A stretch of 64,000 nucleotides of DNA. Origin: Catajapyx aquilonaris (taxonomy: Eukaryota). Position 1 is the first letter of the stretch, and every line of letters starts with the position of its first letter. Positions 1-64,000 of this stretch are shown piece after piece. The stretch covers positions 1 to 64,000 of the forward strand of contig KZ538131.1 in NCBI GenBank assembly GCA_000934665.2, written 5' to 3'. The notes under the pieces are model-generated. The model saw nothing but the letters and a program-made list of their open reading frames with translations. It was not told where the DNA came from and ran no database searches. Made by a program: the position numbers and the translations under genes.

Positions 1-313
1 ATTATGTGCCTCTTGATATTAAATCAACACAGTGTATTGAAATTCCTCTCGACAGCACTCGACGGTGCCGCCTAGTGGCGCCGCGTAGTGGTCATCAGCC
101 AAACTCGTTGACTAAACAACTTGCCAAAAAGTGGCGACGCTTGGAAACCGTTTTTTCCACTCTTCCTAGTATAAGCTCTTTGGGACAATCATGCGGGATA
201 AATTTTGACATCACTTCAAATGCTGTAGCCCTGTAGGCCGTACACAGTGGGAGGAATCGCCATCACAGTAGGGTAGTAACAAGAGCTAATAACTGTAGTA
301 ATAATATAGATTG

Positions 314-315
<2 letters not shown>

Positions 316-395
<80 letters not shown>
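316..395. repeat. (ATT)n microsatellite, ~26 units
   Basis: Pure ATT run read directly. It produces the poly-Ile ORF 216..455(-). Confidence 0.97.
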
Positions 396-397
<2 letters not shown>

Positions 398-435
398 GTG
401 TATCATTGACTCTGAGGGCCAGTAGCCTATACATA

Positions 436-688
436 ACTGAAACCTTGAGTTGCAAAAGGTCCCAAGTCCAACCACCTCAACTTTTCAGGAGAGACAAAAA
501 ACCGAAATTGATAAGTATAATGATCGAAATGGGGGGAAAATTTTTCGTGATTTTTTTCCCCCTATGTTAGAATGAACATTTCGGACTCGCTTTCATTCAA
601 AATATGCGCCTTGCCCCGTACCCCCCNATATGTAACTCGAAATCGTCAAAATGTGGACTTGGGACCTTTGGAAACTCAAGGTTTCAAT
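436..688. mobile_element. MITE with 35-bp TIRs and TA flanks (Tc1/mariner-like non-autonomous element)
   Basis: 436-470 ACTGAAACCTTGAGTTGCAAAAGGTCCCAAGTCCA is the reverse complement of 654-688 with 3 mismatches. TA at 434-435 and 689-690. No coding capacity. Confidence 0.85.
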
Positions 689-1364
689 TACTCCGAAATC
701 CGAACAAGGTATCGTCAGGTTGAGTAGATCCTAACTCCGGGAGGAAAAGGCATCGCACTGTACAAACTGTACACCACCGTGGAGTTGTCATGAGTCTATG
801 AGGTCTTACAGGATGCCTACAGCGTGGCCTACAGAATACCATTTACCATACTGCTGAACTCGTCACGAACCTGGTCCTCCATCGGGAGCTCCAAAACACT
901 GCTTCCCACTCGATCGTGCACTCGACCCTACACCCACGGAAGGACACTTTCGACACAGAACTACAAGTAGATATCTAATGGACAAAAACGCACAAAAATG
1001 TGCCAAACAATCTCGTCAACGCCTTTTGCGTAAACACAAAACTGAACCATTTTATATGGCACACTGCATATTCTACTTGTAATTCTGCTCTATGCATGAC
1101 ACTCTAAAACGTCTCAGGTGACACACAAGTGTGGAAGGTTGGATAGACGACAAAATAATGTATGTACAGAGTACACAGTACTTGTCATAGAGCATATATT
1201 CTACGTGCGGTTTTTTTGCAGCAGAATGTGTCTTTCAACTCACTATACTGATTTGCTGACGCGTTTTACTGTCCCGTTGTCCCGTTTTCGACAAAATAAT
1301 TACACATTTTGTTGTGTCGCAAAGTTTTGTGTGTATATTTTCAAACATTCTCAACCTCGTCTGG

Positions 1365-1555
1365 TCGAGGAGCAGGATTGACTCCGGGTCCGATATACAG
1401 TTGACCCCACGCTGCGGGAGTGATTAATATATATTATATTGCATTGGATTGTATTGTGTATTATGTATTATGATACGCACATGTGGGGGGAAGTCATGAA
1501 CCCCTGCGTGTCAACCCTGACCCCGCAATCGAAAATCCATTATGCATACGCGGGA
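1365..1555. mobile_element. Degenerate inverted-repeat element remnant related to the element at 48279-48616
   Basis: TCAACCCTGACCCCGC (~1511) matches TCAACCCTGACTCCGC (~48600). CATTATGCATACGCGGG (~1538-1554) resembles the reverse complement of the 48279 end GGCCCGTATACATAATG. Confidence 0.4.
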
Positions 1556-4500
1556 TTAGACAATCATCCAAGTGTGCCATTACACAAGTTACGGCCTTGC
1601 TGAAGGCTTTATAATGTCCCTCTGTCCTTTCTATTATTTTATTGTTGCTTCTTAAGAACCCAGTGAAAATACTTTGACTACCGGTATTTAGTCCACACTA
1701 CTTAATTATTACGTAGTACACTGGTATCGTCACGAAATCCTGCCTCGGACATTCCTGTCTCCCAAGACAATCACGACCAAACGTCACGGGTGGAATGCGT
1801 GCAAGTAATGACAAGTGGCAAGAAACGCCTTCAGTTTCTTTTGCAGTCCTTGAGAAGGTTCTATGACCTTGCCGTTGGGCATCCAAGTCGGCGTGAAAAG
1901 GGGTTCGATTTGGAAATTCCACCAATATAAGTGGTCCTTCACTAGAGACAACGTGAACTCTTCGGACGTTGACTGCTCCTTCATGAAACTTCAGTTTCCC
2001 ATTAAAACCCCAAATCTACGAAATTAAATGCGCATTAATAATACTGCAGAGGTAGCCAGTTTCTTTTGATACGCCCTAATGCAGCACTTGTAATGCATTA
2101 CATCCTCGGAATATGCACTGACCTAATAAATGACATTTTAAAACGAAAGTCAGATAGAACCTGTCGGTTACAATGGCGTCTCATGAAACTTCTTTATATC
2201 GAACCCATCAAAATAAATTAAACACTGTACAAAAACAAGACTTTGGAAGGTGTCGCGTGACCAGCGTATTTCTTAGGAATCAACAGAAGAAACTTGTCCA
2301 GGAAGAAGAAATGCAAGTACCATGGAAAAGGATCACTTCTCACGCCAAGATGTCGCCTTACTAATAAATGCCTATGGATCTACTGTTACGCCGAGAGCCC
2401 GCTTTAACAATAATTTCCTATTTTATGTGCATAATGTAACTTGAATATTGTTAATGACGTTTGCATTTCTTAAACTAAGTGGTCCTCTAAGACCTTTTAC
2501 TTCCTTGAAAAACTTTTACGTCCTGCTGATGAGTACCTTGCATTCATAAATTTTGCTTGCACCCGAAGCTATCTTTTATCAACATGTCGTTATTTAACTT
2601 CTTGAATGATAATGGCCACACTATCATTCCTGATGCAAATGAGAAATGCAGCCTGGAGTGGAGTAATATATCGCCGTCTCCTTGCAGTATTGCAGGTCAA
2701 ATGGCTCAAATTTTCTAACTATGCTGCACGTGAATTATTATAAGGAAATTAATTGCCTTAACATGTTCAACCGTAATTGAGACTGCTCATAAATACCAGT
2801 GGCAGCAATCGACTTTGATCATGCCAGAAGGAAGATGCTGCGATATTCCATTGCAGCATTAGAGGAAAAATATCTGGGGTATGAAAATATGACAGCTCAT
2901 CACATATTATGTAGGTGGTCAGATTTCCGGTTTGCAGTGTTGGAATATGCCTATACCATGTATACAGTAGATGATCACGGGGATTATTACCCCAGAATTA
3001 TAGTGGGCACCGGACTCTCTCCACCTACTTGCAAAGTTCTCATAGGCGTAAATAATCGTGCCCAGGCAGTCTTTCCATATTTCTTTACGTGTTTCGGTGG
3101 GCGGCCGTTTAACAATTAGCAGAAAATTTAAATTTCTTAATTACTAATACAGTATGTACAGTCTTGTCATATAACCTCACATAATTATATTCCTCTTGCA
3201 GGAGATGAGCTTAATTTAGGTGCACAAGCATACATTGTACGAAGTACGGTAATTCATATAGCGCGAGGTGATACGTGATATCATCGTGAATTCGGTAAGA
3301 ATTCGTTAAATTATTAGCAGCCTCAACATAACGCATTAGAATGTACGGGCCAGTACCGCCTATAATAATATTATGATTTATTATTAAGGTTTATCGTCAT
3401 TTCACCTGAGTGGAGAAGCCCATAGTCTGTAGGCCTAATCGCAGCAAACCACAAAATAATAGTAGGCTAACAGGAGTATCAGAACCCAGCCCTAACTTGT
3501 ATGTGTTATAGTCGAACTCTTCAATAACTCCCTTATAAAAATGGGAACAGGGAGTTCTGGACTAAATGCTGCATATCCTGAAAAGTTCGTGACCTTGTCT
3601 GCTGGGTAACGACTCCTGAAACACATACTATTCGCGAAATAATAGTACTGCAATCTTAAGAGTTCTCACTGCACCTCTCACGGAATTCACTTCACAATAC
3701 ATTTCATTTTCACCCCCCCCACCCCACCCCCANAAAAAAGTTCCTTGGTGGGAACCTTCCCCAAGTTCGGTCCCCGAACCTTATCAGGAACAAGGCTCTC
3801 CATTGTAGTAGCCCAGAGAACAAAGTAAAAAACCTTGAACCAAATTGGAATCTGGTCCCTGAACTTGGACCAGAACGGTTTAATTACTCAAAATAGCATG
3901 CCAATAATTGCACCTCTATATAGCAGATTCACTAATGAATTAACGGCCAAATACAGTTTGAAAGCCGCTATAACTCCGAGGGAGGCTTTGGCCTGAGTAC
4001 AAACTGAATAAGCCATTGTCCAACGTAGGTCACAATAAGAGTATCCTACCTCCTACGTGCACACCTCCTCGAAAGAAGCAAAAAAGAAGAGAGAAGTGAC
4101 CCGTTGTAAAGTTGCTTGTCCAAGCACTCGTTTTAAAGGACAGCCCATTCTTACTCCACAGGAAACTAGCTGATCTTAAAGGTGTGGTTAGAAAGGCGTT
4201 AAATTGGGTGTCACAGGGTGCTGTAAGTAAAGTCCAAGTTCCTGTCTCAAGAAGTGGCACTTGTAGATGGGTAGATTATACCCAAAATGATGCGCGTATA
4301 CCTAGGAAAAGTATGCTTTGTTCTGCGGTTACCAAGGGCATAGCTAAAAATATGGAAATGCGGAGGTTTACTTGACTTTGATGACAATCTTGTCAATCAG
4401 GGCCTTCACCAGCCTCTTCTGCCAGCTTAGTCGAAAAGCTTGAAAATTAACTGTGAACATATGCGTGTTTTTGGGGGGGGAGGGAGGGGGGATTTAGTCA

Positions 4501-7500
4501 GGCCCGCCCGCCTGGTTGTGCGGCTTTTCCTGACAACGACGCCTATGCCCACCTGCATGCTTCAAGATTCCGGTGCTGTACAGTATGTAAACGCATTCCT
4601 GGTGGTTTGACAGGAAATACTTAAAAGCGTCGCCCCGCCTTAACCTATCCGTTACTATTGCGAAAGTCAACATGTCCATATTCAAAAGTCCACAAGCCTT
4701 CCCCCACCACGGTTTTTGTTCGGGGAAAAAAATGCACCTTTCGAAACCCTTGACAGTTCATTCACCTCAGTAACACAGGTATAATTACCACATCATTGAC
4801 TCATCTTCACGCGGGGTGTCCAATAAATCCGTTCCTTCTCCATATTTGGTGAAAAAATGTCCGTGCAGCAGGCCACCTCACGCCTTTACTGTTGATTCAT
4901 ATATGTCCCCGTCCAAGCGTGACAGCAACTCGCTTACCGACCTAGTGACCGTGAAGAGTCCTGAAAATGAGCGCAGCTCCCGAAGCAGATATATCGGATC
5001 GAGGAGGAAGCTCGTGGTTTGTTTTTGATGCACTTGATGCTTGTCTTATGGCTCTTTCCACGCCACGCGATCTGGCCAACACAAAAGAGTGATTTATGAT
5101 GTAGGAGATGGCAGTTGGTTTACACCGCTTGAATGGCAATATTGATGAGTCAGACCTCAGGTGAGTGAACCTCTTCTTTGCTAGTTTTTTTTCCACCTGT
5201 CTTAATTGAAGAGAAACTATTCGTGCTGATGGATAGACTAAATGATCTGGGATCAAGGGCCAGGAGACGACGTCTAAGCTCATAATCGACAAGAAGCTGT
5301 GAGGAGTGGTACACTTTTGTGAGCTTCTTTTGCTTTTTATTCGTCACACTTTCTTGACGTAACCGAGTTCCTGGTTTCGGCTGATCTCGCCAATTGGCTG
5401 TGATGTTATTACCATGTGTACCATTTTCCCACGCGTCTTTCCATCCAACGGAACTTTTACATGTCCTACAAGTTGGAATAAATGGTTTTTGCGGCTGTTA
5501 AAAGTGTACCAGCAAGGCTACTGATCTACTTACGCTACCACCAACGCAATTACGTGCAGGGATAACAGATAATTTTCTTGGTATTCCTTACCCGTCCGGA
5601 TTGATAAATGCTTTTGGAACCAATAATTGAATAAAAACCTAACTGTGCGTGGATGTGGTCCCGTCGGGCAAGAAAGAGAAACATTAAATGGTTTCTTTGG
5701 TGCTGGGAGCAAGCGCCAGGAGGAAATCCAATCCTTTCCGAATCAACAATGGGGAATCTTTGTTGCCAAGAGGACACCACACGTGACAGTCACAGCAATT
5801 TTACAGTTCAGTACGCTGCTTATGAATACACCTCAGAAGTTGCAAATAACGGAGTGTCAGCAGGGAAATAATGCACCGTTTTGTAACAGGAGCACCGGAG
5901 GAGGCATTTTCAACCATCTGACGTGTTGGCAGCAATTTGTCACGAGCCATTAGGAATGGTACCATACTGTCTTGATGATAGTTTACCATGAAATTAGTGA
6001 TGATTTGACAAATTGCGTTATATTGCATGCTGCTCAGTTCTGGTAACTGCGCCAATCATCTTTTTTTTTATCCTGAGGGTTGTGGCAACTCAAGCGTGAG
6101 TTTAAAAATGCATTTCGCACATACAGTGTGAACACGGCTACCTACAAGCTCCTGGTCACGTTTTCCTCTTTAATGCACAACTGATTGTGTCCACGTGCTC
6201 CTTTATTGCCTTTCAAGTCCCTACAGCGATTTAAGGCAGTTCAGAAAGGTTAACCCTGCCATCCAAGAATTACACAATCACCTTCACAGAGGAACAGTAA
6301 ACGGTACTTTAAAACACCTAAAATATGTAAGCAATTTTGCCTCTACGCCGAACGGCAAATTAAAATGCCACTGAGTAAAAAGACGGCGTAAAAATGTGGC
6401 AGAATTTGATAGCGAAAGTGTCGTAATCATGACGTATGTGAAGTGGATCTAGTGAACGGTAAAACCTAAATTAGTTTATTAGTATGATAGTTAACGGAAA
6501 CTGTGCCAGCGGGAATGCCCACCTTCGTGAATTAGCCCTACTCGAGTATGCAGAATCCGCACCGGTTCACTAACGGCAAACAACGCGCAAGCATTCATTT
6601 GGTCTCCCATTATCATTTCGCTCCCCTCCTCATCTCTAAGCCCAGAATTAAATGGGAAAAATGCTACTTCTAAGACTTTTGCCGGCTCTACACTCACCGG
6701 AACACAGGTAATGAATTTCTTACCTGGCCATAGAAGAACAATGGGTACTTTTACTGCAGAATATCCTTGCCAAGGTCTTGCATCTACCTATTCTGCAGAC
6801 TACTAATTAGCTTATTAAATGGCAGCTGATGGTTAGATTAAACGCGCCCTACAGCTCCTCTGAAATAATTAAGGGGATTTTTAGGTATCACGAATGATGC
6901 CAGGTAATATTCAGGTTATCTACTTGCGTGACGAAGCGACTCGACATAGATCAGATCAGATTGTGTCAGTCATATCGGGTTATTCGGGCAACATCCGAAC
7001 CTCATAAAACCGCGCCTAAATGAACCGTTCAGTTAAGCTTGACCGATTCTGTCCATGCTGCCAGACAAAAGCACATCATCAATTATGTAATGAGCAGCAC
7101 AATGAGGATTCAAGATCGTGAACTCTTTATGGGCACAAACTAGGTCTGGCATATAAAAAACTCCTACCTGCCTATATCGCCTTAATTATCGCTAAATTAT
7201 TTGTAACAGGAGATTTTGAGTGATTAATGCCCCAGTCTAATCGACTAAACCGAGAGCAGTTGTTCATTAGTTTTTTCACTCATCAAAGTCTTGTTATCCT
7301 CTAATGTTTTTCTTCGAGAATACAAGTAGCACAGTCATGCTCTCATCATATCTCCATTTCTTGGCATACGTACACTTGTGGTTGAGACACGTAATACTAC
7401 TATTCATCCAGGCGCCGGTCCAGGCGGAGCAAATAAATAACTCATTGGCTTTAACTTCTTCACTTGTACGGTTAACAGTACTTCTGCACTGACCACTCCC

Positions 7501-10500
7501 TGAAGCCAGCTGCAAAGACGAAAGAAAAAAATCATTAAAATGGAAGTGGCATCTGCAGCCACCCTATAATTACAGAAAAGTAACAGCGGTTTTGTGGTCA
7601 TGCCGGACAGTTACAATATTTGGATGATTAGCTTTTGCCAGAGGACTTTGGGGGTGACAGAAGTGTAAATGTCATTACTAGTGGTTTGCCCTCAGGAGCC
7701 TCACTGGCTAAGGCAATAATTTTGCAGAACCAATGAAACCTATATGCACTTGATATTATGGCCAGATAGTAATTTTTTTGCCTAAGCCTACCTGTTGATT
7801 ATTCATGCAGCTTTTCTTTTTTGCTTCAAGTGCGGACTCATCAGGTGGAATCTCACGTGACTGCAATTCCTCCAATGCCAGGCGAGAGGACGGCGGCGGC
7901 GCGAATAAAACCTGTCACAACAGCTAGCCACACTGGAGATTGTAGCTTCGCTTCCGCCGGAAAATATATCTCTGTACGAAGCTTCATCTTGCCTACTTCG
8001 ACAGATACAACAGTTAAGGTAAGTTCCACAATTTATTAGCCCCATAGCAAGATACCTCATATACAACCAAGTCAATGACTCTCACTACATATTCTTCCTA
8101 TGACGGAAAATTTTAGAAAATAGTCGTACTGAGGTAATAAATACATTGTGTACCCATTGACGCCTGCAGAGGTGACACTCTTTAGTGACTTGTTACTCCT
8201 TAAGCAAGGGGAGTTGTGTACAGCGCTGATTGCATCTATAGTGGTAATTCAATAATAATAAAGGTGCTGCAATGCAGGAAATTTTGATAACATTGTCAGT
8301 AAAACTGGTATAAAAATACTTATCGACAGTTACATTTATATTCGGAGATATACCGGTACCGTACCGTATTTAAGAGAGTGTATAAGAAATGCCTGCAATT
8401 TTTGTGTCTACAATATTCTGACAAGATATGAGGTTATTGTCATTTTGTTACTTAGATCCGGTTGTATAAACGGCATAAATTAAGGAAAAATCTCGGAATT
8501 TATTATGAACTGGCCTAAGTTAGAGTAAATGCTGCTCGAAGAGCAGTCTCAGAGCCAGAAAGGAATGTACAGCTCATTTCATTACGCCTGCTCGATACTA
8601 CCTTTCAAACATGAAAGGTGTACAGGTTGCTTGACATATCAGGATAAGTATTTATTTGACAGGAGGTTATTTTTATCACACATCATTCAACCTGTTCTTG
8701 CCTGACTTCACGTCAGTTGCCGGAGAGTAGCCTGTCTGAAAAAAAGCAATGGTGAAGGTCATGGTCAGGAGAGCAAAAGTGAGAGAAGAACTGTATCCTA
8801 TCAGGCGAGTATGCTAATGTTACTGAGGTGTATAATTATGTTTTTACAACTTGATTATTTCTTGCCGAATTTTCGCGTGCACCTGGAATTTTAATCAAAT
8901 GCAAAAATATTCTTCAGACATCGATAGTGCCAAAAATACTGGTTATGTGCATTTTAAAGTAGAATAAATATTTCATTTCATAATTATGAAGATTACCTTT
9001 CTGCCTTTTAAAAAGGTGTTGTCATTCTTCACTGATATTGCAGAGGCTTAGCAGTTTTGTAGGGTATTTTGATACTAATTAATTTTGAAGTATAGCATGT
9101 TGCAAATAATATTATTCTTATTACTTATCTGCTCGTCGGACAAGTCATATTCACGGGCATTAAATGTAGGCTATACACTTTTTTTATGTAAGGCACCAAA
9201 TTCCAAGCCTTGGGAAAAGAGAGCAATTATTTCCTTTTCCTTCTCCACTTTGCCCACGCCGTGGGATTTTATTGTAATCGGGCTCAATAATAAGCACTTC
9301 CTCGCACAAAACACAACTTACTGCGTGAAAAGAGGCAGCTTCATCCATCAAAATACAAAGCACATCAGCATGGTACCTATTTCCGCATAGTTTCCGGTCA
9401 AAGAACTGTCACCTTCCCTATACCCGTCCCACCTTCCTTCCCCAAAAAACCCTGCCTGGAACGGAAGCAAATGACAAATTTCCACCTCGTAAAGCGATAC
9501 TAGGATGCTTCTTACGAGAAGCAAAGACGGATTTTTTTTTTTGGGTGGCAAAGTCACGGTCCTTCAAGCGCGAAAAGCACGTAATTTCACTGCTGCTGGA
9601 AAAATGGGCCCAAGCTGAACCGAAGCAAGGGCACGAGGTTTACCATGATTTGACCACAAAGCTGCCGACGTGACGTGATTTCCCTGCTGTCCTCTCAGAA
9701 TTTTGAAATTACCTCCTGGATTTTTCATTAGGCACGGGCTCAATTATGTATTTGGGAATAAACATATTGCTGCCGAGGCTCCAAACAGAAATGAAATTTT
9801 CTCCTGTAAACATTGCTCGGCCAATATGTACACATTTATTATTTCTCTGACATAAAATATGACTTAACGTCCCGATTCAGTATTGCCAAGGTGAAAAGTA
9901 ATGGTTCCAAGGTCGTCACTACCAGTTTCTGCAATTTCTTCTCCGAATCCATTAATGTCACCCAAATCCTGTAATTCCTGACTCTACCTTTTTTTTTCTC
10001 TGCAAAAACTGGGGGAATGGTATTCTGACAATGCACTTGTCCGAGGTCGTGATTCACCTGCTGCATCAACCCAACTTGTGTATACAGGCACATGCACTCG
10101 ACAGCCTATTGTTTGGTAACTGCAGTACTGGTCTGGAAGGACCTCAAACGTGGGCGAGTTTGTGGGAGCCATTAAGGACCTCCCAAACAGGTCTATCTGC
10201 GCAGGACACGATGGGTAAGGGGGTGGGGGTAGTAACAATCTTTCTCTCTCCTAATTTTATCCAGTGAAGAGTCACTCTAGCGCCTCGACCTTGCCTCTCA
10301 AGAAAAAAAAAGAAAAAAAAAAGTTGCTTGCGGGACGTTTAGCGAGTGAGTGACCGTCCTTGGTGCGAATAACCTTCCCACTATCTCGAGGATATGTGTA
10401 CTTTGGTACGAGGTCTCGCCTTTTTCTCCCACGTTTATTCATCTTCTACCCTACATACCATTCTTGTTAGTTCTTGGTTTTGAGGAAACAATTGTGTGCA

Positions 10501-13500
10501 TTGTGGCCAGCTTTTATGGAGACGTGTCGAACAATTTCAGATACCGCAATTTCATTTTCTGGTTAGCCCGTAGCATTGTTTTGGAAGTTGGGTCCTGCTC
10601 CATACCGTTATTCAAGTCTCCCAGAAGGAACCGGCATATTGCTGTCTATACAGGTCAGTGATTTATATTAACCTGGGCTATTGTAATTTTTTTTGTACAG
10701 TACTTTATAACACACTATCGGTATAACAGAGAACATGATGTCAATACCGTTGCTCATCTTCCTGTTACATCCATATCTCGCGCTATCAAATTGTTATACT
10801 GCTCTTTAGTCAATCAGACATAATCCCACCCGCAGATATCTCGAATTGGAAAAAAACAATGCACAAAAAAACAGCTGTGCAGTCGAACCTGTTGGCCCAA
10901 GTACACCATACGCGATTTGATTCCTTTACGCGGAACTCTTTGGCTGAATGCAGAAAAGAGAAACATGTCTGGCTCTGGTACATGCTGTCACCTACCCAAC
11001 CAGTATTGCAACTATTACAATCGCAAATGGCAATCAGAGCGCACCATTTCCCAGGGATTTTCGCCTTAGCTATCCATCCATCCATCCATTCCCCTGAAGG
11101 TGGGCCGAAGATTCCGTTTCTTCTTGTCAGTCCACATCAAACAATAGAGGCGTCTGGAGGGAGACAAGTGGAGGTCCAACCCAGGAAGCCTGCCTTCATC
11201 CTTCTTCCCTTGGCGAACGGCACCATCATCCACTAATGTGAATTATTGGGGAGGCGTGAAGGACCCCATGTCCAAACTGTGAAGAGCGATTGAGGAACAA
11301 GGGGCAGCATTCCTTTGGCTTGGATCAGCACACCCATCACCTCAGGCACCCCTCCGCCCGTTGCTCTGTCTTTCCTTTTCAACCAAATCACACACCTCTT
11401 CGGGCTACGATTCCTCATAGTTTTTATCACTCGTCGTTCAACAAGTGGTTCCAGATAGTAAATTGCTTCTGTATTCCTCCACAAAGTGAGTACCGGGAGG
11501 TATCGCAAGGCATCCACCATGGCATTTGAACATGAACAAGAATTTGCCAGAGGTTTGCTCGCTTGTCTCGAAGTATGTTCATTGCATGGCGATCACACTA
11601 ACTTGTCCATCCGGTAATTGTTAAATATTCCCGATAGGTACCGTACGTGACTCGGCCTGGCAAATGAACGAGTAATTTACAGTCGACCGGTAACAGTTTT
11701 CAAGTTTGAACACTAAACAACAATTAGGTGGATACTTTTAAGCCGCGCTTGTCTGGCAAATAGCGTAAAATACCTGTTTTTTTAAGCATACCAACGTACA
11801 GGAATTAAAATATAGGCAGAGATGGTCCAGGAACACTTTTCAGGGTGGGTTGTAGCTAGTTTTGTTCAGGTGGAAGGAATCGCAATGTTCAAATATTTTT
11901 GTGCTACAAAATATGTGACCTTATGATTTTGGTTTGCAATAAAATATTATGCAACTCTGTCGTTACATTTTGCCACGAAGCAATCTTTTCCCCTCACAAA
12001 AATTGCACTGACTAGTAAATAGTATTTTAATTAAATGAATTATCATTTTTTGCAAACTGGTCGCATGGTAGGGGGGCGAGGGGTGAGGGAGGCAGGGGAA
12101 TGCCCGATAGACGAGTCAGACGGCAATGACGCTCCAACGTCCTTGCCCACAAAAACACGCAACGCAGAGCAATATTTTATCGAGTAGCATGCAGAACGAG
12201 TTTTCATCATAAACCTTCCGGGCGATTTCTCAATGAGGCAGTTTCATTTTTCTCCCTGAAAATCCCAATATCGGATGATGCGACAGCACTCCCGCGAAGT
12301 TTAAATCAAGGATAGTAATAATTTAATTACAGACCTATAGGTTAATTTTACCCTATGTTTATCAAAAGCATGACAAAAGCCCAAGGCACTATAACGTGAT
12401 AACGTGCTTAGCTTTTGAAAGAAAGGAAAGAAAAAAAAGAAGTGGACGCCATAATGGAAGAACTGCATTTTCAAGGTCAGGTTGCGATTCTTGATGCATA
12501 CTAATTCTCCAGAGCGGCAAACATGTTTCCGGGGTTGCTTGCGACATTTGCCAAAATAATGTATATCTCTCTGCAAAAACCAGCCGCCCGCTTCAGGGGA
12601 AGGTGTGGAACCTGGACATAAACATTTCCTGACTCTCACTGATTAGCAGAGTCGCCAACTACAATTAGAATTTAAATGGGCCCTTAAAAGCTGCTTGCTT
12701 CGTGAGTTATTACAACGCGATGAAACCTGAGTCCAATCTTCGAATATCGCAAATAACTTGACCATGGGAGGTTGATAGTGGGCAACTAAGAAGCCGGAAA
12801 GTGTTTACATAATTGGGCGCATCAAAGTGCGCATTTGATGGAGCGGCGGGCAGAAATTGCAAACCGGATTTATTAGCAAAATTTCATCCCAATGTGCTAA
12901 ACTGCTTGTAAAAGGAGCAATTTACATCCGACATGATGCAAGCCGTAACATTTGCAAAAACTAATTACTCTAAGCGACGTGAAGAAATGCAATTTCGGCT
13001 CGAACTTATTTACACGCAGTTCCGCCCAGGTAGGACATAAAATGGGCATTACAATCTCTATTATAAACTCATGATTGCAAAACGAGTGGAGTATAATAAT
13101 AGACTGGCGTTTATCCAGGTTTCGATAAGCTAAGGTAATAATTAACGTTCCAGACCCTGCCAATTATTGGAAATAAGCTGATGGACAAAAAAAAGGGGTC
13201 TTGCCGGATGCAGGTGCATCAATAAATCTTGTAGCCAAATAAAGGCCGTGTGACTAACAGAATAAGAGCTTCATCCCACTTTATCGAAAAATATTACTCA
13301 GCACATCCGAAATCCAGGCGATGACCGCAGTCAGGTGTCTTTGACCTATCGCAAACGGTGGTAACAATTGAAGCAAACGCCAGGGAAAATATATTCATGG
13401 CCGAGGAGCCAATTAAATTTGACAGATGGGTCCGTAGGTTGCGTCTGCGTTAACCCGGCCTTTAAATTAAATTATTCACGCATGATTGATAACAAGTGCG

Positions 13501-16500
13501 CTCGACCTGCACTTTCAGATTCCGGATTTAAGTGTGACGTGAGGCCCTTACGCCTGCGCAAAAATGTGGGAAATATAAAGGGGGAAGCGGGAAACGAGGA
13601 TATAAATTACAGAGTTGAGTGGCCTATGCTTGAAACTCTGGGCTGTAAAGGTGCATTCACTTTACTTTTACTGTGTTACCATCAGGCCGTCACTTGAATA
13701 AATTTTTCATCGGCTGCTCCACGTATAGAGCTGTCAGTTCGAAACTAAATGGGCTTTTCAAAAGAGGGAAATACCTGCGCAACAATGTGAGTTACACAGC
13801 ATTGTCCACCTTACTATCCAGTCCACTACCATTGTTCCCTCAGCCACCATAAACCTTGACGTCATTCGCGACGGCCTCAACTTGACCAGCCCCCGTGTCT
13901 CCTTTATTGTGCAAACAAACGCACCACAAATCCAAGACAACATTTATGGCAGGTCCCATTTCACAGCTGTCAAATAAGAGCACGATTCCATCGGGCCTCC
14001 GGACCCATGCACGAAGAAGGAATCGAGGAATATTAATAAAGAAGGGGTTACATCGTATGGGACCGTTACGTCAGTGGCCTGACACAGACTTGCATCCTGG
14101 CGCAAGCAATTAGACGGCATGATCCTTTCATTTACTCGGGAGGAAACAAAGCGCATTCATCATTTGGGCCTGAAGATGGTGTGGGCTGTGCAGATGAGTA
14201 CCTCGTTTGACCTGGCTGTTCCCGCCAACATCCTGATTGCACAAACGAGCCGAATGAGCATTTGACTCGCTGTGATTCATTAGGAGAGGTTGCCTTGGCA
14301 CTGCTAATCTCCTGAAAATATCGGACCATCACGCGATGGCCGTCCTGCTGGATGGAACACTGCTGATATGTGCGCCGACCCAAACTGCATCCGGACGGTA
14401 GGTCGCTGACTTTCCTAATTACATTAGGGATTTGTTTGGGTCTCGACACAATTACGCACTTTCCGGGATCCTACATTCAAGTCCGCAGATATGAAAGATA
14501 AGGCTTTTTATCGCCAGGATGTACCTTGAAATTCACTGGGTTAGTTCTTCCCAACTTCCCTAACATTGCAATGGCCTATTCTTGTCGTTGTCATAGGGAT
14601 AAGGCTGCAGAACGGCTTAAAACCCATGCCCGTTTTTTCCATTTTTTTTCTTACATTTACCTTCAAATGCTTCCTTGTTATGAAGGGGGTGCAATGAATA
14701 AAGGACCTAATGATAATATGTAAATTCAGAAAACTGTTCACATTATTTATACTGCAATTTTGGTGATGTCAGTAACTCCAGTACACGCTCCAGTAGGTTT
14801 TGATTGAAGAAAATGAACTTGGAAGGTTTGTGCTTCAATATTTCCCAAAAATATTATTTCATCTCAAACTCCCTGACTGCACACCGTCTTTAAGGAACAG
14901 TAAACTTTTAAGGATGGTAACACCCGCATATTTACAAACGCGGTACTTTCACGGCCCATTCTATATGCCACAATACAGTAGACTAACTTACATCACTTTT
15001 TGTTGGGAAGTTACTGCTTGCAGAAAATTATAGGGAATGATGCAGGATTTTTATACTGTCTGTATACAGTACAAAGCTATACCCCACATCCATCCGTTGC
15101 CCATCGACCAAGATATTTCCTAATACTCACATGGGCCGCGCGCCAATATGATACATCCCAACCAAAACAGATGATGTATGCTGTATACGAATATAGTGCT
15201 TCGGTCTTAGAATAGGTCGAGAAATCATCCTACCTACCCATTATACTGCAATAATTACTGACTCTCCCGTACAGTTAAGATAATTATGTAGTTGCATTGC
15301 ATGTTTACTATTCATGTGCACCATCTGCGTTATGATTTATGGTCATTTGCTTTACTGCAGCCTAGGAAAAGTGCATCTAAATAAAGTGCGACCTACAGAA
15401 AAGTCGGCCAAATTAATAAATAAAGTACTGTTCAACAACAGTTATTTCCATTTCATTGCCGAATAATGAATAACATCTGGCGAATTTTTAGTGCAGCCTA
15501 CGCGACAGCGCTGCTGATTATACCTCTGCAATTAAATGAAATATCTGGAGTCTCCTTAATAACACGGTTGCGTCTCGCAATTATAATATTTTACGTCCCA
15601 ATAAAATGCGTGCCTTCAGACTATTTAGTTGCGGTTATGTGAGTCGTAATTGTCATAGTTTAAACCATTTACAACTCGTAACCTGCGGACTACCGGTCCC
15701 GGAACTACCCACCCCAACCCACAAACAAGTGCATTTTTAAATTATTACCCAGTGATGGTCATTCACCTCGCAGTGAGTAGGCCTATGCGTCATCCTGGTG
15801 ACGTGAAGATGGGAATCCCGGCAGAAGCTCATGATGCTATAAAAATGAACGTTAAACCTGTCCGCCCATGTTTATCACACCTACGAGCATAAAGTTCTCA
15901 CTGAATTAAATTATTTCCCCGAACTATTGGTACCTGAAGCCTAATTACTATAATCACGGACTCTTGTAAATCTCCAGCTCCACCATATACCCTATAAAAT
16001 TTTATTGCTATCAATTCTAGTTACGGCTTTAAATGTGCTGCAATGTCACTGGGTGCCACCAGTTGTCGAATCGCATGAAACTTCGCATAGCTCAGGCCAC
16101 TAACTACTGTTGTAAAATAAGCCCACCGTAGAATTCAAATGGCCCACCAGGCAAGCAAACAAAGCTATTAATTTTTTTTCCCCCTCTGCCAACGGTATAT
16201 GCCAAATTCCGCTTTTGAAAAGGCCTGCATGGCTCATGCTAATTCTTCCTAAGTTTTCAAGTAATTGGCGCTGAAAATTTCGATAAGTTCGGGAACAGTT
16301 TTTTCAAACGGCTTTAACAGCCGAACGCTTGCCATTTACAGCTTTAAAAAAATATCCATCAGTGTAATTGCACCGTTTATGTGTAATAACATACCGGTAT
16401 CAAAGTCCGATATCATTCCATCGCATCATATTTTCCAATGACCGTCATAAAATGGAAGGTCCACATTACCATCCATCTCAAGCCGATTCACACAATCATG

Positions 16501-17497
16501 ATTGCTAATGAAAGTACAGATCATGGAGGTGACTATCGGAGGCGTGGTTTTACGACGCCTAGAGTCTAGTCGTGTCTCATGGCTGGTGTGCCCTGCCCCG
16601 CAACCGATACTAATTGGTATTCAGGTGTCAGAGTAGTACCTTGCGAAACACCTCGGCGGGGGTCATTTGTGTCTCGGGAAGTTACTCACTGACTGCCACT
16701 CTCAGGTGATTCGGTCGCAGCATTTTATGATAATAAGCGTGGGAAATGCACTCTCTATCACCCCATGGTAGTTTTCTAGCCCTCATTCATTGCTGCCTGC
16801 TCATACTATTTGTATGCATGAAAAATTCGGCTCAATTACGGGCGTCAAGAAGGGTCTTTGCACTGGCTAAGAGCGTAAAACACTCAGTCCTCGGGCTGTT
16901 TTCTCAAGGCAACTTCCTCAGGGGAAAATATGAGCTAACACCATATGGCATGCCACTCATGTGCAGTCTCCCAGGGTTGCAGTATTTCTTCTTTTTGCGC
17001 CATTGGGGGGGCCTTTAAAAATATAAAGCGAGTAGTATATCAGGCTCGGAAATACGTTGGACAAGTAATATTTTCATATGAAATAAAATATCTGGAAGTT
17101 AACTGCTTAGTGAGTACAGTAATCTGGATGTACTTAAAATGCTATAAACCCTGAGAATGCTTTTTCTGCATATTGCAAAGAGTAAGTTATTATTGTACTA
17201 AACTTTGACGCTAACTATAAATTTCCAGTGCATGTGATGTGATAATTTAAAATCCCACTTGAAATTGAAAAGTCATTTGCAAAGAACGCAGAGAACATAA
17301 TTACAGGGTGAATAGTCAAGTTCGCAAAAAGAATAGTGTATTGTCTCAATAAATAATGTTTGGCACTCTTATCACTAACATTGCGATTATATTAGTTCTT
17401 AGTCTCATTAGTCATAATGGACATAATTTATTTATGACATAAATCAGTGTGTTATAGATAAGAAAATTATAAGTTTGTAATATAGGGGCGGGAGTTA

Positions 17498-17529
17498 CCA
17501 TGAGACAAAACATTTGTTTTGTCTCATGG
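17498..17529. repeat. Perfect palindrome (15-bp arms, 2-nt centre)
   Basis: CCATGAGACAAAACA-TT-TGTTTTGTCTCATGG. Confidence 0.9.
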
Positions 17530-18046
17530 CCTGCTAGGACAACTTATAGAATCATTTAAATTGCATGTTGCTGTTGTATACGTGCAAGCTGCATAGCTCT
17601 GCCTTCTGTGCAATTATTATGTGATTTCAGTGTGAAAATCACGCCAAGACTATTACTTGAAAGTACAGTATTATGTTGATTTAACAGAACATCCTGTTTT
17701 CGCCGAAGCTTGGTTATGGTCGTATAATTATACAGTATTTTTGTGTGAGGTAAAAATACACTCTGTGAAGCGTAATTAAGTTTTATTGTTTCGTGCAGAC
17801 GAGGACCGTCAAGATCTTCCAAGAAGTCAGAAAATATTGTTCTTGATCCACAACCGCAACTGTCACGAGTTCTCTCTGCCGCAGCATCCCACGCTTGACA
17901 TTAATTGACCACAGTCGTATCAAAACTCTAAAACCTACGCCTTTTCCGTTTCACGCTAATTTCATAAGTTAAGAGGTTGCCTTGTGGAGTTTCTACCTCC
18001 AGTAAATAATTCTGTTGAAGACCTTGACTATATATTGCATTATGAT

Positions 18047-18516
18047 CTGCGCCGGATTTACGGCAGGGCAACCTAGGCAGTTCCCTATGACGGCAGATTT
18101 CAAGGGGCGGCAAATTTAGGCATACAAAATAAGTAAACGAAGAATCTAATAAATAATTACGCGACTGGAAGTAGCGCCCGGATTTACCATTAAGCAGAGT
18201 AGGCAATTGTCTAGGAGCGGCCGCGAGTTGCAATAAATACAGTATTTTTCAAATAGGATATACAATAATATGAAATAAAGGCGAAATCATTTAAAAATCT
18301 TCGAAATTTTCACCGGTGGATTCCCAGCACCTGATTTGCCACTTGGCAGAAAAGCCTATATAAAAATTTTAATAAAATAAAATGAAATGAAGGAGAGAAC
18401 TCAAGAGAAAATGTGAAATTTTAAGAGGCATGGGGGGGGGGGGGNNNGGGGGGGGGGGGGCTGCCAACTGCCTAAGGGCGGCCGGGGTGGTAAATCCAAG
18501 GGTAAATCCGGCACTG
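18047..18516. mobile_element. hAT-type MITE with a nested or duplicated copy of its own ends
   Basis: Left TIR CTGCGCCGGATTTAC vs right GTAAATCCGGCACTG. The 8-bp flanks ATTATGAT / ATTATAAT match 7/8, and 8-bp TSDs are typical of hAT. A second internal TIR pair lies at ~18172 (TAGCGCCCGGATTTACC) and ~18489 (GGTAAATCC). Confidence 0.7.
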
Positions 18517-18761
18517 ATTATAATAGCTGTTTATTCTTGGTATGAGACTGTGAAAAGCAAACTGCAAGCTGTTCCGTACAATGAATTGTACTCTTACAAT
18601 CCTGAAAAATTACTACTCAGCAACCGTAGGCGCATCAATAAAAACGTCCACAAAAACAAGTTCATTATATACCTAACTGGACAGTCACCCTTTATCACGC
18701 CTGAAGTATGCCACTATTTTAGCAGTACCACTAATAAGGTTATTTTCTTTTCACAGACACC

Positions 18762-20376
18762 ATGACTGTTTTTCTTGCATCATTCTTGATCCTAATGGCG
18801 GTGGCAGTGCAGTCCCAAGTCATCCTAGAAGGTTCATGTCCATATGTACCCGTGCAGAAGCACTTCTCCACAGATAAGGTAAGGCCCAGTAAATAATTTT
18901 ATTAGGGATGTTTCATGTCTGCGGTATGACCAAAGGACTGCTCTTCACAGTCCCTCCCCATCCCGTTTCATAAGACCAAAAGTAACCCGACGAGCAAGGT
19001 CATCACGACTTCCATTACACATACAGTTCTGTTCGTGCTCCGTCATGACCTCCAAGCCGTAATTTCTGACAACTAAAATGTTTTTCACGACTACTGGTCT
19101 TAAGCTGCGGTCATCCGAGGCATCTTCCAGCGGAAGCCCATTTTTTTCTCCCCTTCCTTTGTCCATTACGATGGTTCCTCGATATTTGGTCAATGACCCC
19201 TCAGATTTTATTCTGAAAATTTTTCATGCACTATACGTGCCCAAGATGGAGCTGAAAACGTTGCAACAAAAGACCGCCGTCAATGTAAAAGAAATGAATG
19301 ATGCTCGGCGTGCAGGACATTGTGTTGGCCACAACCTCTCCTTATTCGGCTTTCGGCTCTTTCTGACTTCCTCGTCTGCATTTTTCGCTGCAGGGTAAAC
19401 CAGTCTCTAGAAACCTTACACCGAATGTGAATTATACCTACGCACAGTACACCGGAATCTTTATTTGCTGTTTTAAAGACATGTACCGCAAGTACAGGAC
19501 TGGAAGGGAAAAGCACGCAGTTTTTTTCTTCTTCTTCTTCTTGTTGTTGAGCGCACAACTTTACCACCTCTGTGGTACAGGATCTCACTCAGCGTTATCT
19601 GATTCCCTCTGTAATTTGTTGCAGTTTTTGGGCACCTGGTACGAATACGAACGATTTTATTCGGACTCCCAAGTGAACAGTAAGTGCACCAAGTTGGAAT
19701 TTGCTCGACATTACGACGGCCGGGTCAACATCATCAGCAGCTCCATTCATGAACGGTGAGGTTAACATTATATGCAACAAGGAAAATTCTAATTACGGAA
19801 TATTTTATATTTTCAGGACTGGGCGTCCTTTGGTTTCTCATGGTGTAGTGACATCTGACTACAGTGACCTGTCGCGAATGACCGTCCAGATGGCTCCACG
19901 ATCAAGTTCTCCCTCCCCGTTAGTGTATCCATATTGGGTCCTGGACACAGATTATATCACATATGCTGTGGTTTTCTCCTGTGAAGATGTCTGCCGTGGA
20001 TCTAAGCATACAGGTAAGTTAGAAAGAAGCCACTTTGCTAATGAAATAATCTCTAATTATGTTGACATAATTATTGCAGAATCGCTATGGCTCTTGGGAA
20101 GAACCGCTGTCATCCCTGACGAGGCTCTTCGTCGCATATATCGTAAACTGGCTGGATTTGGAATTAATTCCAAGAGGCTCATGAAGGTACAGACGTAAGG
20201 CATTCATTAGTTTAACCGGATAATATCATTGCATTTAATTTCAGGTGGAGCAAAAGCAGTGTGTGAATGTAGCCGTGAGGGTCAGGAGCCAGAACTCGTA
20301 TTTCAACTTCAATCGAAATGCTGCCAGAAATTTTCTCGTGTCACTCACCAATCACCTGAATGATCGTTCTTCATGA
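18762..20376 (+). CDS. Apolipoprotein D-like lipocalin (ApoD/Lazarillo group), ~227 aa. Coding exons 18762-18878, 19625-19755, 19817-20013, 20080-20186, 20245-20376
   Basis: All four introns are GT-AG with consistent phases (0,2,1,0). The spliced protein has a signal peptide MTVFLASFLILMAVAVQS, then QVILEGSCP, SCR1 F...KFLGTWYEYERF, KCT, SCR2 YWVLDTDYITYAVVFSC, SCR3 SLWLLGRT and a terminal VEQKQC, i.e. the ApoD four-Cys pattern. An acceptor TTTTCTTTTCACAG ends 5 nt before the ATG, implying an upstream non-coding exon. Confidence 0.93.
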
Positions 20377-20480
20377 AGGTTGACTAACAGTTTCTTAAGC
20401 AACGTACTTGTAGGTCAAGTGTTATAATGGTCTCATGCATACTTGTTTACAGCCATATACTAGTAGGACTACTTATCAAA

Positions 20481-20486
20481 AATAAA
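20481..20486 (+). promoter_or_regulatory. Candidate polyadenylation signal of the lipocalin gene
   Basis: AATAAA about 105 nt after the stop codon. Confidence 0.55.
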
Positions 20487-23400
20487 GTAACGACGACCTA
20501 AGAATCCCTTGAGATCACGTGGTCAGTAACATGATGAACGTGTCAAGGACTCACTTGGGCGAATATTGCTAGGTATAGACTAAAATAAGCATAATAATAA
20601 GCAATAGGTGATATAGTTTAATAATAAGGAGCCAGTTCTGAAGAAGAAAACAAGCATTATTTTGTTATGTTTGGCCACATGGGAACAATGATATATTCTG
20701 TGCCCACCGAGTGCATATTACTACTAAGATATGTCGTATGTCACATTTGTCACTTTTTACAGCAATGCTTACTATACATGGACTATTACTCTTGTTGATT
20801 TTGTACTCTGCTATTATTTATTACTTTGATGCAAACTTTTTTGATAATAAAACCGATAATAAGATATCTTGCAATGGACTATTTATTATTTATAGTTTGC
20901 AGAACTAATTAAGACATTTTAATTTAATGTCAATATATGCGACCAGAATATAATTTATAGGCTTAAAAACCGATTTATTTATGAGTTGCAAGAAAGAAAC
21001 GTGAAGCAGGCATATACAGTACTACGTAATATTTTAACTTTGTTTTACACATATTTTCAGCTTATCATTATATTAATTTTAACGATTGTTTTCAGCACTA
21101 GGACAAAAGAGGGGGAAAATAAAAATCCATCTACCGCAATATCTATCTTGATCCCCCCAAAAATTAGTACCTATCCATTTTGTTTCTAATGAAATTGCAG
21201 CCGGGTGGGAAGAAGGACGCATTCTCATGAGCCAGTTTCCTACAGAGGAGGGCCCAACATTCCGCCTACATTTCCGCAAAAATGATGCCGTGCACCAGCA
21301 GCAGGATTACAACCTATTACTACCCTGAGCACTATTGATGATTTCCGGGAATCAAACTGGACATGTCGATCCCCAGAGCCTAGTAATCTTATTTTGACAC
21401 AAGGCTATATTCATTAACTCAAGTCAGACCGTATTATGAGTTATAGGACAGATTAAAGAATTATTGAAATTGAAACTTACATACAGTATATACATTTCTT
21501 CACGGCATTAGTTCCCATAGAAGGGTAGCCAGTGGTGTCCAGGTATTACCTGACCACCTCGTTAAGACCGACATAATGGGACATCTGGTGACTGGTCAGG
21601 CCACACACACAGTGCTAATGAATTGAAACCTAAAAAGGTCATACTGATTTCCTTCATGCCAATCAGATGAAGATCCTATACTGTCCAAACAAGAAGAGCA
21701 TATACCAGAGGAATATAAGGAAATGATTTTTCATTTGATCACATCAAGAGCTAGCTCTTGATCCTATACTGATGAGCATGGCCACGTAAACTGCAAGGGT
21801 GAGATCGTTGTACGTTGTAATGAAACAATAATATGCCAGAGTTATGCCTTTGTATGAAGAGTCAATCCCACGGCCATGTGTGACAAACAATGCATCATAC
21901 ACACTAATGCAACATGTCGAAATAATAAATTATGATTGGGAGTTGGGGAGGGGAGGAAGAAGAGAGATGCTCTTTCATGAAGCTTAGCTCGAGACAGTAG
22001 TTAAAGTTCAAAAGCACCAACTTTCTGAGTTTACCAGAGTACTGGCCTAATCCCTAATAATACTGCATAGTTTTAAGATCATAACTGCTTATAAATTTTA
22101 TTGTTTACTGCGATTTCTTTGCTCAAAATCAGCGAAAATATCTCGTGACCTTACCTAGTAATGAAGGCTATACATAACATAAAAAAGGCAGCAAGGTTAG
22201 AATAGGGTCGTCATAAATCCTGCCACTGCACTCAGATTGCACGTGGATTGTGATTCATTGACACTGTATTAGTATATCCTATTGGTCAAATAATATAATC
22301 AGTGTCAACCCTTCGAAGCTCTCATACTGTGAGGGTAGACTAACAAATAATGCTACTTCTTATGGAAGTGCTTGTGCTGAAGTATCCCAAGTAGCCTACC
22401 AGTATCAGAAGATCCAAAACTCGATCACAGAGAAGTTAGTAAATTGTTCGGTCCATCGCATCGGTCAGCAACACACCGCGACAGTTCTGTACTCGCCGAC
22501 TGATAATATTGACTGTTGTTGTTATTAGGCCTATTATTGTTTTACTTATCGTCAAGGCTGTCGTTATTCTTCTTACGTATAGACTAGAAAACATTACCGC
22601 ACCCAACCTCATCTATCGGTGAGTGGTTATGTTGCCGTCACAATTGACATGGTAGCAGAGAACAAACGTACATATCTACGTAATATATTATTGCACTTAC
22701 AGGATATTTACACACATCATTCTGGAACTGTTGGGACATCGTGGACAACATTCATTTGAGGCACATGTCCACGGGGTATAATTATGTAGATGAATATTTC
22801 ATAAGCCACCTGCACAAAAATGTGGATAGTCTGTGTATCTATACACATAATTGGGTTAAGACAATGATCTATGACCTCTTTGCACACTATTAAAACAATC
22901 CCCGAGTCTCATTTCACCAAATTATAAGCACATAAACAACCGTCCAGGCCTTGCCTTCTACAGTATCGTATACACCAGCTTTCATTGACACCGCTGTGTG
23001 GCGCAAGAGTGTGGAGATAATCAAAGACTGACTGGTCAGTTTTCATACTCGTAAAAGAGATGGCGCAGCCCTCCATATCTACACTAAATATGAAAAGCTT
23101 GCTACATTCAAACAGCATTCAAACAATACAATAACAAGGACGACCTTTGCAATTCATTTTGTGCACACATAACAACATCTGCCTCTCTATGGAATGAATT
23201 AGGCACACATTCCTATCTACCACACCAAGCTACACACACGTGAGTGGTATACATGCGCATACAAATTTAACCTGTCTTTAAACAGCAATTTATAGCTATA
23301 ATTATTCTAAGAAGTGTTCTATAAGATGTGTAGGCAATCTATTGTTGATGTAATCGAATGATAGTCGCAGTCTCGGTCGCAGTGATAACTTGTTACATGA

Positions 23401-24207
23401 TGCAGCACGACGTTGCCGGCAAAATGACTGTAGAACGCCAATTTTGAAATAATTAACATGGAAATGGCTTGTCCATGCGATAAATATCGGTCCGATATAA
23501 ATTCCCCCTACTCTCAGTTGCGTTCCTGTACCTATATGTCCACTTTGTCGCTACCAAGATACGGTATCACAATAAGGCCACTAGCCGAATATGGCCGCCG
23601 CGCACAATTTTGAACCTAACACCGCGCACAAGTTGAACCCCCTCCACACTTGGCACTCCAACATCAATAAAACGGTCCGCCATACCCCGCTAATCAGACA
23701 GGCTGGAAGTGCGGTCCTCCCAAAATCGGGGTATCCCCCCATACCTGTTCATAGTTAGCATCGTTGTCATCATAGTCCAAAATAGTGTAAGAATTGGTGC
23801 GGTAGATTGCAACTGGGTGCCGACCGTGTCACCTCCTAGTGGCCGTCCCCAGAAGGCGGCCAACAGATTGTAGTACCCAGAAGGCCGTGCGGTGAAGGTC
23901 GCCATGTTTCTTTGGACTAGAGTGGGGAGGAAGGGGAGGAGAGGTTTGGCCGAGTGCTAGTGTGTTCTTTCGGTGTAGTCCCTGCTGCACCCTCCCTCCC
24001 GCTCTCCTTCGCTCCTTTTCCCATTCGCACCCGGCGGGCGGCCCTGACTGCCGCCTCACGAAGGGGGGAACGGGAATGGGGGCCGACATTATTAGCTTCC
24101 CTGATAGGTGACTGCACGTCACACTTAGGTTTAAACAGGGGGAATAGAGGGGGCTCAATTGGTATTCGAACTGTTCGAAGACCCCACAATTTTGGTGTGG
24201 ACGTAAT

Positions 24208-25778
24208 ATGGCCGACGCGGTGAACGAGAAGCAAAAATTCTTGGAGAAAAGGTCGCTCCCCAACGTGATCCACCGTACCACCACAGAGACACTTCGGCTA
24301 GATACGGAGAAGATGCCAGGCAGTGCTGGCACTGTGTCTCCTTCGCAGTCTGCAACAGTGGTGAAAAAGAAAAGCACGTCGTTTCAGATCACCAGCGTGA
24401 CCAGCGTACCTGGTGGCGACACGGCTGACGACTCGGACCTGGACGACTCGCACACTGATGACATCTCGGAGGACTTGGCTGATACGTGCTCCAGGATGAC
24501 TGACACGCCCAGCTACAGCGAGGATCCGGCAGGTCCCAACTCCAGCTACAACGACGTGTTCTTTAACCCAGCGCCTAGTTCAGTGCCTGTGGGAACGGCC
24601 CCTGTCATTCCTACCAGCTCGCAGTATGGGCTGGCAATTGTGGCGGATGCCTCGGCAGCTTCGCAACCTGCGGCTGCAGCGGCTGCAGCGACGGTGGCTC
24701 CCGTGGCCCCCATCTCCCATGAGACTAGCAAGTGTGAAGAACGTGACCATGTACACAACAGGTTTAAAGTAGTGAAGATAGAGAGTACGGAACCCTTTAA
24801 GAGGGGCAGGTGGCTGTGTATGGATTATTTGGACCATACTGTTAAGGAAGAGCCGTCGCAACACCCGCCGGCCAATACCCCAGGTGCAATTCATTTGCCC
24901 ATACCCGAAGGTGGAGGTGAGGATGCTGTTTCTATGGACCAAGTTGTGGTTAGTGTACCCCAGCCGCAGCCGCAAATGTACGGCCAGCAGACGCAATCGT
25001 TGCCGCATCCAGTCCCGACCCAATACTACTCACAGGGCCACTCGCTTCAGGGTGATCCACCGATGCAGTACGTGACTGGACAGAGCCAACGGTTTGTCAG
25101 TCAGCCAGGGTTCGTTGCAGCCACGAGCCAACCGCAGTCGCAGCCCCAGACGTACACTCAGCCGCAGTACGTGCCAACGCAGAACCAGAATTACTTCCCC
25201 AACCAGCAGCAACTCCAACCACAAACGTATGTGACAGGTCAGAGTCAGAACCTTCCGAACTTCCAGCCTCAAGTATCACAACCTCAGCCTACACAACAGC
25301 AGCCAAAGTCTCAGGTTGCCACCCAGACCATCCCGCCGCAGACAATGATGCACATGCAGCAAGCAACACACATGGCTCCACAACCAGGCATGGTACCCCA
25401 ACAACCTGCACACATGCCAATACAGACCATTCCACCGGGATATATGCAGCAACCCCAGCCACGACCGCAGCCGCCGGCGACTTATGCAGCGACACAGCCA
25501 GTGACAGTGTCGGTGCCAGTTCGCGCACCTATGGCTCCGCAAGTGGTGGATGCAATGAGTGTGAGTGTAGCAAGTAGTGTGGGTGCGGGCGGAGGGGGCA
25601 GTAGTGCAGGTGGAGCGGGAGGTGGGGGAGGGAGTGGAGGCGGACTGGAGAATTTGGTGGGCGCCCAGCAGCAGCCCTCAGATATGATGCGGCCACCTAA
25701 CGCACTTTTGGACTCTTTGGTAGAGGTGGCCACAGCGGCCACTGAGGATGTTCAGCCAGTCCCAGAAGAATCCGAAAG
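24208..25778 (+). CDS. bun: First coding exon of the long isoform of a TSC22-domain family protein (bunched A / TSC22D1-2-4 long-type). Partial: the TSC-box and leucine-zipper exons were not found in the window
   Basis: 523-codon ORF with long-isoform motif 1 (KKKSTSFQITSVT, 24364-24402) and motif 2 (RFKVVKIESTEPFKRGRWLCMDYLDH, from 24760), followed by a Q/P-rich low-complexity region. It ends ...EESE-AG|GTAAAA (phase-2 donor at 25779), where family members splice to the SG.S.VAIDNKIEQAMDLVK exon. Confidence 0.93.
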
Positions 25779-27207
25779 GTAAAATTAATATTTTGTGTAT
25801 GTTTCATGTCAGGTACTTCATTATGAAGATGATATTTTTCAAATTTACAACTCACTGCATGTAAATCTGAGTCTGTTATTTTGCACTGAATGTTACACTT
25901 GGTAAATTTTGCGAAGCACTGCACGATTTACCTTCCCCACCAGCTTGAGAGACCAAGGGTACATTTCATCATAATCATACTGTTGGTGGTGGTGTTACTA
26001 TTATAATAATTTCACACCTCTTGATGTGGTTACTTTCAACCATGGATGTTTCTTTTGCCATAGGCAATGTTATACTGTTGAAACATGTAGGTTCCACCAC
26101 TGGTGACACCATCTCTCAACCAGTAGGTCTCGCTTGGGTAAAGCGAACAAGATGACTGAGTCACCAGAAACCACTTGTGCACAAGCTAGTTTCTTGTGTG
26201 GAAAGAGCAGGTCATCGACCCCTATCACCTTTACCCACCTCAGCATTACTAACCTTCTGCCCTCTGTGCAAGTATTACAGCTTCATAACTGATGGCCAGT
26301 GGATATTAATGTAAATGTAATTGACCATATTCGGGAATTATTTTCTGTATTGAAAAGGTTCACCTACTTTCTGGTGGTAAGGGTGCTGCGGCTGTGCTGC
26401 AGCATAGCAAGGTTATAAATTTGCCAATTTAATGTGAATGACAATAATTTTAAACAACATAATAATCAGACAATTGCAGGTGGAAACACCTGACTTCTGT
26501 TTTTAGTATGACCATTGTTCTCAGAAGCCAGTTAATGACACTGTCTCATAGGTCATCTATCTCATCATACTTCATTGCATTCATTATTTCACTGACATGA
26601 AGATAGAACAATAAACCTAGATAAGTGGAGGAAGTTCCTTCTTTTTATTGTCAGTTTCATTGTCAATTAATACTTCAAATGGACTGTCTCATATTGCAGC
26701 TGATAACTTGGCCATGCAGTAATTGCAGTCACAGCAGCAGCCATGTTTCATTTTAGATCAGTCTTCTTATGTCAGACATCAGGAAGTTTCGTGAAAGTAT
26801 GTGGCTTTTTAACAATGCAATGGTAACTGGCGATTGACAAAAACTTAAATATGTGGATAGAAAAATCTAAAAAATGAGGCATTTATTCCTGTTGATAGAA
26901 AGGCTTCAACCTCTGCTATGAACCCAGGCATTTCATATTTATAGGCAAGGAATATCATTTGTCTGGCATTCTCTTGAATAGAATGTTAGACACTAACTAC
27001 CCAGGGGAATGCACAAAATCATGGTTTTGGTATAGCCCACTTGCATGACTGTGTTTATGTGCATGAGTACTTGCACCTCCCATCCCAGTTACTCTTCCCT
27101 CATTGTTACCTACTGGTTACAGAAATATACAAAAGTGCAATTAAACTATACAAAGTATCCAGGAACCTCACAAGGTAGTGCTTTGATGAAGATGATGCGT
27201 TAAATAA

Positions 27208-27580
27208 TGTTGTGGCTAAAAAGTCGCGCATCAATGGGGAGGGTTATGATTTGCTTTGTGACAGTGTTTTGTCTTTCCACAGGTGAACCATGTTGACCAC
27301 TGATGAGCATGTGGAACTCGTTCTCGTCTGTGGACGCAATGGCTACACCCACTGTGGTCTTGAATCTGCTCATGGTGCTTTGCACTATGGGCTCTTTCTA
27401 CGGGTGCCTTCAATTAAAATCCTCCATGACGTCTCTGTGGGTGTAGGCTTCACGTCACAGAGGAGAATGAGTTCCAAACACTCATCAGTAGTCAACTAGG
27501 TTCACCTGCGGAAAGATAAAACACCATGACGAAGCGTATCACAGACCTCCCCATTGATGCGGGACTTTTTGGCCACCCTG
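27208..27580. mobile_element. Foldback derivative of a Tc1/mariner-superfamily transposon (5' end duplicated in inverted orientation)
   Basis: 27212-27352 is the degenerate reverse complement of 27436-27576 (~140-bp arms). The right end reads GGCCACCCTG (CAGGGTGGCC-type TIR). The left arm contains the start of a transposase-like N-terminus, MLTTDEHVELVLVCG, at 27290. Confidence 0.75.
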
Positions 27581-27732
27581 CATGTTACAAGGCTCCAATA
27601 TGTCTTTGGAAGACTGATGATAGCAGATGATAGTCTCTACTCCAAGGGGATACGCTGGTATGCCAGTGTACACTACGACTGGTATGCGCAAGTATGCCAG
27701 GTATATGATCAGGTTTTTGAAATTCAGACTTA

Positions 27733-27913
27733 AGGCTCATTAACACAGGCCGTCGACGGTTTTGGTTTTAGTTCTCGTCGACGCCGCAGACCAATCAGAG
27801 CGGGCCCTCACGGTAACCATGACGCGTTGTTTACGTGAGGGCCCGCTCTGATTGGTCCGCGGTGTCGACGAGAACTAAAACCAAAACCGTCGACGGCCTC
27901 TGTGAATGCGCCT
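27733..27913. mobile_element. PIF/Harbinger (Tourist-like) palindromic MITE with TTA TSD
   Basis: TTA at 27730-32 and 27914-16. Ends are AGGCTCATT.../...AATGCGCCT. The internal arms 27747-27812 and 27834-27899 are reverse complements with only 2 mismatches. Confidence 0.9.
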
Positions 27914-28294
27914 TTATGTCACCAATGTTATCATTGCTCAGCAAGTGGCAGTAACAATGGTAACTTCGGTGATGTCAATCCAAACTGGAACAAATTGGAA
28001 TACATAAGGTATGCTGCTATGCAGGTGTACACTAATAGACGAGTGAGTATCCCCTCACTCTGCTCTAATATGAATGTGCTTTGCAGTAGGACCTAGGATG
28101 CATGCAAGACCGAGGATCTACACGTGTTGTATCTTAGACATTACGGGATTTTTGGTTAACGTGTTGGAACCTTGTAACATGTCTCTCATCATACCTATCT
28201 GGCTGTAACAATGCCTGTGTTCTCTTGGAAAATTTCTATAGATTTTTGCAAGAATGTTGACTGTTGTAAACAAGACTTTATAGTGTTATTTAAA

Positions 28295-28550
28295 AAGGGC
28301 GACACGGTGGCGGAGTGGTTAGCGTCGCAGCCTTCCACCTCTAAGGTCCCGAGTTCGATCCCCGGATCGGACAGAGGATACTTATGTGGATAGAGTTTTG
28401 ATGGGTTCTCTCCGTGTTCTCGTGGGTTTTCTCGGGGTTCTCCCGTTTCCTCCCACTATCAAAATCCATCACAGCAAAGGCAATGATTAAAGACTGTTAA
28501 TTAAAAAGATGATCCCCTAAAAAGCCCAAGGAGGCTTATCACGGGGTATC

Positions 28551-28606
<56 letters not shown>
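28295..28606 (+). mobile_element. Full-length tRNA-derived SINE with a V-domain-like core and (TTA)n tail
   Basis: Pol III A box TGGCGGAGTGG (28308-28318) and B box GTTCGATCC (28353-28361). Core GTTCTCTCCGTGTTCTCGTGGGTTTTCTCGGGGTTCTCCCGTTTCCTCCCAC resembles the V-SINE conserved domain. Perfect 17-bp TSD TTATAGTGTTATTTAAA at 28278-28294 and 28607-28623. Confidence 0.92.
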
Positions 28607-28611
<5 letters not shown>

Positions 28612-28733
28612 GTGTTATTTAAATATTTGCATTCCCTATAATACTATGGCATGCATAAGAAACACTTATGTTAAGAGTAGAAATGTAGAAAAATACAATG
28701 AACGATTAAGACTCACTAACAACCTATCAAATT

Positions 28734-28874
28734 AGTGTCACCTGTACCTGTCAAAAATATCAAACATAATGAAATGAAATCATGCAACAATGCCATTAAT
28801 TAAGGCCACTTACACCTGTTTGGAAGGAACTGTGGCCTTGATGGCATTCATGGTTTATCAAGACAGGTGACACT
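28734..28874. repeat. Degenerate inverted-repeat element (old MITE)
   Basis: AGTGTCACCTGT ... ACAGGTGACACT termini, plus inner AATGCCAT..AAGGCCAC / GTGGCCTTGATGGCATT arms. Confidence 0.55.
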
Positions 28875-29160
28875 TCTTAGCAATGAATGGTATCATTCAA
28901 GTCGCGCGCGCACACACTACACAGACTTGCAGACACAATGCAAATACCACAATGAAACAAATGCCATAGATGCAATTGTGTCATAATACACTCACTGAAT
29001 GCAGTCTTTGTCAGAATACTAGTCAGCATTCTTTACCTTTATGAATGAAGTCAGTGTGGTGATGTGATATTTATTTCTTTATCAGTTTGGGCTTTTGCTC
29101 TATATGGGTGAATGGGCTTGTACAAAACCAATGGCTTTCTAGCCTTATAGTGTGTCCCTA

Positions 29161-29269
29161 GGCCAAGGTTTCAGCAGTTGTTTGGTCCTTACCATGGTAA
29201 CTTCCTTAACAAATCACAATTTTGGTAATTTACCTTGGTACAGGCCAGACAACCACTGAACGTTTGACC
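29161..29269. repeat. Degenerate hairpin/MITE remnant
   Basis: GGCCAAGGTTTCAGCAGTTGTTTGGTCCTTACCATGGTAACTTCC aligns with the reverse complement of GGTAATTTACCTTGGTACAGGCCAGACAACCACTGAACGTTTGACC. Confidence 0.6.
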
Positions 29270-32200
29270 CAGATGGGCCATATATTACTGTAGGTATGTG
29301 GTACAGTACAAATATGTGGCACTCTTAATTTCAGCTGCGTTTCTCATGCAGTGTATTACAGTCTCTGACACTGACAGTGAGCGAGGTTAAAAACTACATG
29401 GAAAAGTTAAATGTAGGCTTATGAAAACTTTTTCAAGTAAATAACGTATTTAATACATGGCTTTTCAATGTGCAAGAATATATTCAAATGAGAGTTTGGT
29501 GTCATGACCTGAGCCAAGGAATTATAATACAAGAATTTTAAGATCAAAATTTTAACTTATTTCTCTCCTCTTCTTTGTGCAGTTTTCAAATCTTGTTTAC
29601 AAGTTGGTCTATGTCTTTGGATTATTTTCTAAACGTTGCTTCTTGAGATGGAAATTGATAATTGGTTTACAAGTAAAATTATGGTCTTCCAGCCACTGTC
29701 GGTAATAATCGGTTCTGGGCCAGGCTCATTGTCACACTTTTACAATATAAAAAGACAAATTGGCAATAAATTTTAACTTAATATATAAATTATGTCTGAC
29801 ACAATTATAAGCTCATTCTGGGGGCGTGTGGCATGGTATTAATAGTGTTAGTACGAAAAGACGAGGCTGATTTTTAATTATTATTTTACACATGAACATT
29901 TTACAATATGTATTTTCTTGTGGGGCGGGGGGGGGGGGGNGGGGGGGCACACAAATTATAGGCAAACTTTCAACGGGAATATATTCGTTTTCATTCTACT
30001 TTTGGTTCCAACTTGTGTGGCAGGGAAGAGCTGGAGGTGCTTAATACTATGGTGTAGATTGTAGTACTTTATTGGCTCTTTTCTGTACTGCAACACTGTG
30101 CATTTTAGATCCTCTGAATGAGATAATTATATTATAAATTGTAAAGTGGCCAGCGACATAGATTAGCTCATTTCTTCCCCACTGGACATGGCACAAATTA
30201 CAAATGATCCTATACTCGGAGACCATGTGAATATTTCAAAACTGGTAGGCTTAGGCCCGTCCAGGGGCGTTTTGCAAAGGAATGATTTAAATTTCTGGAA
30301 TCAGCAACTGCTGCGCTTCCTGTCCCACTACGTGGAAATAATTTTTTTAAAGGGTAACCACAGGAATGCGGCAATAAAACAATCGCCGAAGTACTTCTAA
30401 GGTAATAAATTCACAATTAAAAGACCATTTCAGGCCTATGTTGAGAGTGGGATATCAGTAACTAATTTAGGTTTGAATAATAATAAATTTATAACCCCAC
30501 AATAATTTTCCTACCCTGATGAACCTGCTGCCTTTTCGATTGGGTCATTCAAATGTACTCCCGTTGTTCGTCTACTGTCGTCCTAGTTGCAAGGGAGCGT
30601 GTAGGGTTTGAGTGTCGAAGTATTCTTGGAAGAGCGCAAGCGATAGAAAAATCCGATGAGTGGATCCCAAGATACCAGTGTTTAATATATCATTCTGACT
30701 TACTGTCGCTTACTGTATTCATCTCTGGGCTCAAGGAGCTTGTTAACAACTAGCTAATACACACAGTTTGGTTAGGTGTCGTTATCATATATGCTATGGC
30801 GCTATGTTAGAGAAAATGTCTGAGAAATGCCTGACGAGTTGCATGGATACTAATTTTTATCACTGCCGAGGTATTCTTGATAGGGAAAATATTTTCAGGT
30901 TTGCAAAATAACACAGTAACGTCAGTAATGCTTGCACTGGGCTTGCTGACAGAGCAGGAGGGAATGGGATATTACAACCATAGTTAGAGGCCAACGACAA
31001 GGTGCCCTAAGTGCTAGCATTTTTGAAGTTTCGGATGGCATGTGATGAAATGGCAACAATCTGGGACATATTCGGTAAAGTGTAACCATATTTTACCTAA
31101 CTTGCTGCAATTTGGTCTTACTGTATATCAGACAGTTTCTAAAATAAATATTGAAACTCTGGCATCTTACTGTTGGCATCTTGCGATTTTGTGCTGGTGG
31201 AAATTGGTCTTTATATATATTACAGATGTAGAGGTAGGGCTCACAGCTTTTGTGCAGGACTTTTTAGGCGAACGTGATTTCTGGGAAGGTAATTGGAGCG
31301 CTGTGTATTTTCTTGTTGCAAGCAAGCAAAATCTCTGAGGCGCTTTTTTGGCGGTTTTCGCTCATATTCCAGACTTTTTAAGGAAAGGGGAATTATATGC
31401 TGTATAAGCAAATAATATGTAAAATAAATTTTCAGCCAATTTGTGTTAATTGTCAATGCAATAGTAGAATAATTGACCGGAAAATATGCAGTGGTGGCTT
31501 TAGCAAGATAGTCGGCTAACGCATTGAATTTTAAATATGGGAACGTGTTTAGGTATGAATATGAATTAATGATCACATCAAATAAGGTAGGACAATGACA
31601 AAAATTTATTTTATTTTATTATTGAATTGGACAGTTTCATATCCTGGCTCATAGTCCAAGGCAGGAACGATGTTCTACCGTATTTTTAAAACGTTGCCCA
31701 TGCAACTGAAGATTTGAGCTAGCCATATCTCCGGGCCAGTTGCATGGATAAAAGTTTACTTTGCGGAAATGAAAAGGTCAAACGGTACGCAACGTACGTT
31801 TCCTCGACTTTTATTGCTCTCGGATCATTTGTTTCCATTGTATGCCATTTGAAAGCAAGGTTCCCCAACTCCCTCTTTTTTGTGAGAGGACATTGATGAC
31901 AGGAACGATGTCAACTGGGACAAGATTACCTGACAGATCGAATTGGTGCAGTATATACATCCATGACACGAGCAACATAAATGTGGTCCAAAACCCAAAA
32001 GTGTGTTCACCGTCATATTTGGAAAGGCAGGCGTAGTGCTTTTTAAAATAAAAATTGTTCTATGAAATATCTGCTTTGGGGATTTAACATTTTGAGTTAA
32101 CTGGATATTATTTTAGATTTATGACATCTAATGGCTTATATACAATATATAAATTTCTTGATTTTTATGGAGGAATTAATGACGATATGCATCTCCCGCC

Positions 32201-33715
32201 TATATGAAAGTATAGTGACAGTTGAGTACTGTCCTGAAAAATGCAAGGCATTGTATCAAGTAATGAGTAACAACATGTAACACTTCAAAGGGTATTTGCT
32301 TGTACTGAATCTTAGACTCTGATATCAAATATCACCATCGATAATAGTATGCCCGTCACTTGCATAAGGTTGCCAAGTACGAGTTTTTAAATAGTGTAAA
32401 AATATTCTAATGGCAAACACATGCAGTATTATGTAATTTTTTGTCGTAACTCATGAGATGTGCGATGTTTGCTGGATAACTTGTTAGTCCTGCGGCCTTG
32501 TTGAGTCCATTCAGCTCCAGTTCACGTTACTCGTCTCAAATGAGAACTACGCCTGCACGAGATATATACGTATGAAACCCAATCCTCCTTGAAAGAATTC
32601 TTGACCAGGAAGAGTGGTACACGGTTACCTTATCAGCAACTCCTAACAGTAACATGGTGAACGAATCATAACTTCCGGTTGATTATCTAAAAATCCCATT
32701 TCAGATGAGTAATAGTCTGCACCGGACAACTGGGAATATTTGTCCTGTAAAAGCGATGCGTAGTGTTTAGTGTATCTAACTGACCCTGTGAATTAAGAAT
32801 CCACCTGCACTTCAGACTCGATTGCAGGTGACTAATTTTAATAACGAAATTCTGTAGTGAAAAGAAAGAAGTTCGACGAAATATGACGTGTTAATCCGTA
32901 TCCAGATTTTATGTGGCGATGTAGGAGTTATTCATTTATCAATGTAATCACGAGTTGAAGATTTAACAGCAATTAAAATGTGAAATTTAAAATAATGTTT
33001 TATGTTGCGGGTAACCCAGAAGGTTGCCACAACATAATTATGTGGCGCAAATTGGTTTCGTGTACACTGTACACTACCCAATAGACAGATTTTGCTCAAG
33101 GACATTGCTTCCGAATATGTTGTGACCGTGGTTGTGACCTTTCTAAGTAGAAAAGTGCATTGAATGCCAGAAAACGCCATTTTAATTTCGGTTTGGTATT
33201 AAATGCAACACGAATTAAAAGCCTTTCCGTCACCGCCAGGAGAGCTCCACACTCCACCGTGTCAGAGTGCAATTCATGCTTATTTGTGATTCCATTTAAA
33301 TGGCTTATAGTTGAAGGAGATTTAATTGCAGTCTCATCTCCAAATGACGCCTGTTTTTTAGCAATTCAGTCTAGAGTCAATGCGTTATTCGGTGGAAACG
33401 AGGTATTGTTTTGAATCGGCGCAAAAATGTAATGCCAGAAAGAGTATTGCAGCGTTTGTTGCAGTGCAGTCATCTCAAGTTTCTCTTATGCAGCTCAGGA
33501 AACTACTCGTAGGAACTTTTCTTCCCATTCAATTGGTGGATAGTTTGGATAAACTGGATCGCGAATGACAGAAGAACCTCTCGAAATATCTCAGGGAAAG
33601 TGGAGCGTTGGCGCATCGGATTGTCATGCACCTTTCGCATATTAGTATTGTGTTTGGCTCATTAGCATGAACGTTTTAGTTACGGTGCGCGTAATGATAT
33701 AGAAAAGGATAAGTA

Positions 33716-33781
33716 CTCTCTAAAAAAAATAGTTAAAAAAACTCAAGTTGGGTTCTTTTTAACTCTTATTTTTTTAGAGAG
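33716..33781. mobile_element. 66-bp palindromic mini-MITE with TA flanks
   Basis: TA-CTCTCTAAAAAAA..GTTAAAAA.AAC.CAA / TTGGGTTCTTTTTAAC..TTTTTTTAGAGAG-TA. Confidence 0.7.
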
Positions 33782-36774
33782 TACTGCCCAATCTCCGAGC
33801 TTGAGACATGTTTTTTAACAAATAGACCAAATAGGTAGTTTTAGAGTGGGAGGGCCTTTCGTATATACGCCAAGGATAATGAGGTAGTCACGTGCAGGTT
33901 TAATTACCTAGCACTTGTGTATTGGCATCATTTGTTTACAACTTGGTTTATTACCTACCAGATAGACTGCTAACTGCATGTGTTCAGTGCTTTTATATGC
34001 TTACGCTTCATGTGAGCTGCCTCGCCTGGCTCTTGTAATCACAGTTTAAAATAGGGTTTTTTTTTTAAAAAAAAAACATTTTTTTTTACTGCCGAGCACA
34101 CGAAGAGTGAAGGGTAGGTCAACGGTGCTTGGAGCTGACAAGTCAGTTTTGCATGTCTTTTGGGAGAAATCACAGGCTGACACTGTCGTGAAGCTGAAAC
34201 GGTGGGCATTCCAGCAACCTTGGCAGTTGCAATATGAATCTCCCATGTATTACTAGTGGCACCTGACTCCGCATGTAAAAAGATCGCTATTTTTCCAGAA
34301 GGATTAGAATGACTGGTGGCGTGACCTTACATTCTCGCTTAACATATTTTTTTAACGATATTCAAAATGACCATGGTAAGACACAATAATTTTTACAATT
34401 CGGAATGTCATTCAGTTACATTAAAGACTTGTACAGGATTCGTGGAGTAGGCCCAGCTACATTTTAATTTTGGTTTCGTTGAATATTTCATCGCAAGGCG
34501 TCAGGTTTCGAAATAAAGTTGTGCGAACCGCATCTTCTATGCATGGGTTTGTTCTGGGGACGTGACGATTCAGAGGACAGGGATACTTGTTCATAACGTG
34601 ATACGTCACATCTGGATTGCAGTACCTCACAGTAATTGGCGGGGGTGCATATAATAGATTATGCGGATTCTTATCAGTCATGCGTCAGGGGAAACGGAAC
34701 TTAGGACACCTTTCGCAGAAGAGTCGAGTAAAACAGTGCATTGAAAGTGACGAATCTTTGGCAGCTTCCCAGACAGGTCATTGCGTATGATGTGACCTTG
34801 CAGGCGCAGAGCAAAGTGGAACAAAACTGAGGCTGCAGTTTGATGAAAAGGTGATGTGTACGGTTGTTGCATTTCAGCATTTCCCGACCTCATTCTCCTC
34901 TAGACGAGAGCATTGCGGCTTTTTGTTGCAGGTGCAGGGCTGGATAAGGCGGAGCAGATGATATTGCAAACTACTTGCAGAAAATTGATCAGCACAGTAG
35001 CCTACTCTTTGAGCTAGATGTAATGTTGGCAATACCAATGTCAGAGCTATCAGCAGTTAAAATGCTCTCAGATCGTAATGGCCCATGGTAGTGCTATTTA
35101 ACACGGATTTGCAATGGACTGATGGCGAATCTGGTGCCAAGGGAGTGGAGGAAATGGGATTTCAGAATGGCAGACTCTTGATTTTTTCCCTAGTTGAACC
35201 GAGCTTGGAATAATCACACGTGAAGGCCGCACGAGGTCAAAGCTATTAATGGCCAAGGCAAGTTTTTTTTTTTTTTTTCGGTACTGTATTTGCAAAGAGG
35301 AGTAGTGGTAGTGGGCGCAATCCGGTTTCGGAGGGGTATTTTTCCGTTCTGACGATATGTAAACGGTGGTCTCTTGTCAAACCCCATTCCAACAGGTTTG
35401 CCTTTTTTGTAGACTAGAAACCACGTCACATATAGTCAATGGAGCGTGATAATATTTTATCATTAGAGTAGACTAGGATATTTTTACACACACATGCCAG
35501 TGATGGCTGGAAGCGAGTGATTTTTGAGCATATCGCAGCGTTCACAGTGTTTCTAGAGGACCTGAGGAAATAATGTACTGTACTATACTATATGGGGCTT
35601 CGGTCAATATGAAATGATAAAATTGTAGGGGTTGAATTTGATTGCAATAATTTTTTTCACATATCAAGAGGGAAATGCAGCCTGCAGAACCAGTGTGTAG
35701 TTTTTCCTGCACTTTCCTAATTTGAATTCGCTTTGCATTCGGCCTTTTCTAAGCAGCGTCAATCACACGTCAGAATACTGCTGGGCATGAGCCGGCACTC
35801 TATATAGAACTTTCTACACACGTGCATTCAGAAGCACCTTTATAATCCCAAAGGAAGTATTGTTTTTATGTTCCGGTACTTGTGACATGCTTGTTCATAT
35901 TCTTTCGCAGGTGCAAAGTTTGTTAGACTTGGATGCATATGTTCAAATCAGGCTGTGGCTCTAGAAGTTATGTTGTCTTTCCCACAGGGACGAAGAGCCT
36001 TCTCATTGTTTTGTGTTTCGACCTGTGGTTTCTAAGCCATGCCTAGTAGCTAGATTGTAGTACTAAACCACATAAAGACGTCCTTTTTTGAGGATTCCTA
36101 ATGGTACACGGCATTGTGCGTTTGGGAGTGGGAGTCGCAGTTATAGGGTGGGGAAGTCGAAGCCACATATCTGTGGGCTTGGGTGAAGCAACCCAACTAG
36201 CTGAGGCATTTGTACGTGACCTCACGTCATCGTGCTGAATTGCAGAAAGCATGCGAAAATGTCGCTTTTCCTTCCTGGAATGATACGCCCAATTGGATTA
36301 ATTTCAATCCAAGTGACATTATTGCAACGGCTGTCTCTTTTTAAGTCGTGACTGAAATATGACCTAATTATATGTGTGGTGCTGGGGAATTAACCACCTG
36401 GTCATTTGTCAAAGGCTGACGATCAGCGTGGTGGATTGCAAATGATCTTTTAATGACATATCCTGTAGCGTCTTAAACGTCGTACAATATCTTGACTTTG
36501 TGTGTTAATTTTGCCTGTACTGGCATTGCCCGAAAGAAATGTTAGTCCGCATTTGCTCCTCCACCGGAAAGTCTATTTTATTCACTGATATGCCAAGGAG
36601 TATTTAAAAAAACCCCAAATTGGTGTATCGTACTTTTCAGAAATGTAGAAAAAAGTCACCATTGTGGCTGTTTGAATCAAAATTTAATTTTAGGATATCG
36701 GATTATAAATACGTACATAAGTCATTTGTCATGGCCAGTTTTCCTCCTCGGTTACAAACTAAGTGCGATTACAT

Positions 36775-36932
36775 TTTCTCCGTGGTTTTAGGCGGACCAC
36801 AGCATTATCAATTCCGAGTTTGAGCCCCGTATCTGGCCGAGGAGTTTCTAGTGTGGGAAGGCCCACGGTATAGGTTTTTTCATGTTCGGTGGGTTTTCTC
36901 GGGGTTCTGCCGTTTTTCTATAGTCTCAAAAT
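36775..36932 (+). mobile_element. Decayed copy of the V-domain SINE family
   Basis: Degenerate B box GAGTTTGAGCC (~36816) and core GTGGGTTTTCTCGGGGTTCTGCCGTTT shared with the 28295 copy. Confidence 0.7.
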
Positions 36933-39900
36933 ACACATTCAGTGAAGTTATGAATAGAGTAAGTCAAATTTATGATTCCCTAAAAGAGGTCACAAGTTAT
37001 GACGGGAAAGTCGACTTAAAAGCTGTTAACTTGTGTAATTGCGAGACCGATTTTCACAATGCTCAATTTAATTGCTTGTAAAAAAATGTCATGAAAATGT
37101 CACGTTATTGAAGGAGGAACAGAACTGGACCCTTACACAAATGCGACTTACAGGACATTCAATTATTGTAATATTGTCATATTCTTTTAAAAGAAAAAAG
37201 GTTTGAACAGTACCTAATTACTTTTTATTCGGTTCATATAGGCTCCTAGATGTCATTTTCCCATGCTAAAAAAGCGACAGAGGCTTGTAGAACAGTTGAC
37301 AAATCCGGTAATATAAATGTATACAAGATGATCAATTTTATTGTGGTGTAGCAGCCTGTACCAGACTATAATAAATAATCGAGTAGGCTTTTTTCAGCAG
37401 TGCTTATTTGTTACGGAGCAAATTGAGGAATATATATTCCAGCAATAGGAGGTTTATTTCCATGTCGTTTTTCGTGTCATTTACTGGAATGCGTGTTGCT
37501 TCGGAGCGAGTTGGAACGGAGCCTACAAGTACTTGTTTGTGCCATCTATCCAGTTAGCGAAATTAAGTCGGGGCTAGTTGGTGCCATTGAAGCGCCCAAG
37601 CATCTGACGGAGGCTGTTGCTGAACTTTACTCATCACATCGGGCTTTTCGACGTCTCGAGTATATTGAAGGCCACGACATCATCAAGTATAAACATGCGA
37701 CGGGATTAGTAGATCCATTAGATATATTTTTAGTTCTGCAAGAGTTCGAAGTTATTGGCGAAGCAATAAAAGTTGTGGGAACATCAAGTATAATGGAATT
37801 ACATTTGGATATAGGAATGAGCCCATCCACCTTCCATATTGAGATGAATGTGAGAGTGCCCTGTTACTGTTCCAAGAGTCCGATGACCCTCCCATGTCCA
37901 TCAACAACGTCAGGATTCTTCTGTAAGTTGGAACTAAAGTAAAGGATGTGCAGCCGCCATCCTTGGCATACCCGTGGTGAAGGGGGCGCTCGCTGTGCAC
38001 TGAACACAAGTTTGCGTTTGTTCAGGAACCTTGGGGGTAAAAGTAGGCCGGGATGAAATTTGCGGAACTAGCAATTATCGTTTAGTTTGGAAGCTGGTTC
38101 AGTCCCCCGTGTCTCCTCCGCCTTTATTCCTGTCCTGTCAACTCGGGCGCCTTCACTATCGTCTGTTTTCCTCCTCACACATTCCTCTGGAAGAGGGGAA
38201 AAGGGAGCAAGAAACCTTAGTTAGCATGTGGCTTGAGGGAAGAGAGCGGATGGAGAAGGAACTAGGTTTTTTTTTTTCGTTGACCATGGTACAAAAAAAG
38301 TTATTCGGACGGCAGAGAGAAGACAGATACGGACTGCTAAGGTTTGTGAAGTGTGTGACCGGAAAACCGAGAGAAAATGCACCATTATTTGCCGAAATGC
38401 TTGGGGAGAGAACGAGTGATCACATGCGGGTTTTGTAGGTCTGCAGTAAGTGTGCTGTGACGCGAAGTTGTTCTCAAACCGCAGCTGTAGGGGAAAATAA
38501 ATACGGGTGGAGCCCAACAGTTACAGGGCAAACTTTACCAATATTCTGGCTTTTGCCCGGCTTCCTATAGGTACGATATAGGGAATGAAGGAGAAGAAAA
38601 GGAGTCCTATGTCACTTGGCTGGCCAGGTCACGCCACGGTGGCAGCTACTGTAAAGTTATCGTATACTAGTTGACGAAGCCGAATTTATCAGAGTCGACG
38701 TTATTGCAGTAATCGCCGGTCGACACCTCATAAAGCCATATATTCTCAGATGTGTGCGCAACATGAAGCACGTCAAGATCGTAAGCATCAACATTTTTGT
38801 TCTAGAGGCTGAAGTCGAGGCACAATTTCTTACACGAGGTGGTCGGTCAAGTCATTGCGCGCTCGTTTGTGCACTCTACAGTATCTTTGGCGTACCGGTA
38901 TGTTATATCAGTAATTTAGCAACGCGTTTCCTGAATTCCGGCGTATGGACAGTAATTATCTGTTAAGATCTGAACCGACTTTTTTTATTTTTAAAAACAA
39001 AACAAAAGAACTTGGTGTGGAGACAATACAAGTGCAAGCAACACAGTAGTAATTCCTATTTATTTCGTTTAAAAAATGAGTTCTTTGGTTTTACTACAGG
39101 CCGACGCCTCGTAAGCTGTCACTTAAATGGGCTCTAAAGAAGATCCAAATTCAACATTCAGGTGCCCTATATACATTATATGCGTTATTTTTGTCTCGAC
39201 CTCGGTCGGTTTGAATGGGAGACTGGCCTTCATTAGCGTACTTTTTAGCCCAGGTACATGGACCACCAATACTAAGAAACACTTTTTAAACACCTTGACG
39301 AGGTTTATGTTTGGGTACTGGGTCGGTGACCTCCACGCACCTGCGAGTTTTATGGGGGCGAACCAATCGTTGTCTTAACGCTAGACGGACTACCTTCGTA
39401 CAGTACAGTACTACAGGTCGAATATTTTCCAACTGCGGTGTCGCAATCAGGCTTATTATGCTCTTTCAAATGAGCAAACGCCACGAAATGTTGACGACTC
39501 CCTGGTGGAATGGCTGCAGAAACCTTCCTATATACGGTCGAATGAGAGGTTGCTATTGCAACCAACGTGATGCCAAATCCTCTATTGATTCACAGATTAA
39601 ATATCTGCATGAGGTGCGGTGCCTTGCAACGGCTCTGTGACTCACCTTGTTCTTTATGTTTTGCACGTAGGCTATTGCTGCGCCCACGACATTAGCAATA
39701 TCCTTTGTGGTGGGGGAGAAAAAGCTGGGGTGTAGTAAATCATGAATGAGTCAGTGGATACGCTTTTGGCACATAAAATAACTGTAGTCTTCGAGAGAGA
39801 CTGAGAGAGGAAAAAATTGGAGCAGGGAGACCTTGTGTGTAGAAATCGGAAAGGGAGTTCCCTTCCTGGGCTTTTTTTAGAGCGTGGCCGACGCGTATTG

Positions 39901-42900
39901 TTTTGACGCAAGCCACGGTCGTCTGGGCCAAAATTGTCACCGCCTTGGCGGATGGTCTGATAGATGTACAGGGAAGGAAGAAATTAATTTCCACTCTGAT
40001 GGGATGTGACAAGTTGCATTACAGACGTAGCAATGTGGACAAGGAGGTTGGCTGTCTAATGACGTGTTGATTTTCTCTCGCGATAGAATCCACTTCATTT
40101 TGTTTGGCTAAATGTTCCTGACTGGAATGGTGTTTTGACAGCGATGTGAAATTGAACTGCGCAAAAATAACCCTTGGGAGGTGTCTCAGCTTCTCGTCAC
40201 CCGAGCAATCAAAATTATAATAATTATATAGGTGATGTCAGTCAGGATGCCTCAGCTACATATTGTATATTGTGTGAATCTCATGTTAATTTACTCTTAT
40301 GCGCAATGCCCTATGACCTATGTATTAGGGGACACCACAACAATTATTATAGAGGAATTACTCAGCATGGTTATTAAATGACTACTACACTGCCCTGTGT
40401 TTACAAGCATCTTGATAAATTAATATTTGTGCCTAGCAATATTCCGTGACCTTGTGTGTTTTTGTGTATTCAACTGTGCGTAATTTGATTACTGGTAATT
40501 GACTTGCACCTAAAATTTAAAGTAATTGAACAAGCACCATATAGTTGTTTAGATGGCAAAAGAGTAATACAATAATAATATTGTGTGAAGGCTTTTCCCG
40601 CCCTGACTCTTTGCATTCCAATAATTTATGAACGCGAGATATTGTAGAATTTTCTGAGACACATGATTTCCTGAAACTGTGTGTCTTGATTTTGTGTCTA
40701 GAACCCGTCGTTGAATATCGCAATTTTTATAGGTGGCCTATTTGGCACTTTTATCATGATTGGGGCCGTCTCAAAGGGCAGTGGGGGGGGGGGGGGGANG
40801 GGGGGGGACTTATATCCCCGAACGGTTGGCTTTATTTTAGGAAGGCGTTTCTTGCGACAGCAGAAATCAACTCCCGAGTCGAATTTCGACGGCTGTCCTT
40901 GACGACGTGAGTCTGGGAAAGGTTCACATGACTTGCAGATACAATGACGCTACTGTTTCATTTCCATTTTAGCAACAGCTTGTGTAATTATAGGAACCTT
41001 GATGAATTGATGAAGAACCTATTATATAAATATTATTCTTATGAACATGCTTGTGTAAGCAGAGAAGTAACTCGGTTAAGAGGTATGGTAACCACGTGAC
41101 GAAATCGATGTTTTGATAAGATTCACGCGTGAGAAACACGATGCAGTTTGGAGATTTCACAGTCGCAATGCCTTTCGTGCACCTATATGCAGTATTACGG
41201 ACACTCGATAACGAGTACGATAAACAGAAACACAACAAGTATTTCCCAATGTACAAAGGACAAGGATGTATCACTTCATTTTGAACCAAGGCCCTGTTCT
41301 GCAATTTGTAGCGATACACGGAATTCGTAAACAGTCTTTATGAAAGGTAGGCACCTGCGACAGGACATGCTCGAATGACCTGTTTACCGCATTGGGTAAC
41401 GACGGATTTTTCATACATGCAGGCGACACTGTCGCAGTTGAGAAATGACTTTTAGTCAGCATTTTATTTTTACTCTGCGTGTTATTGTTTAAGTTTACTG
41501 AACTGTGGCGTTGCGAATGATAGCGTTGCATATTTTCCGTCATCTGTGACGAGCATCATCATCGTAAGGGATGGTCCATGCATAAGAGGAGGTATATTAA
41601 TGACGCAGACTGTTTTTGGCCGGCACTGTATCATCTGAGCACCTGCTGGGTTGTTTATCTATCTGGTCATTGCGAACTCCATCTCGCGAAGGGCAAGGGA
41701 ACCTACTTTTTTAGTTGCCAAGTGTGTTAGACGTCACTTTTAGTCAAGGCAGCAACGAGGAGCTCTTTGATGAGACTGCGTACCCTGCACCTACTCTGCC
41801 ACTTTCCATATTAAGGTAGCTCGTCGGCCATTTACGTAATGGCGGCTGGTTGGGCTAGGCATTGTCCCCAGCAGGTTCATAGCAAGATGAAAGTAATTAG
41901 AAGATATTGTGTGTGTATTGGAAATTTGCAGATAATATTAGATATTCGAAGGAGGAAGAGGTAATAGTAGGAACAATAAACTGACCTGTGTCCCCCCCCC
42001 CCCCCCATCCCCCTACATCTTTTTCTCTTCTCTCTCNCCCCCCCCTTGTTTACGCCCTATACCATGAGGAGTGAACAGTGAACCCATCCCCAGTGAACAA
42101 AGCATTTTCTGCTATTGCATTTGACAGGATTAAGAGAATTCGTTATGGCGTGTGGTTGCACCAGGCTTAATCCGCACTCGTGGAGCTGGAGTGTGAAGCT
42201 TCTATAACAGACCGACCTATTGATCAGTATCGATGACTTGATTAATTGGCTTTAATGGGGTCTGGCAGCATGATGGAGCTGTGCCACTCTATGCTTTACT
42301 CCCTCGACTGATTCCCTGACAAGGAGCGTGCTGTTATCACTCTTGCCGAAACTTCATTATGCACCATTTTGAGTGTTATAGGCATTGGTCCCGGTTTTCG
42401 ATTTTACAGCAGTTAATATAGATCCGTGTTGATGTGCTTGGTGCGGGGGTTAAACTGTGGATGTGTAGCATAGGGTTCAATACTGATGAATTTGCAAAGA
42501 CAGATATATTTGGTGCCAACGAACTTTACATGTTTATGAGGGCAACTAACGTAAGCGGTTCGTGGCGATATGGTAGCCGATAGGAAAACAAGCTTATAAA
42601 GTTAGAAAAATGCGAATTCCTCAGTTTAGTAACCTTCCTTTCCATTGTCAGAAAATAAATGAATGATAATATTAGCCCTTACCGAGATTGTGGAATCACC
42701 CGAAGAAAATTCTCACTAAGCAGTGGAATTAAGATGATGCATATTGTCGCAGTATAATTAGTATTCTCTAGGGACAATATCATATCCAAGGGAAGTAGTA
42801 AAACACCTAGTTCCACTGATTTACTTTATCTCTGCTATAGAGGCTGAGTGAGCGAGTGGGCTGTTTACCTGCAGTGCCAGGAAAGAGTATTTACTGCGAT

Positions 42901-45900
42901 GCGAAGCTTCCGAAAGGGATGTTTCAGTAAGCCTCACTAATCCGAGTTGTACTGCAGTGAAACATCTATCTTTGGGATGTTTGGGCCTTTCAAATATCGG
43001 TGTAAGCGAACTTATTTGCTCCGGGAAATGGAGTAGCCCAGATGCCTGGGCTCGCTCGCATTGGGTTTGAGGACGGAAGGGCTGCCTTGTGATGGTGTCG
43101 CCTGCAGTGTGGATACTTAAGCACGTATTCCTAAATGGAGAAAAAGGAGGAGCGAAAAAAAGCAGGTTTAGGCGGAATTTCTTGAATGTTTGGTAAAGGT
43201 CAACTTCAACACGTGACGTTAAGTAATGATCATGGAGGATAGGAAATGAAGCCATAAAAAAATTAGTGCTTGTGCATAAAGTAGTGTACTATGTCTTGAG
43301 AATATGAAACTGGCCTTGGCGGGAAGGTTGCTAATAGTGCCGAAATTGAGATTTTCCTTGCTTCCTAGTTCCGTCATGTTACTGCAGGAGACTCACATTT
43401 CAGTACTATCGTCATCTGTGAAAATTGCACCCCGCGAGTATGAATCATCGCTCGGGCATCGATCGATGTGGCAGGGTCTTTTACTGGCAAGAGCAATTGT
43501 GAGAGATATGCTGGGATTTTTCACATGACCGAGCCGAAATATTTCAGCATTTGAGTCAGTGTGACAGTTATTTTTCTTTCGCTGCTTGATGTAATGTTCG
43601 TTCCGTCCACAAGCCAGAATTTCCGGAAGTTACTAACAAGCTGGTATCTTGACCCAAACTAGACAACGTTCGCGGAACGCCCACCTTGTTGCTCGGAGGT
43701 GAATGCTACACCCACGCGAAGATGGCCTTCCCAGAATAGTCCTTAAAGGTAGCGAATATTGTGGCGGGACCTTGATATCACTTGTGTACCTTGTCTGTTC
43801 TGTATTTCGAAGTAGGTGGCGTGAAAAGATCGGTGGATATAAAAAAAACTTGTCTTTGGAATATTGACTGCCTGCTTGATCGATTGCACCTGCCATGCGG
43901 TATGCGCGAAATATACGCCGACAATACAAGTGTGAAATTGATCAATCTGAATTGCAGGCACGTCTTTGTGCAGTGCTGGGCTGGGAGACTATCACGATAT
44001 GCACTCCCTCTGTTAGCAATGGCTTGGAGTTTGCCTGCACTACAATTAATGAATAATGCGAGTAATGTGAGAATTCCTGGTGAACAAAAGTGCAGAAGTA
44101 GTAGCGGGTATCCCGCAGTTTCTGATCGTATCGGCTGAAAAATTAGTCGGCGAGCCCGGTGACGGTTACTGCCTTTGGCGTAGTACAGCTTCGTGTGTAC
44201 GACTGCTGCACGAACTGCCTTGAATTGCGTCATTTAGTACGGTAAAAGAAGGCTCCCGAGTGTCGCTTGGCAAGGAGCAGGTTTAGTTGTTTTCTACCTC
44301 TGACATGTATGAAGCTTTTCTCCTATGCTCCTCCTCTTCATTTCACGTGATTCAACACCTGACGCGGTGTACAGCGTTCTGCATTTAGCGTATTTCCTCG
44401 TAAGTGCAGCAACGCCTGTCGTCTGGGGTGCACGTCTGCTCCGGAAAAGTTGGGCGGAAAATTCATGCTGACGTTGAGTTCCAAGCTTGATAAATATTGC
44501 ATCCTGCACGCGCATTTCATATATGTAATAAGCGGAAATGGAGTTTCGTATTTGCACTTTGTGCAGTGGCCATGCAAGTGGAATTGTGGTTCTTGGAGTA
44601 GGTTGGTAATTTTTAAAAAGTTGACAGGCAATTTCGCGAGCTCTGTGGGATGTGCATGGTATAAGACGGTCAAATTGGTTGCTATGAACTACAGTACATT
44701 TGTATCAGTACTGTACATCTTGTCGCAGCTGGAAACCTAGGGCTTAGAAGTTTTATACAGATATTTTTACCACACTTCCATACGCGGAAATATAGCGGAC
44801 AGGCGAGAAAGGATAACAAATCTGCAGCCTTTGATGGTATTGCGCAATTCACTGAACGGAACACCAGCAGTTGCATATATCCTTGTAGAGAAGATCAAAG
44901 TGCTAGTATTTCCTTTGCCGTTATGGTGCAGGCCGAATTGAAGTTTCGAATCCTCAGGTTCTCACAAAGTAGAATGTCTGATTGGGACTTGTACGGTACT
45001 TTTGCAATAGAGGAAAACCAACTCGAAAGAATTAAAGCCCCTGGAATAATTTCAAGACTGTGTCTTTTTGTGACTTGGCCAAATAGTTAAGTAGGTCTGC
45101 ATATAGGGTATAATTATAACGGAAGAACAAGAGTGCGAGTGTACTGTTTTCAAATATTTCATCTATTTGGCGTTGTGTATATAACTGCAAATAGAGGAGG
45201 GAGAATAGAAACTCGATGTTGCTGTTATATTTTGTAGCAAGTTTGGCTGTTGCCATCACTTAGGGGTGTTATATAATTAACTTTTGAAATAACGTTACCA
45301 ACGCAGCGGAGCAGTGATGAGAGAATTACTATTGACGTAATATTCGTTCAAGTGTAAATGCGATTAGTACCAGAAAATCATACTATGAATTACTGCCTTC
45401 ACTGACTGCTTGGAATCATTTCACCAGTCTGGATCGATATACGTACAGTACCCAATGAAAACGCCATCGACAAAATATTTTTTTTAACTCTTAAGAAGTG
45501 AATCCTGAGTGGAGTCTGCCGGATTTGAAAACCTCTCTATATACTGTTGTTGAGTGGCGCTTGCTTATCAGACAACTCGGCGAATGTCTCATTCGATCTC
45601 GATTGGTATATGCCTGTATATTTCAGGAACTCGTACAGTACAGTGCCTTTTAGAAATGCCTTGCTGGATCACCTTGTTTCTCATTGCATTTTTATGCCTC
45701 GGGTGAAGAAGTGCCTTTGCGCCCTTTTCACTTGTTTGTGGAACAGATGTTAAGGAATTAGTGCCCAGGATAAAATAATCAGGTTACGCAAACAGTGAAA
45801 CCTAAGCAAATGATTTATTTTGACACTGAAATAAGACGTCATTCCCGAGGGGCAAGTGAAATGGAGGGACCAAAATAAACCGCTTCATTCAGCAGAACCC

Positions 45901-48278
45901 ATTAGCCCAAAGAAAATGTTGGCTATTGGAGTATAGAGTGGCGTAATCTGGGGAGAAGTGTCGTAAGACGGGTAAACAAAGGGCTCCGGATTGTTTGACC
46001 GACTTGGATGTTGCTGCCAGGTTTTTACAAAAACAACTAAAAACAGCATAGTAGGACCTAGAGTAGCAACAACGTAAACAGTTCTCCCTGGCAGTCGAGA
46101 GATAGCTGCTTGGGCCATTGACATTCACATGCGCACATGCGTTGCACAGACTTGAGCATTTCTTGACTGTGCGTAATGGCAAAAATTGTGGATTCTTATC
46201 GAATTTTATGAGCTGAAATGATGGCACAGTGCATGTTTGCAACATGATCCAAATTCAGTCCCAATTACTGTAGCTATATGAATTCCTGCCTGACATGATC
46301 TATATGGGTAGGTTAGTTAATTGCTAACTAAGGATCTCCTATACGCATATAACAGGAGACTTTCCAGTTAATGTAATGTAACATACTCTTGTCACGTGGA
46401 CTACTGCGAATGCAATTACTGCAAATGCATCTGAGTAACGTTTTCTTTTTGTTTAATTCGTTGAAAAACAAAACAAAAATTTTAACGGTATTGGGGGACA
46501 ACAATAATATGATCTGATGAATGTTTTTCGTCAGCGTGACCTTATAGGGTTAAAGTAACATTACGACTTTTTGGATTTTTCTGATCGTGGCTCATATTGG
46601 CTAGGTGAGAAGTCTGAACGTCATGCACAATGCTTGCCTGGCATAGTGGAATTACTGTTTGTAGCGACGCACTCTCGAAGAGGTAAATCTAATGCGATCT
46701 GATGAAATAATATTGGCATTATTTTTATGAGTGCATATGATGATATTTTCAAATTATTCCCATTGCAAGCAGGTTAGTATTTTTGTAAGACCGTCAGAGC
46801 ATGTGTGGGCGTGAGCGTGTAGCGGTTTTATCCAGTTGCGCTTTTGTGAAAAGAGAGTCAACAAAGTATTAATAGCATTAATCTGCCATGGATAGCGCAT
46901 ATTATCGTAATGTTCATAATGGGTCATTATTTCACCGTGGAATGGGTGCATTAATGCGCCTTTGGACCACGAATATTATCGTGACCAATACATGTGAGCA
47001 GTATTTGCCTCTGGGTGTGGGATGAATGATGGGGAAAGGGTATCGCTCTTCATTATACAGGGTTGTGTAGAAGGTTTCGCACTTTCTCTGGGGTTAGGTC
47101 TCGTGAAATATTCCAAATCTGAATTACTATAGTTGATTTTGGCGATTTCTGCTTCACTACGCTTGCTAATTTTAGTTTCGTCATACATAATAAACATCCC
47201 GCAGGTCATGTGACTATTGTAGCACGGATGTTTGAGGGATGTAATAACCTGCCCGATGACCCCTATTATTATGAAGTGTATGACGAAACTAAGACACATC
47301 TGTTATTATTTATGTAGTGGGAGATGAAATGCCAATATCTATTAGACCGCGTGTTTGGTAATTTAATAAGGGTACCGGAATAATACCCCTAGATATGTGC
47401 CAATTTATTATTAATCAAGCACTCTTAATAACGCGGCGTGAGGGCTTAATGCTGATCATGTGCTAATACCTCGTAAATTGGAAATCGACAAAAGGGAATT
47501 TAAATTCATATTCTTATTTACGCCACAAGCGAAGTCCTTATTCCCCCGCATTGCCGTATGTATAACTTTACAATCCTGGTTAATATATGAGCAGTGCAAA
47601 TATTATTATTTCAATAATTGTATACTTGATGTCCGTCAATAGCGGCAATCTTAAGCATGGCTAAATGATGATGCCAGTTAAGGGTTAAAGGCAATTTTTT
47701 TTAAAAAATTACCCCGTCATATAGGGCTGAGCCCTTATAGGGGGGTGGCACACCACCATCAATTTTCGAGAGTGTGTTTTCATTCTCTGGTGCAAGGAAT
47801 CAATGACATAGGGTAAGGATATATGGATTCTTGGGGAGGGGACACGGGTGCAAGTGCGTTGTCTCAAATTGGGCCATGTGCTGTCCCCCAGGAGGTTACG
47901 TTGCCAGACACCTCCAAGGTGCGGGTCAGAGACGCAGGCGGATACATAAAGGCCATTTTAAATCTAAATTCCATTACATACCCGAATAATACCCCATTTT
48001 TAAATGGTCTGTACGAGATCACATATTTAGTTACCACCTTTGCTGGAAAGCCACAGTACCTCACTTCCACAACTTATTAATCACTAGAGATCGGATTTGT
48101 AAAGGTCCTAAAAATCTAGAAACAGGTCCCTAGAAGTCCAAAATGGGCTCTTAATATAGGCAATAAAACTATTTCACAACTTTTCTGTGCTAAACCCTTT
48201 TTAGATGGAGTTATAGAAAGTTAGTACATGTAGGCGAAGAGCAGTACTAGGAATAAGTAATATCTAGCAAAATGTTAA

Positions 48279-48616
48279 GGCCCGTATACATAATGACTTC
48301 TGCGCAAATCGCGGTGTTGAGTAACCCCGGATTGAGGGTGAGTCAGGGTTGAATCCAGAGTTGAGTTGGATCCGTATACTTAACGAAAAACAAACACGGA
48401 ATTACCCAACTCCAACTCCCTAACCGTACCTACACCTCCGTTGGGTGTTCCTGCACCTCAGACCCATCCCAACGAGGTTGTACCATGCCTTGTCACCCAC
48501 ACTCGGTCTCCTATATGGAAGCTCCAAAATACTTTTTTCCAGTCTCTTCTCGGCCCGCCATTTTCCAGCCAAAGAGTTACCCCTCGCTCAACCCCGAGTC
48601 AACCCTGACTCCGCCT
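48279..48616. mobile_element. Degenerate PIF/Harbinger-like inverted-repeat element
   Basis: Begins TAA-GGCCCGTATACATAA. The internal GAGTCAGGGTTGAATCCAGAGTTGAG (~48341) pairs with CTCAACCCCGAGTCAACCCTGACTC (~48587-48612). The right end is not clearly preserved. Confidence 0.5.
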
Positions 48617-49110
48617 GAATGCCTCTGGAAGACGTCGATGTTTTTTCATACCTGAAACCTGCAACATAATTATTTAAGACCGGCTTGATTAAAATTATGT
48701 GAAGCTGTACCCCAGATGACACTGTACTTTTTTTTAGGTTATCTTTTGCGGACCTGCCAGGGAAAGGTTCTTGTTCAGGAAAAAAGATCCGTTCGAAGCC
48801 AGCAGATCGTCGTGAAACATATTTGAAAGCGACGGGCTTTTCTGTGGCGTCATCGTCTGGTAGATTAGACATGGATTTCTCAAGAAAAAATGTTAGAAGT
48901 GGAAGCAGGTGTGTTAAATGCAGGATTATCTTTTTGAATTTAAATTTTTGGTTTAGGACTACTTTGCCGCTCATGATTATTTAGGACCTGGTTTTATATA
49001 ACGAATTTATACATTAATTTCAGTTTTGAATCCAGAAACTAAAAGGTGTTTGCTTAAAAACTCAATCTCTTAATTACTGCGGCTTCTAATAACTTCACTT
49101 GTGTTATATG

Positions 49111-49513
49111 CAGGGTGATCAAAAATACTCGTCTGATTGCTGTAGATATTTTATAGTAATAAGCTGCTTATTAGGCTGTTACTTTTGCACAGTTTTAGTG
49201 GTTATCAAAAGTATTAGCTGCCAGTACGGGGCCGAATTAATTCATATATCCTAGCTCTGAATCACGATGAACTTCCGAATGGGAGTGTCTCGTTGGCACT
49301 ATAAGCATCGAGCGTCATGATAGAACCAATTTTTGCAGGCCATAGTACTTTTGCAGGGTTTAAAAAGTATAGGTCCACACAACCTAACAGCAGCTGCTAA
49401 TACTTTTGACAACCACTAAAGGAAACCATGCAAAAATATATATTTAAAGTAGCGTAGTTAATTTTATTTTTTTTGCAACAGCAATCGCACTATAAGTGTT
49501 TTGTATCACCCTG
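49111..49513. mobile_element. Tc1/mariner-type MITE (CAGGGTG TIRs)
   Basis: CAGGGTGATCAAAAATACT...GATTGCTGT vs ACAGCAATC...GTGTTTTGTATCACCCTG, with inner arms TTTAGTGGTTATCAAAAGTATTAGC / GCTAATACTTTTGACAACCACTAAA. Confidence 0.75.
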
Positions 49514-51576
49514 AATAGGCCTACTATCGGCCAAATGTGATGTCTTGGTTTTGGTATATCCTGCAAGTGCTACTACCTCTGGCACGTGCCTCACTGCACT
49601 GCTCTCTACACTGGATTGTGCATATGCCACATTTTCCTGTGCCTTGGGCAGCCACCATGTTGGGCCCCATAATAGTTTAGATTGTGCACTCCTCTATTAT
49701 GTTGCGAGTGTATTTTTTACCCTCTAATTTTGTTATCGTTTATTTTGTGCATATAATGCCGTTGATAGTAGAAATGTGTACAAAATAACAATGTGATTAC
49801 AATTGGTACCAATTTACCCAGTAGTAAAAAGACGCAAGTCGCGCCGAATTTGAAAAAGAACATCTGTTGCCACAGGTAAAAAAAAAAAACCCTGGGTAAA
49901 ACTATCTTTGGTAAATAGCTATTTATGAGGAATGTGTTGTTCCAACATGGCGCTCGGAGGAAGCAAAAATTGTAGTATCAATCCACAATGGCGTGTTTAT
50001 ACAGTAATAGAGGCCTGCGTTCACTTGCTGCGTACTGTACATGAGACATGTTTCGTGGGTAGTGGCACTCGAAGGATATATCGAAACCAATACTGTGTAT
50101 ATCTCTTATTTTCCTGGTTGTCAAGTTTCTTGTGATACTTATGTTTCTCCTATTCCAGTCTGTGCCGTCCTATACCGTACTCNCCCCCCCCCCCCAACCT
50201 CGTCTCCAAAAGAAATTTTCTGCCTACGCTACTGATTGTACGCCTCTTCATCCCGTCCGACCTTGTGGATTGTTAAAAAGCTTAATCCCTGTCAATATGT
50301 TTATTTTAGACACCTGCTGTCATGTTAGGGTGTTATCATTGGCAACAAATTATTACTTTGGATTTTGCCTTATTAAGACGATGAAAAGCTACCGGAGTGC
50401 ATGTTTTCCTCCTCGAAAAGGCGAGGGTTGTTTGGCCCATCCCATCTGGGCCCTGAGGTCCTGAAGAAGAAAGGGGGGGGGNGGGGGGGAAACCTCATTA
50501 AATTAAAAGGGACGTAAAATGTCTCTGGAGTCCCCTACTATCCGCCCAACACGGATGTGGGTCAAGGTTGACCTCTATTTAAGAATGCGCACCGATAAGT
50601 TCAGGTGTGGATCTAATCAAGTGTATATAGGAGGGGGATGTTGGTGGCTTCTAGCGCGTAATATATGGAGGTCCTTGGTCAGGTAGTCCTCCCAACATTT
50701 TCGCAGCCAGGTGAGGTCCCAGTGGGGGTAGCCTCAAAAAGGAGTCTGTTGCACGCGGCTGGTTTGGATTTGCACTTTTGCCAGCTTGCCCATTGATTAG
50801 CTTGACTAGGGAATGATTCCAGCACCGCAGCTTTGCATACATACTAGACGGGATAAACAGGGGGAATATTTACCAGCCGTTTTGTTAGTTTGAAGGACTG
50901 GGTAATGAAGTGTATCATTTGTGAGTCGGATGGCCACCCGTGTCTGGCCTCCTGCCCTGGTTGCGTCCCAATGACCTGAGCCTGGTACATAAGCGATCAT
51001 TTTAAGTTGGCCTGCTGGGCTAGAGGATTAACTGAGGCATTAGCTTTTGCACGGATGGTATATATGAATGCGGTGGAGCTTACCGGGACGCAACACGTGT
51101 ATGTGGTTCGTGAATACTGTAGATAGTGTAGAACGTACAGTCTGAGTTCTGAGAGCATAGGGGACACGTTTCCAAGGGCATATTTGGTCGTGAACTAAAT
51201 CAGTGTCATAATTATTGTGTGGGCTAACTCCCAGCGAGCGCTTCCTTTTCTGTCTTCAAAGGACAGCCGCGCTGTCGAGGTAATAGGCGGGACATTGTTG
51301 GCACATTTTCGAGTGCTATAATAGCCTTGCGTAAGAGGATTTATGCTTAATATCCCAAGATTTAAAATAGGAAGCAAGCAAGGTGAATAGAGAGAAGTGT
51401 CAAGTGCACCCTCAGAATGCCTGGCCTGATGCCCCATTCCCATTAAGAGCTTACGTAAATGAAGTATTGAAGGTGATGCCTCAGAAATATTTCCATGGAT
51501 ATCGACTGTCGAGTGGTCATGTGTTATTTTAGAATTGCAGGAGCAGCAATTTATACTTATTACAAGTTCGAAATGC

Positions 51577-51721
51577 GTGACGCGCGGTGATGCACTGGTT
51601 TAGGCCGCAGTTTTCCACGTATGAGGTCGTGAGTTCGTCCTGCGGGTCGGGGTATGGGTTTTCTCATGTGAAAATAGCTTCGATGGGTTCTATCCGTGCT
51701 TTCGTGAATTTTCTCGGGGGA
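51577..51721 (+). mobile_element. Decayed, 3'-truncated copy of the V-domain SINE family
   Basis: Collinear similarity to the 28295 copy: CGGTGATGCACTGGTT..GCAG.TTCCAC..AGGTCG.GAGTTCG..., then GATGGGTTCTATCCGTG..TCGTGAATTTTCTCGGGG. Confidence 0.75.
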
Positions 51722-52892
51722 TGAAATATTAGTAATGTCAGCCAATTAAGATTTTCTAAGATATGTGTGTGCAGGCATATCCAGGAATATATGCGGTTAT
51801 CACCATACATTCGCAATTCCCAGTGCATCACTAAATTGGCAGGCCTAGATTCGATTGGCAATAAGCATAATTATGTATTAGGCAATATCATTACTACTTT
51901 TCTGTGCGAATGAGCAGACTGGCATTGTTATAGGTCTCATTGAGATCAGAAAAGTAATGAAGCTCTTTTACGTAGAACTAGAATGGTATTTGCGAATCTT
52001 CTGTAGTGGTTATTTGGAAAGTTCTACATAATGACTCATTCTCCGAAACAATTCGTAAATTTTTAATTCTGCATTCAAAGAGCCATCCAGTTTAGTGAAG
52101 GATCTATGCTACAGTATATTGTATATGCCATTATACGATCCATTGCAGAAAATTCAGACGGTAGATCTGCACAAGTTCTGTGAACAACAGTACGTCAGTT
52201 TTAGTCTGAATTGATACTAATTTTATATGCAGTTACTCATTACAAGTCATTTATCACACTCCATGACGATATATAGCTTAGAGTTCGTGTAATGACCTTG
52301 GGCGTATACTACATAATTACATGAACTCATGAACTTCGTAAGAAAAGTGTTGTGATGAGTTATGACAGAACGCGAGAAGAGAGAAAAAAAAGTAGCCTGC
52401 GGGAAGGAGTGTTGAACAATGCGCAAATAGGCCACGTAAGGCATAAGTAGGGAGACCTATAGGGAGGTGCCGTATTTTGTAAGTGCATTTCCTTCAAATC
52501 AAAATTTTACCAGATTTAAATATTAACGTTAACCGCTTATTATGCATGCCATGGGAGATGGATGGCGCCCAGTTTCTTGCTCGCTGTATATTAACGGTGA
52601 GATTTAATGAAGCTTATGATTGCACGCTATTGGTAGCATAGTGTGATATCCATCCAAAGCGGGGTGTTACAGTGCGTAATCAGTCGCGATCATTCATGTT
52701 AATTAAGCCTGATTTTTAGTGAACAAGAAATCACTCATAAAAAGTGAACATACTGCACTATTGCCATAAAAATACTGAAAGTTTTGCGCCCTTTCTCTGA
52801 CCACAATTCCCGAGAATATCCAAGGATTTTTCTAGTTGTTCCATTTTTGTATTTTATTTCTTAGCAACATCTACGAAATATCAAAGGGAGGA

Positions 52893-52895
<3 letters not shown>

Positions 52896-52944
<49 letters not shown>
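52896..52944. repeat. (AG)n microsatellite, ~24 units
   Basis: Read directly. Confidence 0.97.
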
Positions 52945-52947
<3 letters not shown>

Positions 52948-53843
52948 AAGCAATCTGGTTCTCCACTCGTTAGCGTGCTCTATTCAGAAAAATTCTATGC
53001 CTCGACTAGTCTACCTACAAGCGGATTCCGTATTGATGTCGTTTGTATAGCTATCGTACAGTAAAATCTCCTTTGAGTATGAAACGAGGCAACACGACCT
53101 TATTTCGCATTTAAATCCGCCAGTGAGCTGCAAGGTGGTTTTATGGGGTGTCGGCGACATTTTTTTTCAATCGAATCACCTGTGGGTATGAGAAAAGAGA
53201 CGATTTTGTTTTTGTTTTTTTTTGCTGCGTCTCCATCCGTTGGCCAAATTAAGAAATACGCTACAGTGCCCATCTTGGTCCCACCCACCTTATAGGAAGC
53301 TATACGTCGGAGTGTCGACAGGTGTTCCAACTTCATAGATCCGAGTGCATTCCAGTAGAAAGGACTGGCTGGATATTGCACCGATCGTGTCTAGAAGCGT
53401 TAGAGCAGCAGCCCATTCAAGCTGCAGTTCCACGGACCAGGCGTATAGTCAGCATAAATTCCCAATTATTCAAGCTGGCCCAACTTCCTGGCAAGAAAGG
53501 GAAACACATTCCACATATTTCAACGCAAATGTTCATCGGCGTCTTTGCAAAAGCATTTCCCAGAAGGGCGAGAGGGCTCAGAATTTTTGCTTCTTATTTT
53601 TTCGCAAACTTTTTGAAATGCTGTGGCACGCTGCACCATCTCGCGGTACTAAAGGCTGAATTCTACGCGAAACGCATCCCGGAGCTCCACTCTTAGCGCG
53701 AGAGTGTAACGTCATGCGGATGGCAATGGACTAGCAAGGACAAAGCTCGTAGTTACTTTTTCCTGCCACTATCCCACCTACCCCTTTTCGCGGTCTAGAA
53801 TGTTGACCTCCAGACTTGCGGCCAATAGACCTTGAAAGAGTAA

Positions 53844-53878
53844 GTGTGTGTGTGTGTGTGTGAACGCGCGCGTGTGTG
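53844..53878. repeat. (GT)n / (CG)n alternating purine-pyrimidine tract
   Basis: GTGTGTGTGTGTGTGTGTG-AA-CGCGCGCGTGTGTG. Confidence 0.85.
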
Positions 53879-56800
53879 ACTATTGTCTCTAATAAAAAGG
53901 AATATTCTCGGGAGTTGGAAACCTGATATCTGGTGTTGTTTGTTCACAGTTCCACCATTCAGAAATTATACTGCCTGATAATATATAGGGGACGCCATTG
54001 TGCAAGCCATGGACTGTCGAGATGGGTCACATGCTTGACTATACATGGTGTGAAGTAGACCCGGGTTCTAATTTCACTTAGAAGCATTTTCATGGCTGTT
54101 GCTCCACAACTCATGCTTGTCCTGAAGATGCGGTCGGAATCGTAATGGACGTATAAAACTGGTCTTAAGGAGGCGTGTTTATGACTTGGGCTGAGTTTTG
54201 GCATATATAGGATTTTCTGACAAGACCGTTAGGATACCCGGGTCTGAGAGCTGGTTTTTGTTGACTCGAGGGAAATAGTCGTCTTGGCTCTTTTGAGGTT
54301 GGGATTGGCCACGGGGTGGGAGTGAGAGATTTCCCATGACGACGAATTTAATTCGTGGCACTTGAGACGATTTCTTCCGTCACTCATCTTTACTTCCGTT
54401 GCCGGATGGATCATTCGTCTTCATGGCCTTTCATCAGGGAGAACTTCTTTGACGACATTTGGTGGGAAAAGGCGTCCGAGAGCTGTGTAATCCGCTTATT
54501 ATATATAATCACACGATGCTTAGCTATATCGTAATATTCCGCGGGGCATGATACTGTATATACGGCAAACAAAATCTCTTTGCTCGAATTAGCCACAATA
54601 GCGGTTTCTTTGGGGGTTACTGCAGCTGTAAGAAGGGGATATTTGAGCAGAATATTTGTTTCAAAAGAAGAAGACTATTTTGAGGCCATTTACAGTTTGC
54701 TTTACAGTTTGAGTCCTACTTAACGTTTGTATAGCTTGTGGCGATGACTATGCAGCTGATTAGGAGCAATGTTGACTGGGTTGAGAGTAAGGAGGACATT
54801 TCCTCTCAAAGCTGAGTATTATTAGAGATAATAGAACTTTAGCTGCCCGTATTTGCTCGGGTTCTCTTCACCGAAACGATCGTGCAAATAAAATCAGGGC
54901 ATATTGCTACAGTAGAATCTTATGGAGTGGAGCGGCACTTTTCAGTGCAAACTCAATTTTGAGAGATTTGATGGCCTGGTTTATGCCATTCTTTCACTCA
55001 GTGTTTGAACAGAGTGGATGTTTCCAGCAGTGAGCTATATTGTGTTACGCATGTTGAAGGTATAACGCCGGTTTGAATGCCGAATCAAAATATTTTGCAC
55101 GTTTTCAACAGCCGAGCTGAATGAAATAAATGAACCGCCTGGAGCTTTCTTGAAAGCGGATTAAGGGAAGGAAGAGAGCGATTTCGGCTGGGAAGAGGAA
55201 TCGATAATGCGGCGTTATCAACTTAGGTTAATTTCTACATATAGTTAGTCATTGTCAAGCAGGCCCTGAAGGTGTCTCCTGCATGCCGTCTATAGTTCCG
55301 AGCGAAGTTTGCTGCAAGTCGAAACTGGAGTAACTACTTCAGCACGAACGGAACTAGGCATGCCGTTTCTTGCTCATAACGAAATAGACGGTTTCATTGA
55401 TTATATGAGCCGGGGCGAAACCCAGACTTTAATTATCCGGCTTGAAGTTCAGCTCTCTGGAGGTTGGGTGATTTGAAAAGCCGAAGCTGCTGCAACTTTC
55501 CATGATTTAAGGCATTCTCTCTCTTCTCGAGACCCTGTCTGACGTAAAAATACCTCGTTACGCTAATTACGTTACCAGCATTCCTGAACACGAACCTCTT
55601 GAAATTCTAAATGATACTATGACGCACTCAGACATTGGCCTCTTCCTGTCCGGACTATTAATAGGGACATAGGTGGAGTGCGTGGGCGAAGGATCGCGTG
55701 ACTGCACAAGATGTTCAGAAATGCATCGGAGTATTGATTTGCGGTGGGACCTTAGTGTACTTGTACGCAGACCTGATTGCCTGTCGATACATCCGAACAA
55801 GAGCGCGATATATATCGCACCTGTGCAAGTGTTTCCTTAAATTTCCTGGGAATGACAGTAATTTGGGTGACATGTGTGCAGGGAGATGGGCCGTGTCCTG
55901 AAGGTACAAGGTGGACAAAGAGTATTGCGGGTATCGATCTGAGAAGGCAGTCAAGGCAAGTAGAGCATTGGAAGCATTAAGGCGAAGAGGGTCAAGGTGC
56001 GCACCGGGGGTTGCATAAGTTCCGGCGAGTAAAAGAAGTTGGTGCCTTGGCCAGCTTTTGAGAGTTGTTCTCGTGCCTAATAGACAGGTGCACACGTCTT
56101 GCATCCTCGTGACGGATAGATCCCGAAGAGGGGCTATTTTGAAGCCGGCTAAATGTGGGTCTAGGCGCCGCTTATTCCGGCGTTATTGATGGCTCGTGTC
56201 GGAGGTTCGCCATTGTTAAGCTTTTGTTGGCCGGGCTGGTGCACCGGTTTTTTTAATAACTTTTTTTCGGATTTGGGAAGAAAAGGGGATGGATTCCAAA
56301 TGGTCTGTCGTCACCTTGAATGTCTGGCTGGCTGGTAAAGGAGGGTAGGGAGCCGGTTGAAGTTTTAAATGTCAGTGATATTGATTGCTGCACTAACTAC
56401 AGAAACGTTTCATCCGGGTTACCAGGGGTAGCTATTTGTCAGCGCCAGGGAGGAGGAGGAGGAGGGGGTTTTAAAAAAACTTAACAGCAACGGCAACAAA
56501 CTGAATAGTTACGACAGGCCCATTTCCTGTCCAGTGTGTATAGGACACGTATCAAGCTTTATGCGTTTATTGACCAGTGCTGCCAGGGTAGTGACGATGA
56601 ATTACGTCCAGATTGTGTCAGGATAGCGAGTAACAGGTGGAGGAAATTGTTAGCTACTGGAATACCGGTAACCATCGAATAGGTAATTTTCAGAGCGGAT
56701 CTCACTAGCAGGAATTGCGCGTTTTCGTTGTAGTACGCAGCATAGTATTTTTGGATACTTCTGTGGGCGATGGCAATATTTTTAGAGATTATTTCATATT

Positions 56801-59800
56801 ATAGCTGGAGTTAGTACAGTAGTTCCTTTTTTCCGTTTCATGCGATTGATGATGCCTTTTCTAGTTCATAATTTATCATATGTGCTATTATACGCGTAAT
56901 TAGTATTGATGCACATGATAAAAGCCTGGGAACGTGTCATTATACACATATTTGAGGGTTTATTAAATCAATAAATATTCGGCGTGCGTGATTTTATGAC
57001 GTTTACGATACACGTTAGTGGAATAGGAGCAGCTTTGCACGAACGTATGGCTTCTTAGCATGCACCCGCCGAACGTTTCACCGACCAAGACACTCCGGCC
57101 GAGTGACCATTTGAGGTGGTGATGTGGACTCGACCGCGACCTAACATGAGGCGCCGGAGATGAAACATGTCTGTGAGAGTAATAGACATGAAGGTGAACG
57201 GCCCTGGAGCACGTAGGGTGGGTCATGGTTTCATATCGCTGCAGTCGATACACGTCATCTGGAGGCCGGAAAGCCGCGGCAGGGACTCCATTGCGGGATA
57301 CCAGGACCGTGTCGAGCATGCCTTTTGTCCCTATACATCGCTGTCAGTTTTTGACATTTAGCAGGGGTTTGCATGGGCTTGCTATGGAATTCCGGCCGGT
57401 GCATTGGTTTGCACAGGCACCGGCAGGCGGCACCATGCTTTCAAATTGGACTATGATGATAATTATAGTCGGTGGAGAATAGAATGCGGGCTGCCTAGGG
57501 CAGGGCTTGTTCTGCAGTGATGAACTTTGAGCAAGGGATGGCTTGCAGGTGGATGCGAGTGTATTACCCTCGTCATTTCATAACGATTTGACGGAGCCAC
57601 TGCGCTAGTTTGGTGGGGGCGCGCCAATTGCCTCCGTGCAACCTTGCAGGTACGGGGAAAAAACATCCAAGGTGGAAAGAAAATCGACGCCACTGAAATT
57701 ATTATCGGAGTGCACGGCGCTACGCAGTTGATGAGGCAATTGGCGGGGGATAATAGTTCCGCCTGTTTTTATTTACCCGCATCTAGACCCAAGGCCAAAG
57801 ACGGGTTTCAGGAAGTGTTGGGATATTTGAGGGGTGCCTTGCGCGAAAGTTTGGAAATAATTAGGCCAGAAGTGTTGAATCCGACGGGGCTGCATATCTT
57901 GGGGTTGCTGATATAGGATGATAGATTGCTAGGTAACTGATGATTACTGGCTGGGTTGACGCGTTGGATCACATGGCTGAGCTGGCGACGGATTGAGCCG
58001 GCGCTCGCCAGAGGCCTGCACAGTTCAGTGCCTTGTATTTAGTACAGGGTAGATCAATACATGTATCCAATGAGGGAGAAGGGGATGGGGGGGNNNNNNG
58101 GGGGGGAAAGGAACCTCTGTCAATTATCGAACAGGAATTCCTGATTTGATGTGACTTTGACGGGATGAAATGATACTGCGGCCCTCAATTGTTGAAACGC
58201 TAATGTGCCACCAAAAGCCAAAATTTTTCAAATGTGTGTGGCGATCTGAACTGTTGGCTACTAAGGTGCTGTATATCTAACGATTTTCATTGCGTTGTTT
58301 TGCACACGTTCAACTCTTGTATTCGATAAGATGTAAATTGAAGGTTATACACGCAGGGGGGACCTTTCCAGCGTCATCTGTAGTTGCAACGGTGAAGGAG
58401 CGATTATCTCGCGCTAGATGGCGGACAAGCCCATTTTAATGCCTCTTAGCAAACCTCCGCCATCTATCGTAGAGGAAAGACGTGAAGGAATGCTGTGTTG
58501 AAACGCTAGGCGGCTAGATGGCAGGGGAGGGCATTTGTCAAACCATGGATGAAAAGCAGCCACCTGTCGCAGCCTTTTGGCGAGAAGAATATTGAGTTGA
58601 AATGTTAGGTGGCGTTGCTAGTTCTGTGTAGTAGTTCTAGATAGAGCCGCTATGTGTCGCTAATTTTGCGAATATGCCCTGTTTGTAAATCCCTACTGCA
58701 GATGGAGTTACTGCGGAATATAGAGTAAGTGCCAGGGCTAAATGTCATTCTTTTACCTCTGCTTTTGCACCAATAAAATAATTACAATGAAGATTTTGGT
58801 TAGACCCGTATGTACCCATTTTATATATGGATGGGCCTTACTTGGAGATACATGAAATTTCCCACCTACTTGTTTGCACATTTTTTTTTCAATAATAAGC
58901 TGTCCCAACGTGTGACCCTCATCCAGGATGCGAAAAATTGTGCCGAGGTCATTAGTGAGACCTGGGCCACATTTTGAGGTACAAACCACCGAGATAGTTA
59001 TATGGTTGGCGGTTCTGGGGGTGTAATCGTAGAGGATCTGAGGATAGCGCGTGCAGCGAGGATGTTTGCCAGCCGAAGATTATGAAAGTAGACCGAATTT
59101 AGATACGCGCGTATATTGAAGCTTTCATTGTGGATTCGGTAAGAGCATTTCGCAACTCTTATTTTGCAGATGGCTAATTTTAAATGACCATGAAACACAG
59201 GTGAGGTGTGGCTATTTTTGACAGCTGTTGTCACCTCACTTGATCCAAGTTGTATCTCATCTTGTTGGCACAGAGGCACCGCCGCGCCGGACAACTCTAA
59301 AATTGCTTAGAAATAGTGCCTGGTAATGGAACTTTCGATCAGGAAAATAGGTCAGGTATTAGGCGAAGAAGTGGTTCCATTCATGGGACCAGGCAGGGGC
59401 CAATTGATGAATGAAGAATTCATGGAATTGACCAGTGCATTGGATTGCGGTTTATATGGTGACCCAGTTGGAAGTATGAGGGCGCCAGGCGGTCTGAAGC
59501 GGCTTCTCAGCCATGTTTTGTTGCGGCGTGAACGGTGCCCTGGAGGCTATTTGGCTGACTCGTATAGCCTTTCCCCTTTTTCTCGGGGATTCTATGCACT
59601 TACGTAATTCGTCTGTATGCTTGACAGGGTTGGCGCATGTGTGTGCGAGTACATATCAACTTTGACGCTAGATTACAGTGTAATTGCACATAAATCCAAG
59701 CGGCTGAATGAGCTGTGTTGAATTAAGCATGAGTTAGATTGTACAACAACAAGGATTTATTGGGATAAAAAAAATTAATTGTTAAGGTTGACTGTAGGGT

Positions 59801-62800
59801 GAATAATTGGCGCGTGATACGGTCACCGAGTTTAGTGCGGGTCATCCGGTGCGTTCTGCGTAGTCGGTCTAACTAAATTGATGATGTCATGGAGACGCTA
59901 GTGATGGTTATTATAGGGCATTCGCATATAACCTGTAGCACGAGACGCAATGTTCAACCAGTCCCATTGTGCGCAAACGTTTATTACATTTTTTTGTTCA
60001 GACTGATGCGTGACATGTAACTTAATGATGCATTGCATTCGTGTCAATCAAATGGCGCCTTACATAATGACGTCAATATAAGGTTTTCATCCAGGACTTT
60101 GACTGGTACCGTACAAGTTTACCTGATGGCGATCTCCCAAATCATGCTCCATTAATCATAAATTTTGCAGCGCTATATTATGGCAATTGAGCGGCTCGTC
60201 GCGAGCGAAATAGGTAGTTACGTAAACCTCGTGCCCTTCATTCGTCCCTGTCGGAGTTCATCGCCTTGACAGAAGCCGGCTTATTACGCAGTTTTTCACT
60301 ACCACCTCTGTTTGCCCATAATGGTCCCCACCCTTCTGGACTAGCCCGTATATTTCGACTCAAACTGCGACCCATGCTCGGCGGTATTGCAGTACACATA
60401 TAATGAATTCTAAAGAAAATGGTCGGTCAACATCACGAACTCCGTCTAAGCGTGGCTAATTGTTGGGAAAATCCGCTCATGTCGATTCAGCGAACGTATT
60501 ATGAAATATGGGGGTGGAGGGATAGGTAACAATGCTACGCCAGACAGGCAGCGCGCGATGTTCATAGCGTGAGAATTGCAAGGAAATCGATTACTGCACA
60601 TTGAGGAATGGCAAGTAAAGGTGATATCAATGGGACTCAATTGCGACGCGGACGCGTTACCGTTAATGACGTTTCCAGACCAGGAAGTGCGTGCCGGAGA
60701 AGCCAAAATCGATGGTTAATTTGCCGAAGGAGGTCATCTCTGCCGATCAAAAATTGTTGGCGGCGTCCTGAATGGGTGAATATTTCCACCCATCCACTCA
60801 CCTTCCTTGCATTCAATCCGTGTGTATAGGGTGGAGAGGGGTTCATGAAGGGGGGTAGTTTTCAGGTGAGGTTGTTGGCCTTCGTAAGCCCGCCCACAGG
60901 AGATAAGGCGGGGCCAAACAGCTGGTAGCAGAGTTTTGTTTGAGCTTTGCAAGTTTCCACACGGGGAGGGGGGGGGGGGGNNNNNNNNNNNNNGTTCAGG
61001 CAGGGAAATTAATGTGGTTTTGTGGAATGAATTTGCTGTTGGAATAAAGCTGAATTAGCGACGTATCACTTGCGGCTATTATTAATTGCATCAATTTGTG
61101 ACCGGATATTGTCCTGTAGGTATTATTGGATGAACTCGTAACATTTTGCTAAGCACATCCTGCTAGTAGGAGAAAATAGCTTCATGTATGCAACCAAGGC
61201 GGATCAATCCATTCATATGGGATGGCGTGCCCTAGGCCATGTACAGTGGTGACATTTCACCAGGCGATTTTTTTTCTTGTACTTCGATTAGTTAGAATTC
61301 TTGTCAAGTGCATGTTTGTGCTGTGTCCAGTGATCTCTATACTATGCACTGGAATGAGCATGGCAATATGTTCCATTGTCTTGGGTGGCCATATTGGGAC
61401 ATCAGAATAGTATCGATTGTCCACTACGTGATCAATATTGCGCATGTGTTTTTGTTGTTGTTTTTTTTTACTTTTTACTTTTGTTCTCGTTTTACATAAG
61501 CATATATTGTAAATTGTAGAATTTGTAAAAAGAGAACAAATAGTGTTTGTGATTGATACCGGTTGTTGACACAGTATTGACGAAACAAATCACATCGCAT
61601 GTAAAAACAAACAAACAAACAAACAATAACCTTATTGCCACATTCAGAACTGCTCGCGATAAATAGCGCTTAAAATAGCGAGTTTGGTGTCCCAAAAATG
61701 GTGCGGGAGGACGAAAAAATTATAGTATCGATCGCGACAATCCGCAGCCCAGTGTATATAGTAGAGATCAGTGGCTGCGTCTCAGCCCGCTGCAATACCC
61801 TGTTATGTCATCCCCCTTCGTTAGTCATTCACCGGTGTGGGCCTGCACTGTTTGTGTAACTTATAGGACGTTAATGAGAAAAGCAACAGAGCTTGAACTG
61901 GCGCGTGGTTCCATATTAAAGAGTGAATTATATTGGCTAATTAGCCAAGTATATCATAAAGGGTTTTTTGCTCTGTTAACCTCTGCCACGTGACACTCAC
62001 CATCATAATGAATTCAAACAAGTACAAGCTAAAATAGTGAACTAAGTGATTGGTTTTGCATGGACTACGTCAGTGTAAAAGAGACAAACGCAGAAGCTCG
62101 CCCGAGAGCACATGGTGGTTCATGATTAAGACGTCTTTTACGGATGCCATAAAAGCTGGTGAGGCTTAGCTGCCCAGGTGAGAGAAGGATAAACCTCATT
62201 TTCCAGCTGACGCGAGTTATCTACCGGCTGGGATAACACGTTACATTTCTCCACGATTATAGTTTTAAGCCTGTAGCTATTCATTTGGGAATAGAATTTG
62301 ATTCGAGTAATACGCCATTCTTGTGATTAGGAATTAATGGAATGTGAGGCAGCTCACTGATGAATGGACGTGAATAAAACAGAATGCCAAGGAATGGCAA
62401 GTTACTGGAGTTAGTGTAATAGGGCAAATGGGAAATTAATGGTTGAAATGAACAGGATGAATGTTGAAATTCAGGTGGATGGGATTGTTCTTTTTACGTG
62501 GACCATCACAACTTTCAGTGGAACTTGTCCTAAATCATGTCAAATGTAAACTGAGTTTTGCCCTATGTATTTCCGGTAAATTCCGGAAATCCGCGTATGA
62601 AACTCGCAATTTTTCAATCTTCCTATTCAAAATACCCACAGGATAACGCCAGTAACATTTTGACAATTTTTATATATTTTTTCCAGCAATATAAAATAAC
62701 GTGCCAGTTTTAGAGTTGCACATTTTTGTACTAAAAGTGGTATTTAATAGAATAAACTGTTTTGCAGTACAGGCTGATACCTTCAAATGGCTTTTGATAT

Positions 62801-63092
62801 TATTTTCATTAATTCATGTTTTAGTGAACAACTGGCGATCAAAAAAAAAACAGCCATCATCTGCTATTGTCATAATTATTAAAATAAAGGTGGCCTCTGT
62901 TTCTTGGCATCTCCTGGGGCGATTTTAAATTGAAAAATTTGAAACCACGAATTTGATTGGGATTTTGCAATACCGGAATACTGTATAGATATGACAAAAA
63001 CGAGTTTCACTGTTTCATCCGACATTATTAGAAACAACTTCACTAAAAATTGGGGTGGTGGGTGAAAAACTATCTGGGAGAGGTCATTAGCT

Positions 63093-63325
63093 AATGGGAA
63101 ATGAATGGAAATGAATGAGGAATAAACACTGGCTAACATACTGTACAATTCAGAATGGATTTGATCACGAATGGAGACGAATGAGAAGTGAACGGTGAAT
63201 GGAACCAAATTGAATTGACACGAATTGAAGTGAATGGTGAATGACAGTGAAGCGAAAGGGAAGGAAATTGAATTGGATGCTGACAATGGATGTTGAATTG
63301 AATGGGCACAAGAATTGAAAGGAAT
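63093..63325 (+). repeat. Degenerate (GAATG/GAATT)-rich low-complexity tract
   Basis: Many TGAATG/GAATTG words with a strong G/A strand bias. A weaker tract lies at ~62330-62480. Confidence 0.75.
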
Positions 63326-63518
63326 ATCATACATAAGGTTTTAATATATACTTACACCATTTTAAGATTTTGAAGAGTTTTGCAGTGAATGGTATCCATC
63401 TCTGCCTCCAAGCGGTCCACACTACCTATGTAATAATATTCCTAAATGGGATCATATGATATTGTACTGACAATTGTTACAATTTCCAAGTACGAGTTTT
63501 ATTCACCATGAACATTGT

Positions 63519-63608
63519 CTAATTGTTTCTCTCTCTCTCTCTTTCCAGGTAAGAGATGCTTTTATCTACGGTCTCAGTTCCGAGTACCAATGCCAGGCGA
63601 CGGTGAGT
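63519..63608 (+). promoter_or_regulatory. Candidate recursive splice site (ratchet point) with a 54-nt cryptic RS-exon (63549-63602)
   Basis: Branch point CTAAT (63519-23), a 21-nt pure pyrimidine tract, CAG|GTAAGA at 63548/63549, and a downstream donor ACG|GTGAGT at 63602/63603. Confidence 0.7.
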
Positions 63609-64000
63609 TTCAGCTTACTTTCCTAAGAAAAAAAGCCTTTGCCAGCAGCCGCGGCAAAAGACAAAGGCAAGTCGTATTGGGTACCATGGCGTGACATGCA
63701 GCTACCAGGACTTGTCCGTCGGCTATAGGGTTGCGAATCTCCAAAACGGTGCATGCGTCTCCGACCCTTCCCCAGCGCGCAGATATACTGGAAATAAACT
63801 ACAAAATGGGTCAGCTTCTGAGAAGCCCCCGACTTAAAAGTCATGTCCCCTAAATAGGGTTTGGACCCGGATGTCCTAATTGTGTCCTTCCCCCAGACAG
63901 CATGTCGCTCTTAAAAATCGTCGCCAGAGACGTCGAGGAGATATAAATACAACGTGGGGCACTGGCGCCTGATGCTCCTCCGGTGGCGCCATCGTCTGGT

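Follow-up and report, generated by a model that had tools for sequence, protein, structure and literature searches.

Deep in a very long intron, a strong 3′ splice site directly adjoins a 5′ splice site, and a second donor follows a short distance downstream. The question that this locus raises is whether such an arrangement serves as a recursive splice site, through which the intron leaves in steps, and whether the short exon between the two donors has any role of its own. We addressed it within the 64,000-nucleotide stretch of DNA analysed here (the window).

The original prediction described a very strong 3′ splice site abutting GTAAGA about 37.8 kb into the intron, with another strong donor exactly 54 nt downstream. 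Both descriptions are base-exact. The junction lies at 63548|63549 on the sense strand, 37,770 nt into the intron, and the downstream donor is CG|GTGAGT. The features of 63519-63608 are the following:

63519-63523, + strand: CTAAT branch-point-like motif, its A 26 nt 5′ of the AG
63526-63546, + strand: pyrimidine tract TTTCTCTCTCTCTCTCTTTCC, 21 nt, uninterrupted and (TC)n-rich (TTTC, TC repeat, TTTCC)
63547-63548, + strand: AG acceptor, directly 3′ of the pyrimidine tract
63549-63554, + strand: candidate ratchet-point donor GTAAGA, adjoining the AG at 63548
63549-63602, + strand: putative cryptic RS-exon of 54 nt, read in the exon-1 frame as R and then stop
63603-63608, + strand: RS-exon donor ACG|GTGAGT, with its GT at 63603

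Branch points follow a YTRAY-type consensus, and CTAAT is the one match to it within 63480-63548. The acceptor carries TT at -5/-6 (TTTCCAG|G), and the juxtaposition of acceptor and donor that characterizes a Drosophila-type ratchet point is present at 63548|63549. When all GTs in 63549-63800 were scanned, GTGAGT at 63603 was the sole strong donor; the next best, at +132, has a U1 duplex energy of -5.3 kcal/mol. The 54-nt length of the RS-exon follows from the positions of the donor GTs at 63549 and 63603.

The host gene and the reading frame that enters the intron are set by the upstream coding exon. Three features are needed here:

24208-25778, + strand: exon 1, predicted to open the coding sequence of the bunched/TSC22 long isoform; spans ATG to donor and ends in phase 2 (AG|)
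25779-25784, + strand: exon-1 donor AAG|GTAAAA, weak at +5 and +6
25779-63548, + strand: proposed first recursive segment, 37,770 nt

Exon 1 lies in an open frame at 24148-25782 (+) with its ATG at 24208; the exon product has 523 residues, and the exon's 3′ end reads ...GAATCCGAAAG at 25778, followed by GTAAAA. Homologues of this product number 87 longer proteins and 313 of similar length. Most named entries are "protein bunched, class 2/F/G isoform", and their sources are insects, springtails and a lobster; identity is around 40-50% across the query's N-terminal 40-70%. The protein collection searched contained no near-identical sequence. Using tblastn, 12 of 12 bun proteins match 24208-24930 with E values of 1e-28 to 1e-38, which bears out the earlier naming of the gene. 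Its predicted status as the orthologue of the bunched long isoform is supported.

The end of exon 1 (PNALLDSLVEVATAATEDVQP) aligns to residues 845-864 of a 966-residue bun protein from a termite, where the TSC box follows directly. Accordingly, the donor at 25778 is at the expected place. The motif ALLDSLVEV...EDVQP (25693-25778) is common to termite, ant and planthopper bun proteins, again just before the TSC box, and the position of the intron is therefore conserved. Pfam reports no family on the exon-1 product, as expected since the TSC box sits in later exons. The sequence itself is distant from those sampled: in a 23-row tree of the N-terminal region, the window protein occupies a long branch outside every sampled order; the description of the source as a non-model arthropod was a fair one.

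Next, we looked for the far end of the intron. A TSC-box exon upstream of 63519 had been named in advance as an observation that would speak against recursive splicing at this site. The TSC box is absent from the whole window, both by tblastn with the 12 bun proteins and by a six-frame fuzzy scan with three TSC-box motifs. The intron therefore extends beyond 64000, which makes it longer than 38.2 kb, and the next real exon, a small TSC-box exon of about 51 nt, is expected beyond the window. A tblastn match at 5202-5249 to the leucine-zipper part of bun (8/16 identities, E around 3) was judged to be due to chance.

Base composition changes along the window. Over 25779-64000 the GC skew is +0.104 and the AT skew -0.040, compared to -0.036 and +0.011 over 1-24000, and GC skew is positive in 17 of the 18 2-kb bins from 28001 onward. 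This sustained excess of G over C and T over A fits one long transcription unit on the + strand, provided that the asymmetry is linked to transcription, as we infer. Upstream of bun, an open frame at 19677-20195 (+) contains a lipocalin-like stretch, YPYWVLDTDYITYAVVFSCEDV, with a Pfam Lipocalin match at E 0.0012 (19.5 bits, cut-off 23); an apolipoprotein-D-like gene may have one of its exons here.

What would splicing to 63549 do to the transcript? Because AG forms the first two bases of a codon at the end of exon 1, the join reads AGG TAA. Inclusion of the RS-exon would, as originally claimed, bring an immediate in-frame stop, with the TAA at 63550-63552. The exon is non-coding in the exon-1 frame and its 54 nt are a multiple of 3. 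This stop is automatic, since a GTAAG ratchet point gives xxG TAA in a phase-2 intron; it is therefore a by-product of the consensus and no sign of design. For this reason the further claim of a poison-exon switch acting on the long isoform does not carry over: the sequence gives no indication of it.

Ligation of exon 1 to 63549 would recreate AAG|GTAAGA, which matches CAG|GTAAGT at 7 of 9 positions with a U1 duplex energy of -9.5 kcal/mol, compared to 6 of 9 and -6.8 kcal/mol for the original exon-1 donor. The regenerated donor is accordingly the closer of the two to consensus, in agreement with the original prediction. The RS-exon donor ACG|GTGAGT has 6 of 9 consensus matches and -9.4 kcal/mol. 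On U1 pairing, a crude proxy of donor strength, the two competing donors are about equal (-9.5 vs -9.4 kcal/mol), and whether the exon would be skipped or included is therefore not predictable from this proxy.

To what extent could such a layout arise by chance? The window has 548 AGGT positions (272 on the + and 276 on the - strand). With a loose threshold (at least 15 of 20 upstream pyrimidines and at least 5 of 6 matches to GTAAGT), 1 of the 548 passes, and it is the candidate site, with 19/20 pyrimidines and a 5/6 donor match. A site passing this threshold was also found in 175 of 1000 (17.5%) third-order Markov simulations of the 38-kb intron part and in one of the two non-biological orientations of the window. 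By the loose threshold alone, the site is not remarkable. Its pyrimidine content is another matter: 19/20 was reached in none of the 1000 Markov simulations of the intron part.

We also defined a strict pattern, YYYYYYYYYYYYNYAGGTRAGW, which combines twelve pyrimidines with NYAG|GTRAGW and allows at most one mismatch. It has a single match in the window on either strand compared to 0.06 expected, and 6 of 100 shuffles contained at least one match. Shuffling destroys microsatellites, so real 12-pyrimidine runs were counted too: they occupy 101 positions on the + strand and 236 on the - strand, giving expectations of 0.003 and 0.007, respectively. The window shows no enrichment of GTRAGT (54 occurrences vs 54.9 expected). 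The + strand of the intron part has 13 of them, and the chance of one falling 20-100 nt downstream of the site is 0.027.

Within the intron span, a relaxed threshold gave 9 sites on the + strand vs 5 on the - strand, no clear excess on the sense strand, and the 37.8 kb upstream of the site hold no second strong ratchet-point candidate. For one intron taken singly, the joint layout goes well beyond what chance would give. It would not do so if very many windows were scanned; a layout of this kind is expected somewhere among hundreds of thousands of windows, and context therefore matters.

The site is single-copy in the window: self-BLAST of 63300-64000 returned (GA)n/(CT)n matches only, and a repeat search of the window found no repeat family covering the site. 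A transposon origin was considered and set aside as far as proteins encoded in the window are concerned: of the 46 intron ORFs with 90 aa or more, none attains the Pfam cut-off and one has a sub-threshold match attributed to chance. A non-autonomous repeat with copies elsewhere in the genome would still be compatible with these results. No Rfam family reaches its gathering score anywhere in the window. In a metagenome scan, a 27-nt exact pattern across the site had 0 matches, and the 114 pattern matches to the exon-1 protein yielded 0 confirmed by tblastn.

Several other features of the surroundings were recorded. G+C steps up from about 0.34 (63251-63500) to 0.48-0.53 (63501-64000), with a CpG observed/expected ratio of 0.85-0.91; this step near the site may mark the edge of a repeat or some other element. 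CT tracts of the type seen at the site have a reverse-strand counterpart in a (GA)n run at 52895-52944, and long (ATT)n microsatellites occur at about 310-395 and 28552-28610. Early in the intron, within 27212-27914, are two hairpin-forming, MITE-like inverted repeats (spans 27212-27576 and 27732-27914), one with 121-nt arms that are 83% complementary and 123 nt apart, the other with 86-nt arms that are 92% complementary and 11 nt apart. The window has 29 N bases in ten short runs, none of them near the site (627, 3733, 18445-18447, 29940, 40799, 42037, 50183, 50482, 58094-58099 and 60981-60993).

Taking the layout and its context together, we consider it somewhat probable that the site is a Drosophila-type intronic ratchet point, used constitutively, with a cryptic 54-nt RS-exon in a bunched/TSC22 intron of more than 38 kb. 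According to this model, CTAAT, the 21-nt CU tract and the AG at 63548 would be recognised as a 3′ splice site, with the GTGAGT donor 54 nt downstream aiding recognition of the acceptor by exon definition. Exon 1 would then be joined from its donor at 25778|25779 to 63549, and 37.8 kb would leave as the first lariat. The junction would recreate AAG|GTAAGA, stronger than the original donor, and this donor would pair with the next acceptor past the window, which could belong to a further ratchet point or to the small TSC-box exon. As the regenerated donor would remove the remaining intron, the 54-nt exon would leave no trace in the mRNA. Should the donor at 63603 be used instead, the mRNA would keep the 54 nt and stop at once (AG|G TAA); such a transcript would arise by error or in minor amounts and would probably be degraded. 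Several points count against a ratchet point. Loose-threshold sites arise readily in null sequence, and a (TC)n microsatellite tract can arise neutrally. At 37.8 kb, the first segment would be some four times as long as the mean fly segment (9.1 kb), and it has no second strong candidate inside it. The regenerated and RS-exon donors are nearly equal, where in flies the ratchet-point donor generally has the advantage.

A neutral origin of the tract is part of one competing account, in which a (TC)n microsatellite happens to end in CAG beside GTAAGA, with a fortuitous GTGAGT nearby, and the spliceosome either ignores the site or uses it as splicing noise. The frequency of loose-threshold sites in null sequence, the lack of GTRAGT enrichment and the lack of sense-strand excess among weaker AG|GT candidates all favour this account, as does the fact that the site was chosen by eye among very many windows, where rare chance layouts will appear. 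Nevertheless, the strict motif is expected only 0.003-0.06 times per window, the additional downstream donor has a chance of about 0.03, and CTAAT at -26 and TT at -5/-6 are there as well. The site also lies on the sense strand, in the type of intron and in the very gene that are recursively spliced in flies, and a 3′ splice site this strong would hardly be ignored wholly in a transcribed intron. On balance, we regard chance juxtaposition as rather unlikely. An ordinary 54-nt exon, cassette or untranslated and spliced once, would dispense with recursion altogether. It might be, for example, a 5′-UTR exon of a short bun isoform made from an intronic promoter, its GTAAGA start being fortuitous. 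A strong acceptor and a strong donor 54 nt apart delimit a normal microexon, homologue names attest several classes of bun isoform, and an in-frame stop would be harmless in a 5′ UTR. Yet a near-consensus donor hexamer at the very start of an exon would, going by base frequencies, be a coincidence of around 1 in 1000, 63549-63602 cannot code in the long-isoform frame, and no internal first exon is known upstream. Such an exon would moreover be compatible with recursive use of the site by the long isoform. We give this account little credence.

The remaining alternative accepts the ratchet point and adds regulation: a controlled choice between the regenerated donor and the one at 63603 would, on inclusion of the exon with its TAA, turn down the long Bunched isoform. 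The CUCUCU-type tract resembles what we take to be binding sites of PTB-type repressors, which would favour such control. The near-equality of the two donors leaves the outcome unfixed by donor strength, but U1 pairing energy measures that strength crudely, and the stop that would make the exon a poison exon comes automatically with GTAAG in a phase-2 intron. Elsewhere, vertebrate RS-exons with premature stops have been proposed to form a "binary splicing switch" (Sibley 2015, as summarized in the available part of PMC5126111), and the available part of PMC8605326 describes some fly RS-exons as expressed. The latter source nonetheless sets fewer than 50 expressed RS-exons against more than 500 intronic ratchet points in flies, with the cryptic ones constitutively skipped. 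Regulated use of this kind appears improbable. A recursive splice site with an RS-exon, counting the constitutive and the regulated readings together, is plausible, and a degree more probable than constitutive use taken by itself.

If the site is used, the orthologue of a gene known to be recursively spliced in the fly would have a recursive splice site in an arthropod far from Drosophila as well, and this would hint that the ratcheting of long introns has stayed with this gene across deep divergence. A bolder extension would hold that stepwise removal of a giant intron before the TSC-box exons is ancient in bunched/TSC22 and shared with flies, and that the near-equal donors and the CUCUCU-type tract here mark a regulated decision between a productive long isoform and a decay-prone terminated transcript; we consider that combination improbable. 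The site offers a concrete test case in a large-genome arthropod, a setting in which recursive splicing is barely documented. No concept is changed by it: layout and mechanism are already on record from flies, and so is even the host gene.

The closest known counterparts are the Drosophila ratchet points with cryptic RS-exons (Burnette 2005; Duff 2015; Joseph, Kondo & Lai 2018; Pai 2018; Joseph 2021). In the available part of PMC8605326, fly cryptic RS-exons are short (around 50 nt), have a downstream donor and non-coding content, are generally out of frame, and are recognised and then skipped, the ratchet-point donor being generally the stronger. The available part of the Duff preprint reports TT at -5/-6 in 196 of 197 fly ratchet points, along with a prominent pyrimidine tract. 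According to the part of PMC6110457 available, 63% of fly introns longer than 40 kb have a high-confidence recursive site, and the mean segment is 9.1 kb. The candidate shares with these sites a strong 3′ splice site abutting a GTAAG-type donor, the TT at -5/-6, a location far inside a very long intron on the sense strand, a downstream donor and a non-coding exon of about 50 nt, as well as a regenerated donor that would improve on that of the upstream exon. The recursive-splicing architecture that the original prediction recognised here therefore equals the one set out in PMC8605326, in which a ratchet point is followed by a cryptic RS-exon around 50 nt long. The differences are that the candidate is known from sequence alone and in a distant arthropod, that its first segment would be 37.8 kb compared to the fly mean, and that its tract is a CT microsatellite whereas fly tracts are T-rich. 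In addition, its two donors are nearly matched in strength, whereas in flies the one at the ratchet point clearly outranks the other, and its exon is a multiple of three in length yet stopped in frame.

The gene itself provides a second comparison. The supplementary tables of PMC6110457 (Pai et al. 2018) list D. melanogaster FBgn0259176 as recursively spliced, and the reagent table in the available part of PMC7550192 identifies FBgn0259176 as bun; the host gene is therefore already known as a recursive-splicing gene in flies. The segment lengths come from file 5, part 2 (PMC6110457), with all 7 rows for bun taken into account. A 59-kb intron with four recursive sites is divided into segments of 16,098, 13,505, 11,001, 10,810 and 7,694 nt, and a 19-kb intron with one recursive site into segments of 8,697 and 10,194 nt (PMC6110457). 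The two introns are listed 51-52 nt apart (PMC6110457), a gap that would fit the small conserved TSC-box exon, likewise the next exon expected here. Fly site motifs, as given in two of the five file 1 rows for bun, are TTTGCAG|GTGAGT and TTTGCAG|GTAAGC (PMC6110457). Fly and window genes belong to the same family, and the long introns are removed stepwise in the fly. The fly motifs share only the consensus with the site at 63549, and we make no claim of positional orthology.

More distant systems illustrate what the short exon could do and how such sites have been supported. Vertebrate RS-exons likewise carry premature stops (Sibley 2015, per the available part of PMC5126111); their inclusion is documented by RNA, whereas inclusion of the present exon is a hypothesis and its stop simply follows from intron phase. 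Locust NPF1 (available part of PMC8892266) resembles the present case in that a recursive site was predicted from its motif within a very long intron, again in an arthropod outside Drosophila, and differs in having some experimental support, from U2AF65 RNA immunoprecipitation, where the present site is a prediction from motifs. It was the sole case of arthropod recursive splicing outside Drosophila found in our literature search, which was not exhaustive. Finally, the Ubx microexons mI and mII (Hatton 1998) start with GTAAGA, as the available part of the Duff preprint notes. Like the candidate they are short (51 nt in Ubx), with either the regenerated or the downstream donor usable. Unlike it they are coding and expressed, whereas inclusion of the 54-nt exon in the bunched intron is hypothetical.
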